Assembly (NCBI RefSeq): GCF_030013205.1
Contig: NZ_CP122648.1
Length of the DNA: 64,000 nt
DNA from: Escherichia coli
GTDB lineage: Bacteria; Pseudomonadota; Gammaproteobacteria; Enterobacterales; Enterobacteriaceae
Direction: 5' to 3' (one strand)
In this document: in pieces, positions 1-64,000 of the stretch
How positions within the stretch are numbered: the first letter of the stretch is position 1
How the letters are laid out: the number at the start of each line of letters is the position of its first letter
Program-made: the position numbers and the translations under genes
The notes under the pieces: generated by a model
Told to the model about the DNA's origin: nothing
What the model saw: the letters and a program-made list of their open reading frames with translations, nothing else
Databases searched by the model: none

Positions 1-330
1 CAGCCCCACTCCGCCCGGAGTTTTCGGGTTGTGACCGATCATGGTTGATTCGGTGATGATAGTTTCAGTGATGGTTTCCATCGCCACATCACCAATAACC
101 GGAGTTGCTTCGTTGATACGAATAAGCGAAATATCGCTAACATTGATGCCGACTTTTTTCGTTGCCTGTGCGAGCGCCTCCTGAATACCATGGACGTTAC
201 GCAACGTACCTTTAATTCCGGTGGTTTCCGCCAGGGCGCTACTCACGAACGACAACTCTCCAGTTGCACTGAGCGTTGCCAGCGCAATCTCTGTTGATGA
301 GTTGCCGATATCAATGCCTGCTATATATCG
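1..330 (-). CDS. pduG: diol dehydratase reactivase large subunit PduG, N-terminal part only (gene runs off the window start)
   Basis: Reverse-strand reading from ATG near 330 gives MRYIAGIDIGNSSTEIALA..., typical PduG/DhaF N-terminus; sits directly downstream of pduE in canonical pdu order. Confidence 0.7.
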
Positions 331-342
331 CATAGTTCGTCC

Positions 343-861
343 TTAATCGTCGCCTTTCAGTTTTTTGCGCTCGACATAAAGCTCCGCAGCTTCACGGACA
401 AATGCAGCACAAATTTTGGCCTGATAACGCCGTTCAAGATCGTCAGCAATGGCAATAAGTTCTTGCTTAGTCGAACGATAAGGGCGTAACGCATTGTAGA
501 TTTCGAGGATGCGATCATCCGGTACTGAGGTAAGCTCAGCGGCGCGTTCAAAATTCATCGCCAGGCGATCGCGACCAGCATCTCTGGCAATCGCGGCCTG
601 AATACGCAATGTTTCAGGGGTTATACGCATATCCTGGGCGGTGACGTTATCGCTGAGTACATTTTCCAGAGTGAAATCGTCGAGCGTTTTATTGGTCGCC
701 GTTTTAACCCATTCCGGATGTTTATTTGCCAGCGGATAATCCGTCACTTTGGCGCTCTGTATTGATGCGTTGGGGACCGCAGAAACAGAAGCTGCATCCT
801 GTAAACTGTTCATGCGGTTCAACACGTCCCTGACCATCGACTCAATTGCATCGGTATTCAT
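343..861 (-). CDS. pduE: propanediol dehydratase small (gamma) subunit
   Basis: 172 aa ORF; size and position after pduC/pduD match PduE. Confidence 0.85.
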   Translation of the reverse strand: MNTDAIESMVRDVLNRMNSLQDAASVSAVPNASIQSAKVTDYPLANKHPEWVKTATNKTLDDFTLENVLSDNVTAQDMRITPETLRIQAAIARDAGRDRLAMNFERAAELTSVPDDRILEIYNALRPYRSTKQELIAIADDLERRYQAKICAAFVREAAELYVERKKLKGDD

Positions 862-875
862 GAAGATTTCCTTTG

Positions 876-1544
876 TTAAAATGTCACGCGCAGTTCTTGC
901 GGTTTTTTGCCAGTGACCACGTACTTCGTCTCTTTGATATGCAAAATGGCAGATTTAGCTTGGTATTTCGGCCGCGCCATTTGATCGTTGAGGGTCGGCA
1001 CCGGTTGTGGAGACTCACGCTTTGCATAACGCGCGGCGTTTTTGCCAATCTGACGATAAGTTTCCAGCGTCAACAAAGGCGCTTGTGGGAATAGTTCCAG
1101 GTTAGACAAGGGAGGAAGACCCTGCTGGTGGATAACCGTTGTGCCTTTCGACTGAATACCGATAGCAATACCTGAACCACTAAGACGATCGCCTTCGACT
1201 GCTACGAATGCGACATCGGACGATTTAAAGCAGCGAATCACACGGGCTTTAATGCCTTCTTCTTCGATACCAGCAATCACTTCGCGCAAGATGTTTTTAT
1301 GCGGAATACCGATGATATTGACGGTTTGCGCCAGGCCGAACGCCGGGCCTACAGCAATAATGACTTCATCTTGCTGAGTGCCTTGTTGGGCTTCGCCAAT
1401 TTCGGTCAGAAAAGTTCCGGTATCTGGCGCGGAAGAGACAGTTGCACAGGCAGGTGCGCGAAATGAAACGGGCTTGTCGCTGGTTTGCATTTCTGCCAGC
1501 ACGTCTTCGATAATCTGACGCAGTAATTTTTCGTTAATTTCCAT
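876..1544 (-). CDS. pduD: propanediol dehydratase medium (beta) subunit
   Basis: 222 aa ORF between pduC and pduE; matches PduD size and order. Confidence 0.85.
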
Positions 1545-1553
1545 TTCTCACCC

Positions 1554-3218
1554 TTAGTCAATTTCGTTGGGATCAAGTGCACCGGGAATATTTTTGATCT
1601 CTTCCCAGCGTTCCCCTTGCAGGCGGTAACCTGTAGCCGGTCCGGCGTAATCATTGATGTCATTGACCGCTGAGAGCACTTGTCCGTCATCGACGATGAT
1701 GGCTGAGGTATGGAGATAATCGCCGGTCAGTTTTGCTTTTTGCATGTTGAGCATGTCCTGGGCGACATCGGTAAAACCGCCTTGCGCCAGGGCTTTCACC
1801 ACTTCCAGGCTGTTCCGGTTTTTATTGATAATCTCCTGGGCGAACTTGATGTCTTCCACAATATTGCGCTCAGGCATATCTTTTGATCCGTGGGCATAGG
1901 TTGCCGCTTCGACTTCTTCATCGGTAATAGGCGGTAGTCCCATACCGGCAAAGACAGCCTGTAAAGCGCGAGCGGCTTTATTGCGGATAGCGATAACATC
2001 TTCTTCGCGTACTGGTCGCAGGCCGCCATCAACCTTCAGGTCACGCTGAATGACGTTGTAATCATCGAAGTCTTCAGCATCTTCGTTTGAACCAGCAAAC
2101 ATGTTGTCGTAGTTCGGCACAGCGGAAAAACCGGAAGAGATAAAGTCGGTACCTGGCAGAAACTGCATCAGGAAACGTGCGGTACGGCGCATATCCGAGT
2201 GGGTAAAGGTCTGGTCATTACTGGAGGCGCATTCCAGATCCAGCGATGAGCAAATTAAGTTTTCCGCTAATACTGCGCGGATGCCTGATGGCACAGCCGA
2301 TGGAACACCGATGCAGCTTACCGAACCATTCTGTAGACCCTGAACTCCTGCGGCTTTGGTGATGTAAATGCAACGAGCCTCGAGATAAAGCATTGATTTG
2401 CCTTCTGCGTAACCCATCTGTACTTCAGAGCCGGAGCCGGAAGTAAAGCGCATTTTTAAGCCGCGAGACGCATAGGATGACGCGAGAAATCCTTTTGACC
2501 ACGGGGTGTTATCGCCATCGGTGAAAACAGGTTCTGTACCATAGACAGAAATTGTTTCGGCGTAACAGGTGTGGCCTAACATACCGAGTTTCAGTTCGGT
2601 GGCTTCTTCCAGTGAACACTGGGTCAAGACGCCCGGACGTCCCACCTGTGAGCCGACCAGCAGGGCGATGGCGTTGAACGGGGCATAGCGAGCAACGGCA
2701 ACGGTGGTTTCCTGTTCATCAAACCCGCGCCATGCGCCTTCAGCTGCGTCGGCGGCAATTTGTACCGGGTTATCTTTGACGTTGGTGACGTGAGCCTGTT
2801 GTGATGGTGTTCGACGGGCGCGCATTTTCTGCATCGCCATCATCATCTCTACCACGTTCATCTGCGAAACAACTTCGACGATTTTTGCAGGCGTCATTGC
2901 TGTGGTAAGGGGAACGATATCGCTACGTTTGACATTTGGATCGCACAACATATTGGCAAGTTTTACCGAATCCATCGCGATGACTTCTTCGGCGCGCGCG
3001 AGATTGATGCCGTAGCGGGCGATAAAGTGGTCGATCAGGTCAAACTGGCTGGCGGGTTTTCCATCCAGTTCGGTAACGACGCCGTTAACAATTTTGATTG
3101 ACGGTTTAGGATCGTTCGGGCTTTCCATCGCAATGAAGCCTTCTTCAATCCACTCTTTAACGAAACCGTCCTGGTTGACCGGGCGTTTTGCCAGTGCTTC
3201 AAATCTTTTCGATCTCAT
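1554..3218 (-). CDS. pduC: B12-dependent propanediol/glycerol dehydratase large (alpha) subunit
   Basis: 554 aa ORF starting MRSKRFEALAKRPVNQDGFVKEWIEEG..., the expected length and N-terminus of PduC. Confidence 0.92.
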   Translation of the reverse strand: MRSKRFEALAKRPVNQDGFVKEWIEEGFIAMESPNDPKPSIKIVNGVVTELDGKPASQFDLIDHFIARYGINLARAEEVIAMDSVKLANMLCDPNVKRSDIVPLTTAMTPAKIVEVVSQMNVVEMMMAMQKMRARRTPSQQAHVTNVKDNPVQIAADAAEGAWRGFDEQETTVAVARYAPFNAIALLVGSQVGRPGVLTQCSLEEATELKLGMLGHTCYAETISVYGTEPVFTDGDNTPWSKGFLASSYASRGLKMRFTSGSGSEVQMGYAEGKSMLYLEARCIYITKAAGVQGLQNGSVSCIGVPSAVPSGIRAVLAENLICSSLDLECASSNDQTFTHSDMRRTARFLMQFLPGTDFISSGFSAVPNYDNMFAGSNEDAEDFDDYNVIQRDLKVDGGLRPVREEDVIAIRNKAARALQAVFAGMGLPPITDEEVEAATYAHGSKDMPERNIVEDIKFAQEIINKNRNSLEVVKALAQGGFTDVAQDMLNMQKAKLTGDYLHTSAIIVDDGQVLSAVNDINDYAGPATGYRLQGERWEEIKNIPGALDPNEID

Positions 3219-3236
3219 AAATCTGCCTCAGAGAAT

Positions 3237-4049
3237 TCAGATGTAGGAAGGGCGATCGTTTTTCGGTGTATCGCCGAGAGTCGAAAGCACGGTTTTACCG
3301 ATTTCGCGTGCGGAGATGACCGCCTGGCGGACTGCGCCGGAGTCACCCGAGATAATCAGAATGACTTCATTGCTGTAGCTGGTGCCTTGAGCGGGGGAGC
3401 TGTATGCCACAACATCCACATTGGCGGACTTCAGCGCGGTGTCGGCCATCAGAACACCCACAGCAGCCGGAGCGCCGACAATAACGCCGCAAGCCCGTCC
3501 CAATGGTGCACCAAACGCTTTTTCCAGTGCATAGCTGGCGCGGGCGGTATATTGCAGCTCAAGATGTCCGGCTTCGTTGGCATAGACATCGCCAAAGGTC
3601 CGATCGAGTTCTTTCAGGGCGACTTCAATACCGCGTTTCACGTCGGAAACATCGTTGCCACCTAAGAGGATCAATGAGCCATGTCCGGCACCGCCTTTAG
3701 TATCCCGAGGAAGTTCAATGCTAATAATTTCAGTGTTGGTGGCTTTTACCGCTTCATCAGCGGCCATAATGTGTGGCCCTGCGCCAATACGCGCACCCAG
3801 AATGCCAATGGAACGATAGCGTTTTTCAAGTTTCATCGCGTCCAACAGGGCGCTATCAACGTTCGCAATGACCAGACCTACAGTGTCGCCAATAGCGGTG
3901 CCAACAAATTCTGTTAACGTGCAGCTTTTTTCTGCCATAGCCGTCTCTCGTATTTGATGAGTGGTTTTCGGGAGAACCTCATGCTCTGGCGTCGCTACGC
4001 GAGCGATGACCTGCGCCATGATCTGTTTGACCAGTTCATTGCTGCTCAT
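3237..4049 (-). CDS. pduB: microcompartment shell protein PduB
   Basis: 270 aa ORF with tandem BMC-like regions, between pduA and pduC. Confidence 0.85.
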
Positions 4050-4330
4050 GGGTTAATTCCCTTTGGTAAGATTTTTTCGACATCGGTATGTGGGCGGGGA
4101 ATAACATGTACGGCTTTTACTTCGCCGACGTTACGCGCAGCTGCGGCACCTGCGTCTGTTGCCGCTTTTACCGCCCCGACATCACCACGAACGATGACGG
4201 TCACCAGCCCGGAACCTATTTTTTCGTAGCCGACCAGCAAAACATTTGCCGACTTCACCATGGCGTCTGCGGCCTCTATGGCGGCAGTTAAGCCTTTGGT
4301 TTCTACCATTCCTAACGCTTCTTGTTGCAT
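4046..4330 (-). CDS. pduA: microcompartment shell protein PduA (BMC domain)
   Basis: 94 aa [33 protein letters not shown]..., classic BMC hexamer sequence; first gene of pdu operon. Confidence 0.9.
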
Positions 4331-4842
4331 AAAGACCTCGCCTGGATTTTTTTGACGATATGACTATAAAAAAAAGCGAGGAAAAAGAATGGCTGACTTA
4401 ATCGGCTAATGAGAAAAATTAATAGAGAACAAATATTATAAAATTGCTTTTATGAACTATATGTTGTTAATTTATTGGTTGTTTTGTGGGTGTTTCAATG
4501 TGAATTAATTGCGTTGGCTAGTGAGTTTAATCGCGAATAATATTTCGTTGAGTTTGGTTCGAAGGAAGGAACTGTGATATTTGTTTCAATTTTATTATGT
4601 CATGATGGCAATTTTTTATTGTAAAAGTTTGGTGGAAATTATTACTTTCAACACTGATTAACGCTGTGTTGCATGATTCGGCAATGACAATAATTTGTTA
4701 TGTTAGCACGATTTTTACACGAGTCTGTCATGCATGTTGGCAATATTTTCTGCAGAGCAATTTTTTATAGTTGCGCTCGGTATACACAACAATCAGCGCA
4801 TAGTTGGCTGATAAAGAAAAACTCCGTAAAGAAGGTGTCACT
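4331..4842. promoter_or_regulatory. divergent pduA / pduF-pocR control region (AT-rich intergenic)
   Basis: ~500 bp AT-rich non-coding spacer between divergently transcribed pduA and pduF; in Salmonella this region carries the PocR-dependent promoters. Confidence 0.5.
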
Positions 4843-5652
4843 ATGAATGATTCACTCAAGGCGCAATGCGTTGCCGAGTTTTTAGGCACCGGACTGTTCC
4901 TCTTTTTTGGCATTGGTTGTTTGTGCGCCCTGAAAGTTGCCGGGGCAAGTCTGGGACTGTGGGAAATTTGTATCATTTGGGGGTTAGGGATTTCGCTTGC
5001 TGTTTACCTTACGGCAGGTATTTCCGGCGCTCATCTCAACCCGGCAGTTACCATTGCTCTGTGGCTGTTTGCCTCTTTCCCAGCCCGTAAAGTGCTGCCA
5101 TTTTGTGTGGCGCAATTAGCGGGTGCCTTTGGTGGTGCGGTTCTGGCATATTCTCTATACAGCAATTTGTTTATCGATTTTGAATCTGCTCACAATATGG
5201 TGCGTGGTAGTGCAGAAAGTTTACAACTCGCCAGTATCTTCAGTACTTATCCTGCAGCGGCGATTAATGTATGGCAAGCTGCGTTGGTCGAAGTGGTCAT
5301 AACGTCCATGTTAATGGGGTTGATTATGGCGTTGACCGATGACGGTAATGGCGTACCCAAAGGACCGCTTGCGCCTTTACTTATTGGTATTCTGGTTGCT
5401 GTTATTGGTGCTTCTACCGGACCATTAACCGGTTTTGCCATGAATCCAGCGCGTGATTTTGGACCTAAAATTTTCACCTGGCTTGCGGGTTGGGGGGAAA
5501 TTGCGATGACTGGTGGACGCAATATTCCTTATTTCATTGTACCCATTATTGCACCGATCATTGGGGCATGTGTTGGTGCGGCGATTTATCGCTATCTCAT
5601 TGCAAAGAATTTACCTGTCAATAGTGTAACGCCTAAAGAAATTAGCGAATAA
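4843..5652 (+). CDS. pduF: propanediol diffusion facilitator (MIP/aquaporin family)
   Basis: ORF 4804-5652; likely start at internal ATG 4843 (MNDSLKAQC...) preceded by AAGAAGG; NPA-type channel motifs. Confidence 0.85.
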   Translation: MNDSLKAQCVAEFLGTGLFLFFGIGCLCALKVAGASLGLWEICIIWGLGISLAVYLTAGISGAHLNPAVTIALWLFASFPARKVLPFCVAQLAGAFGGAVLAYSLYSNLFIDFESAHNMVRGSAESLQLASIFSTYPAAAINVWQAALVEVVITSMLMGLIMALTDDGNGVPKGPLAPLLIGILVAVIGASTGPLTGFAMNPARDFGPKIFTWLAGWGEIAMTGGRNIPYFIVPIIAPIIGACVGAAIYRYLIAKNLPVNSVTPKEISE

Positions 5653-5854
5653 CGAAATAATCTGGCAGTTATAAACGTTTATTTTTTTACTGTTTGTGAT
5701 CTGCTTTCCGAACTTATTAAAAAGTCTCCCGCTTCACGGAGGCTTTTGTTATTGTCCTTTGTGCTTCTCGTGAGTAAATCATCAGGGATGATGTGAAGAT
5801 TAAATGTAAAACAATTGTTTTGCTATAACAATAAATTAACTGGGAGGTTTTATC

Positions 5855-6769
5855 ATGATTTCTGCGGCGACACTTAATTCAGAACTCATTAATAAAATCG
5901 CGCAGGATTTTGCGCAGGCGACCAGCCTTGCGGTTGTCGTGGTCAATATTCACGGCGATGAAATTTCCGAGCTGTTTAACTTCACTCCATTTTGTCAGAT
6001 GATGCGGCAACACCCTCAGCTAAGCACTCGATGTCGCATGAGCGATCGTTGTGGGGGCCTGGAAGCCTCTAAATCCGATCAGCCTTGTATTTATCGCTGT
6101 CATGCCGGATTAACCGATTTCTCTATTCCACTGGTAATCGCCGGGCATTTAGTCGGTTTTGTATTGTGCGGGCAAGTTCGTCTGCGTAATGATGATGTCG
6201 ATTTGGTCGATATTCTGAATGTCGATGATTGCTGGCAGGCAGATCCCGAATTACTTAATGAATTCCGCAAAGTTCCTGAGATGGATTACTCAAGAGTTAT
6301 GGCCTCTGCTGATTTGTTGAAGTTGATTGTGGAAAATTGCCTCAAAAAACAACTCAATTTTGTGGTTATTAAAGAGAACAAATCTCAGTCAGATTCGGTG
6401 CGCCAGACTCGTGCGCCTAATCCCCACGACAATAAAATGAAAAAAGCTTTACGCTATATTGATGCGCATTTATCAGACGATTTGCGTCTGGAAGATGTCG
6501 CCTCGCACGTTTATCTAAGTCCTTATTATTTCAGTAAGTTATTCAAGAAATACCATGGAATCGGTTTTAATGCGTGGGTAAACCAACAACGGATGGCCAG
6601 CGCTCGTGAGTTACTGTGCCATAGTGACTGGAGCATCGCCAGCATTGCGCGTAATTTAGGTTTTTCGCAAACCAGTTATTTTTGCAAAGTTTTCCGTCAA
6701 ACTTATCAGGTTACGCCGCAGGTGTATCGACAGCAAGTGAGTGAAAATGCGGCGATGGAAACGGTATAG
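5855..6769 (+). CDS. pocR: AraC-family regulator of pdu/cob regulon
   Basis: 304 aa ORF with C-terminal AraC HTH, positioned between pduF and the cob leader as in Salmonella. Confidence 0.85.
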   Translation: MISAATLNSELINKIAQDFAQATSLAVVVVNIHGDEISELFNFTPFCQMMRQHPQLSTRCRMSDRCGGLEASKSDQPCIYRCHAGLTDFSIPLVIAGHLVGFVLCGQVRLRNDDVDLVDILNVDDCWQADPELLNEFRKVPEMDYSRVMASADLLKLIVENCLKKQLNFVVIKENKSQSDSVRQTRAPNPHDNKMKKALRYIDAHLSDDLRLEDVASHVYLSPYYFSKLFKKYHGIGFNAWVNQQRMASARELLCHSDWSIASIARNLGFSQTSYFCKVFRQTYQVTPQVYRQQVSENAAMETV

Positions 6770-6869
6770 AGTAAATGCTAAAAAAAGGGAAGGTTTAAAT
6801 AAACGCTGGAATGAATAATTAACGTTATTTACGTGTTATGGGAAAAGTGAAATCAGCTCATAACATACG

Positions 6870-7035
6870 CTGACAGGTGTGGCACATTTGTGCCTGGGAA
6901 GAGGGTGAAAATCCCTCGCAGCCCCCGCTGCTGTAATGCTGACAAACCCGAAAATACCACTGATCGCGAGATTGGGAAGGTCGGGGGAGGATGACGCTAA
7001 GCCAGAAGACCAGCCTGTCAGTCAATACCAACAAC
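6870..7035 (+). promoter_or_regulatory. cobalamin (B12) riboswitch, cob operon leader
   Basis: Conserved riboswitch blocks read directly: gtgcctgggaag...gggtgaaaatccc...gcagcccccgctgctgtaa...B12 box gccagaagaccagcctg. Confidence 0.6.
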
Positions 7036-7181
7036 TTCGGTGGGAAGTGGGTTGCCCGGAAGCGTCCGGTAGAGTACCGGCGCGTCTTTATACCCCTACC
7101 ACCCTGAAAGGATCAGGGTATGGCGGCATCATTTAGTTCTTTCATCGCAGTGCCGACAGGCACCAGGGCTGCACTTAAGGT

Positions 7182-7688
7182 GTGGCAATCTTGTTTCATG
7201 GCTCATCAACCAGACCGACATTACAGGAAACTAAGTGGAGGGCGAGAGGCATGAAAACGATAAAACCCGAATCGATAGCTCTTTTTTGCCTCTTATCTGG
7301 AGATGTGGACCTGGCGAAACATCTGGCTGAAATATTGCCAATAACCTGTTTTGTTGGTGAGGACTGGCAGCAAGATTTCCAGCCTCTTGACGGTGGGCCT
7401 GTGCAATCGTTATCAGATGTGTATGGCGATTATTCAGTGCTGCTATTGATAGCAGCTGAAAGCGAGATATCCGTACCAGAATGGCTCGCTCATTCTGAAG
7501 GAACGACGGTAATTGTGATTGCAGAACACAATGCCCGTTTGCTGACTGGTCCGGCTGGTGGGGCTGTAGCATTAATCCATTATCTGAATGAAATCTGTCA
7601 TTCCAGAGAAACCGCTGTCAATGACGCATTTTGTCGTACGTTAACACGAGGAAGTCTGGCTATTCCGCAATGCCATCTTCTTTCGTAA
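7182..7688 (+). CDS. hypothetical protein; possibly a remnant left by deletion of cbiA-cbiP
   Basis: 168 aa ORF between riboswitch and cobU with no family I can assign; the position where cbi genes lie in Salmonella. Confidence 0.3.
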   Translation: MAILFHGSSTRPTLQETKWRARGMKTIKPESIALFCLLSGDVDLAKHLAEILPITCFVGEDWQQDFQPLDGGPVQSLSDVYGDYSVLLLIAAESEISVPEWLAHSEGTTVIVIAEHNARLLTGPAGGAVALIHYLNEICHSRETAVNDAFCRTLTRGSLAIPQCHLLS

Positions 7689-7820
7689 TGGATTGAGAAT
7701 GCTGGATTTTTAATTGTATTACGCGCAGTATTAATCGCGTAAATGTTTTGCGGTCAGCAACGGTGGGGATCCATTGTTCTGTTCAATGAATACCATCATA
7801 CAATTGAATCAGGAGTCGGT

Positions 7821-8366
7821 ATGATGATTTTGGTGACGGGGGGCGCACGGAGCGGGAAGAGTCGCCACGCAGAGGCGCTTATTGGGGACTCTTCACAGGT
7901 TCTGTATATCGCCACCTCTCAAATCCTTGATGATGAGATGGCTGCACGGATAGAACATCATCGGAAAGGCCGCCCGGCGCACTGGCGCACGGTGGAGCGC
8001 TGGCAACATCTTGATGAATTAATTCATGCAGACATTAACCCGCATGAAGCTGTGTTGCTGGAATGCGTTACCACAATGGTGACTAATCTGTTGTTTGATT
8101 ATGGCGGAGATAAAGACCCTGATGAATGGGATTATCAGGCGATGGAACAGGCGATTAATGCTGAGATTCAGTTGTTGATTGCTGCCTGCCAACGTTGCCC
8201 CGCGAAGATTGTATTAGTGACTAACGAAGTGGGAATGGGGATTGTGCCGGAGAGTCGTTTGGCACGACATTTTCGTGATATTGCCGGGCGGGTAAATCAG
8301 CAGCTGGCCGCTGCGGCAAATGAAGTGTGGCTGGTGGTTTCGGGTATTGGAGTAAAAATCAAATGA
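7821..8366 (+). CDS. cobU: adenosylcobinamide kinase / adenosylcobinamide-phosphate guanylyltransferase
   Basis: ORF 7743-8366; true start likely ATG 7821 ([19 protein letters not shown]-loop) preceded by AGGAG. Confidence 0.9.
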
Positions 8367-9106
8367 GTAAATTATTTTGGGCGATGCTCTCTTTTATTAC
8401 GCGTCTGCCTGTGCCGCGTCGCTGGTCCCAGGGACTGGATTTCGAGCATTATTCTCGCGGTATTATTACTTTTCCTTTAATTGGATTATTGCTTGGCGCG
8501 ATTAGCGGGCTGGTCTTCATGGTGCTGCAGGCATGGTGTGGCGTACCACTGGCGGCACTGTTTAGCGTACTTGTGCTGGCGCTTATGACCGGGGGATTCC
8601 ACCTGGACGGCCTCGCCGATACTTGTGATGGCGTATTTTCTGCACGTAGCCGCGATCGCATGTTGGAAATCATGCGTGATAGCCGTTTAGGTACCCACGG
8701 CGGTCTGGCATTGATTTTTGTTGTACTGGCAAAGATTTTGGTGTTAAGCGAGTTGGCTTTGCGTGGCGAACCGATCCTTGCATCGCTGGCGGCAGCATGC
8801 GCGGTCAGCCGCGGGACTGCCGCATTATTGATGTATCGTCATCGTTATGCCCGGGAAGAAGGGCTTGGCAATGTGTTCATTGGCAAAATTGATGGGCGAC
8901 AAACCTGCGTCACACTCGGTTTAGCCGCTATTTTTGCTGCTGTATTATTGCCAGGTATGCATGGTGTGGCTGCTATGGTGGTGACGATGGTGGCGATTTT
9001 CATCCTCGGTCAGCTTCTCAAACGTACGCTGGGCGGGCAAACCGGCGATACGCTGGGAGCAGCCATAGAGCTTGGTGAACTGGTCTTCCTGCTGGCACTG
9101 CTATAA
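8363..9106 (+). CDS. cobS: cobalamin 5'-phosphate synthase
   Basis: Start ATG overlaps cobU stop (ATGA); [16 protein letters not shown]..., polytopic membrane protein. Confidence 0.9.
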
Positions 9107-9117
9107 AGAGACGTGAC

Positions 9118-10197
9118 ATGCAAACACTTGCCGATTTACTGAATACGATCCCTGCCATCGATCCTGCCGCTATGTCGCGTGCACAACGGCATATCGACGG
9201 GTTACTCAAACCTGTTGGTAGCCTGGGAAGGCTGGAGGCGCTTGCCATACAACTGGCGGGAATGCCGGGGTTGAATGGCATACCGCATGTGGGCAAAAAA
9301 GCGGTACTGGTTATGTGTGCCGATCACGGCGTCTGGGAGGAAGGGGTCGCTATTTCCCCAAAAGAAGTGACAGCCATTCAGGCTGAAAATATGACCCGCG
9401 GAACAACCGGCGTGTGTGTGCTGGCAGCACAAGCGGGCGCTAACGTCCACGTAATTGATGTTGGTATTGATACTGCTGAGCCTATCCCCGGGCTTATCAA
9501 CATGCGTGTCGCACGAGGTAGCGGCAATATTGCTTCAGCTCCGGCAATGAGTCGCCGTCAGGCTGAAAAGTTGCTTTTGGACGTCATATGTTATACGCGG
9601 GAGCTGGCAAAAAACGGTGTCACGCTGTTTGGTGTAGGTGAACTGGGGATGGCAAACACGACACCGGCAGCAGCAATAGTCAGCACAATCACTGGCCGGG
9701 ATCCTGAAGAAGTGGTTGGGATTGGCGCAAACCTGCCGACAGATAAACTGGCTAATAAAATTGATGTTGTGCGTCGGGCGATTACGTTGAATCAACCAAA
9801 TCCTCAGGATGGTGTTGATGTCCTGGCAAAAGTGGGTGGATTTGATTTGGTCGGAATAGCTGGAGTGATGTTAGGTGCTGCTTCCTGCGGTTTACCCGTG
9901 TTGCTGGATGGATTTCTTTCTTATGCTGCTGCGCTCGCAGCCTGCCAGATGTCTCCTGCAATCAAACCGTATCTCATTCCTTCTCACTTGTCGGCAGAAA
10001 AAGGCGCGCGTATAGCGCTGTCGCATTTGGGGCTGGAGCCTTATCTCAATATGGATATGCGTTTAGGTGAGGGGAGTGGTGCAGCTCTGGCGATGCCCAT
10101 CATCGAAGCTGCTTGTGCGATATACAACAACATGGGCGAACTTGCTGCCAGTAATATTGTTCTACCGGGGAATACGACTTCTGATTTGAACAGTTAA
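9118..10197 (+). CDS. cobT: nicotinate-nucleotide--dimethylbenzimidazole phosphoribosyltransferase
   Basis: 359 aa ORF directly after cobS; matches CobT length and sequence. Confidence 0.9.
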
Positions 10198-10258
10198 AAA
10201 CGAAAAGTCTGATAAAAGCTATACTTAACCGATAGCTTTCGCGACTTAGGAAAGGGAC

Positions 10259-11194
10259 ATGATGCGTCGTGTAAATATTTTTTGCTCATTTGCTCTACTT
10301 TTTGCCAGCCATAATAGCCTGGCGGTAACTTATCCATTACCTCCAGAGGGTAGCCGTTTAGTGGGACAGTCGCTTACTGTAACTGTTCCTGATCACAATA
10401 CCCAGCCGCTGGAGACTTTTGCCGCACAATACGGGCAAGGGTTAAGTAACATGCTGGAAGCGAATCCGGGCGCTGATGTTTTCTTGCCGAAGTCAGGCTT
10501 GCAACTCACCATTCCGCAGCAACTGATTTTGCCCGCCACTGTTCGTAAAGGGATTGTGGTTAACGTCGCTGAGATGCGTCTTTATTACTACCCACCAGAC
10601 AGTAATACTGTGGAGGTTTTTCCTATTGGTATCGGCCAGGCTGGGCGAGAAACCCCGCGTAACTGGGTGACTACCGTTGAACGTAAACAAGAAGCACCAA
10701 CCTGGACGCCAACGCCGAACACCCGGCGCGAATATGCGAAACGAGGGGAGAGTTTGCCCGCATTTGTTCCTGCGGGGCCCGATAATCCCATGGGGCTGTA
10801 CGCGATTTATATTGGCAGGTTGTATGCCATCCACGGTACCAATGCCAATTTTGGTATTGGGCTCCGGGTAAGTCAGGGCTGTATTCGTCTGCGCAATGAC
10901 GATATCAAATATCTGTTTGATAATGTTCCTGTAGGTACTCGTGTGCAACTTATTGATCAGCCAGTGAAATACACAACGGAACCGGATGGTTCAAAGTGGC
11001 TGGAAGTTCATGAGCCGCTGTCGCGCAATCGTGCTGAATATGAGTCTGACCGAAAAGTGCCATTGCCGGTAACCCCATCTTTGCGGGCGTTTATCAACGG
11101 GCAAGAAGTTGATGTGAATCGCGCAAATGCTGCGTTGCAACGTCGATCGGGAATGCCTGTGCAAATTAGTTCTGGTTCAAGACAGATGTTTTAA
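10259..11194 (+). CDS. ldtA: L,D-transpeptidase LdtA (ErfK)
   Basis: 311 aa ORF with signal peptide and YkuD catalytic region (HGTN...GCIRL). Confidence 0.9.
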
Positions 11195-11215
11195 GAGCGT
11201 TGGTAATTAGAAAGC

Positions 11216-11244
11216 AAAAAGCCTGCTAGAAAGCAGGCTTTTTT
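11216..11244. terminator. bidirectional rho-independent terminator between ldtA and asnV
   Basis: Hairpin gcctgct-agaa-agcaggc flanked by A-run and T-run. Confidence 0.6.
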
Positions 11245-11249
11245 GAATT

Positions 11250-11325
11250 TGGCTCCTCTGACTGGACTCGAACCAGTGACATACGGATTAACAGTCCGCC
11301 GTTCTACCGACTGAACTACAGAGGA
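11250..11325 (-). tRNA. asnV: tRNA-Asn (GUU)
   Basis: Reverse complement of tcctctgtagttcagtcggtagaacggcggactGTTaatccg...ggagcca; identical to the three other Asn tRNA copies in the window. Confidence 0.9.
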
Positions 11326-11579
11326 ATCGTGTGAATGGGGCGCATATTAATGGCAGTACATGGTGATGTCAAAGGGTGAAATGCATTTTTTTGTTTGTTT
11401 GCTGTCAATTTCAACAAAGTGGTGAGCTTTCAATCTTATTGGTAATGAACCATCGTGGTGCATACCCTCCTTTTATAGGGCAGGGGAACGCGACAGCTGA
11501 TAAAAAGAGCCAATGACGAACCTATCATAATCTCTTATTTGACAGTTGCTTAGCTTGTACATCAACGCCAAAATAAAAC

Positions 11580-11595
11580 TGGCAAGCATCTTGCA
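11580..11595 (+). promoter_or_regulatory. sigma-54 (-24/-12) promoter of nac
   Basis: tGGcaagcatcttGCa with correct GG-to-GC spacing ~55 bp upstream of the nac start; nac is known to be sigma-54/NtrC dependent. Confidence 0.55.
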
Positions 11596-11650
11596 ATCTG
11601 GTTGTAAGTAATGGCGGCACTTGGGCCGATTCTTAAAAACCGGAGGCAAC

Positions 11651-12568
11651 ATGAACTTCAGACGCCTGAAATACTTCGTAAAAATTGTAGATATTGGTAG
11701 CCTGACCCAGGCTGCTGAAGTATTGCATATCGCACAACCGGCGCTCAGCCAGCAGGTTGCCACACTGGAAGGTGAGTTAAATCAACAACTTTTGATTCGC
11801 ACAAAACGGGGCGTTACGCCAACTGACGCCGGAAAAATTCTCTATACCCATGCGCGGGCCATTTTACGTCAGTGTGAGCAGGCCCAACTGGCGGTGCATA
11901 ACGTTGGTCAGGCATTATCGGGGCAAGTCTCGATTGGCTTTGCGCCAGGAACCGCTGCGTCATCCATCACCATGCCCTTATTACAGGCGGTTCGCGCTGA
12001 ATTTCCGGAGGTCGTTATCTATCTTCATGAAAATAGCGGTGCAGTGCTTAACGAAAAACTGATAAATCACCAACTCGATATGGCGGTGATTTATGAGCAT
12101 TCCCCTGTGGCTGGTGTATCCAGTCAGGCTTTACTGAAAGAAGATCTTTTTCTGGTAGGAACTCAAGATTGCCCGGGGCAAAGCGTTGATGTTAATGCTA
12201 TTGCGCAAATGAACCTCTTTCTCCCAAGTGATTACAGTGCAGTTAGACTTCGTGTTGATGAGGCTTTTTCCCTACGGCGACTTACGGCAAAAGTCATTGG
12301 TGAAATTGAGTCTATTGCCACGCTTACCGCAGCGATTGCTAGCGGCATGGGCGTTGCAGTATTACCCGAATCGGCCGCGTGTTCGTTATGTGGCGCAGTA
12401 AACGGGTGGATGTCACGCATTACCACACCTTCCATGAGTCTCTCTTTGTCATTAAATTTACCCGCCAGAGCGAACTTATCACCACAGGCGCAAGCAGTGA
12501 AAGAGTTGTTAATGTCAGTGATGAGTTCTCCAGTGATGGAAAAAAGGCAGTGGCAATTGGTCAGCTAA
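11651..12568 (+). CDS. nac: nitrogen assimilation control protein (LysR family)
   Basis: ORF 11621-12568; start at internal ATG 11651 (MNFRRLKYFVKIVDIGSLTQAAEVLH, LysR HTH). Confidence 0.9.
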   Translation: MNFRRLKYFVKIVDIGSLTQAAEVLHIAQPALSQQVATLEGELNQQLLIRTKRGVTPTDAGKILYTHARAILRQCEQAQLAVHNVGQALSGQVSIGFAPGTAASSITMPLLQAVRAEFPEVVIYLHENSGAVLNEKLINHQLDMAVIYEHSPVAGVSSQALLKEDLFLVGTQDCPGQSVDVNAIAQMNLFLPSDYSAVRLRVDEAFSLRRLTAKVIGEIESIATLTAAIASGMGVAVLPESAACSLCGAVNGWMSRITTPSMSLSLSLNLPARANLSPQAQAVKELLMSVMSSPVMEKRQWQLVS

Positions 12569-12669
12569 GCGTTATATCGGGATGGAATAAGATGCGGGTT
12601 TTTATTATTTGTTATGCCGGGCATTAGACTTTAACAATAACGGGATATCTGAACTGCCCGGAGTTTACC

Positions 12670-13620
12670 GTGAATTTCCAACAACTAAAGATAATCCGCG
12701 AGGCTGCACGTCAGGATTACAACCTGACAGAGGTTGCGAATATGCTTTTTACCTCACAGTCAGGCGTCAGCCGTCACATTCGGGAACTGGAGGATGAACT
12801 TGGCATCGAAATATTTGTTCGACGAGGTAAGCGACTGCTGGGCATGACTGAACCGGGCAAAGCATTACTGGTCATTGCAGAACGTATTCTGAATGAAGCC
12901 AGTAATGTTCGTCGGCTTGCAGACCTGTTTACCAACGATACGTCTGGCGTTCTCACTATTGCAACGACGCATACTCAGGCACGTTATAGCTTGCCAGAGG
13001 TCATTAAATCTTTTCGCGAACTATTCCCGGAGGTTCGGCTCGAGCTAATCCAGGGGACGCCACAGGAAATTGCGACGTTGTTGCAAAATGGCGAAGCTGA
13101 TATTGGTATTGCCAGCGAGCGTTTGAGTAATGACCCGCAGCTCGTCGCCTTCCCGTGGTTTCGTTGGCACCATAGTTTGCTTGTTCCACTCGATCATCCC
13201 TTGACGCAAATTACACCATTGACGCTGGAATCAATAGCGAAGTGGCCGTTAATTACTTACCGACAGGGGATTACGGGGCGCTCACGTATTGATGACGCAT
13301 TTGTCCGCAAAGGTTTGCTGGCAGATATTGTATTAAGTGCGCAGGATTCTGATGTCATTAAAACCTATGTTGCTCTTGGGCTGGGGATCGGATTAGTTGC
13401 CGAACAATCCAGTGGTGAACAAGAGGAAAAGAATTTAATCCGTCTGGATACGAGGTATCTTTTCGATGCTAATACTGTCTGGTTGGGACTGAAGAGAGGG
13501 CAACTTCAACGTAACTATGTTTGGCGCTTTCTGGAACTTTGTAATGCAGGACTGTCAGTTGAGGATATCAAGCGCCAGGTGATGGAGAACAGTGAAGAGG
13601 AAATTGATTATCAGATATAG
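12670..13620 (+). CDS. cbl: LysR-family regulator Cbl (sulfonate utilization)
   Basis: 316 aa ORF MNFQQLKIIREAARQDYNLTEVANMLFTSQSGVSRHIRELE...; CysB paralog next to nac. Confidence 0.9.
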   Translation: MNFQQLKIIREAARQDYNLTEVANMLFTSQSGVSRHIRELEDELGIEIFVRRGKRLLGMTEPGKALLVIAERILNEASNVRRLADLFTNDTSGVLTIATTHTQARYSLPEVIKSFRELFPEVRLELIQGTPQEIATLLQNGEADIGIASERLSNDPQLVAFPWFRWHHSLLVPLDHPLTQITPLTLESIAKWPLITYRQGITGRSRIDDAFVRKGLLADIVLSAQDSDVIKTYVALGLGIGLVAEQSSGEQEEKNLIRLDTRYLFDANTVWLGLKRGQLQRNYVWRFLELCNAGLSVEDIKRQVMENSEEEIDYQI

Positions 13621-13621
13621 C

Positions 13622-13650
13622 AAAAAGCCCGCTATAAAAGCGGGCTTTTC
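13622..13650. terminator. bidirectional rho-independent terminator between cbl and asnU
   Basis: Hairpin agcccgc-tataaaa-gcgggct with flanking A/T runs. Confidence 0.6.
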
Positions 13651-13657
13651 AGAAATT

Positions 13658-13733
13658 TGGCTCCTCTGACTGGACTCGAACCAGTGACATACGGATTAAC
13701 AGTCCGCCGTTCTACCGACTGAACTACAGAGGA
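13658..13733 (-). tRNA. asnU: tRNA-Asn (GUU)
   Basis: Reverse complement matches the tRNA-Asn sequence exactly. Confidence 0.9.
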
Positions 13734-13893
13734 ATCGCTGTTGAGGCACATCTTAACGGCGAAAAATCTTTTGTCAAACCCGATTTTTAAATTTCCCAAC
13801 TGTTTGCCGTTTCTATCAACAGTTTGTTGCATTTGCAGACAATTTGTTGGCGAAAATCTTTGCAGCTTTGCTGATTCTCCCTCATTATTTGAA

Positions 13894-15381
13894 ATGTGGT
13901 TTCACTTTCTGCAATTAAGGTCGGCTTTGAATATCTCCTCTGCTTTACGCCAGGTTGTTCACGGCACTCGCTGGCACGCTAAACGCAAGAGCTACAAAGT
14001 GTTGTTCTGGCGCGAGATAACCCCGCTTGCTGTTCCTATCTTCATGGAGAACGCCTGTGTCCTGTTGATGGGTGTCCTGAGCACTTTTCTGGTCAGCTGG
14101 CTGGGAAAAGATGCGATGGCCGGCGTGGGATTGGCGGACAGCTTCAATATGGTCATTATGGCATTTTTTGCGGCTATCGATCTTGGTACCACTGTCGTTG
14201 TGGCATTTAGTCTCGGTAAGCGGGATCGACGACGAGCGAGGGTGGCGACGCGGCAGTCATTGGTGATCATGACGTTGTTTGCCGTGCTGTTGGCAACGCT
14301 TATTCATCATTTTGGCGAACAAATTATTGATTTCGTTGCGGGTGATGCCACGACAGAAGTTAAAGCACTGGCGTTGACTTATCTGGAGCTGACGGTACTC
14401 AGTTATCCAGCAGCTGCCATCACTTTGATTGGTAGCGGGGCACTTCGTGGTGCAGGGAATACGAAAATACCGCTACTGATTAACGGTAGCCTGAATATTC
14501 TTAATATTATTATTAGCGGCATATTGATTTACGGCCTTTTCTCCTGGCCGGGACTGGGATTTGTCGGGGCTGGGTTGGGGTTAACCATTTCTCGTTATAT
14601 TGGCGCAGTGGCAATTTTGTGGGTGCTGGCGATTGGTTTTAATCCTGCGCTAAGGATTTCGTTAAAGAGCTATTTTAAACCGCTGAATTTTAGCATTATC
14701 TGGGAAGTCATGGGGATTGGTATTCCAGCGAGTGTCGAATCAGTATTATTTACCAGTGGTCGGTTATTAACCCAAATGTTCGTTGCCGGGATGGGGACCA
14801 GTGTTATTGCCGGGAATTTTATCGCGTTTTCAATTGCGGCTCTTATCAACTTACCCGGAAGTGCGCTCGGCTCTGCTTCTACGATCATTACAGGCCGAAG
14901 GTTGGGGGTAGGGCAGATAGCGCAAGCAGAGATTCAGTTGCGGCATGTGTTCTGGCTGTCCACTCTTGGATTAACGGCCATCGCCTGGCTAACGGCTCCC
15001 TTTGCCGGGGTTATGGCATCGTTTTACACCCAGGATCCACAGGTTAAACATGTCGTTGTGATTCTGATTTGGCTAAATGCTTTATTTATGCCTATTTGGT
15101 CCGCCTCATGGGTGCTACCCGCTGGATTTAAGGGTGCTCGCGATGCCCGTTACGCCATGTGGGTTTCTATGTTGAGCATGTGGGGTTGCCGGGTTGTAGT
15201 CGGTTATGTGCTGGGAATCATGCTTGGCTGGGGTGTGGTTGGTGTCTGGATGGGAATGTTTGCCGACTGGGCTGTGCGGGCCGTGCTGTTTTACTGGCGA
15301 ATGGTTACTGGACGTTGGCTGTGGAAATATCCTCGACCCGAGCCGCAAAAGTGTGAAAAAAAGCCAGTTGTGTCGGAATAA
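13894..15381 (+). CDS. yeeO: MATE-family efflux transporter
   Basis: ORF 13741-15381, 12-TM-like hydrophobic profile; start uncertain, 13894 (MWFHFLQ...) chosen because 13741 abuts asnU. Confidence 0.8.
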   Translation: MWFHFLQLRSALNISSALRQVVHGTRWHAKRKSYKVLFWREITPLAVPIFMENACVLLMGVLSTFLVSWLGKDAMAGVGLADSFNMVIMAFFAAIDLGTTVVVAFSLGKRDRRRARVATRQSLVIMTLFAVLLATLIHHFGEQIIDFVAGDATTEVKALALTYLELTVLSYPAAAITLIGSGALRGAGNTKIPLLINGSLNILNIIISGILIYGLFSWPGLGFVGAGLGLTISRYIGAVAILWVLAIGFNPALRISLKSYFKPLNFSIIWEVMGIGIPASVESVLFTSGRLLTQMFVAGMGTSVIAGNFIAFSIAALINLPGSALGSASTIITGRRLGVGQIAQAEIQLRHVFWLSTLGLTAIAWLTAPFAGVMASFYTQDPQVKHVVVILIWLNALFMPIWSASWVLPAGFKGARDARYAMWVSMLSMWGCRVVVGYVLGIMLGWGVVGVWMGMFADWAVRAVLFYWRMVTGRWLWKYPRPEPQKCEKKPVVSE

Positions 15382-15481
15382 ACGACAAAATGCAGATTAT
15401 TTCAGCAAACGATTTCAAATTTAAAAAACAGGCTTTGACATTGTGGATGGGCATCGCTAATATTCGCCTCGTTCTCACGAT

Positions 15482-15557
15482 TCCTCTGTAGTTCAGTCGG
15501 TAGAACGGCGGACTGTTAATCCGTATGTCACTGGTTCGAGTCCAGTCAGAGGAGCCA
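15482..15557 (+). tRNA. asnW: tRNA-Asn (GUU); integration site of the island that follows
   Basis: tcctctgtagttcagtcggtagaacggcggactgttaatccgtatgtcactggttcgagtccagtcagaggagcca. Confidence 0.9.
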
Positions 15558-15718
15558 AATTCAAGTTTTCATGCTTATCTGTACGTCTCTATTTGTTTAC
15601 GATTCAGTAAGTTAGCGTGAAAATCCTTCCCGGTGCGTATCTGGTTTTCTCTCTGTATCGGGATAATTTGGTGGTCAGATCTGGGGTCAGTTTGGTTCGA
15701 TTCTGGAGTGACCCCCAA

Positions 15719-16980
15719 ATGTCTTTAAACGATTCTAAAATCCGCAAGTTAAAACCCTCTTCCCGTCCGGTAAAACTCTCCGACTCTCACGGTCTGTATC
15801 TGCTCGTCAATCCGGGCGGTTCACGCATCTGGTATCTCAAATATCGTTTCAACGGAAAAGAATCCAGAGTCAGTCTTGGCGCATACCCGCTTGTCTCACT
15901 GGCAGAAGCCAGGCAACAGCGCGACGGTATCCGTAAGTTACTGGCGCAGAATATCAACCCGGCGCAGCAGCGCATGGCGGAGAAAGCGGCCTGCTCCCCT
16001 GAAAAGTGCTTTAAGGCAGTGGCGCTGGCCTGGCACAAAACCAACAAAAAATGGTCGGCTGATTATGCCGCCCGTATTCTCGCCAGTATGGAAAACCATA
16101 TCTTCCCGGCGATTGGTCATCTGCCAGTTGCCACTCTTAAAACGCAGGATTTACTGCTTTGTTGCGGGTTATCGAGGATAAAGGCTTTCTGGAAGTCGCG
16201 TCCCGAACCCGGCAGCAACTCAGCAACATCATGCGCTATGCCGTTCAGCAGGGGCTTACCGAAAGCAATCCGGCGCAGCATCTGGATGGCGTTGTCGCCT
16301 CACCCGTAAAGAATCACTACCCCGCGTTACTGCTGGAGCGGTTGCCCGAACTGCTTGGCCGCATCGGTGACTATCAGCAGGGCCGGGAGTTAACACGGCT
16401 GGCGGTGGTGCTGACGTTGCACCTGTTTATCCGTTCCAGCGAACTGCGTTTCGCCCGCTGGAGCGAGATCGATTTCAGGCACAAAATCTGGACCATCCCC
16501 GCCACCCGCGAGGCAATCGACAAAGTACGGTTTTCGGGGCGTGGCGCAAAAATACGTACCCCGCATATCGTGCCGCTCTCCCGCCAGGCGATTGCCATTC
16601 TGAAACAGATACAGGAGCTTTCCGGCCATCTGGATCTGGTGTTTCCCGGTGATCATAACCCGTACAAGCCAATGAGTGAAAACACCACCAACCGGGCGCT
16701 ACGCCTGATGGGGTATGATACGAAAACTGAAATCTGCGGGCATGGACTCAGGGCGATGGCCTGTAGCGCCCTGGTGGAGTCGGAGCTGTGGTCACGCGAT
16801 ACGGTGGAGCGGCAAATGAGCCACCAGGAGCGTAACAGCGTGCGGGCAGCCTATGTGCATAAAGCGGAGCATCTGGAGGCCAGAAAGGCCATGATGCAGT
16901 GGTGGTCGGATTATCTGGATGTGTGCCGCGAGGGGTATGTTGCGCCGTACATTTATGCCCGGCAGCATAAGGCAGCCTGA
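15719..16980 (+). pseudogene. P4-type tyrosine integrase, frameshifted
   Basis: Two overlapping ORFs in different frames (15617-16309, 16159-16980) that together span one integrase (MSLNDSKIRKLKP... / ...RHHGLQ-like catalytic C-terminus); frame breaks near 16155-16165. Confidence 0.8.
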
Positions 16981-17119
16981 ATCAGAAATAACGGAAATCA
17001 TTAAAAATGTAAAAGCAGATCCTGATTGACCGGGATCTGCTTATTGTATTGAGAAGTATTACCATTTTTCTGTTATTATCAATCGGAAAGTATCTAAAAA
17101 TATTTGGCCCCAAATAATT

Positions 17120-17560
17120 TTGGTGAAAACCAATCAATAAACCATTTATCAATAGGTAAGTACCGGAAATTATTCCAGTAGAATATTTTCAGGCGATTGC
17201 CTATTAATAAATACATTATTGATAGATAAGTGCCTTCTGTGATTTGTCCGCAAATCACAGAAGATGAAAACCTATCAATACGGGATATTTTCACGGAAAT
17301 ACCAATTAATACTCCAGAATATCTCCTGACCATATACTCTGAAACCTGTAAGAACTGCATCAGATATTGAGAGACCATATAGATATAAGTCTGAAATTAT
17401 TTTGTTTCCAATGATTTCAGGCGAAAACCTATCAATGCATCTGTTTTCAATAGGCAGCCACCTTCCGTGATTAACATGTTAATCACGGAAGGTGAAAAGC
17501 TATCAATAATCGATATTTTCACGGAATTACCACTTAATACATCCCAAAAAATGCGCCATA
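17120..17560. repeat. two tandem ~220 bp units, each with a long palindrome, in AT-rich non-coding DNA
   Basis: Palindromes cttctgtgatttgtccgcaaatcacagaag (~17234-17263) and ccttccgtgattaacatgttaatcacggaagg (~17457-17488), each followed by gaaaa(c/g)ctatcaata...gatattttcacggaa. Confidence 0.5.
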
Positions 17561-18317
17561 AAATACCGGGCAATCTTTCCTGATACACATTATCACTGCA
17601 CCAGCTATACAGAGACAAAATAATCTGCACCAGCCCCTGTAAATCGGTTATTTGTGCCAGTGTCCCGCCGCTCTACCTGTTCAGGGTTGTGCCAGTTTCT
17701 GGCCCTTTGGTTTTCGGCCCTTTCCGGTCAGGCGCTGTTACCCTTATTGCCCCTTAACCTTTATGACCCTTTCCCTTTCTGACGCAACCAGTTTATTTTG
17801 AAATGCTCCATGACAGTCTGCACCAGACTGTATTTTCACCACAGGATAACGATCACAAAGTGCAAAAAAATAACATGAAGCACCAAAGATTGTTAATCTA
17901 TATGTAGCAGGTAATGATGTCAAAAACTGTCGCAGCATTTTTTATAAAATTATGAGACATTCTGTGGGCATATAATATATGTCACAAGATGCAGGAAAAC
18001 AAAGAGAGAGTTTTCAGATATAATCCTGCGTTAGAATTAATGTGATGCCCCGGTGAATTTACATTTTAAAATTTCCCTGTCCCGTAATATCGGTAAAAAC
18101 GATTGAAACACCAGCTATTAATCGGGAACGTCTCGAGTGATTACAGGGTAATCACTATAATATCCCGGCAAACTATATTGGTTAAGCAGGAGAATCTGAT
18201 CAGTTGATATTTATTCGTCATGCTGTAACGATATTTTCACAATATAAACCCGTTCGCCCCCTGCGCCAGATCCGGTACAGAGGGTACGATAAATCGCTGT
18301 CGTTACGCAGTAACGTA

Positions 18318-18935
18318 CTATTTTGCGACATTCATGAATTCAGTCATTCCTCCCTCCAGCGGTAGCCGTACACCTGTTTCACCCAGCGACCGCGACCGTC
18401 GCCATGACCCAGATCCGTCGCCGTCAGCGCCAGTGACTCCTTTTCGCTGAATCCCTGCGCCAGTATCCAGGACTGTCGTATAACGGGGACGCCCGCCTTT
18501 GGTGCCAAATACCACTTTTAGCCGGGTTTCACCGCGGGAAATGGCTTTCAGCCACGTTTTCAGCGACTGTGAACTCTGTACCGCCTCCTGCGAACGCAGC
18601 CCCATCAGCCGCGCAATCTCCAGCGCTGCTGCCAGCCCTGCGTCCTGAGTACGGGCTTTCTCCATCACCTGCCTGCGTCCAGCCTGTCTCAGCACGGCCC
18701 GCAACGCTGCCATTTCGTTTTGCAACGTTCGTAAACCAATATCCAGCTCCAGCCGTTCCTCAATGTAGCATTCGATATGGCGAACCTTGATCTGCTCCAC
18801 CCGCTGGATCTGGATATTCAGCGCCCGTAAATGTTCACTGAACCGTTTTGTAATATGGATACGGTCATTCACCGTTTTGAAGCTGCCGCCCGCTTTCTTC
18901 GCCAGCGCCTTCATTTCACTGCTTAATTTACTCAT
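18318..18935 (-). pseudogene. integrase-domain (Integrase_1-like) protein, apparently truncated
   Basis: N-terminal 160 aa (MSKLSSEMKALAKKAGGSFKTV...VVFGTKGGRPR) resemble island-associated integrase-domain proteins, then the sequence degenerates to low complexity and stops early. Confidence 0.45.
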
Positions 18936-19851
18936 GAATCCCTCTGCAACAAAAACAAACAGTCTCCGGCGTGTGCTTTTTGGCTGCGCCAGAACGATAC
19001 CTTTACGCCGGAGTGGTAGTTTGTTGAGGTTTAGGGAGTTTCAGGCTGTACGCAGTACAGACTGCCTGCGAAGCAGGAGTGTCTCCGGGGCTTCTTGCCC
19101 CCCTCGGTATCGATCTTTTTCTCCTTTACTCTTAGCTGACAGCGGCCCCAAAGGGCATGTCAGACGGCGGAAATATGGCGCAGGCCAGAACTGGCGCGGC
19201 TTGTGGCGGTAAGTTGTGCGGCGTCACTTTGCTTTTTCGCTGGCGCGACCAAAGTGACGCCTCGTCTGGTGCAGGGGGTAAACGTTACGTTTCTGGTGCA
19301 GGGTGACGGTCACGCGGCAGCAAAGCCTGACGGCAATGCAGGCCGCAGCCCGTCAATGTAAGGCGCTGGTTGTCAGCAGAAGATAAAACCCGGCAAAGCC
19401 AGAGTGTCAGCCCGTAAAGCCGGGTATCTGGTGCAGTGATGGTGTATATGTACGTCAGTCTCAGATGCAGGTATTTTTGCATCCCCGGCGTTTTCAGAGA
19501 TCAACGCCGGTAAAGGATGCCATGCTGGCGAAGCCAGGCGCTTCTTTCAGACGTGAAGCGACAAAGGGACTGCCCGGAGGCAGTTTGTTGCAGGCGGGAG
19601 ACTGCGCCATTATTTCTGGTGCAGGAAGGAAAAACTGTTTCCGGGTTTAAAAGATTGTTTGCTTACCTGGTGACGGAAAAACTGCCGCGCTTCGCTTGTC
19701 TTCTCCCGGCGCGCTGCCAGCAAAAGCAGGCAGCGCGCCGGGAGAGTCTGGTTTTACTGTAACAATGCGCCTGACGGTTCAGCCATCAGGATCGGCGTTT
19801 ATGCATGAGTCTTCCGGTACGGTTGCCCCGATCATCGATGTATCTGGACGG

Positions 19852-20040
19852 TCAGATAATTTCCGGTGATGTTTCCAGCGCATCCGCAATCAGTTTTTCG
19901 CCGCGCGGCCTGGAGCGGGTCAGCGCATTTGCCAGCGTGGAAGACGCCAGCCCGGCCCTGCGGGAAACCTCAGCCAGCGATGTTCCCTTTTTTCTCAGGC
20001 CCGCGATAATATCGGCGGGGTGCCAGTCGGGTTGCATCAT
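19852..20040 (-). pseudogene. Ner/Nlp-like HTH DNA-binding protein, shortened by an in-frame TGA
   Basis: MMQPDWHPADIIAGLRKKGTSLAEVSRRAGLASSTLANALTR... matches the Ner-like family; ends ...SPEII-TGA-PSRY where the family has IWPSRY (TGG to TGA). Confidence 0.55.
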
Positions 20041-20498
20041 GCTGGCCTCCCGTCGATAACCTGTATGCCGTCAGCAGTACATATCCAGCGTGGGGCGTTC
20101 AGATTGGCGGCAAAATACCAGACCAGTTCGCACAGCAGCCCGGTCAGCGTGGTTTCGGTTTCCGGCAGCAGCACGTGGCCGTTCAGTATCTGCGTCAGCG
20201 CCAGGCAGTAATCGCAGAGTGATCCTGCATCAGGCTCAAAACCGGGTGAAACATCGGGAAGATCATTCGTAATAAACCCGTCAATCAGATGTGGTGGGAT
20301 CGGCTCGTTCAGCGTGGGCCGCAACAGTGCAAGACAGGTATTAAGCCTGCCACAGAGCGCCGTTTTCAGCGCCGGATCGCAGCACTCGATGAGCGTTGTG
20401 GCAACGCGATCGCAGTACTCCGCCAGATCGGTGAAATCGGTAGCGGCACTAAAGGGAACAGCAAGTAAATTGCATTCAGAGGTGAGAGTAGTCGCCAT
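20037..20498 (-). CDS. hypothetical protein, cotranscribed with the Ner-like gene
   Basis: 153 aa ORF whose stop overlaps the start of the downstream Ner-like ORF by 4 bp; no family assignable. Confidence 0.4.
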   Translation of the reverse strand: MATTLTSECNLLAVPFSAATDFTDLAEYCDRVATTLIECCDPALKTALCGRLNTCLALLRPTLNEPIPPHLIDGFITNDLPDVSPGFEPDAGSLCDYCLALTQILNGHVLLPETETTLTGLLCELVWYFAANLNAPRWICTADGIQVIDGRPA

Positions 20499-21019
20499 AA
20501 GGCCGTCTACAGTGAGTGATAAATATTCCAGCCACTGGAGAGGCTAATCTCACGGGTGGTGGAACCGGACGGGGTTAGCCTTACCAGCCTCACTGACACT
20601 GGCGCGTCTTTCGACGCCCCCGCCCGATCCCGCCATTGAGATGAGACCGTGCGCGACACACAAATATTGTATCGTCAGTGAGGATCTTCAGGAGGCTAAT
20701 CCCGACGCCTGATTTTGCAGGCGCGGCGCAACAATACAATGTTCGGTAATTTTCAGCAAGAGGTTTAGCGGAAGCAGACGCACAGGAAAATACAATCACG
20801 CGATAAATATTAAATACAATTATATTTATATAAAATATATATTGAGCAATATGCAGACACTTTCCAGTAAATATCCTGTCAGTTAATTCGTCCCGTTGAT
20901 ATCAGTCAAAAAAATAAATGTAAAAAGAGCGTATTTCGTTTCATACAGTAACGTTATTTATCATTTTGTCCGGTGTCGCCAGCATCAGGCCAGATGAACC
21001 ATAAAAAAGGATATCAGCG

Positions 21020-32824: not shown

Positions 32825-35800
32825 TCAGAGGTTTTTATAACATGTCGCATGAGCAAACCCAAGCTTTTCATATACACTTTGCTCACCTGTTGCCAGAGAA
32901 ATTACGTATTGTTCGCTTGAGTTTGCGGGACTAGATGACCAATACATATTTGATTGAAAACCAGCTTCAGTCGTGTAATGCCCCATATCTCCCCATTCAC
33001 TGTACAGTGACCCGATGCCTCGGGAACGACTATGGTTTAAATGGTCTCCAAGGGGAAGTGTGTAGCCATTGCTACTGCAAAAATTTTCAGCAAGGCTGTA
33101 TATCATGAAAGCATCGCCGGCGTTCACCCACCAACTCTTCACTCGGATTTCGTATATATAGCTAGGGCCGCCTGTTTTTGGCGTCGCCGTAATCCTCTCC
33201 CATTTGCTGCCGACATTTTTAAATGTCACTTTACCGGTAGCATCAACATCGACCCAGGAGCCAGAGCTTGAAAACTCATAATCAGCCGCCGTTTTTCCTG
33301 GAGCAAAGTTGTCATTATTCAACTGATAATACGCCCCGGTGAATCCCTGCGAAGGGAATGTAGTTGTTGGTAGGTTAGCACCATTGACCAACACTGTACC
33401 GCTCATTATTTTGTCTTCTGCGCGAGTGAATTGTATTGTGGTACTCAGACCCGCTTGATGAACACCATTCAATACAGGGATCAGCGTTGCGATACCCTCT
33501 CCGCCGCCTGTAACAGTGGCTTTGTAATCACCGTTGATATTTTGACTGTAATCAATTGCGCTAATTTTCACATAGGGCACGTTAGTACCTGATTGCACAA
33601 ATTCCATCCCTTCAGAAACTTTGATCGGATTGCCTGATATATCGTACAAAACAAGATGTAGCTCAGCACTATCGGTATAGTCCCCTTTCAGTGATGACCG
33701 ATTGTTCTTAAGGACGGACTGCGAGGCGTCAGCCGGGCCTGCCACCAGCGTTATATCTACTGTTTGCATTCCACCAGCGGTCGTGACTGCGCTTACCGTG
33801 ACGCTACCTGTCATCGCTCCTTTCACGCTTGTTGTCGCGATTCCGTTTTGATCGGTCACCGCTGTTAATGACGTTAATGTGGCAGAGCCGCTTTTTAAGG
33901 TGAAGTACACAGTGAGACCTTCGATCAGGTTACCACTGCCATCCTCAACCGTTGCCTTTAAGGTACTTAAATCACTGTTGGTGGCGGCGATAGTCGATGG
34001 ATCAGCGATAAAGCTAGCAACATGTGCGGTGCTTGAGTTGCCAGTGACTTTCACGGTTGTCTGTGTCTGTATTGTTACGCCGTTATGGAACGATGCAGTC
34101 ACCGTATATGTACCGACTTTATTGCTGGTCAGAACGACTGGTGCCTGACCTGAAGAGTTGGTTCTCACTTTTCCGCCACTTAACGTTGCACCTTCTGGCG
34201 TTACGCTAAAGTTGATGACCTGACCTTCCACTGGAGTGCCATTTGCAGAAGTTAGCGTTGCCGTCAGAGTTGCACCTGTTGGGGAATTGACACCGATAAG
34301 CGGGCTGGACGCCGTGAGTGTCAGTTTTTCATCAATAGCCTCCAGTTGTTTCTCAATTGAGGCTCCATTCGCCAGGGATGCTTTCACCATATACGAACCG
34401 TTTCTTTCGGGCGTCATGGTGACCTCGGCTATACCCTGCGTATTAGTAGACACCGTATTCTGGCTGATGATCATTTGCGAGGATGGCTCTGCACTGAATG
34501 TCACGGGTTGATGCGCAACCGGGTTGCCAAACTGGTCGTTAACGTGAGCTTTAACTGCTACGTCTTGTGCGACCATTACCTGACCTTCAGGTATCTCCAG
34601 ACTGGTAAACGTCGCAGAATTAACATCTGCACTGGCATTCAGTAATCGCGAGATGACTTCAGTAGGTTTATCTGCCAGAGAGGCTGAAACTGTTTTCAGT
34701 CCGACCTCGGTGCTTGTCACAAGAATTTCAGCGAATCCCTGACTATCCGTTTCAACGCTGGTGCTGCTTAGCGTGACGGAGGTTCCGCGGAAATTAACTT
34801 TTATGCCTTCTACCGGGTTGCCGTTAGCGTCAGTGACGCTTGCCGTCATGGTTGCGCCCTCGGTCGTGCTGACGACGAATGAGTATACAGAGGTTAAGGA
34901 GGTCAGTTTTGCGGTACCAGCATCGGCAATCAACGTCACCTGTTTCGTATCACTGACACCATAATTGTTCACGCTAACTGTCACGGGGTAGGTGCCGGAT
35001 TTTGTACCGCTCAGTGTAACTTCAGCCTTGCCGTTGATGTCTGTAATGGCGGAACCGCCTTGTCCGAGAGTGAAGCTTGCGCTCACATCTGCCGGTAGCG
35101 TGAATGTCACCGCCTCATTGGCTAACGGGTTGCCGTTTCCATCAGTCACTGTTGCCTGAAGTGTGGTCATCCCAACGTTATTGGCGATAAAGTTGTCCTC
35201 GGTAACGTTAAGATTAACCTGCGCAGTGAGCGTATCCGCAGTAAAGTTCACCACCAGTTGTCCGCTCTTACCGCCAGCCATCGATGCTGTAACAGTATGA
35301 GCGCCTGCTTTTGTACCTTTCAGCGTGACTTTCGCTTTGCCTTCAGTATCCGTAATCGCTTTACCGCCATCGCTCAGCGTGAAGTTCGCCCTCACATCTT
35401 CCGGCAGAGTAAATGTTACCTCAGTGTTGGCTATCGCATTGCCCTCTGTATCAGCGACTGTTGCTGTGAGTGTCGTGAGATCGTTATTGTCGGCAATCAC
35501 CGGATCCTTAGAGGCTGCCAGCGAGATTTCAGCATTCGCGACGTTCGGCACATAGGTCACTGTTTGTTGCATCGAATCACCATTTTCGAGGGTTGCCGTC
35601 ACTTGATAAACCCCGGCTTTTGTAGCGGTAAAGCTTGCGTAAAAATTGCCGTAGTAGTTGGTAGTATATATACCAGTTATTACTGGGGGTCACGCCTTCA
35701 CTTGGTGAAACGCTGAGGGTCACCTGATGCTGGGGGACACCGTTGCCGTAATTATCCTTCACCTCAATATACAGACTGGTTGTCTCGCCTGCGGAGACTG

Positions 35801-37604
35801 TATCAAAAAGTGCATGTAGCAAAGTGAGATGTGCCGTAGACGCATCAGCATTGACATTAATTGATGTGCTAAGCGTGGAGCTACCATTTTCCAGACTGGC
35901 CTCAACGGTATCTGGTCTCGCTCCTGATTCTATCGAGGAGCGGGTATTGGTATAAGTGACGGTAGCCTTACCCTGTTCGTTCGTTACGGCTTGGCCGCCA
36001 TTCGTCATTTCGGCAGAGTTTGTTCTGCTGGTGAAGTTCACAGTCACACCTTTCACCGGAAAGCCATTATTATCAACGACTGTGGCGGTAATGACGCTGC
36101 CGGTGCTGTTCTGCGGGGTACCGGCGAATATGCTGTCTGGGACAGGCGTCAACTCGATAATTTTTGCCGCCGCTGTGTCGCCAATAAAATGCACAGTTTT
36201 GTTGTCGCTGGCACCAGTATTAGCCAGTGATGCAGTAACAGTCTGCTCACCAAAGGCAACGCCTGCGAGAGTGGCCTGCGCGATGCCAGACTCATTGGTA
36301 TTACTTTCCCCTGGGGTCAGGGTGAGGCCTGAAGAAGCTGTGCTGAATGTTACCGGAAGATTGTTCACCTCATTGTCGAACTGATCTTTGACCGTTGCAG
36401 TTAGCGTTGCGCTATCGACGCCATTACCTGTTATCTCATTTTTTGATATCTGCAGGACAACCTGAGCCGAGGTTTTGTCCGCCACAAACGTTACCGGCTG
36501 CGAATCACTGGTATTGTTATTACTCAGCGTTACGGTAACCGTATGCGTGCCCGCTTTTTTGCCTTTGAGGGTGACATGCGCTTCGCCATTGGCCTGAGTG
36601 ATGGCAATACCGTTATTTTCGAGGGTAAAGTTTGCCGCAACGTCCTGTGGCATGGTGAAGTTCACGGTTATTCCCGCCACCGGATGATTCGACGGATCTT
36701 TCACCGTTGCCGTCAGCTGCACGCTGTCGCTGTTATTCGTCACCACCTGTTGAGCAGGGATATTCAGCGTGACCTGCGCGTTGCTGGCATCGGGCGCAAT
36801 ATTGACTGTCTTCGTATCGTTGTTGCCGTTAGGCAGTGTGGCTTCGGCTGTATGAACACCCAAAACCGTGCCCTTAAGGGTAACTTCAGCAACACCACTG
36901 TCGTTTGTATTGCTCGTGCTCTGACTAAGTTGTGTATCAGCCGGGTTAGTACTAAAGGTGACCGGTAGATCTATTACTACGTTATCAAAAGGATCTTTCA
37001 CTGTTGCTGTCAGCGTTGTCTCATCCACGCCATTCCCAATGATTTCCGCTTTCGAGGTTTGCAGAACGACAACTGCGCTGTCCTTATCCGCCACGAATGT
37101 GACTGGCTGCGCATCGCTGGCATTATTGTTACCCAGCGTTGCGGTAACCGTATGCGTGCCCGCTTTTTTACCTTTGAGCGTGACATGCGCTTCCCCATTG
37201 GCCTGAGTGATGGCAATACCGTTATTTTCGAGGGTAAAGTTTGCCGCAACGTCCTGTGGCATGGTGAAGTTCACCGTTATTCCCGCCACCGGATGATTCG
37301 ACGGATCTTTCACCGTTGCCGTCAGCTGCACGCTGTCGCTGTTATTCGTCACCACCTGTTGAGCAGGGATGTTCAGGGTGACCTGCGCGTTGCTGGTATC
37401 GGGCGCAATATTGACTGTCTTCGTATCTCTATTGCCGTTACCCGCAGTTAAGCGGCGTAGTTTAATTCCCATCCCGCATAAAATTTGTCTGTCATTTATT
37501 TCTTCTCCACTTCTCTTCTTCGTAGCCATGCTTACCTTCCCTGAACGAGCTAACATAAATGCGCCCTTTCTAGCACAGCGAAAAAATATAAATCCTGATA
37601 GCAA
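32825..37604 (-). pseudogene. yeeJ: yeeJ-like inverse-autotransporter adhesin (Big-domain repeats), frameshifted and apparently lacking the beta-barrel region
   Basis: Two overlapping ORFs in different frames (35577-37604, 32825-35602); MATKKRSGEEINDRQILCGMGIKLRRLTAG runs straight into Ig-like repeats; C-terminal lectin-like end ...FAHATCYKNL. Confidence 0.75.
36480..37440. repeat. near-identical ~600 bp tandem duplication inside yeeJ (Big-domain coding repeats)
   Basis: 36541-36850 and 37141-37450 nearly identical at DNA level; protein motif NGN(R/N)DTKTVNIAPD(T/A)SNAQVTLNIPAQQ repeated. Confidence 0.7.
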
Positions 37605-37841
37605 TATGATTGAAAATTAATAACTTTTCGTTAGGTAGTTTTGGGTGTGAGTTGCAAGAGGGGAGACTACTGAATTACTCAAGTTTTATAATCGAGGGGA
37701 AAATGGTGATGGCGTCCATAGCAAAACGCCCTCAACCATTAAGGTCGAGGGCGCTTAAGATGTCAAAAACCCGCTATCCGTTAAAAAGCAATGCTCAACT
37801 AAGATCAGTGACATTGCGCTAAAAAGCGAATTTTTAGAATT

Positions 37842-37917
37842 TGGCTCCTCTGACTGGACTCGAACCAGTGACATACGGATTAACAGTCCGCCGTTCTACC
37901 GACTGAACTACAGAGGA
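37842..37917 (-). tRNA. asnT: tRNA-Asn (GUU)
   Basis: Reverse complement identical to the other Asn tRNAs. Confidence 0.9.
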
Positions 37918-38017
37918 ATCGTGTGAACGGGGCGCATATTACTTAGCGGTACCTTGTCTGTCAACACTAAATTTCATAAGTCATTTCAATTGGTTAATTA
38001 ATCTGCAAAGTTGTTAA

Positions 38018-38815
38018 TTAATGAACATTCGTCGCCGAAAACGAGTCTGTATCATTAGCGTGATGCAGTCTCTGCAAAGGATCTTGTTGATAAAATTGGC
38101 AGAAACGTTGCCACAATGAAGGGAAACGAGGAGCAAAAAGTTCTGGGGCGCTAAAGAAATATTCAGAAAGTACGGCAAAACACTCAGCAGGATCACTGGC
38201 AGCATAAGCATCGATGCTCGCCGCATTCTCGCCAACTAATTCGATTTCTTCCTGAATATTGTTCATTGCAGCATGAAGATCGTGTTCCCAGCCAGCAACC
38301 TCACGCAACGGAATAAAGGGAACTCCGCTGGCGCGATCGCCGTTACGGGTGTCCAGCTTATGAGCGACTTCATGAATAATCAGGTTAAAACCAGAAGCAT
38401 CAAAAGAATCTTGTATATCCAACCAGTTCAAAACGATAGGCCCTTGCTGCCAGCTCTGACCTGACTGAACAATACGTTGGTTATGCACCAAACCGATATC
38501 GTCTTCCCATTCATCATCGACCACAAATGGCGCAGGATAAATTAAGACTTCATGAAAACCATCCAGCCATTCCAGTCCTAACTCCAGAACGGGAAGGCAA
38601 AATAGAAGTGCTATCCGGCAGCTTCTTAATGAATCCAGTTCAAAGCCCTGTAAAGGAACAAGCCGCTTTTGCTGTAAAAAACGTTCGGCAAGAGTGACTA
38701 ATTTGCTTTGTTCCTGTTCCGTCAGACACGTTAAAAGGGGGATCGATAGTGCTTCCTGCCAGGGAAGGGCAGTTTGATGTGCTGATTCTTGTACTTTCCA
38801 GGGCCACTTAATCAT
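38018..38815 (-). CDS. mtfA: Mlc titration factor A (zinc-dependent peptidase family)
   Basis: ORF 38018-38854; start at [23 protein letters not shown]...; HEVAH motif. Confidence 0.9.
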
Positions 38816-38907
38816 CGTTTTGCTCGCAAACTCGTCACTTGAACAAAATTGCACGGACAGGGACTGTTAAAATGCCAAATTTCCTGGCATCATGGCAACC
38901 ATCTGAA

Positions 38908-38998
38908 CGGAGAGATGCCGGAGCGGCTGAACGGACCGGTCTCGAAAACCGGAGTGGGGGCAACTCCACCGGGGGTTCAAATCCCCCTCTCTCCGCCA
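38908..38998 (+). tRNA. serU: tRNA-Ser (CGA); attachment site of the prophage that follows
   Basis: ggagagatgccggagcggctgaacggaccggtctCGAaaaccgg...long variable arm...ggttcaaatccccctctctccgcca. Confidence 0.85.
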
Positions 38999-39050
38999 AA
39001 ATTCAATCACTTACACATCATTAAGTCAGTGACAAAAATCACACTTGGAA

Positions 39051-40076
39051 TTACTTGGAATATTTTCTTGGAATATTTTCAGGTAACGGGACATCAAGTG
39101 TTGGTGAAACTTTAACCTTTCTGTCATAGATTAGCACTTGCCCTTCGGTTTTGTGACCAGAGAAAAGTTGCTTATCCCGGCTGCTTCCTTCATAGTCTGA
39201 AATTCCTTTCGCCTTCAGATCATGAAAGGTGAAGTCGGTTAAAATACCTGAAATTTTGCCTGCGCGATTTCTTGCTTCTACCCACATTTCGTTAAAGCCT
39301 TTGTACATATATCGGTTGCCGTATTGATTGCTGATCACATAGGCAGATTTTGGTAACTGTTTTGCTTTTTCGATCGCTGCCTGTAATCGTGGACTCCATG
39401 CTTTTATCTGTTTTTTTCCGGTTTTCCCTTGCTGGATGAATATCCCGTCGTTTCCAATCTGTTCCCATTTCAGCGATAACACATCGGAAACCCTCGCTGC
39501 ACACAGATAGGCAATTTCCATTGCGATAAAAACAGGAAGAGGTGCAACGCTTAATACTGCCTGGTATTCTTTGTCGGTTACATATCGTTCGCGGTTTTTG
39601 GCCTTGAATTTACTTACACCTGCACATGGGTTAGCCTTCACGTACCCTCGCTCATACCCCCAACTGTAAACACGGGACATACGGCTTTTTTCATGGTTGG
39701 CTTGCGTTTTACTCTGCTCCCCTCTTTTGTCCATGTATCGACGGATGTGTTCTGGTTTTATGGAATCCGCTGGTACCTTACCGAATACGGCAAGCAACTT
39801 TTTTTGATGTTGCAGATAATCTTTTTGTGTTCTTGGACTAAGGTCACTGTAATAGGCGCTGGCGAGGAATTTTTCCCACAAGCGACCGAATGTCATTGCA
39901 CGATCGCGATTATTTACAGTTTCCTCATACTTTTTCCATAAAGCAGCCAAACCATCCTTGATGGCGGTTAGTGTGACAGATTCTCTGGATGTTGGTTTCC
40001 ATACATAACTATATTTATTTGGGTATACATTTGGAGGTAATTTTTCGTGTTCAGGATTTTTCCTTCGTCTTCCCAT
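39051..40076 (-). CDS. int: lambdoid phage tyrosine integrase
   Basis: 341 aa ORF adjacent to the tRNA-Ser 3' end; integrase-like C-terminal catalytic region. Confidence 0.85.
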   Translation of the reverse strand: MGRRRKNPEHEKLPPNVYPNKYSYVWKPTSRESVTLTAIKDGLAALWKKYEETVNNRDRAMTFGRLWEKFLASAYYSDLSPRTQKDYLQHQKKLLAVFGKVPADSIKPEHIRRYMDKRGEQSKTQANHEKSRMSRVYSWGYERGYVKANPCAGVSKFKAKNRERYVTDKEYQAVLSVAPLPVFIAMEIAYLCAARVSDVLSLKWEQIGNDGIFIQQGKTGKKQIKAWSPRLQAAIEKAKQLPKSAYVISNQYGNRYMYKGFNEMWVEARNRAGKISGILTDFTFHDLKAKGISDYEGSSRDKQLFSGHKTEGQVLIYDRKVKVSPTLDVPLPENIPRKYSK

Positions 40077-40279
40077 CAGATCGCACCAAAATTCGGCTCT
40101 ACCTCGCGTGGTGGTAAAGTTTTATTGCAGGTAAATAGATCCCGGCTGACAATCGGTTTGCCACTACGATTGGTATAGAACGGAAGCCCGTTTTCCATTA
40201 ACCATTTTCGCTGGTGGCTTGCATATTTGCAGCCCGTTAATATTAGCAATTCATCTTCGGTTAAAAATAAGCTGCTCAT
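40076..40279 (-). CDS. xis: excisionase-like protein
   Basis: 67 aa ORF overlapping the int start, in the expected xis position. Confidence 0.6.
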   Translation of the reverse strand: MSSLFLTEDELLILTGCKYASHQRKWLMENGLPFYTNRSGKPIVSRDLFTCNKTLPPREVEPNFGAI

Positions 40280-40337
40280 AGCTATATCTCATAACCGCCG
40301 CTAACTATATACGGTTAGCGGCAATTAGGGTTGAACA

Positions 40338-42779
40338 TTAAAAATCAGCCTGACTCGGGATCAGTTTTTGCCAGATAGCTGAAACGTATTTTGCCTGGTA
40401 ACGAGCGTCATCAAGTGCATTATGGCGCTCACCTTCGAATGGGATAGCAGTTCTGGCATCGAAGTCTATGGCTTTCCCCAGCTCAACGATTGTGCGTACA
40501 TCGCGATCGTTGCAGTAGCGCCACGGGCAGGGGATACCCTGTCGTTCGTATGAACGGCGTAAAATCACGTTGTCGAAGTTGGCCCCATTACCCCAGACCT
40601 GAACAAAAAATTCACCGGAGTTTTCGGCGATAAATTCCCGCAATTGCAGTAGTGCATCATCTAACGGGATTTCATCGGTCATAATGGCAGACTGCGCTTC
40701 ACGTGATTGCTTCAGCCACCATTTAATGACGTCACGATCAATGACTCCGCCAGCAGTATCCAGATCGATGGTCTTGCTAAATTCCGGTCCCATATCTCCG
40801 GTTTGTGGATCGAAAAATATTGCGCCTATTGAGATAATCGGGGCATCGGGATTTTTTCCCATGGTTTCAAGGTCGATCATCAGATGAATCCCCGCTCTGC
40901 TGGTGGATGTGAGCTTATGATGACCATTCACCTTAATTAAGGGATCTGTCGCCTCGCCAGTTTTATTATCGCTGGCGTGATGCTGATTGCCGCTAGGGTT
41001 CTCCTTGTGTGGATGTTCAGCGCCTTCCATTTCCTCCGGATCATTTTCCTGAACTTCAACCTGATTCTCTTCATCGAATGTTTCCTGGTATGTTGCGTCG
41101 CCCATCACCGCGCCACAATCAGGGCAGTTGCCGCCACCGCTCTGACCGCAGGCGGTGCAGACTTTTTCCGGTTCCTGTTGCGCTACTGGTTCGGATTGTT
41201 TCGTTTCTGGCTCGTTTTGTAACGCATTTGGGCTGTTTTGTTCCGCTTTTTGGTCGTTCCGTTCCGATTCATGCTGGTTCTGGTTCACAGAATCGCGAGT
41301 CTGGATCCCCTTGACCCATTTCGGATCATTAGGGTCGCTAATCCCCTCAACAAATTCACCACGCGATACAGCAAGTAACTTATCGGCGTCAGGCTGGCTG
41401 ATATTGGCTGCCTGCATAATTTTGTTTACTTCGTCAGCGGTGACTTTTACTTGGTTAGCGGAACTCACCTGCGACTGAGCATCCAGCGACTGCGCGTTCT
41501 GGCAATGTTCAGTTGTATCCGGTTCCATTGTTTCAGTTGTTGCCTGTTCACCTGCCATTGCGTCAGATGGTTGTGGTTTTTCTTCTTCTGTTTCACGCTC
41601 AGTAACCACCTCGCGGTTAATTTCTTCCAGGATATCTTTTTCCGGCGTATGCCGGGCAGCTGTGAGAGTTTCCTTGCTGGGGTTCTCGTGATCAGTTTCC
41701 GTCAAATAGGCGTTGATATACCCCTGAAGGCGTCCCGGGTAGTGATAAAATTCAGGGTGTGCGCTTCGGATAAGTGCAAAAATAGCGGCGCGGGAATAGT
41801 CCAGAACACCCGGGGTTGCACGAAGTGCTGCGGACCATTCTTTGAACGGACTTTCTTTTTTCAGGACTACTTCTTTTGCGCGACGATAAACGCTGCCGGG
41901 AATTTCATAAATATTAAAATCCATCGGAAGTGTGGCTGCTGCAATCTCCACATCCAGTGTGTCGAGGGTGTGTACTAAATTCGGATTGCGATCGGTTTTG
42001 TTCCCACCGCCAGCATTAGCACCGGAAGCCGTGCGGGTGATGCGTGAAACACGATTTCCTTTCATCCACTCTTTTGTCAGCAGACCCCGATCAGTGTAGT
42101 CAGCGTCCAGGTATGCTTCGAAAAAAGCAGTTATTAGTCCCAGGTATGAATTACCAGGATTAGGGAAAACTTTGTCAGTGTCACGAACCAGTTTGTGGAG
42201 GTCGCGAATCTCCAGCGAGTCGAGCAGACTGGTTTTATGCGAAATAGCCAGGGCAGTAACAGCCGGTAGTTCTTCAGCCCGTGCAATGTGTAATGCCTGG
42301 AGTTCGTCGCGTGAGACGTGCGTTACTGGTTTTTCGCTGCCGTGTTGAGCAAGCCAACGAATGGGCAGTTCCTGACCGGAGACAGGCAGAAGCATGCTCT
42401 CCTCAATCTCAGTCATGTCTTCGCCGTTGATGTTGGTATTGTCAGTGCTGGCTGGTTTGTCCTGAACAGAGGGGGAAGGGCCGATAAATGTCATTGTGAT
42501 GCCATCTTTCCCGCCTTTTTCATAGCGGTTGCAGAATTCAGTGTCAAACACGCCTTCTGGCGGAAGGTCGTCAACAACGGGCAAATTGACGCGGACGGGT
42601 TTTTTAAAGTCGTCTTCATCATAATCGTTGTCATCCATTGCGGTAATGCAGCGGGAGATTGCAACAGATAATTTTTTTGCTGTAGTCCAGTAAAAACCAC
42701 CTTTAATTCCCAGGCGTTTTCTTACTTTGTCATTTTTTGCTTCGCAATATAGTGCAAATTCTTCTTTATCAGTGCTCAT
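40338..42779 (-). CDS. prophage exonuclease with C-terminal DnaQ-like (DEDDh) 3'-5' exonuclease domain and internal CxxC...CxxC ribbon
   Basis: 813 aa; C-terminal motifs HLMIDLETMG...GNGANFDNVIL...HNALDDARY; proteins of this build are often annotated exodeoxyribonuclease VIII-like. Confidence 0.55.
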   Translation of the reverse strand: MSTDKEEFALYCEAKNDKVRKRLGIKGGFYWTTAKKLSVAISRCITAMDDNDYDEDDFKKPVRVNLPVVDDLPPEGVFDTEFCNRYEKGGKDGITMTFIGPSPSVQDKPASTDNTNINGEDMTEIEESMLLPVSGQELPIRWLAQHGSEKPVTHVSRDELQALHIARAEELPAVTALAISHKTSLLDSLEIRDLHKLVRDTDKVFPNPGNSYLGLITAFFEAYLDADYTDRGLLTKEWMKGNRVSRITRTASGANAGGGNKTDRNPNLVHTLDTLDVEIAAATLPMDFNIYEIPGSVYRRAKEVVLKKESPFKEWSAALRATPGVLDYSRAAIFALIRSAHPEFYHYPGRLQGYINAYLTETDHENPSKETLTAARHTPEKDILEEINREVVTERETEEEKPQPSDAMAGEQATTETMEPDTTEHCQNAQSLDAQSQVSSANQVKVTADEVNKIMQAANISQPDADKLLAVSRGEFVEGISDPNDPKWVKGIQTRDSVNQNQHESERNDQKAEQNSPNALQNEPETKQSEPVAQQEPEKVCTACGQSGGGNCPDCGAVMGDATYQETFDEENQVEVQENDPEEMEGAEHPHKENPSGNQHHASDNKTGEATDPLIKVNGHHKLTSTSRAGIHLMIDLETMGKNPDAPIISIGAIFFDPQTGDMGPEFSKTIDLDTAGGVIDRDVIKWWLKQSREAQSAIMTDEIPLDDALLQLREFIAENSGEFFVQVWGNGANFDNVILRRSYERQGIPCPWRYCNDRDVRTIVELGKAIDFDARTAIPFEGERHNALDDARYQAKYVSAIWQKLIPSQADF

Positions 42780-42987
42780 TATTGATAAACCTCATCACAG
42801 ATTTAAGGGTGAACAAATCTCTGCCATTGCTGACATATAAGAATGAAACTGGATATTTATTACGGTGCTGTTTTAAAATCCTGCCGGGATTTCGTTATCC
42901 TGGTGAATAACTTTATCGACCGGATAACAGTTGCCTGGAATTTTCTGTTCGGTTGCTGCGGCCATACATTCCGGTAATGACTCCAAC

Positions 42988-43491
42988 TTACTGATAGTGT
43001 TTTATGTTCAGATAATGCCCGATGACCTTGTCATGCAGCTCCACCGATTTTGAGAACGACAGTGACTTCCGTCCCAGCCTTGCCAGATGTTGTCTCAGAT
43101 TCAGGTTATGCCGCTCAATGCGCTGAGTATAACGCTTGCTGATAACGTGCAGCTTTCCCTTCAGGCGTGATTCATACAGCGGCCAGCCATCCGTCATCCA
43201 TACCACGACCTCAAAGGCCGACAGCAGGCTCAGAAGACGCTCCAGTGTGGCCAGAGTGCGTTCACCGAAGACGTGCGCCACAACCGTCCTCCGCATCCTG
43301 TCATACGCGTAAAACAGCCAGCGCTGACGTGATTTAGCACCGACGTAGCCCCACTGTTCGTCCATTTCAGCGCAGACAATCACATCACTGCCCGGTTGTA
43401 TGCGCGAGGTTACCGACTGCGGCCTGAGTTTTTTAAGTGGCGGAAAATCGTGTTGAGGCCAACGCCAATAATGCGTGCACTGGCGCGACAT
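42988..43491 (-). CDS. insB: IS1 transposase InsB
   Basis: Identical 167 aa product to the first copy. Confidence 0.9.
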
Positions 43492-43685
43492 CCGACGCCA
43501 TTCATGGCCATATCAATGATTTTCTGGTGCGTACCGGGCTGAGAGGCGGCGTAAGTGAACTGTAGTTGCCATGTTTTACGGCAGTGAGAGCAGAGATAGC
43601 GCTGATGTCCGGCGGTGCTTTTGCCGTTACGCACCACCCCGTCAGTAGCTGAACAGGAGGGACAGCTGATAGAAACAGAAGCCAC
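43410..43685 (-). CDS. insA: IS1 InsA
   Basis: Identical 91 aa product to the first copy. Confidence 0.9.
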
Positions 43686-43833
43686 TGGAGCACCTCAAAA
43701 ACACCATCATACACTAAATCAGTAAGTTGGCAGCATCACCTACATTCCTGCATTGTTCTGTGAACACTGACTGCAATATCAACTGACTCTCCGGAAACAA
43801 GAAAAACCGTCAGAATAAGTGCAAATACTGGAT

Positions 43834-44022
43834 TCATTGTGCACATCCTTTTGGCATCAGACGTAAACGGGCCAGCATTGAAACAATGCATACTTTATTT
43901 AATAACTCCCGTTCGTGTTTTCTTTTGTTAATGGCCTCTTCAGTGAATACAGGATTACTGATAGTGACACCAATTTCAAAACAACCTTCAGACGTATTAA
44001 CGTTTGGTAATAACGTTTTCAT
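43834..44022 (-). CDS. dicB: cell-division inhibitor DicB homolog
   Basis: Internal start MKTLLPNVNTSEGCFEIGVTISNPVFTEEAINKRKHERELLNKVCIVSMLARLRLMPKGCAQ (62 aa), closely matching the DicB I recall from Qin. Confidence 0.75.
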   Translation of the reverse strand: MKTLLPNVNTSEGCFEIGVTISNPVFTEEAINKRKHERELLNKVCIVSMLARLRLMPKGCAQ

Positions 44023-44196
44023 TATCGCGCCCTCAACAATGAGTTTTGTGATGCGGTGCCTGGTGCCTCCAGGTGACGTTAACCAGTTAACAATTAACGC
44101 CGGATACAGAGAATCCACCCATAACACTGTTTTGGGTTTTAACTGTTCCGCGTGCGCTTAGCCGCATTCACCGCATCACAAAATTCACTTTAAAAA

Positions 44197-44249
44197 TGGC
44201 GGCAGAGCAGTCACGGAGTAAAACTGATACCGCCAAACGTCACCAGAAA
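44197..44249 (-). ncRNA. dicF: DicF small RNA
   Basis: Reverse complement reads tttctggtgacgtttggcggtatcagttttactccgtgactgctctgccgcc, just upstream of dicB. Confidence 0.7.
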
Positions 44250-44793
44250 ATTGATAACAGAGGGCGTTGCAGCGGGGTTGTCACTTAAGCGTATGGTCAA
44301 CCTGACAACCCGGTGTCCTCAACGGGGAAGGAATAACCTCGCCATACTTACCGCCGCGCCATTTCGCGGAGTGCCACAACCGGAAGCGCACGGTCGACGA
44401 AAATTTAACGACAGGCTATCTATGAACCAGCTACCTCGCCGTGCGCTTTCGCGTTATGGTCTGACTTTTCAGGGAAATATCCTTTCAGTAAACTGTCAGT
44501 GCCGGATGTTCACCCGTGTCCGGCGCACGCACTCCACCTCACCCGTGGAGAACTCCTTAATTACCAACCCTCAGGAGGGTGAATGTTAAAATCAACTCTT
44601 ATTGCTAAATGCCTTTATCAAAATCGCATGGTAAGCAGCATTTCAATAGGCGAGTCTGCAGTTAAAAGTATTTTCGAAGAGTACTTCCCCGGGCATGATT
44701 TTAATAAATGGAATACCAAATTACCGCCAGCAGTTTCAACGCGTATTCTGAAATCAACTGAAAGAGCAAGTACAATTCGCGTTAACTATTTCA

Positions 44794-45201
44794 TTAAAGA
44801 TTTGTGGGATCTTTGATATCCACAGAGCCTAAAGTATGTGCATATGGATGTGCTATTGTGCGCCCTCGCAGATTTGCATCATTTTCTAAATTCACTGAAC
44901 GAAACAGGGCATCAACAAGGCTCTGTACAATGCAAAGGCAATCGAAGACTGTCGCTGTTTCTGTTTTGATTGATGAAAGAACATGGCCATTCACGCAAAC
45001 AGAAATTACCCGTTCATTAACATCGCTTTCCTGCTTTTGATTATCAGAACCATATAGCCCAGAAAAAGCATTGCGCACATTACGAACCATATTATCGATG
45101 GTTTCTTTTTTGGTGTATGCCGGGTCAATTTTCACCAGACTATCACCGAGAGTCGTTGCAGCAATTGTCTGGATTTCTTTTGGTAAATCTTTAAATTCCA
45201 T
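44794..45201 (-). CDS. hypothetical prophage protein (dic operon region)
   Basis: 135 aa ORF co-oriented with the dic operon; no family assignable. Confidence 0.4.
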   Translation of the reverse strand: MEFKDLPKEIQTIAATTLGDSLVKIDPAYTKKETIDNMVRNVRNAFSGLYGSDNQKQESDVNERVISVCVNGHVLSSIKTETATVFDCLCIVQSLVDALFRSVNLENDANLRGRTIAHPYAHTLGSVDIKDPTNL

Positions 45202-45223
45202 TATTAGCCTCGTTGGTTAGCTA

Positions 45224-45442
45224 TTAACGTGGGTATGTAATCATTCTGGCAATGCTTAATGCCGCTGCTTTTTCCAGATTGGTGATATCCTGCTCCAGAG
45301 CGGACAGATTTTCAGCCTGCTTAGCCCTGGCTTCATTGGCCCATTTCAGATCCTGCACTGCATTAATTTTCTGGCGCATCCACTTATAAAGTTCATCATC
45401 GGTATAGTCTGGCGCGATGATGACGGGTTCTCGTTTCTGCAT
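45224..45442 (-). CDS. hypothetical prophage protein (YdfB/YdfC-like position)
   Basis: 72 aa ORF in the dic operon. Confidence 0.4.
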   Translation of the reverse strand: MQKREPVIIAPDYTDDELYKWMRQKINAVQDLKWANEARAKQAENLSALEQDITNLEKAAALSIARMITYPR

Positions 45443-45601
45443 ACTGATTCCTCGCGGTGCTGTTTCGCTTATCAGCCGTTAGATTTTGCCGAACTGGAAA
45501 GCGCCTGTTTAAACTCACTGAAGCTGAGAGCTTCTTCGCCTTCGGCAAGTCCTTCGAAGTATTCTTCGTAAGCCTTTTCCATGATTGTGTCGAAATCCAT
45601 A

Positions 45602-45838
45602 TTACTCACCTGAGTTTCTTTCCAGCCAGCGACGCGCGCCAGATTCGGTTTTAAACGTTTTGCTTTTGGTATACGTCATCGCGGTGAACGTGCCGTCCTG
45701 GTTGGGAAACACGCCGTATACCAGAGATTCGTTGTTGCCAAGATCGATAGTATCCATGCTGACCTCATTTCCCCTTAACGCCGGGGTAGCGGAACAAAAA
45801 CCTGCTGCATAGTTATTAAAGTTGAACCCTGCCGTCAT
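45602..45838 (-). CDS. hypothetical prophage protein
   Basis: 78 aa ORF; a further ~47-codon ORF (MDFDTIMEKAYEEYFEGLAEGEE..., ~45460-45600, minus) lies just downstream. Confidence 0.4.
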   Translation of the reverse strand: MTAGFNFNNYAAGFCSATPALRGNEVSMDTIDLGNNESLVYGVFPNQDGTFTAMTYTKSKTFKTESGARRWLERNSGE

Positions 45839-46021
45839 GTTCTTACGCCTCGGGCTGGCTACTTAACCCCTGACCACTGCCTGGTAACTCGAAGTATTGC
45901 CCTGCATTCTGTGGGGCGGGGTGGGTTGGTATGAAAAGAAGGATACCCATAGGTATTTAAAAGTAAATACCCATGGGTAACTTTTTGCGGTGTCTTAACT
46001 GGTGACTAGTTGTTTGGTGAG

Positions 46022-46441
46022 CTATGATGCGTTTTGTGCTTTCTTTTTACGGATTTCTTCGTAGATCATATTGTAATACTGTTTTTTCTCTTCAAGAGTT
46101 TTTAATAAGTTATCCGCTTCACTTTCTGGCAGTTCGTCTAAGAGATCTAAAAAAATACGTTGTCGTGGCGTTAGAACCCTTGTTTCATAACTGGAGGCTG
46201 TGTTCGTTGATGATGAAACGATACCATCCATCCATCCCCGGGGTAACCCAAAGGACTCTTCGATAATCTCCACCATATCATCAGCGATCCGTTTTTTTCC
46301 CTTTTTCCCCTCTGGGTACAACATTCTTGATACATAAGAAGGCTCGCGCCCGATCTTTCTGGCCACGTTAACCGCTTTACCATCGCATTTCTCATCACGA
46401 ATTTTGATGAGTTGCTGTCGTCTAAATTCATATTTGTCCAT
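46022..46441 (-). CDS. prophage repressor (HTH; DicA/CI-like role)
   Basis: 139 aa with HTH AVNVARKIGREPSYVSRML; transcribed divergently from the cro-like gene. Confidence 0.6.
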   Translation of the reverse strand: MDKYEFRRQQLIKIRDEKCDGKAVNVARKIGREPSYVSRMLYPEGKKGKKRIADDMVEIIEESFGLPRGWMDGIVSSSTNTASSYETRVLTPRQRIFLDLLDELPESEADNLLKTLEEKKQYYNMIYEEIRKKKAQNAS

Positions 46442-46541
46442 AGGTAAATAATAGATGCGATTACCGCAAGGTAAACAACCTGTGGGTATTGACTTTTGTT
46501 TACCTGTGGGTATTCTTTACTGTGTTTACTAAGGAGTAGCT

Positions 46542-46823
46542 ATGGAAGAATTAAGAATATTTCTCAATTCTCTTTCGTCAGATGAACAGCGTATGTTTGC
46601 ATGCGAGTGTGGTACCAGCATCGGTTATCTAAGAAAGGCATTGAGTAAAGGTCAAGTGTTAGGGGCATCGTTATGCGTCCTTATTGAGCGAGCCAGTAAT
46701 GGTGAAGTTACACGTCAGCAACTAAGGCCTTTTGATTGGATGAATATTTGGCCCGAGCTGGAAGATACCAAAACGTTAACACAACCACTTTCTAGGAGCT
46801 TGATTCATGAAAATCAAGCATGA
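46542..46823 (+). CDS. Cro/DicC-like small regulator
   Basis: 93 aa ORF facing the repressor across a ~100 bp operator-like spacer. Confidence 0.5.
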   Translation: MEELRIFLNSLSSDEQRMFACECGTSIGYLRKALSKGQVLGASLCVLIERASNGEVTRQQLRPFDWMNIWPELEDTKTLTQPLSRSLIHENQA

Positions 46824-47232
46824 ACACATCCGCATGGCGATGAATGCCTGGGCGCATCCGGACGGTGAAAAAGTTCCGGCAGCTGAAATAACCAGGGCTT
46901 ATTTTGAACTGGGTATGACGTTCCCAGAACTGTATGACGACAGCCATCCGGAAGCCCTGGCTCGCAATACCCAGAAAATTTTCCGCTGGGTAGAGAAAGA
47001 CACCCCTGATGCAGTTGAAAAAATTCAGGCGTTGTTACCAGCGATCGAAAAGGCAATGCCACCTTTGCTGGTGGCCAGAATGCGCAGCCACAGTTCAGCT
47101 TATTTTCGGGAGCTGGTGGAGACGCGGGAGCGACTGGTGAGAGACGCTGATGATTTTGTCGCAGTGGCAATCGCCGGTTTCAATCAGATGAACCGTGGTG
47201 GCCCGGCAGGAAATGCTGTGGCAGTACATTGA
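46807..47232 (+). CDS. YdaT-like prophage protein
   Basis: 141 aa starting MKIKHEHI and ending ...VH, like Rac YdaT. Confidence 0.5.
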   Translation: MKIKHEHIRMAMNAWAHPDGEKVPAAEITRAYFELGMTFPELYDDSHPEALARNTQKIFRWVEKDTPDAVEKIQALLPAIEKAMPPLLVARMRSHSSAYFRELVETRERLVRDADDFVAVAIAGFNQMNRGGPAGNAVAVH

Positions 47233-47297
47233 CTGACAATAGCCATATCGAATCGCTTCCGGCAACTCGTGAGTAAAAAGATTCGGTATCAGAAGAG

Positions 47298-48374
47298 GTG
47301 AGTATGGCTAACGCCTGGCTCAGATTATGGCATGACATGCCAAATGACCCTAAGTGGCGAACAATTGCCAGGGTGTCAGGGCAGCCAATTGCAACAGTGA
47401 TGGCAGTGTATATCCACCTCCTGGTGAGCGCGTCACGAAATGTCACGCGAGGTCACATTGATGTCACGACAGAAGATTTGGCAAGTGCGCTCGACGTGAC
47501 AGAAGAGGTAATTGATTCAATTTTGCAGACGATGCAGGGGCGGGTACTTGATGGTGATTTAATCACTGGATGGGAAAAACGCCAGGTGCTTAAAGAGGAC
47601 AACGGCAATATTTCGCAAACCGCAAAATCTCCTGCAGAGCGCAAGAGGGCGCAGCGAGAGAGGGAAAGAAAGCGGGAACAAAATGGCGATTGTCACGGCG
47701 CGTCACGAAATGTCACGCACATGTCACGACGAGTCACGACAGATAAAGATACAGATAAAGATACAGATCAAGAAGATCAAAACACTATGGTCCATGGCGT
47801 AAAAAACGCCACGAACCGGGCAGGGGATGTTCAGACCGTCAATCTTGGTCAGCCAGCAGGCACGACACCGGAAGCCGATTCAGCGTATGCGCTGAAAGCC
47901 GATTCGGGCGCTGTGCAGCAGGTGATGACCGCAAGGCTGGAGCAATCACACCAACTGCAGCAGCCCGAAGCCGATTCCGCCATTCAGCGGGAAGCCGATC
48001 GGGTAGTCCCGGAAAACACCGGGCAGTCTGTGGGACGAGTGGATTATCCGGATGTGTTCGAACAGGTCTGGCGGGAGTACCCGTTGCGTGCCGGAGCAAA
48101 CCCGAAGAAATCCGCTTTCAGTGCCTGGAAGGCCAGATTACGCGAGGGGGTGCCACCAGAGGCCATGCTGGATGGCGTGAGGCGTTACGCAAGATACTTG
48201 GCGGCTACCGGGAAAACGGGAACGGAATTTGTTCAGCGAGCGACGACGTTTTTTGGACCGGACCGGAATTTTGAGAACCCCTGGTTGCTCCCGGTAAGCG
48301 GCACGAACAACCAGCGTTGTGTGAATCATATTTCTGAACCGGATAACGAAATTCCGCCGGGCTTCAGGGGGTAA
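47298..48374 (+). CDS. phage replication initiator-like protein with internal iteron clusters
   Basis: 358 aa; two clusters of GTCACG-type repeats inside the gene (~47425-47475, ~47690-47745), as in lambda O/ori. Confidence 0.5.
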   Translation: MSMANAWLRLWHDMPNDPKWRTIARVSGQPIATVMAVYIHLLVSASRNVTRGHIDVTTEDLASALDVTEEVIDSILQTMQGRVLDGDLITGWEKRQVLKEDNGNISQTAKSPAERKRAQRERERKREQNGDCHGASRNVTHMSRRVTTDKDTDKDTDQEDQNTMVHGVKNATNRAGDVQTVNLGQPAGTTPEADSAYALKADSGAVQQVMTARLEQSHQLQQPEADSAIQREADRVVPENTGQSVGRVDYPDVFEQVWREYPLRAGANPKKSAFSAWKARLREGVPPEAMLDGVRRYARYLAATGKTGTEFVQRATTFFGPDRNFENPWLLPVSGTNNQRCVNHISEPDNEIPPGFRG

Positions 48375-48414
48375 GTGTTAATTTCTGGTCATGAGGTAAT
48401 TTTCAGGAGGGCTT

Positions 48415-48837
48415 GTGGCAAAAGTTTTTACACAAGAAGAGCGGGAAAAAATTAAAGGACAGGTTGTTGAACTCGTACGCCAGAGTGGGCGTGAGACGTT
48501 ACGGCAACTGGAAGTCAAGACAGGTGCGACAAGATATCTGATGAGCGTTCTCGCAAGAGAGCTGGTTGCCAGCGGCGATGTATACAACTCTGGTTACGGG
48601 TTATTCCCGTCTGAACAGGCGCGTAAGGACTGGCAAAATGCCCGTAAAAAGCTCTCAAGGGCAAAGCTGAAGAAACCATCTGCGGTTGATCCGGACCTTA
48701 TCTGGTCATTACCTGACGGAGAAATACGTCGCTACGACAGGCGTCAGAACATAATCTGTCGCGAGTGCCGGAAGAGTGAAGTTATGCAGCGCATATTGTC
48801 GTTTTATCAGGGTGATGTTCGGTATTTATTGAAGTGA
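48415..48837 (+). CDS. hypothetical prophage protein
   Basis: 140 aa ORF following the replication gene. Confidence 0.4.
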   Translation: MAKVFTQEEREKIKGQVVELVRQSGRETLRQLEVKTGATRYLMSVLARELVASGDVYNSGYGLFPSEQARKDWQNARKKLSRAKLKKPSAVDPDLIWSLPDGEIRRYDRRQNIICRECRKSEVMQRILSFYQGDVRYLLK

Positions 48838-48983
48838 CGAGATTAAAGTGCATTAGTTCAGATGCAAATTGACATTTTGTGGCACAGGGTAGAGCTAGCG
48901 TGGTTGTCCGCTTTGTGCCAACAGCGGACATTATAGATGGTATATGTAGAAAGTGAACATGCGTAGATTGTATGATTTAGCCG

Positions 48984-49793
48984 TCACTTAATTATTGGAT
49001 AACTCACACAAGTATGACCGTTGCTTATCGCATACATTTGGTTTCCCTTAAGATTTACAAATGGAAATGTCGTATACTCATAATTTATAGAGGTCATATT
49101 AAATGTAAGGAATTTATCTTCAAGTTCTAATTTTGTAGAGTGGGCAGGGTATGTTCCTTCATTTTTCATTGTGATAATAAAACCGATAGGAAAAAAATGT
49201 AAAGCACAAATAAATGCCACATGTCCTTCGTTCATAAATGCTACACTTTGAGCGGATATGTGCATTCTGTGTGGGTAAAACCAGTAGTAAATATCATGAG
49301 TTTCCTCAAAACTTGAATTTTTACCCAAAACATAATCCTTTAAAGGTGTATAGAAGGGGCTATCTACGGGTTCTTTTTTACAATCTTCAACTGAAGTTGC
49401 TGATAGCACGTGCCCAATCATAGCCTTAGTGAAAGATATGCTATCAAAAGGTATTCTAATGAATGGATATACATTCATACCATTCATATATCGACTTAAC
49501 TGTTCTTTAAAGGACTTTGTTACATTTTCAATTGCAACATCGAGCCCACCTAATACCTTATTGTTACAGTGGCTGCAAATGGTTCTGAAATAAGAGCCAT
49601 TTTTAGCATTTAATGGTTTAACTGGTTCCTGAATACCAAAAAATTCGCTAACTGTTTTCTGCAAAACAGGGCCTAAGGTTATGGCGCACTTTGGAGGAAC
49701 ATGATCTTTTGTGAGCAAGCCATATTTCCCACAAATATTGCAATAACCTTCAGTAATGCCATTGTGCTTCCATCGTTCACTAATTTTCGTCAT
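48984..49793 (-). CDS. HNH-nuclease-domain protein with unknown C-terminal domain; candidate defense/abortive-infection cargo
   Basis: 269 aa; N-terminal HNH signature C18-x2-C21...D30-H31...N62/N65...C73-x2-C76-N-N-K; visibly AT-rich and opposite in orientation to the flanking prophage genes. Confidence 0.6.
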   Translation of the reverse strand: MTKISERWKHNGITEGYCNICGKYGLLTKDHVPPKCAITLGPVLQKTVSEFFGIQEPVKPLNAKNGSYFRTICSHCNNKVLGGLDVAIENVTKSFKEQLSRYMNGMNVYPFIRIPFDSISFTKAMIGHVLSATSVEDCKKEPVDSPFYTPLKDYVLGKNSSFEETHDIYYWFYPHRMHISAQSVAFMNEGHVAFICALHFFPIGFIITMKNEGTYPAHSTKLELEDKFLTFNMTSINYEYTTFPFVNLKGNQMYAISNGHTCVSYPIIK

Positions 49794-50116
49794 TTTTATT
49801 CCCTCAGTAGCATAAGCTATCTATACGTTTTTTAATCCTATCAAAGATACAACTTAACGTCAGGAAAATGATAGTGTTTATCTAAGTAATACAATTAACT
49901 TCAACGCGTGACAGTCTGCTTTTCGCTAAAAGCGGACTAGAAGGTTAGCTTGCGTCGGACTTGGCGTATTTAAAGAAGTGCTGGTGGTGACTGGTTGTTG
50001 TGTTCCATTTCTACAGAACAAAATCACAGAAACTATACCCAATAGTTGTATTGAATCACTGACGAGACAGCCTCATATTTATCAGGACTGGTGTACGTCC
50101 AATACAGGAGGTTGTG

Positions 50117-50206
50117 GTGCTGGTTCTCAAATGTGCGCTGGCTATTGCTGCTGTAATGGCAATTTATTGCCTTGCTGTTGTTCTTATGGATCGCCTTTCT
50201 GATTGA
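50117..50206 (+). CDS. candidate small hydrophobic peptide (29 aa), type I toxin-like
   Basis: AGGAGG 5 nt upstream of GTG; MLVLKCALAIAAVMAIYCLAVVLMDRLSD; below the ORF-track length cutoff, read by hand. Confidence 0.3.
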   Translation: MLVLKCALAIAAVMAIYCLAVVLMDRLSD

Positions 50207-50254
50207 TTTTATATTGGCGAGGTGACGTGAGTTAAGTAGAATTGCTGCGGGTGC

Positions 50255-50683
50255 TTGAGGCTATCTTCCTCTGATGTGTCAGGCATCCTCAACGCACCCG
50301 CACTTAACCCGCTTCGGCGGGTTTTGTTTTTTCCTGGCATTCTGGTTTACAATTCGCACGCCAGCCTGAACAACTGGCACCTGCTGCGCCAGCAGAGACA
50401 ACCGATGGCGCACGATACCAAATTACACAATTCTGATAATTCAGCCGTCTTTGCCAGCAGGCACGGGCGGCGCTCTCACGCATTTAAATCTGATTGGTAC
50501 CAGCATCCCCCATGTACTGAAGAACAAGCTGAATGGCTAATTCAGTGCTGCCGCAGACACGGATACGAGATTAAGAAAGCCCTCAGCCTCGATTATCGTC
50601 ACTGGATAATCTCCGTCAGGCTTCCTTACTCCGAACGCCCACCGCGTCCGTCCCGCACATTCCAGCAACGGATCTGGAGGTAA
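50255..50683 (+). CDS. hypothetical nin-region protein (possibly YbcN-like)
   Basis: 142 aa ORF upstream of the DUF968-like gene; start may be the internal Met (MAHDTKLHNSDN...). Confidence 0.4.
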   Translation: MRLSSSDVSGILNAPALNPLRRVLFFPGILVYNSHASLNNWHLLRQQRQPMAHDTKLHNSDNSAVFASRHGRRSHAFKSDWYQHPPCTEEQAEWLIQCCRRHGYEIKKALSLDYRHWIISVRLPYSERPPRPSRTFQQRIWR

Positions 50684-50684
50684 C

Positions 50685-51740
50685 GTGCGGGTATTACTTC
50701 GACCTGTTCCGGTACCGGAACTTGGGCTGGTGGTGCTAAAGCCGGGCCGTGAATCCATGCAGGTATTTCATAACCCTCGAGTGCTGGTGGAGCCGGAACC
50801 GAAAAGCATGCGCGGTCTGCCATCCGGGATTGTTCCTGCCGTTCGCCAGCCACTGATGGAAGATAAATCATTACTGCCATTTTTCAGCGACGAACGGGTG
50901 ATTCGTGCTGCTGGCGGCGCAGGCGCATTGTCTGACTGGCTCCTGCGTCATATTAAATCCTGCCAGTGGCCTCATGGTGACTACCATCACAGTGAAACCG
51001 TCATACATCGTTACGGTACTGGCGCGATGGTATTGTGCTGGCACTGTGACAACCAGCTGCGCGACCAGACATCAGAGTCACTCGGGCAACTTGCTCAACA
51101 AAACCTGTCAGCATGGATGATTGACGTCATCCGTCACGCAATGAATGGCACACAGGAGCGGGAATTATCGCTGGCTGAATTATCCTGGTGGGCGGTCCGC
51201 AATCAGGTGGCGGACGCGCTACCGGAAGCGGTATTACGTCGTTCGCTGGGGTTGCGTGCGGAAAAAATCCGCCCAATGTACCGTGAAAGCGACATCGTGC
51301 CGGGAGAGCAGACCGCCACCAGCATACTGAAGCAGCGCACAAAAAATCTTGCGCCGCTGCCTCACGCCCACCAGCAAAACCCGCCACAGGAAAAGACGGT
51401 GGTCAGCATTGCCGTTGATCCGGAGTCACCGGCTCAGTATCTCCAGCGCCAGAAACCACAACGGGAAGAGATGCCTGTATACACGCGTTGGGTAAAAACG
51501 CAGAAATGCATGACGTGCGGTAATCAGGCAGATGATCCGCATCACATCATTGGTCATGGACTGGGAGGGATGGGAACAAAGGCTGATGATTTGTTTGTTA
51601 TTCCGCTGTGCCGTAAATGTCATAACGAACTGCACGCCGGGGTAAAAGATTTTGAAGAAAAACACGGCAGCCAGCTGTTGTTGCTGATTCGTTTTTTAAT
51701 GCACGCGAGAAATTCGGGTGTCCTGAAGTGGAAAGCATGA
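50685..51740 (+). CDS. nin-region protein with C-terminal HNH-like zinc motif (DUF968-like)
   Basis: 351 aa; C-terminal CMTCGNQADDPHHIIGHGLGG...PLCRKCHNELH. Confidence 0.55.
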   Translation: MRVLLRPVPVPELGLVVLKPGRESMQVFHNPRVLVEPEPKSMRGLPSGIVPAVRQPLMEDKSLLPFFSDERVIRAAGGAGALSDWLLRHIKSCQWPHGDYHHSETVIHRYGTGAMVLCWHCDNQLRDQTSESLGQLAQQNLSAWMIDVIRHAMNGTQERELSLAELSWWAVRNQVADALPEAVLRRSLGLRAEKIRPMYRESDIVPGEQTATSILKQRTKNLAPLPHAHQQNPPQEKTVVSIAVDPESPAQYLQRQKPQREEMPVYTRWVKTQKCMTCGNQADDPHHIIGHGLGGMGTKADDLFVIPLCRKCHNELHAGVKDFEEKHGSQLLLLIRFLMHARNSGVLKWKA

Positions 51741-52106
51741 ATGACTGAACGCATAGAATTTGTTTTGCCTTACCCGCCGACGGTGAATACCTACTGGCGA
51801 CGTCATGGCAATACGTATTTCATCTCGGAAGCCGGAAAGCGTTATCGCCGTGATGTGGCGCTAATTGTTCGCCAGCAGCGGCTGAAATTAAGCCTGTCCG
51901 GAAGGCTGGCGATAAAGATTATTGCAGAGCCACCGGATAAGCGCCGCCGCGACCTGGACAATATCCTGAAGGCACCACTGGATGCGCTGACGCATGCCGG
52001 ACTACTTATAGACGACGAGCAGTTTGATGAAATCAATATTGTGCGCGGTCAGCTCGTTCCTGGTGGGCGGCTGGGGATAAAAATCACAGAACTGGAGTGC
52101 GCATGA
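51741..52106 (+). CDS. rusA: Holliday junction resolvase RusA
   Basis: 121 aa with RusA motifs ...PDKRRRDLDNILKAPLDAL...; directly upstream of Q. Confidence 0.85.
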   Translation: MTERIEFVLPYPPTVNTYWRRHGNTYFISEAGKRYRRDVALIVRQQRLKLSLSGRLAIKIIAEPPDKRRRDLDNILKAPLDALTHAGLLIDDEQFDEINIVRGQLVPGGRLGIKITELECA

Positions 52107-52771
52107 ATAACCAGTATTTACAGTTTGTGCGTGAGCAGCTCATTATCGCCACCGCTGATTTGAGTGGGGCAACAAAAGGTCAGCTTGAAGCCTGGCAAGA
52201 GAATGCCATGTTCGATACAGGGCGTTACAGGCGAAAAAAAATCCGGTACCGCGATGAAGTGACTGGAAAAATGATAACGCGGGATAATCCACCAATCCCG
52301 GGAAAGCAATCGCTGGCGAAGGGGACGTCAATTCCTCTGGTCAGTCCGGTTGAGTTTTCGACATCATCGTGGCGGCGGGCTGTTCTGTCTCTTGAAGAAC
52401 ATCATAAAGCCTGGTTGTTGTGGTGTTACAGCGGGAGTATTTGTTGGGAATATCAGATCGCGATAACACAGTGGGCGTGGAATGAATTTAATACTCAATC
52501 CGGTACCAGAAAAATTGCAGGGAAAACGCAGGAACGCCTGAAAAAATTAATCTGGCTGGCGGCGCAGGCAGTAAAAGCAGAACTTTTTGGTGGGGAAGGT
52601 TATGAATACCAGGAGCTGGCATTACTGGCGGGAGTGACAACTAAAAACTGGTCCAAAACATTTACTGGTCACTGGGTTGCAATGAAACACACTTTTCATC
52701 GGCTGGATAGTGAGGCTTTATTGTTCGTGACGAGAACACGTTCAAAACAAAAGGCGGCGTTTTCACTGTAA
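52097..52771 (+). CDS. late-gene antiterminator Q-like protein
   Basis: 224 aa ORF after rusA and before a strong terminator, the standard Q position. Confidence 0.55.
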   Translation: MRMNNQYLQFVREQLIIATADLSGATKGQLEAWQENAMFDTGRYRRKKIRYRDEVTGKMITRDNPPIPGKQSLAKGTSIPLVSPVEFSTSSWRRAVLSLEEHHKAWLLWCYSGSICWEYQIAITQWAWNEFNTQSGTRKIAGKTQERLKKLIWLAAQAVKAELFGGEGYEYQELALLAGVTTKNWSKTFTGHWVAMKHTFHRLDSEALLFVTRTRSKQKAAFSL

Positions 52772-52854
52772 AGTATTGCAAAAGTAGATTAAAAGGCATA
52801 TATTTCGTGCATATTTGATATTTTGCTGATTTTGTACGCGATGGCAAAGAATAT

Positions 52855-52882
52855 AAAACCCGCCTCCGAGCGGGTTTTTTTA
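52855..52882 (+). terminator. tR'-like rho-independent terminator of the late leader
   Basis: aaaacccgcctccgagcgggttttttt. Confidence 0.6.
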
Positions 52883-53296
52883 TGCCCGAAAAGCGGTACA
52901 TTAAACACGCTGGTGGTTGCGAATACTGGTCTTTCAGCTTGCTGGCTTTTTCGACAAGAGTTATTGGTATGTCACGTTAACCAGAACAGGGAAAAGGCAT
53001 GCTAAAACAGTAGGACATGGCCGAAACCGCCAGAGTGGTATTTAATGAATTAAGCATCACCGAACCGGCGACAGTCGGGGTATTGCGCAGAATACTTACC
53101 TTTCACGCGAACGCTGCCAGTTAATACGGACCCGGCTTGTGATGGTGGGTATGGCAGGTTATCCTTTTTATTTGTGGTAAATGGGCGGCTTGTGGGTGTT
53201 AGCGGCACCAGCCAGTCATTTGCTTATGTGTTGATGAGAATTTACCTCTTTGGGATATAATTGAGCTAACCTTTTGCTAATTAGAGTAAAATTATA

Positions 53297-54010
53297 ATGG
53301 CTGTTGTCTGTTCAGTTATCATGGTTTGCTCCCCAATTAATATTTTTCTTGAAAAGGATACGTTGTCACTTAAGCCCGGCTCAGTTGTTTTGGCCACCAA
53401 ATGCATCAGGGAGCTTTTCCTTATGCATTATGGCAAAGTTAAAATTGTCGATATAAACCATTCTATAGTAAGTCAATATCTGGAAAGTCAGCATAAGCTG
53501 ACAAGAACTCCTCTGACTGACATTCCGCTTTACTTGTCGCAGGAACCCAACAATCCTGCGTTGGCTGTGGCTTTAATTACCAGCCAGAGACTTTCCGGAG
53601 AGACCACGGACATGTTTCTTATGATGGCCTGCCTGTCGTTGTTTGAATCAGATGAACGGATGTTATTATTTTTAAGTGGATGTTTATCCAGTATAAGTGC
53701 CAAAGTCAGAGCGATAATTCAAACAGATATATCAGCAAGCTGGACGCTTGGTGCGATTGCTCTACAGTTGCATATGAGTGAGAGCTTGTTAAAGAAAAAA
53801 CTCAAGGATGAAGGTCTCAGGTTCAGTAATTTGTTACTTGAGGAACGGATGCGGGTTGCTGTAAATATGTTATGCTCCCGGCATGGATATGGACAGGCTG
53901 TAGCAGAAAAATGCGGTTATTCAAGTAGATCCTACTTTATCTCTGTATTTCACCGCTATTATGGCTTCCCGCCAGACAGATATGTATCTATGCAAGGGCT
54001 TGATTTTTGA
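53297..54010 (+). CDS. AraC-family transcriptional regulator (prophage moron)
   Basis: 237 aa, AT-rich, C-terminal AraC HTH (...GYSSRSYFISVFHRYYGFPPDRY); sits between Q and the lysis genes. Confidence 0.7.
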   Translation: MAVVCSVIMVCSPINIFLEKDTLSLKPGSVVLATKCIRELFLMHYGKVKIVDINHSIVSQYLESQHKLTRTPLTDIPLYLSQEPNNPALAVALITSQRLSGETTDMFLMMACLSLFESDERMLLFLSGCLSSISAKVRAIIQTDISASWTLGAIALQLHMSESLLKKKLKDEGLRFSNLLLEERMRVAVNMLCSRHGYGQAVAEKCGYSSRSYFISVFHRYYGFPPDRYVSMQGLDF

Positions 54011-54036
54011 TTTAATCTGATTATTATTTTCGGCCC

Positions 54037-54112
54037 GGCCCTTTAGCTCAGTGGTGAGAGCGAGCGACTCATAATCGCCAGGTCGCTGGTTCGAATCCAG
54101 CAAGGGCCACCA
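54037..54112 (+). tRNA. tRNA with CAU anticodon (ileX/ileZ-like Ile2 or Met)
   Basis: ggccctttagctcagtggtgagagcgagcgactCATaatcgccaggtcgctggttcgaatccagcaagggccacca. Confidence 0.7.
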
Positions 54113-54113
54113 A

Positions 54114-54190
54114 CCGCCACCAGTTCACCAAGAAAGAGTGTTAACCCTTTAAGTTGAGTGTGCGAGGTTCGAGTCCTCGGTGGCGGTCCA
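54114..54190 (+). tRNA. atypical tRNA-like gene (possible UUU anticodon; D-arm lacks GG)
   Basis: Acceptor ccgccac/gtggcgg, T-arm cgagg-ttcgagt-cctcg, 3' CCA; anticodon loop cctttaa has C at position 33. Confidence 0.4.
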
Positions 54191-54192
54191 GT

Positions 54193-54268
<76 letters not shown>

Positions 54269-54271
54269 TAT

Positions 54272-54346
<75 letters not shown>

Positions 54347-54608
54347 GCAGTAGACGATACCAGGTTGTTTTGGGCACTGACATATTATATGTGGGATGTT
54401 TTCCTGAATCTTTATCCACATCCTGTTCTGTAATACGTGATATCGGTTACAGTCCAGTGCTGTCTTTTTACAACAGCGTAATGGTGCATTATCGGTGGAG
54501 ATGTTGTATTTCCTGACAGGGCCGGTGATGCATCATTCCGATGTTGTTAACATCTATAAAAAACGTTGAGATTAATCACGTATTAAGCAAAACCTGGAAA
54601 TTCATCTT

Positions 54609-54635
54609 AACCGCCGTACCAGGCGGTTTTTTTTA
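54609..54635 (+). terminator. rho-independent terminator in the tRNA-to-lysis spacer
   Basis: ccgccgtaccaggcgg followed by TTTTTTTT; a second hairpin gggccgctggtggccc plus T-run lies at ~54762-54786. Confidence 0.55.
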
Positions 54636-54804
54636 TTCAGTTTCTTCATGGCTCGCTACTGCGGGCCTTTTTCATTTCTTCGCCCTGCTCAGCGTATGTC
54701 AAATCTGAATACACCACACAAAAGGTATCTGCGGGTGCCTTTGACGGGGTGTTGTTTTTTACGGGCCGCTGGTGGCCCTTTTTTATTTACAGGAGAAAAA
54801 AAGT

Positions 54805-55197
54805 ATGTCTGAACCCTTATCCGGTTCCGGCACGGCGGCTGCGCTCGGAGGGGCGACGGTATTCGGGCTGTTCACCGGAACGGATTTCGGGATTGTGTTT
54901 GGTGCGTTCGCGGGGGCGTTGTTTGTGGCAACGATGCCGCAGGCGCTTTCTGTCTGGCGGGTGGCGGCGCATTTTCTGGTGTCGTTTATTATCGGCGTAC
55001 TGGGGGCGGATGTGATGGCGTCTTATCTGGTCGAAAAACTGGGGCTTCACAGTAAATCTGTCGACGCGCTGTGTGCAGTGCTGGTGTCTGTGGTGTCGGT
55101 GAAGATTCTGTCGTTCATCCACCAGCAGGATATCGCATCGCTGGTGTCAGGACTGTTCTCCCGCCTGCGAGGCGGAGGAGGCGGTAATGTTAAGTAA
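54805..55197 (+). CDS. putative holin / lysis membrane protein
   Basis: ORF 54772-55197; start ATG 54805 after AGGAG; Gly/Ala-rich TM segments; first gene of the lysis cluster. Confidence 0.5.
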   Translation: MSEPLSGSGTAAALGGATVFGLFTGTDFGIVFGAFAGALFVATMPQALSVWRVAAHFLVSFIIGVLGADVMASYLVEKLGLHSKSVDALCAVLVSVVSVKILSFIHQQDIASLVSGLFSRLRGGGGGNVK

Positions 55198-55462
55198 CCT
55201 TCCCGGATTACTGAATGTGGCGTTATGCACGGTTATCGTGCTGACGCTCTTTTTTTATCGTCGTCGCGATTCCAGGCATAAACCGCTGATGTCATGGCTG
55301 GCCTGGCTGCTGATGCTGCTGTATGCCTTTGCGCCCCTCAGCTATCTGTGTGGTCGCCCGTTAGCAACGGGCTGGCTGGATGTGTTTTTTAATCTGCTGT
55401 TCTGCGTGCTGGTGATACGCGCACGCGGGAGCGTCACAAGAATCTTTCCATTGTTGAGGTGA
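55187..55462 (+). CDS. small lysis-cassette membrane protein
   Basis: 91 aa hydrophobic ORF overlapping both neighbours. Confidence 0.4.
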   Translation: MLSNLPGLLNVALCTVIVLTLFFYRRRDSRHKPLMSWLAWLLMLLYAFAPLSYLCGRPLATGWLDVFFNLLFCVLVIRARGSVTRIFPLLR

Positions 55463-55842
55463 ATATGTCGGGTAAATTCAGATTCAGCCGCCGGAGCGAG
55501 AAAAATCTGGAAGGCGTCAAACCACAGCTGGTTGCTGTAGTTCGCCGCGCCCTTGAACTGTCGGAGGTTGATTTCGGTATTACGGAGGGCCTGCGCACGA
55601 AAGAACGCCAGAAACAGCTGGTTGCAGAAGGTAAGAGCCAGACCATGAACAGCCGCCACCTGACCGGTGATGCGGTGGATGTTGTGGCCTGGGTTGGCAG
55701 CCAGGTGTCATGGGACTGGCCTCTGTACGAGAAAATCGCGCAGGCATTTAAGCAGGCTGCCGCAGAGCTGGGAACTGCCATCGAATGGGGCGGGGACTGC
55801 AAAACGCTGAAAGACGGACCTCACTTTCAGTTGAAGCGCTGA
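55459..55842 (+). CDS. endolysin, peptidase M15 (VanY-like) family
   Basis: 127 aa with SRHLTGDAVDV...DGPHFQL metallopeptidase motifs. Confidence 0.75.
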   Translation: MNMSGKFRFSRRSEKNLEGVKPQLVAVVRRALELSEVDFGITEGLRTKERQKQLVAEGKSQTMNSRHLTGDAVDVVAWVGSQVSWDWPLYEKIAQAFKQAAAELGTAIEWGGDCKTLKDGPHFQLKR

Positions 55843-55856
55843 TAATCAGGTGTGTT

Positions 55857-56039
55857 ATGAGCAGAAAACACTGGACACACAGAATGCCGCGAACGGCGGC
55901 GAAATGGGCACTGGTAGCGATACTGGTGCCTTTTTTATTGGCGGGATGCGTCAGCCTGGATAGGGCGCGTCAGCTTTTGGATGCTGCCTCTCAGGTCTGT
56001 GAAATTGTCAATGGTGTCCGGCAGTGTATGCAGAACTGA
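55857..56039 (+). CDS. lipoprotein spanin-like (Rz1/o-spanin-like)
   Basis: Start at MSRKHWTHRM...; signal peptide with lipobox LLAGC; follows the endolysin. Confidence 0.5.
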   Translation: MSRKHWTHRMPRTAAKWALVAILVPFLLAGCVSLDRARQLLDAASQVCEIVNGVRQCMQN

Positions 56040-56080
56040 ACGACGGTGAGAGCAGAATATTTTTAGTGGAGCGAAGTTCT

Positions 56081-56431
56081 ATGCCATCACGAATCCCACG
56101 CGCCTGCCGTAAGCGTGGATGTGCAGGTACAACCACAGACAGTTCTGGTTACTGCGATAAACATCGTGGCGAAGGATGGGTACAGCATCAACGCGGACTG
56201 AGCCGCCACCAGCGTGGCTATGGCTCGAAATGGGATACCATACGTGCGCGCATACTGAAGCGTGATAATCATCTGTGTCAGAACTGCCTGCGCAATGGGA
56301 GAGCCGTTGAAGCCAGAACTGTGGACCACATCATTCCGAAAGCTCATGGTGGCACGGATGCAGACAGTAACCTGCAGAGTCTGTGCTGGTCCTGTCATAA
56401 AGCAAAAACAGCGCGCGAACGCATCAATTGA
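56081..56431 (+). CDS. HNH endonuclease (terminase-associated)
   Basis: CxxC...DHIIPKAHGG...N...CWSCHKAK motifs; immediately upstream of the terminase small subunit. Confidence 0.75.
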   Translation: MPSRIPRACRKRGCAGTTTDSSGYCDKHRGEGWVQHQRGLSRHQRGYGSKWDTIRARILKRDNHLCQNCLRNGRAVEARTVDHIIPKAHGGTDADSNLQSLCWSCHKAKTARERIN

Positions 56432-56578
56432 TAATAGTTCCCATCTGTAGGGGAGGGGCGGGTCAAATCTCTGCAACCCTGGCTGCTCAGTACCGCCGCC
56501 TGACCTTTCCTCGCATCGCCGCAGGTTCGAAAACTTTTTTTTGGAATGTGATTAAATGATTGATAGGTAAAACCGATT

Positions 56579-57061
56579 ATGTCAGGCCCCCCGAAAACCC
56601 CGCCACGCCTGCATTTGATACGAGGCAACCCCTCAAAACGTCCCGTTAAAGACCCCAAAAAAACCGCTAAAAAGGACGAAAAAGGTCTTCCTAAAATTCC
56701 GCAACATTTAGGGGCGCAGGGGAAGTACTGGTTCAGGCGAATGGCGGAAGAGTTGAATGCGGAAGGGATCATTTCTCAGCTCGATGCACGTGCGCTCGAG
56801 TTACTGGTGGAAGCCTACACCGAATACCGGCATCACTGCGAAATACTCGATGTTGAGGGTTATACCTACCGCACGGAAACGCAGAATGGCGATGTGCTGA
56901 TCAAGGCACACCCGGCTGCTGCGATGAAGGCTGATGCCTGGAAGCGAATCCGGGCGATGCTTGCAGAGTTTGGTATGTCACCGGCAAGCCGGGCGAAAGT
57001 AAATACCGCCGGACCGGATGATGTTGATCCGCTGGCAGAGCTTTTAAAAGCGAGAGACTGA
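56579..57061 (+). CDS. terminase small subunit (P27-like)
   Basis: 160 aa; stop overlaps the large-subunit start. Confidence 0.7.
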   Translation: MSGPPKTPPRLHLIRGNPSKRPVKDPKKTAKKDEKGLPKIPQHLGAQGKYWFRRMAEELNAEGIISQLDARALELLVEAYTEYRHHCEILDVEGYTYRTETQNGDVLIKAHPAAAMKADAWKRIRAMLAEFGMSPASRAKVNTAGPDDVDPLAELLKARD

Positions 57062-58797
57062 TGGCAAAAGTGGCTGACGGGATCCGCTACGCCGAACGTG
57101 TTGTTGCAGGAGAAATTGTTGCTGGCGAATTTGTCCGTCTGGCCTGCCAGCGTTTTCTTGATGATCTGAAGTACGGCGAAGAGCGGGGGATTTATTTCAG
57201 TGAACCCCGTGCACAGCACATCCTGAATTTCTACAAATTTGTACCCCATGTGAAAGGGGCGCTGGCAGGTCAGCCCATTGAGTTGATGGACTGGCATGTG
57301 TTTATCCTCATTAATATTTTTGGTTTTGTCATTCCGCTGGTGAATGAAGAAACCGGGGAAGTTGTCATGCGCAGCGATGGCAGTGGATGCCCGGTGATGG
57401 TGCGCCGGTTCCGGACAGCATACAACGAAGTTGCCCGTAAAAACGCAAAATCAACCCTGTCATCGGGTATCGGTCTGTATATGACGGGGGCAGATGGTGA
57501 AGGCGGGGCTGAGGTGTATTCAGCCGCAACCACGCGTGACCAGGCCAGAATCGTGTTTGAAGACGCCAAAAATATGGTCAGAAAAGCCCGGTCGACACTC
57601 GGGCGATTGTTTGATTTCAACAAGCTGGCGATCTACCAGGAGCAGAGCGCATCAAAATTTGAACCCCTTTCCTCGGATGCAAACAACCTGGACGGTCTGA
57701 ACATCCACTGCGCCATTATTGATGAGCTGCATGCACATAAAACCCGCGACGTGTGGGACGTTCTGGAAACGGCAACCGGTGCCCGTCTGCAGTCCCTGTT
57801 ATTTGGTATCACCACGGCGGGCTTTAACAAGGAAGGGATTTGTTACGAGCAACGCGATTACGCCATCAAGGTATTGCGAGGCTATAACAGCGACGTGGAG
57901 GGCGCGGTAAAAGACGACTCCTACTTTGCAATTATTTACACGCTCGATGAGGGAGATGATCCGTTTGATGAAACGGTCTGGCAGAAAGCGAATCCCGGCC
58001 TGGGCATCTGTAAACGCTGGGATGATCTGCGTCGTCTGGCGAAAAAGGCGAAGGAGCAGGTCTCGGCGCGGGTGAATTTTTTCACGAAACACATGAATGT
58101 GTGGGTCACTGCCGAATCTGCCTGGATGGACATGATTAAGTGGGAGAAGTGCGAATACATTGCTCCACAGCATGAGCTGAAAACATATCCCATGTGGGTC
58201 GGCGTCGACCTTGCTCATAAGATTGATATCTGTGCGGCGGCAAAACTCTGGCGAACCGATAACGGGCATGTTCATGCCGATTTTAAATTCTGGCTTCCGG
58301 AAGGACGGCTGGAACGATGCTCGCGGCAGCAGGCAGAACTTTACCGGAAGTGGGCAGAGATGGGGAAGCTCATCCTGACGGATGGTGATGTTATCGATCA
58401 TGCTCAGATAAAAAGTGACTTACTGGAATGGATTGGCGGTGAAAACCTCAGGGAACTGGGATTTGACCCGTGGAGCGCAATGCAGTTCAGTCTGGCGCTG
58501 GCTGAAGAAGGGATACCGCTGGTGGAAGTTCCGCAGACGGTCCGCAATCTGTCAGAGGCTATGAAGGAAACGGAATCACTGGTTTATGCCGGACGTTTCC
58601 ACCACAGCAATCATCCGGTCATGAACTGGATGATGTCTAACGTTACGGTAAAACCGGACAAAAACGACAATATCTTCCCGAATAAATCCACGCCGGAAGC
58701 CAAAATCGACGGCCCTGTTGCGATGTTTACAGCAATGAGCCGGATGCTGGTCAATGGCGGTGAACTGAAGTTGCGTAGAGAAGTGGTCAATAATTGA
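57061..58797 (+). CDS. terminase large subunit
   Basis: 578 aa, ATPase plus nuclease layout; last phage gene before the host junction. Confidence 0.8.
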   Translation: MAKVADGIRYAERVVAGEIVAGEFVRLACQRFLDDLKYGEERGIYFSEPRAQHILNFYKFVPHVKGALAGQPIELMDWHVFILINIFGFVIPLVNEETGEVVMRSDGSGCPVMVRRFRTAYNEVARKNAKSTLSSGIGLYMTGADGEGGAEVYSAATTRDQARIVFEDAKNMVRKARSTLGRLFDFNKLAIYQEQSASKFEPLSSDANNLDGLNIHCAIIDELHAHKTRDVWDVLETATGARLQSLLFGITTAGFNKEGICYEQRDYAIKVLRGYNSDVEGAVKDDSYFAIIYTLDEGDDPFDETVWQKANPGLGICKRWDDLRRLAKKAKEQVSARVNFFTKHMNVWVTAESAWMDMIKWEKCEYIAPQHELKTYPMWVGVDLAHKIDICAAAKLWRTDNGHVHADFKFWLPEGRLERCSRQQAELYRKWAEMGKLILTDGDVIDHAQIKSDLLEWIGGENLRELGFDPWSAMQFSLALAEEGIPLVEVPQTVRNLSEAMKETESLVYAGRFHHSNHPVMNWMMSNVTVKPDKNDNIFPNKSTPEAKIDGPVAMFTAMSRMLVNGGELKLRREVVNN

Positions 58798-59183
58798 GCA
58801 AAAAAAGGAACGCGGCCGTCAGATTAAAGCCGCGGGACAAAGTCCATAATTTCCAAGAGTTGTTGAATTTCCCAGCTTTTTTGAAAGCCTTTGTATCATA
58901 CTAACAAGTAAAAAAGGTTTAAATACCAAAATTAACCTATATTTCTGGTTAGCTTTACCATGACAGATGACTTGCTCCTGGAGACATTGGCGCAGCCAGT
59001 CTGTATTGGTGAGTTGTGTATTTATTGTTCGCCGTTTTCTCAGTTTTTTTCTACAGACATAATAAAAAAGACACGTCTCAAGCATGAGCGTGTCTGAGTT
59101 TGTTTTATTTATTTGTCTTGGTAAATTATTGTCGTTACTACCAGGCACTGTTCTGTTAAATAATTGAAGTCAGCGCAAAAAAA

Positions 59184-59834
59184 TCAATGAGACATCATTT
59201 CCTCGACCACTTCTTCGCTACTCAACTGATAGGGATAATACGTTGGCCAGTTTTCCATTTCATTTAATAAAGATTGCTGTGAATCATTACCCATAAAAAT
59301 GTGAAAATGAGATGATTTTCGTGGTGCAATTATATGATCGCTAAATTGTATATATTTAGGGGCTTTGCTTTCAGGATCTTTACATTCGAATAAGTAACGA
59401 ACGCCTTTCTTGCCTGATTTATAGGTGAGTATTTTGTATCCATCGTAATCATATTTACAGGATGTTGTTTCATTATTTCTATGGAATTCAACAATGCCGT
59501 CCTCAATGCCAATCATCTCGATATCTGTTGCATAACCTTTGTGATAATAATCTTTAATTTCAGCAAATGTTTTAGTTTTATCTGCATCCGCTTTCTTCTG
59601 AAAGACGGGGTCAAGTTTGCCACTTTGCAGTAAAGGATAAACGGATTGCCAGACTCCATCCCAGTCACTTAGCGTTCGGTTTTGTACATTGGCATCATCA
59701 AAAACACCATTAGCAGCTTTTTGTTCGACCTCTGTTAAGGGTTTGCCGTGTGAGTGATGACCATGCGAAAAGGCAGGAGCGCTAACAATAAAGACACCTA
59801 AAGCAACAGCCAGTTTATGAAGACGAATCGCCAA
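59184..59834 (-). CDS. zinT: zinc/cadmium-binding periplasmic protein ZinT (YodA)
   Basis: 216 aa with signal peptide and HGHHSHG metal-binding N-terminus. Confidence 0.9.
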
Positions 59835-59865
59835 AACAGTTTCCTCCAGAGTTAATGTATATGAT

Positions 59866-59889
59866 GTGTAATGTTATATTGTAACATAT
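59866..59889. promoter_or_regulatory. putative Zur box in the zinT promoter
   Basis: AT-rich imperfect palindrome gtgtaatgttatattgtaacatat just upstream of zinT. Confidence 0.4.
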
Positions 59890-60023
59890 AACAAAATGCA
59901 ACAACTCTTAGGAGACAAGAGAATAGTTCTCTCAGGTGTGCTTAGCTATCTTATTGAAATAACATAAATTATGTTGGTAATTTGAGGTTGATGACAAACG
60001 AAACATAACCTAATGCGATCTGT

Positions 60024-60060
60024 GTATGCCGGATAGGGCGCTCGCGCCGCATCCGGCAGG
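60024..60060. repeat. REP (repetitive extragenic palindrome) element
   Basis: gccggatagggcgctcgcgccgcatccggc palindrome. Confidence 0.6.
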
Positions 60061-60090
60061 GATAACGCGTACGTTGTCGGCAATATGAAG

Positions 60091-60726
60091 TTATAGAGAT
60101 AATTTGTTGTGAACCTGCTTGCGTAACCGGTTGAAAAAGGAAAGCAACTTCTTATACCGTAAGACTAAAAGCAGTACAGCCAGCCCAGCGTAGATGAGTG
60201 GCTGCGGTGAAATAATCTTCACTGACCACAGATAATGTATTGGGGCCAGGATCGCGACAAGATAGACGAAATTATGCAACTGTTGCCAGTGCTTGCCGAG
60301 TTTTCGCTGCATCGCCTGGGTTGAAGTAAACGCTAAAGCAAGCAAAATAACCCAGCTGATAATTCCTAACGTTAAATAAGGCCGGGTTATTAACTCCTTG
60401 CCTAGTAACGCCAGATTATTCACGCCCAGCTCCAGCAATGCGTAACTGGTTAAATGCAGTGTCGCCCAGGCAAAGCACCATAAGCCTAACAGGCGGCGAG
60501 TGCGTATCAATAACGGCTGTTTTGCGTAGCGTGCCAGAGGTGTGATTAACAAGGTCGCCAGCAAAAATTTCAGTGCAGTGCGACCAGTAAAATGCTGAAT
60601 ATCTTTCACCGGATCGGCACCCAATCCACCGTGATTGATCGCCCAGACCAGCCAGAGAAACGGCAACAATCCGGCAAGATGCAGGCAAACTTTCATCCAT
60701 GTCACCTGTTTTGCTGTCAGACGCAT
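60091..60726 (-). CDS. msrQ: methionine sulfoxide reductase heme-binding subunit MsrQ (YedZ)
   Basis: 211 aa membrane protein, start overlaps msrP stop. Confidence 0.85.
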
Positions 60727-61737
<1,011 letters not shown>

Positions 61738-61839
61738 TCACACTTTTTTGTCGTTAGCCAGCAAGAGCCGTTTACTGTTAATCTGTCAGGGAGTGTCCTC
61801 CCTAACAGTAGCAGAGATCTGCTTTTACATATTTATGCA

Positions 61840-62253
61840 TTAACTGCCACGATAGGTTGAATACCCATATTGGCTAAGTAATAAAGGCACATGATAATGC
61901 TCGTTCACTTTATTAATATGAAATTCAACGGGGATCTCAGGGAAGAAACTTTCAAGATTTTGTTTCTTGAAATAGTCCCCGGTTTTAAATACGACACGGT
62001 AATCGCCCGTAGTCGCAGTTTGCTCGGGCCACAGTGCCTTAATTCGTCCATCCTTATCTGTTTTGGCGGTATTAAGTTGTAACCAGCCGTTATCCGCTTT
62101 CTTTTCAAGAGTGACTGTCACGTCGGCAGCGGGTTTTCCTGTTTGCTGGTTCAAAATGTGCACGCTAAGAATGTTTTGTTGTGCAGCATAGACCAAAGAA
62201 GGTAATGAAAATGCAGCCGTTACTACGGAGAGTACTAAATAACGCTTTAACAT
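61840..62253 (-). CDS. hiuH: 5-hydroxyisourate hydrolase (transthyretin-like)
   Basis: 137 aa with signal peptide and C-terminal YRGS. Confidence 0.85.
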
Positions 62254-62385
62254 GTTTATATCCTTGTCATGTGAATGAGTTTTGAGGATAGCGAAAAAAC
62301 GTCCAGGGTAACCTTACAGCAGCATTACAATTTTGTAATGAACCAGGCTGTTTCTATAACATATGATTTATGGCATATTATTTTC

Positions 62386-63057
62386 ATGAAGATTCTACTT
62401 ATTGAAGATAATCAAAGGACCCAGGAATGGGTAACGCAGGGGCTTTCCGAAGCGGGTTATGTCATTGATGCCGTTTCTGATGGCAGAGATGGGCTTTATC
62501 TTGCGCTTAAGGATGATTATGCATTGATCATTCTGGATATTATGCTTCCGGGTATGGATGGCTGGCAGATCTTACAAACGTTAAGAACGGCAAAGCAAAC
62601 TCCTGTTATTTGCCTTACTGCAAGAGATTCTGTCGATGACAGAGTCAGAGGGCTGGACAGTGGGGCAAATGATTATCTGGTAAAACCTTTTTCATTTTCT
62701 GAGTTGCTGGCAAGGGTTCGGGCACAATTAAGGCAACATCACGCTTTGAATTCAACATTAGAAATCAGTGGCTTAAGAATGGACTCTGTTAGTCAAAGTG
62801 TGAGCAGGGACAATATCAGTATTACACTGACGCGCAAGGAGTTTCAGTTACTTTGGCTACTGGCCTCCAGAGCTGGCGAGATTATCCCCAGAACGGTTAT
62901 TGCGAGTGAAATTTGGGGAATCAACTTTGATAGTGATACCAATACGGTGGACGTCGCCATTCGCAGGCTCCGCGCAAAAGTTGATGATCCTTTTCCTGAA
63001 AAGCTAATCGCCACAATCCGGGGGATGGGCTATTCATTCGTAGCGGTAAAAAAATAA
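62386..63057 (+). CDS. hprR: two-component response regulator HprR (YedW)
   Basis: ORF 62275-63057; start at MKILLIEDN; OmpR-family receiver plus winged helix. Confidence 0.85.
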   Translation: MKILLIEDNQRTQEWVTQGLSEAGYVIDAVSDGRDGLYLALKDDYALIILDIMLPGMDGWQILQTLRTAKQTPVICLTARDSVDDRVRGLDSGANDYLVKPFSFSELLARVRAQLRQHHALNSTLEISGLRMDSVSQSVSRDNISITLTRKEFQLLWLLASRAGEIIPRTVIASEIWGINFDSDTNTVDVAIRRLRAKVDDPFPEKLIATIRGMGYSFVAVKK

Positions 63058-64000
63058 TGAAAAGATTATCTATAACCGTCCGTTTAACCTTGCTTTTTAT
63101 ATTGGTGCTGTCTGTTGCTGGCGCTGGAATTGTCTGGACTCTCTATAATGGCCTGGCAAGTGAGTTGAAATGGCGCGATGATACAACACTCATTAACCGG
63201 ACAGCGCAGATCAAGCAGTTGTTAATTGATGGGGTAAATCCAGATACGTTACCTGTGTACTTTAACCGGATGATGGATGTTAGTCAGGATATCTTGATCA
63301 TTCATGGTGATAGCATCAACAAAATTGTTAACCGGACGAATGTCAGTGATGACATGTTAAATAACATACCTGCTACTGAGACAATCAGCGCAGCTGGCAT
63401 TTACAGAAGCATTATTAATGATACAGAGATAGATGCTTTACGAATTAATATTGATGAAGTTTCGCCATCATTAACGGTTACTGTGGCTAAATTGGCTTCA
63501 GCCAGACATAACATGCTTGAACAGTATAAAATTAATAGCATTATAATTTGCATTGTCGCCATTATACTTTGCTCAGTATTAAGTCCGCTGTTAATCAGAA
63601 CGGGGTTACGAGAGATCAAAAAGTTGAGTGGTGTAACGGAAGCGCTGAATTATAACGATAACCGGGAGCCTGTTGAGGTTAGCGCATTACCGAGAGAACT
63701 AAAACCTCTTGGGCAGGCGTTGAATAAAATGCACCAAGCCTTAGTCAAAGATTTTGAACGCCTAAGTCAATTTGCTGACGATCTCGCTCATGAACTTAGA
63801 ACGCCAATTAATGCATTACTGGGTCAGAATCAGGTTACGCTCAGTCAAACCAGAAGTATCGCTGAATATCAAAAAACAATTGCCGGAAACATTGAAGAGC
63901 TGGAAAATATTTCGCGGTTAACAGAGAACATACTGTTTCTTGCCAGGGCAGATAAAAATAATGTTTTGGTGAAACTGGACTCGCTTTCTCTCAATAAGGA
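63058..64000 (+). CDS. hprS: sensor histidine kinase HprS (YedV), N-terminal part (runs off window end)
   Basis: Starts MKRLSITVRLTLLFILVLSVAGAG...; H-box LAHELRTPINAL at ~63790; no stop before 64000. Confidence 0.8.

Follow-up and report, generated by a model that had tools for sequence, protein, structure and literature searches.

A hairpin-bounded single-gene cassette of a lambdoid Escherichia coli prophage encodes a candidate HNH-type immune nuclease

Described HNH effectors and prophage-borne defenses

The His-Me finger superfamily (groups 1 and 8 in Jablonska et al. 2017, PMC5714182) and the HNH_5 family (PF14279) are characterized by a zinc-stabilized ββα-metal core with the pattern CxxC…(D/E)H…CxxC(N/H). 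This pattern is shared by the 269-aa protein that is encoded at 48984–49793 of the window, the whole stretch of 64,000 nt of Escherichia coli DNA analyzed in this article. The protein differs from HNH_5 in that it has no HMM match of its own, carries an insertion of ~35 residues between two strands, and contains an obligatory C-terminal domain of ~165 aa not known elsewhere.

PF14279 is one of the HNH families by which effectors paired with AAA15/21 ATPases are annotated. Septu PtuB, likewise, is an HNH-type nuclease acting in phage defense, and PtuA-like genes lie near some homologs of the 269-aa protein. Septu is reported to inhibit phage T6 by cleaving tRNA-Tyr. However, PtuB needs its adjacent PtuA ATPase, whereas the 269-aa protein has neither an ATPase partner nor a PtuB match in PADLOC; no ATPase gene lies beside it in the window, and no neighbor recurs. 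The first-pass annotation had set the protein apart from the components of Septu, Zorya, Gabija, and Shedu, which agrees with the absence of any PADLOC match. McrA, the HNH type IV restriction enzyme of the e14 prophage, carries its HNH domain at the C terminus—the reverse of the domain order found here. The C-terminal domain of the 269-aa protein showed no fold match to any PDB entry, including any modification-reader domain represented there.

In T4 endonuclease VII (PF02945), the Asp and the Asn are metal ligands. The order of its motifs—CxxC, then DH, then CxxC-N (T4 sequence verified against 1e7d)—is the same as in the 269-aa protein. An hhalign comparison of the family profile with this verified sequence returned a probability of only 2%; hence, the likeness is a motif-level analogy. 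No evidence was found that the 269-aa protein forms a domain-swapped dimer or resolves junctions as endonuclease VII does.

Single-gene defenses carried as prophage cargo include fun(Z), old, and tin of P2 as well as PD-T7-1, and their niches—the fun(Z) locus, the portal–gpA (tin/old) locus, and the lambdoid slot—are shared by the gene and its relatives. Moreover, fun(Z), a PD-T7-1 homolog, and the gene at 48984–49793 all run antisense to the flanking phage genes. Their domains, however, are unlike those of the 269-aa protein, and given the lack of a PADLOC match, there is no detectable sequence relationship to any of the four.

Sirona and Nemetona are single-gene cassettes of the Vibrio cholerae N16961 superintegron with experimentally shown anti-phage activity; a distant kinship with His-Me finger (HNH) endonucleases is ascribed to both, and homologs of Sirona are reported from 34 genera of Pseudomonadota (Darracq et al., bioRxiv 10.1101/2024.07.02.601686). 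The 269-aa family also occurs as a Vibrio attC cassette. Its Vibrio cluster includes V. cholerae, but the V. cholerae protein, P0265, was encountered on no more than 16 contigs and so lies outside the pandemic lineage; the V. cholerae representative genome is not among the 80 loci kept of 101 matches. It is unlikely that the 269-aa protein belongs to one family with Sirona or Nemetona. The mobile-integron (BRiC) paper and a 2026 cassette-recovery preprint describe no protein resembling it, and no mention of WP_000161640 or phrog_21495 was found in the literature searched. The protein resembles single-gene prophage cargo defenses and the HNH effectors PtuB and McrA, yet by partner gene, PADLOC and HMM matches, and domain content it cannot be assigned to any of them.

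The gene and the two domains of its product

As the first-pass annotation had stated, the 269-aa ORF is oriented against all flanking phage genes: ORF calls place every flanking ORF at 46542–48837 (cro-like to DUF977) and at 50255–52771 (to Q) on the plus strand. A GAGGGA ribosome-binding site can be read 7 to 8 nt 5′ of the ATG, and a promoter scan found no consensus σ70 promoter upstream of the gene, 49794–49879 included. The annotated AT-richness was confirmed as well. The whole gene has a GC content of 0.349 (GC3 0.296), ranging from 0.335 to 0.378 along its length, versus 0.50–0.60 in the neighboring phage genes on both the replication side and the nin/Q side. Orthologs hold a GC content near 0.35 even in the GC-rich hosts Klebsiella and Serratia. 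Across orthologs in four backgrounds, among them a P2-like phage, Klebsiella, and Serratia, the dN/dS is 0.05–0.14; purifying selection thus acts on this conserved single-gene module.

Table 1. Coordinates of the gene, its domains, and the associated cassette features. Positions refer to the window unless a comparison locus (L) is named.
Feature	Coordinates	Strand	Remarks
CDS, 269 aa	48984..49793	−	ATG start; RefSeq WP_000161640.1
Residues 1–104, putative zinc-ribbon-stabilized His-Me finger (HNH_5-like) core	49482..49793	−	Conservation, model, HNH links of relatives
Residues 105–269 and stop, family-specific α/β domain, proposed recognition or regulatory domain	48984..49481	−	Invariant G127-H128, W171, P202, P244
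5′ noncoding region traveling with the gene (presumed promoter and ribosome-binding site)	49794..49879	−	~95% identity with P2-like phage pro147, backbones unrelated
24-nt hairpin GTCCGCT-N10-AGCGGAC, 3′ cassette junction	48906..48929	.	Backbone homology ends at 48929–48933
24-nt hairpin, second copy (GTCTGCTTTTCGCTAAAAGCGGAC), 5′ cassette junction	49914..49937	.	Backbone homology resumes at 49923
Variable cargo slot, DUF977 gene (48415–48837) to hok region	48933..49922	.	Six related prophages, six contents
Further hairpins	L010 3992–4015 and 5166–5231		
Further hairpin	L021 5248–5271		
Further hairpin	L023 6865–6888		
Further hairpin	L024 2476–2499		
Further hairpin	L025 2477–2500		
Further hairpin	L027 2073–2096		
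PD-T7-1 homolog, E. coli CUVET19-1937	L010 5545–6894	−	Same DUF977-proximal slot

The motif of the protein comprises C18-x2-C21, D30-H31, N62/N65, and C73-x2-C76-N77-N78-K79. In an alignment of 103 family sequences reaching down to ~20% identity, C21, H31, C73, C76, N77, D85, G127, H128, W171, P202, and P244 are invariant, and C18, D30, P33, P34, G66, L81, and G82 are conserved to at least 90%. The most conserved blocks are residues 15–36 and 65–90. Judged by this conservation, the CxxC…DH…CxxCN arrangement is no chance pattern, and C18, C21, C73, and C76 are the presumed zinc ligands.

An AlphaFold2 model computed from the alignment has a pLDDT of 86.5 and a pTM of 0.88, with the motif blocks at pLDDT 92–94. 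Herein, D30-H31 terminate the strand formed by residues 24–32, which places the putative catalytic His at a strand end as in other His-Me fingers. C73, C76, and N77 are positioned where the strand 67–73 enters the long helix 74–103; N77 lies in the first turn of this helix, the location of the metal ligand in the His-Me finger. The two strands are separated by residues 33–66, the insertion of ~35 residues mentioned above, which is modeled with low confidence.

The first-pass annotation had read a complete HNH signature. The motif is indeed present and near-invariant across the 103 sequences, but no HNH match to the 269-aa protein itself was obtained in Pfam (E ≤ 10), NCBIfam (E ≤ 1), or PADLOC-DB v2 2023 (E ≤ 1), and PDB sequence-profile searches with two alignments gave spurious matches alone (E about 1–2). 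In a per-member Pfam scan of the 103 relatives, HNH_5 was matched by one at E ≤ 1e-3 (best 8.9e-5) and by six at E ≤ 0.1, and Endonuclease_7 was weakly matched by four at E ≤ 0.1; besides these two, no enzyme family recurred. With no HMM match of its own and few matching relatives, the protein is to be regarded as a remote HNH_5 relative rather than an HMM-defined member. Foldseek searches against AFDB50 retrieved full-length structural relatives with TM scores of 0.6–0.86 from Proteobacteria, Cyanobacteria, Leptospira, Deferribacteres, and Firmicutes, many of which bear the name "HNH endonuclease 5 domain-containing protein." It is these relatives, along with weak structural matches, that support the HNH assignment. 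It is concluded that the N-terminal ~100 residues form a remote, zinc-stabilized His-Me finger of the DH…N type, in line with the N-terminal HNH-type nuclease core that had been annotated.

WP_000161640.1 is named "hypothetical protein," "chaperonin," or "metal-binding protein," depending on the source. The latter two names would fit a noncatalytic zinc-binding protein—a regulator or a "chaperonin"—with an HNH-like motif that is purely structural, and the failure of every HMM to detect a nuclease domain in the protein points the same way. However, neither name is backed by a domain match in Pfam, NCBIfam, or PADLOC, and H31 and N77 are invariant and D30 is conserved to at least 90%, residues that a purely structural zinc site would not need. 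A noncatalytic role is hardly to be expected on these grounds.

The C-terminal ~165 residues match nothing in Pfam, NCBIfam, PDB sequences, or PDB folds, as had been claimed for a slightly longer stretch of ~190 residues. The mean pairwise identity is 26% in this domain versus 36%, so that the C-terminal domain diverges faster. Full-length members of the family make up phrog_21495 in PHROGs, where no function is assigned. There are 93 clusters of close homologs, in Gammaproteobacteria; at 50% identity and E ≤ 1e-3, the family extends to 1,780 clusters from many phyla, of ~270 aa and nearly all of one architecture.

The host prophage, its cargo slot, and the cassette borders

The window is 99.9–100% collinear with E. 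coli O139:H1 W13-16, which makes the RefSeq annotation of the latter transferable. The host element is a Rac/Qin-like lambdoid prophage of about 38.9–58.8 kb in the window, inserted beside tRNA-Ser and mtfA, with the gene order dicB … cI-like (minus strand), cro-like, ydaT, a 358-aa gene, DUF977, the gene at 48984–49793 (minus strand), hokD in relatives, DUF968, rusA, and Q. This prophage is defective. In the identical RefSeq genome, its integrase carries a frameshift; an IS1 (42988–43685) breaks its DUF1482 gene, and the large terminase gene (57061–58797) is followed by the host gene zinT without any head or tail genes. A second, identical IS1 copy is located at 31635–32402. Compared with otherwise identical strains, the window is without ~333 bp that hold the hokD toxin CDS (junction 50268–50271; 13573–13904 of locus L001), and the overlap of 4 nt at the junction suggests a microhomology deletion. 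The Hok/Sok RNA family was not detected in the remaining hok region, and an Rfam scan of 48600–50800 matched neither this region nor the junction hairpins described below.

Two other His-Me finger proteins are encoded by the same prophage: DUF968 (50685–51740; YdfU-like, with a C-terminal CxxC…HH…CxxCH) and a terminase-associated HNH protein (56024–56431). This brings the HNH-type proteins to three in ~8 kb. The role of a packaging-associated HNH is held by the gene within 56024–56431, beside the terminase genes (56579–58797). The gene at 48984–49793 lies ~7 kb off, is antisense, and is dispensable.

A DNA-processing function for the prophage itself, be it as a packaging HNH or as an endonuclease VII-like resolvase of branched DNA, is suggested by the pattern shared with T4 endonuclease VII, by the four relatives weakly matching Endonuclease_7, and by gene copies that adjoin terminase genes. 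The prophage, however, already contains both a packaging HNH next to the small terminase and a RusA resolvase (51741–52106). The gene is, in addition, antisense to the phage operons, missing from most genomes that have its flanks (see below), and found outside phages. Together with the hhalign result, this makes such a function highly doubtful.

The slot behind DUF977 is filled differently in every related prophage examined. In six prophages, six contents were found: (1) two genes without known function; (2) an antisense gene without known function followed by an antisense PD-T7-1 homolog (E 7e-157); (3) QueH; (4) an antisense α/β hydrolase; (5) DUF4406 and small genes; and (6) a truncation. 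This answers the check on slot variability that the first-pass annotation had proposed, and—along with an AT content above that of the flanks, seen in 45 of 46 viral loci—it substantiates the view of horizontally acquired cargo. The antisense gene preceding the PD-T7-1 homolog in content 2 (L010) encodes 314 aa, is bounded by hairpins, and is itself a defense candidate.

Homology to other lambdoid prophages ends and resumes on either side of the gene at a 24-nt hairpin (Table 1). There are two copies of GTCCGCT-N10-AGCGGAC in the whole 64-kb window versus 0.025 expected per shuffle. Positions 48906–49879 are 94.5% identical to the unrelated P2-like phage pro147, and a 100%-identical copy of the gene lies between P2-type sheath and fibre-assembly genes on an IMG/VR contig (L034). 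The gene thus moves alone, as a hairpin-bounded cassette of ~1 kb.

The same hairpin brackets another antisense cassette in a different E. coli prophage (L010), and the conserved backbone ends at it regardless of the cargo. It also occurs at the G-proximal fun(Z) junction of P2, YpM_22, and P2-EC30; in the Z-region of P2-EC30, these 24 nt open the annotated "left inverted repeat." Inverted repeats of the Z-region were reportedly described by Nilsson and coworkers in Mol Biol Evol in 2004. The hairpin was further observed downstream of umuC in a Klebsiella island; beside the Serratia, Klebsiella, and Vibrio copies of the gene, it was not found. The hairpins were considered as a target of the nuclease itself, an idea that was rejected: they bound other cargo as well and belong to the P2 and lambdoid backbones. 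The hairpin may be a shared joint for the swapping of cassettes between P2-like and lambdoid phages.

Genomic contexts and proposed function

While the DUF977 flank occurs in ~4,000 E. coli genomes, the gene itself was found in 140 of the 5,426 complete genomes of this species. Homologs bearing the motif occur in 101 of ~100,000 species representatives, scattered over many phyla. Among sequenced phage genomes, three records contain the gene, all stemming from E. coli strains; a P2-like temperate phage accounts for at least two, and no virulent phage with the gene was found. In 15 of 46 viral contigs, no more than 1.5 kb separates the gene from a contig end; both neighbors are antisense in 14 and co-oriented in 4. 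Apart from backbone genes, no neighbor recurs in 21 gene groups (70% identity), and this supports the single-gene status that had been annotated.

The phage pro147 and related viral contigs carry the gene in the interval flanked by the P2 tail-sheath and tail-fibre genes. P2 itself has fun(Z) in this FI–G interval, annotated as "cloned gene blocks growth of T5"; the fun locus is described as a second defense-enriched locus of P2-like phages (Vassallo et al.). Relatives of 33–37% identity are inserted between the P2 portal and gpA genes, which is the tin/old hotspot. Further copies are placed behind Q, next to the terminase where a prophage ends, or at the end of a filamentous prophage or P2 remnant. 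In Vibrio, the gene is a one-ORF integron cassette between 124-nt attC/VCR repeats, with different neighbors in three arrays. On plasmids, the 100%-identical protein is found on at least 48, of IncF and other types. In an actinomycete assembly (Streptomyces sp. IBSBF 2953, a 3-kb contig), a 41%-identical homolog of gammaproteobacterial type was observed, which may be contamination rather than genuine distribution.

Such contexts bear on the possibility of a selfish, free-standing homing-type HNH endonuclease that spreads by cutting its cognate site. HNH enzymes are common homing endonucleases, and herein a compact unit of ~1 kb shifts between unrelated backbones with similar hairpins at both of its junctions. 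Yet the insertion contexts—a lambdoid slot, two P2 loci, attC cassettes, islands, and plasmids—are unrelated to each other, numbering at least eight without a fixed cognate site. The hairpins also bound cargo without the gene and are absent beside the Serratia, Klebsiella, and Vibrio copies, and the gene is nearly absent from sequenced phage genomes. Selfish homing is therefore very improbable. Neither a homing nor a packaging HNH conserved in this position, either of which would have spoken against the first-pass annotation, was found.

The plasmid copies reside in an IS26-bounded fragment, apparently captured from a Rac-like prophage. Around the identical gene on IncF plasmids of K. pneumoniae and E. 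coli (L074–L076), a short integrase, a 476-aa gene, DUF2254, betT, and relBE were observed. The 476-aa protein, the short integrase, and DUF2254 have no PADLOC match. It could be argued that the nuclease stabilizes its carrier or attacks rival plasmids and prophages—an addiction or inter-element competition module. Its persistence in a defective prophage, its identity across at least 48 plasmids, the predicted conjugative nature of 44 among all 60 plasmid matches, and the abundance of stabilizing toxin–antitoxin cassettes in Vibrio superintegron arrays would be in keeping with this. However, no antitoxin or immunity partner recurs in the 21 gene groups, the plasmid copies lie in captured prophage DNA and not in a maintenance region, and the neighbors of the family are typical anti-phage systems. 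An addiction or competition module is, on balance, rather improbable. A classical toxin–antitoxin module was rejected: there is no conserved small neighbor, and the Vibrio cassette consists of this ORF alone between two attC sites.

Shedu SduA (E 4e-164), a DrmC-like PLD nuclease, a Septu-like PtuA/PDC-M01 pair, and a TIR cassette are encoded in the vicinity of homologs in islands. For 24 diverse representative genomes, the 48 ORFs closest to the homolog and at least 200 aa long were compared with PADLOC families; matches at E ≤ 1e-10 were obtained for 10 of them, in 9 genomes. These are CBASS cyclase (twice, in related loci), PtuA, GajA (1e-188), an OLD-like ATPase, AbiTii, a type IIG enzyme, an IetA-like ATPase, and HsdS plus HsdR, which enclose the homolog. 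This enrichment has a P of about 1e-4 under an assumed, not empirical, background of 5%, and it is marginal when full-length strong matches alone are set against an assumed background of 5–8%. The gene repeatedly occupies recognized defense hotspots and defense islands.

Several of these neighborhoods deserve separate mention. In Citrobacter werkmanii and Tenebrionibacter (L082; L085 5860–6680), the homolog is 60–100 bp away from a convergent gene for a CBASS oligonucleotide cyclase (E ~1e-115). In Thiomicrorhabdus cannonii (L119 3822–9267), a 29%-identical homolog is located between hsdS and hsdR of a type I restriction–modification system, a position resembling that of the PrrC anticodon nuclease, which is encoded inside the EcoprrI locus. 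By this analogy, the placement hints at a possible "back-up to restriction" role. In an Enterobacter-type subgroup of ~55% identity, a 224-aa protein is always encoded convergently and directly downstream (L018 8852–9526; L047–L049, L052). It belongs to phrog_32988 in L048 and, by Pfam, has an EAL domain (c-di-GMP phosphodiesterase type) in L018; it is either co-traveling cargo or prophage backbone.

The 269-aa protein is probably a self-sufficient mobile immune nuclease that protects the host and, hence, the carrier element. It is its location—in recognized hotspots and beside known systems—that points to defense, as the first-pass annotation had proposed. The carriers would be temperate phages, plasmids, and integrons, and the targets other phages or invading DNA. 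Mechanistically, C18, C21, C73, and C76 would hold a structural zinc. By analogy with established DH…N-type HNH enzymes, H31 would act as the general base that activates water, with D30 and N77 binding the catalytic metal. The faster-evolving C-terminal domain may restrain or direct the nuclease such that cutting is limited to a phage-specific cue or substrate. With no immunity partner to do so, this domain would confine cleavage to infected cells or phage-type substrates, and its gating would explain the host's tolerance of a nuclease that has neither an immunity protein nor an antitoxin. The substrate would most likely be DNA, with tRNA as an alternative; the outcome could be direct restriction or abortive infection.

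A more far-reaching interpretation, put forward here tentatively, is that the protein is the founding example of a phylum-spanning family of single-protein immune nucleases. Herein, a C-terminal sensor of new fold would respond to infection or to a feature of phage nucleic acid and unleash a minimal HNH core, the whole being exchanged as a cassette of ~1 kb along at least four routes—hairpin-bounded phage hotspots, attC integron sites, IS26 capture, and defense islands.

The annotated feature is real, correctly described, and sensibly interpreted; it is a well-supported candidate immune gene, the candidacy being unusually well backed by genomic location. Nuclease-based phage defense borne by mobile elements is already known; what would be new is the C-terminal domain and the stand-alone architecture. 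Carried by prophages and conjugative plasmids, the gene already circulates in E. coli, Klebsiella, Shigella, and Enterobacter, which would make it relevant to phage therapy and to phage resistance at the strain level should it protect against phages. Its distribution illustrates how one cassette moves between P2-like and lambdoid hotspots with a common boundary hairpin. If protective, the protein would be a compact, partner-free nuclease system of 269 aa with a previously unseen regulatory or recognition domain, and it would offer a tractable way to learn how a nuclease without a partner spares the cell that makes it.

Follow-up and report, generated by a model that had tools for sequence, protein, structure and literature searches.

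Introduction

Hok/Gef proteins (PF01848) are small, prophage-borne type I toxins of about 50 residues with an N-terminal transmembrane helix, a conserved Cys, and a periplasmic domain, and their genes are marked by an overlapping frame (mok), an antisense RNA (sok), and the tac and fbi elements at the 5' and 3' ends of the mRNA that fold back on each other. TisB, ShoB, DinQ, ZorO, Ibs, and Ldr/Fst are shorter type I toxins, in a size class of about 19 to 35 residues, with one hydrophobic helix and a polar or charged end, and are accompanied by divergent or overlapping sRNA genes. Many small hydrophobic peptides are toxic when overproduced. Others of similar size serve the cell: AcrZ, MgtS, MgrB, PmrR, KdpF, and CydX are small regulatory inner-membrane proteins of Escherichia coli that act by helix-helix contacts. 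Temperate phages also carry accessory genes known as morons, which consist of an autonomous promoter and an ORF inserted between phage backbone genes, as exemplified by lambda bor/lom and HK97 gp15.

Here, we describe a 29-codon ORF found in a stretch of 64,000 nucleotides of E. coli DNA (RefSeq assembly GCF_030013205.1, contig NZ_CP122648.1), hereafter called the window. Like the Hok/Gef proteins, its predicted product is small, has an N-terminal transmembrane helix and a conserved Cys, and is borne by prophages, and in most loci the small gene directly adjoins hok itself. It differs from them in having 29 residues rather than about 50, no periplasmic domain, and no match to PF01848, and its gene lacks an overlapping frame and a detected antisense RNA; the 5'/3' fold-back elements present in the window are not its own but belong to a deleted hok neighbor. 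The TisB, ShoB, DinQ, ZorO, Ibs, and Ldr/Fst toxins share with it their size class, the single hydrophobic helix, and the polar or charged end, but the peptide matches none of these families, no divergent or overlapping sRNA gene is detectable beside it, and its leader is short and unstructured with a strong, exposed Shine-Dalgarno sequence. The likeness to AcrZ, MgtS, MgrB, PmrR, KdpF, and CydX lies in the similar size, the single transmembrane helix, the ordinary promoter and Shine-Dalgarno signals, and the apparent tolerance of the cell for the product, whereas there is no homology to these proteins and the small gene resides on mobile elements and is missing from the genome that represents E. 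coli in the one-genome-per-species scan. As in a moron, a compact predicted promoter-plus-ORF unit with sharp homology boundaries sits next to a cargo hotspot, and its presence varies among related prophages, being intact in 44 of 114 loci sampled by way of hok. Unlike a moron, it has no terminator of its own and is far smaller than those described, and its promoter is a predicted one. By analogy, the peptide resembles the small single-helix membrane proteins of enterobacteria, would be packaged like a phage moron, and falls in none of the families tested.

Position and predicted product of the small ORF

The window carries a Qin-like lambdoid prophage, with the DicF RNA at positions 44197-44248. 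An identical stretch is present in porcine ETEC-type genomes, and the gene order in the window was transferred from the RefSeq annotation of one such identical genome. Genes for a YdaT-family protein, a 356-aa hypothetical protein, and a DUF977 protein lie 5' of a gene for a 269-aa hypothetical protein (48984-49793, minus strand). An unannotated gap of ~600 bp separates the latter from the gene for a 92-aa hypothetical protein (50405-50683), after which come the genes for DUF968 (50685-51740), RusA, and Q (52103-52771). The small ORF is located within this gap and thus sits in the nin region, ~2 kb 5' of Q and outside the late lysis cassette.

The ORF extends from a GTG start at 50117 to a TGA stop at 50204-50206 on the plus strand (50117-50206) and encodes MLVLKCALAIAAVMAIYCLAVVLMDRLSD. 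A Shine-Dalgarno sequence, AGGAGG, is found at 50106-50111, 5 nt 5' of the GTG. A preliminary description of this DNA, made from the sequence alone, had proposed a 29-codon ORF behind an AGGAGG, and the frame given here confirms it; the start of the interval that it reported, 50063, falls within the predicted promoter and outside the ORF. A second GTG, one codon earlier (50114), was used as the start in the ORF listing and was rejected. Homologues have GTC, ATC, TAT, or GTT at that codon, and we therefore take 50117 as the real, conserved start.

The Kyte-Doolittle mean over 19 residues reaches its maximum, 2.70, at residues 6-24 of the 29-residue peptide, the GRAVY value of the whole peptide is 1.81, and the C-terminal tail, DRLSD, is short and charged. 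These values fit one predicted transmembrane helix with a short charged tail, as the preliminary description had supposed, and by its length and hydrophobic peak the product is of the small, membrane-inserting type seen in type I toxin-antitoxin systems. Its membrane topology is uncertain because a 34-aa variant of the peptide has an acidic N terminus. The allele of B strains reads MLVLKCTLAIVAVMAIYCLVIVLMDHLSD and is deposited as ACT43394.1, which we take to be the BL21(DE3) record, and as ACT39199.1.

Comparative evidence for a coding frame

An ORF preceded by a Shine-Dalgarno sequence is, by itself, within chance: the window holds four cases of AGGAGG followed by a start codon and an ORF of at least 25 aa, compared with 2.3 +/- 1.6 in first-order Markov shuffles. 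Support for the frame comes instead from the comparison of related sequences. A scan of IMG/VR with a pattern spanning codons 16-25 yielded 115 usable phage-contig copies, representing 24 distinct nucleotide alleles of the ORF, and only sites outside this pattern were used when codon periodicity was tested. Every one of the 115 copies has 29 codons and zero indels, and start and stop are both kept in 113. Variable sites outside the search pattern are distributed 14, 6, and 2 at codon positions 3, 1, and 2, respectively (binomial p = 0.0035), and the amino acid changes among the copies are all conservative (A/V/T, V/I/L, M/V/I, D/E, R/H, and L/F). Pairwise Nei-Gojobori (NG86) dN/dS among six diverged alleles ranges from 0.10 to 0.55 at dS values of 0.15 to 2.2, with the estimates drawn from the few sites of a short ORF and from alleles that are related and recombining. 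When all six frames were compared as a control (seven alleles, mean dN over mean dS), the ORF frame had the lowest ratio, 0.22, and the other frames ranged from 0.39 to 1.42.

More distant relatives show the same pattern of retention. Among 1.8 billion representative proteins, a profile search detected members that are 54-70% identical to the peptide (MLAALKGFVAILAVVAIYCLVVVLMDRLSD, MLVLVLKGALAIAAVAVIYCLVIVLMDRIFE, and MSDDISLAMEGALAVVAVVGVYCLVVFLMDRLGN), and these alleles retain the ORF, the Shine-Dalgarno sequence, and the C-terminal motif. Within the class whose tail reads 'LMERLSD', two sub-alleles are separated by 8 synonymous versus 3 amino acid differences (hand count). Decayed copies were found in two prophages. 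In one, the ORF is reduced to its final 7 codons, which are fused behind queH; in the other, the promoter and codons 1-11 are gone and the otherwise invariant Cys is mutated. Both behave as expected for released constraint.

Two other frames at the site were considered as genes and rejected. The Cys-rich 74-aa ORF exists as an open frame at 49978-50202, in a different frame from the 29-codon ORF, but it has a dN/dS of 1.42, variable sites that fall on its first codon positions, and an unstable length (23 to 114 aa across homologues), and its exact product was not found in a collection of 15 billion proteins. The preliminary description had dismissed this product as a frame artifact, and this is borne out. 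The antisense frame annotated in phage HannyBb has a dN/dS of 0.52, with variable sites at its first codon positions. We also observed that other loci have a second hydrophobic frame (...WPEAFTTVGIAMAVALVVYSICRWG) at this position, which the window does not; most sources annotate this frame as the C terminus of DUF551 proteins.

One may ask whether the 29-codon frame is a chance opening in DNA conserved for some noncoding reason, such as control DNA upstream of hok or a flank for recombination at the cargo hotspot. The chance-level frequency of such ORFs in the window would agree with this, as would the missing annotation in RefSeq and the lack of a transcription start site (TSS) at the predicted position in Shigella differential RNA-seq (dRNA-seq), both described below. 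Conserved noncoding DNA, however, would not be expected to vary with codon periodicity and to have its lowest dN/dS in exactly this frame, nor to keep start, stop, and Shine-Dalgarno sequence at dS up to ~2 without an indel in 115 copies, and the ORF is preserved even where hok is gone. We give this explanation little credence. From the allele comparisons, we conclude that protein-level purifying selection acts on the 29-codon frame, so that the small frame singled out in the preliminary description is also the constrained one; it is very probably a real gene, with a tiny membrane peptide as its product.

Predicted promoter, leader, and boundaries of the cassette

A putative sigma-70 promoter precedes the small gene on the plus strand, with a -35 element, TTGAAT, at 50051-50056 and a -10 element, CATATT, at 50074-50079, 17 nt after the -35. 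The -35 element is TTGAAT or TTGAAG in 92 of the 115 copies, and the -10 element is found in 112 of them as well as in the distant allele L132 and in the allele of pINV, the Shigella/EIEC virulence plasmid. Both hexamers and their 17-nt spacing persist in at least five diverged allele classes with largely different spacers, as can be seen from the alleles of the window (TTGAAT - CACTGACGAGACAGCCT - CATATT), HannyBb (TTGAAG - TAACGAGCACGAAGACA - CATATT), L132 (TTGAAG - CCGGGAAGGGGCGGCTA - CATATT), L223 (TTGAAG - CAAGGAAGAGGTTGCCA - CATATT), and pINV (TTGAGT - CAGTTGAGATACAAATA - CATATT). Because the hexamers agree with the consensus at 8 of 12 positions, which is under the threshold of our promoter scan, the predicted promoter was not listed by that scan.

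Transcription from this site would give a 5' untranslated region of ~33 nt (50084-50116, plus strand), which contains the Shine-Dalgarno sequence. The hexamer AGGAGG is found in 93 of the 115 copies, and a purine-rich Shine-Dalgarno sequence is present in essentially all of them. The consensus fold of the leader is weak, at -17.6 kcal/mol, its covariation term amounts to only -0.96, and no supported helix sequesters the Shine-Dalgarno sequence. A LexA box of the CTG-N10-CAG type, sought by eye in the leader, was rejected for its wrong spacing. Together, the strong, exposed Shine-Dalgarno sequence and the constitutive-looking predicted promoter suggest that the cell tolerates native levels of the peptide.

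Homology between allele classes begins at the -35 element (exactly there in HannyBb-type loci) and ends ~15 nt past the stop codon, and these sharp ends indicate that the conserved unit is a promoter-leader-ORF cassette of ~170 bp. Past the stop codon, no terminator was found before the hok promoter, and the hok terminator is the first that transcription would reach. The cassette forms the right edge of a variable cargo site. Cargo to its left depends on the prophage and consists of the 269-aa hypothetical protein in the window and of AIPR, a HEPN protein, QueH, ORF6N, DUF551, HigBA, or a restriction-modification pair in others.

This setting bears on the possibility that the product is a small lysis protein or is holin- or antiholin-like and contributes to host lysis. 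A single transmembrane helix with a charged C terminus would suit such a role, and the neighboring toxin family has been linked to it, since HokW was reported to aid phage release (PMC8621323). We nevertheless regard a lysis function as very improbable, as the gene lies in the nin region 5' of DUF968, RusA, and Q rather than in the late lysis cassette, its predicted promoter appears to be of an early or lysogenic type, and no PHROGs lysis family matches the peptide.

Comparison with type I toxins

The preliminary description likened the product to type I toxins and small lysis proteins. The general build stands, but the remainder of the likeness is not supported, given that no toxin family is matched, no conserved antisense promoter or structure was found with the gene, and the location is in the nin region. 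Were the peptide a new type I toxin, it would form pores or depolarize the membrane and be silenced by an antisense RNA encoded in cis or in trans. Its 29 residues, very hydrophobic single helix, and charged tail are in keeping with this, as are the linkage to a known type I locus, hok/sok, and the toxicity of many overproduced peptides of this kind. Searches of Pfam and NCBIfam (both at E <= 10), PHROGs, and PADLOC, which include known short-toxin families, however, returned no family match for the peptide (the lone PHROGs match, at E = 0.74, is at chance level). Moreover, with homology ending at the -35 element and ~15 nt past the stop, a separate conserved sRNA gene would have no space, and the short leader (~33 nt predicted, with a weak fold) and unsequestered Shine-Dalgarno sequence are unlike the long or structured, translation-inert leaders of tightly controlled type I toxin mRNAs.

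An antisense RNA was sought on the minus strand of the cassette, where neither a conserved promoter nor a conserved structure was found; the conserved fold of this strand amounts to -4.9 kcal/mol with 8 pairs, and Rfam searches at permissive thresholds gave chance-level matches only. The sole antisense promoter-like site in the window, listed by the promoter scan at 50235-50206, was rejected. Its -10 element is TAAAAT in the window and TGAAAT in most alleles, which have thus lost the critical A.

Transcript starts around the pINV copy are available from a published dRNA-seq data set of one strain, Shigella flexneri M90T (PMC7132871). In this strain the ORF occupies 90908-90997 on the minus strand of CP037924.1, and the TSSs reported nearby are 90709 and 90726, which belong to icsP, and 91318 (PMC7132871, Table S3). 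No opposite-strand TSS was recorded between 90219 and 91397, an interval that spans the pINV copy. On the same strand, no TSS was recorded at the predicted position of ~91027, and the nearest one, 91318, lies 321 nt upstream of the ORF. DNA near the pINV copy is reported to be silenced by H-NS (PMC10164555). The M90T data argue against an antisense RNA there and provide no confirmation of the predicted promoter. On the sequence comparisons, a canonical antisense-controlled type I toxin-antitoxin system is not supported, and we consider a new type I toxin unlikely.

Relation to hok/sok

The sibling genome W13-16 is 100% identical to the window apart from 336 extra bp that carry mok, hok, and sok. 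By this alignment, the window has lost its hok/sok core through a 336-bp deletion, the junction of which is a CCTC microhomology at 50268-50271. A hok remnant of four pieces is left on the plus strand, the junction being counted as one. The first piece is an orphan hok mRNA promoter, TTGGCG-17-TAGAAT (50214-50242), which was identified by the promoter scan and aligns with the intact hokD promoter of W13-16 and other prophages. It is followed by the first ~20 nt of the hok mRNA, the translational-activator element (50249-50271), which was placed by alignment with W13-16 and ends at the deletion junction, and by the 3' end of the former hok mRNA, comprising the fold-back-inhibition element and an intrinsic terminator (50272-50333; stem at 50306-50323 plus a T run). 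In the predicted fold, the hok ends that survive, 5' and 3', are base-paired to one another, and the terminator hairpin comes after them. The stop codon of the small ORF is located 7 nt before the hok -35 element.

A close association with hok is seen throughout the family. The start of hok lies 210-212 nt past the small-ORF stop in 96 of the 115 IMG/VR copies, and the three distant alleles (54-70% identical) are also found directly 5' of a HOK_GEF gene. We therefore considered whether the cassette is a partner or cis-regulator of hok/sok, either through a peptide that modulates Hok in the membrane or through read-through that alters hok mRNA or Sok levels, for which the missing terminator between the ORF and the hok promoter would provide a route. 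A reverse sample, anchored on the 5' end of the hok mRNA, comprised 114 usable loci (101 new ones and 13 already known ORF carriers). The ORF is intact in ~39% of these (44/114) and present as remnants in ~12% more, which again favors an association, and the remaining loci have none. About half of the comparable hok loci have no intact ORF, which makes the cassette dispensable.

Separation in the other direction was found as well. Hok is missing beside 19 of the 115 ORF copies, including those of the 'LMERLSD'-tail class, and downstream of the pINV copy nothing is left of hok but a decayed promoter and 5' end, yet the ORF is intact and constrained in these copies and in the window. Judging from this distribution, the cassette and hok are separable in both directions. 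Hok also shows ~98% identity among loci in which the small peptides differ from one another by 30-46%. With Hok nearly constant while the peptides diverge, the linkage looks like a shared position in the phage backbone and not like co-evolution. The published hokW-sokW system was reconstituted without an upstream ORF, and neither that paper nor the Pas-sRNA preprint mentions one. We judge a role as hok/sok partner or regulator to be quite unlikely. Derivation from the toxin gene itself was also rejected, since the peptide has no profile similarity to Hok that would mark the small ORF as a truncated hok paralogue.

Distribution and annotation

A 251-nt query around the ORF has matches in 2648 of 5426 complete E. 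coli genomes, and at least 80% of the query is matched, at 80-100% identity, in 1701 of these. The ORF itself is found in about one-third of complete E. coli genomes, where it is carried by temperate phages, and it also occurs in E. albertii. Homologues in other lambdoid prophages, for which the preliminary description had suggested a search, were found both in the 115 IMG/VR copies and in the sequenced phages Tritos (100% identical), Evi, mEp460_ev081, and HannyBb. Using tblastn, the ORF was found on 143 plasmids, 135 of which are of the Shigella/EIEC pINV type. When one genome per bacterial species was scanned with a degenerate pattern, E. albertii was the sole match, and the E. coli representative was without the ORF. 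From these searches the family looks confined to Escherichia/Shigella, and, judged from the species-representative scan, the ORF appears to be absent from K-12.

The preliminary description had called the peptide unannotated. This holds for RefSeq/PGAP, as there are no RefSeq features under the ORF region in any of 40 sampled genome matches, but several GenBank, Prokka, and UniRef records do name the peptide. Depositors have called it 'conserved hypothetical protein' (E. coli B REL606) and 'membrane protein' (several E. coli records). The S. flexneri copy is an 'Uncharacterised protein' (UniRef A0A0M1UIT1) and a Prokka CDS in the M90T paper. RefSeq also has the 34-aa variant, annotated in its usual style as 'MULTISPECIES: hypothetical protein'. 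A full-text literature search for the peptide strings returned no match.

A candidate accessory membrane peptide

Taken together, it seems reasonably likely to us that the ORF is a genuine gene for a small inner-membrane peptide, forming an accessory cassette of prophages whose product acts in the membrane. To judge from its alleles, this cassette is maintained under purifying selection in lambdoid prophages of Escherichia and on the Shigella/EIEC virulence plasmid. The peptide would be made in the lysogen from its own promoter and, with co-oriented genes upstream, might also be made from early-rightward phage transcripts. In the window, the orphan hok terminator would end the transcript at a length of ~250 nt. 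The product would insert in the inner membrane as a single helix, with the conserved Tyr-Cys-Leu and Leu-Met-(Asp/Glu)-Arg motifs placed towards the C-terminal membrane boundary, and may act through helix-helix contacts as an accessory, moron-type membrane peptide that is tolerated at its native level. It would not serve as the toxin in a canonical type I system under antisense control.

A bolder interpretation is that the peptide represents a new class of prophage membrane effector that is tied to hok/sok, tuning Hok killing or phage release, or that it is a type I-like toxin without a local antisense RNA. Either would explain why such diverged versions are fixed 7 nt before the hok promoter, but we regard this as a long shot and prefer the accessory membrane peptide.

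The small ORF is widespread, lacks annotation in RefSeq, and adjoins two well-studied loci, hok/sok and icsP. Although it is carried by about one-third of complete E. coli genomes, by inducible phages, and by the virulence plasmid of Shigella, its 29-codon form is missed by the RefSeq pipeline, and, with its apparent absence from K-12, small-protein surveys in that strain could not have found the peptide. The family is thus a candidate addition to annotation profiles. Its fixed position beside hok/sok raises the question of whether phage-borne hok loci have an extra component, and the same may be asked of the pINV copy within the intensively studied region upstream of icsP. Even if the peptide should prove inert, it would still be a clean case of a real small ORF supported by comparative evidence alone.

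A homologue of the small gene on virulence plasmids

The 29-codon gene, which encodes a predicted single-helix membrane peptide, has an intact homologue, MLVLKGTLAIAAVMTIYCLIVVLMERFSD, on Shigella and EIEC virulence plasmids, where the start codon of icsP lies approximately 290 bp downstream of it. On pWR100 of S. flexneri M90T, the homologue occupies positions 90908-90997 of CP037924.1 on the minus strand (3001-3090 of L136, one of the related loci that we compared with the window). Its reading frame begins with ATG and is preceded by AGGAGG and TTGAGT-17-CATATT; downstream lies the 5' region of a hok gene in a decayed state. Relative to the icsP TSS, the plasmid homologue spans -288 to -199, with that TSS on one side and the remote H-NS region on the other. 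Published dRNA-seq data for S. flexneri M90T include a novel TSS at 91318 on the same strand as the homologue (PMC7132871); no TSS was found in these data for the homologue's own predicted promoter.

Remodeling of the neighboring hok/sok locus

The type I toxin locus hok/sok beside the small gene (window 50214-50333) has lost a 336-bp core comprising mok, hok, and sok, with CCTC microhomology at the deletion site, and is intact in sibling genomes that are otherwise 100% identical. The hok promoter, about 20 nt of 5' end sequence, the fold-back element of the 3' end, and the terminator are all that is left, and this remnant could still yield an RNA of about 85 nt. An 11-nt inverted repeat (50065-50075 and 50256-50266; 91% complementary) has one arm in the small gene's promoter spacer and the other in the 5' element of the hok mRNA; the repeat is limited to window-type alleles and may be due to chance.

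Several related loci have a second hydrophobic reading frame, ending in '...M(T/N/S)WPEAFTTVGIAMAVALVVYSICRWG*', which is absent from the window. Examples are L223, L226, L238, and L222; in L222 it covers positions 217-408 of the 450-nt stretch preceding hok. In about 20% of hok loci, its stop precedes the 5' end of the hok mRNA by 42 nt; in other loci, the frame is located upstream of the 29-codon gene at a distance of about 190 nt. In most sources this sequence is annotated as the C-terminal tail of DUF551 proteins of 121 aa, so it may represent their membrane anchor and not an independent small ORF.

Cargo and RNA genes in the window

The variable cargo slot to the left of the small gene holds a 269-aa protein of unassigned function (phrog_21495; 48984-49793, minus strand), and in other prophages AIPR, HEPN, QueH, HigBA, or restriction-modification genes. 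The protein contains CxxC...CxxC motifs and had no match in PADLOC; its gene is a candidate defense or accessory gene.

Three tRNA genes cluster downstream of the Q antiterminator gene (54037-54343), an arrangement shared with many lambdoid and Stx-type prophages. A cobalamin riboswitch (113.8 bits; 6858-7032) and a match to the sRNA STnc230 (5711-5794) fall in the chromosomal portion of the window. Four tRNA matches with identical scores (11253-11325, 13661-13733, 15482-15554, and at 37845), together with an EFASI RNA (18991-19118) and a C4 antisense RNA, a P1/P7/P4-type immunity RNA (20552-20640), both within the first 40 kb, hint at additional integrated elements or at tRNA attachment sites that are repeated.
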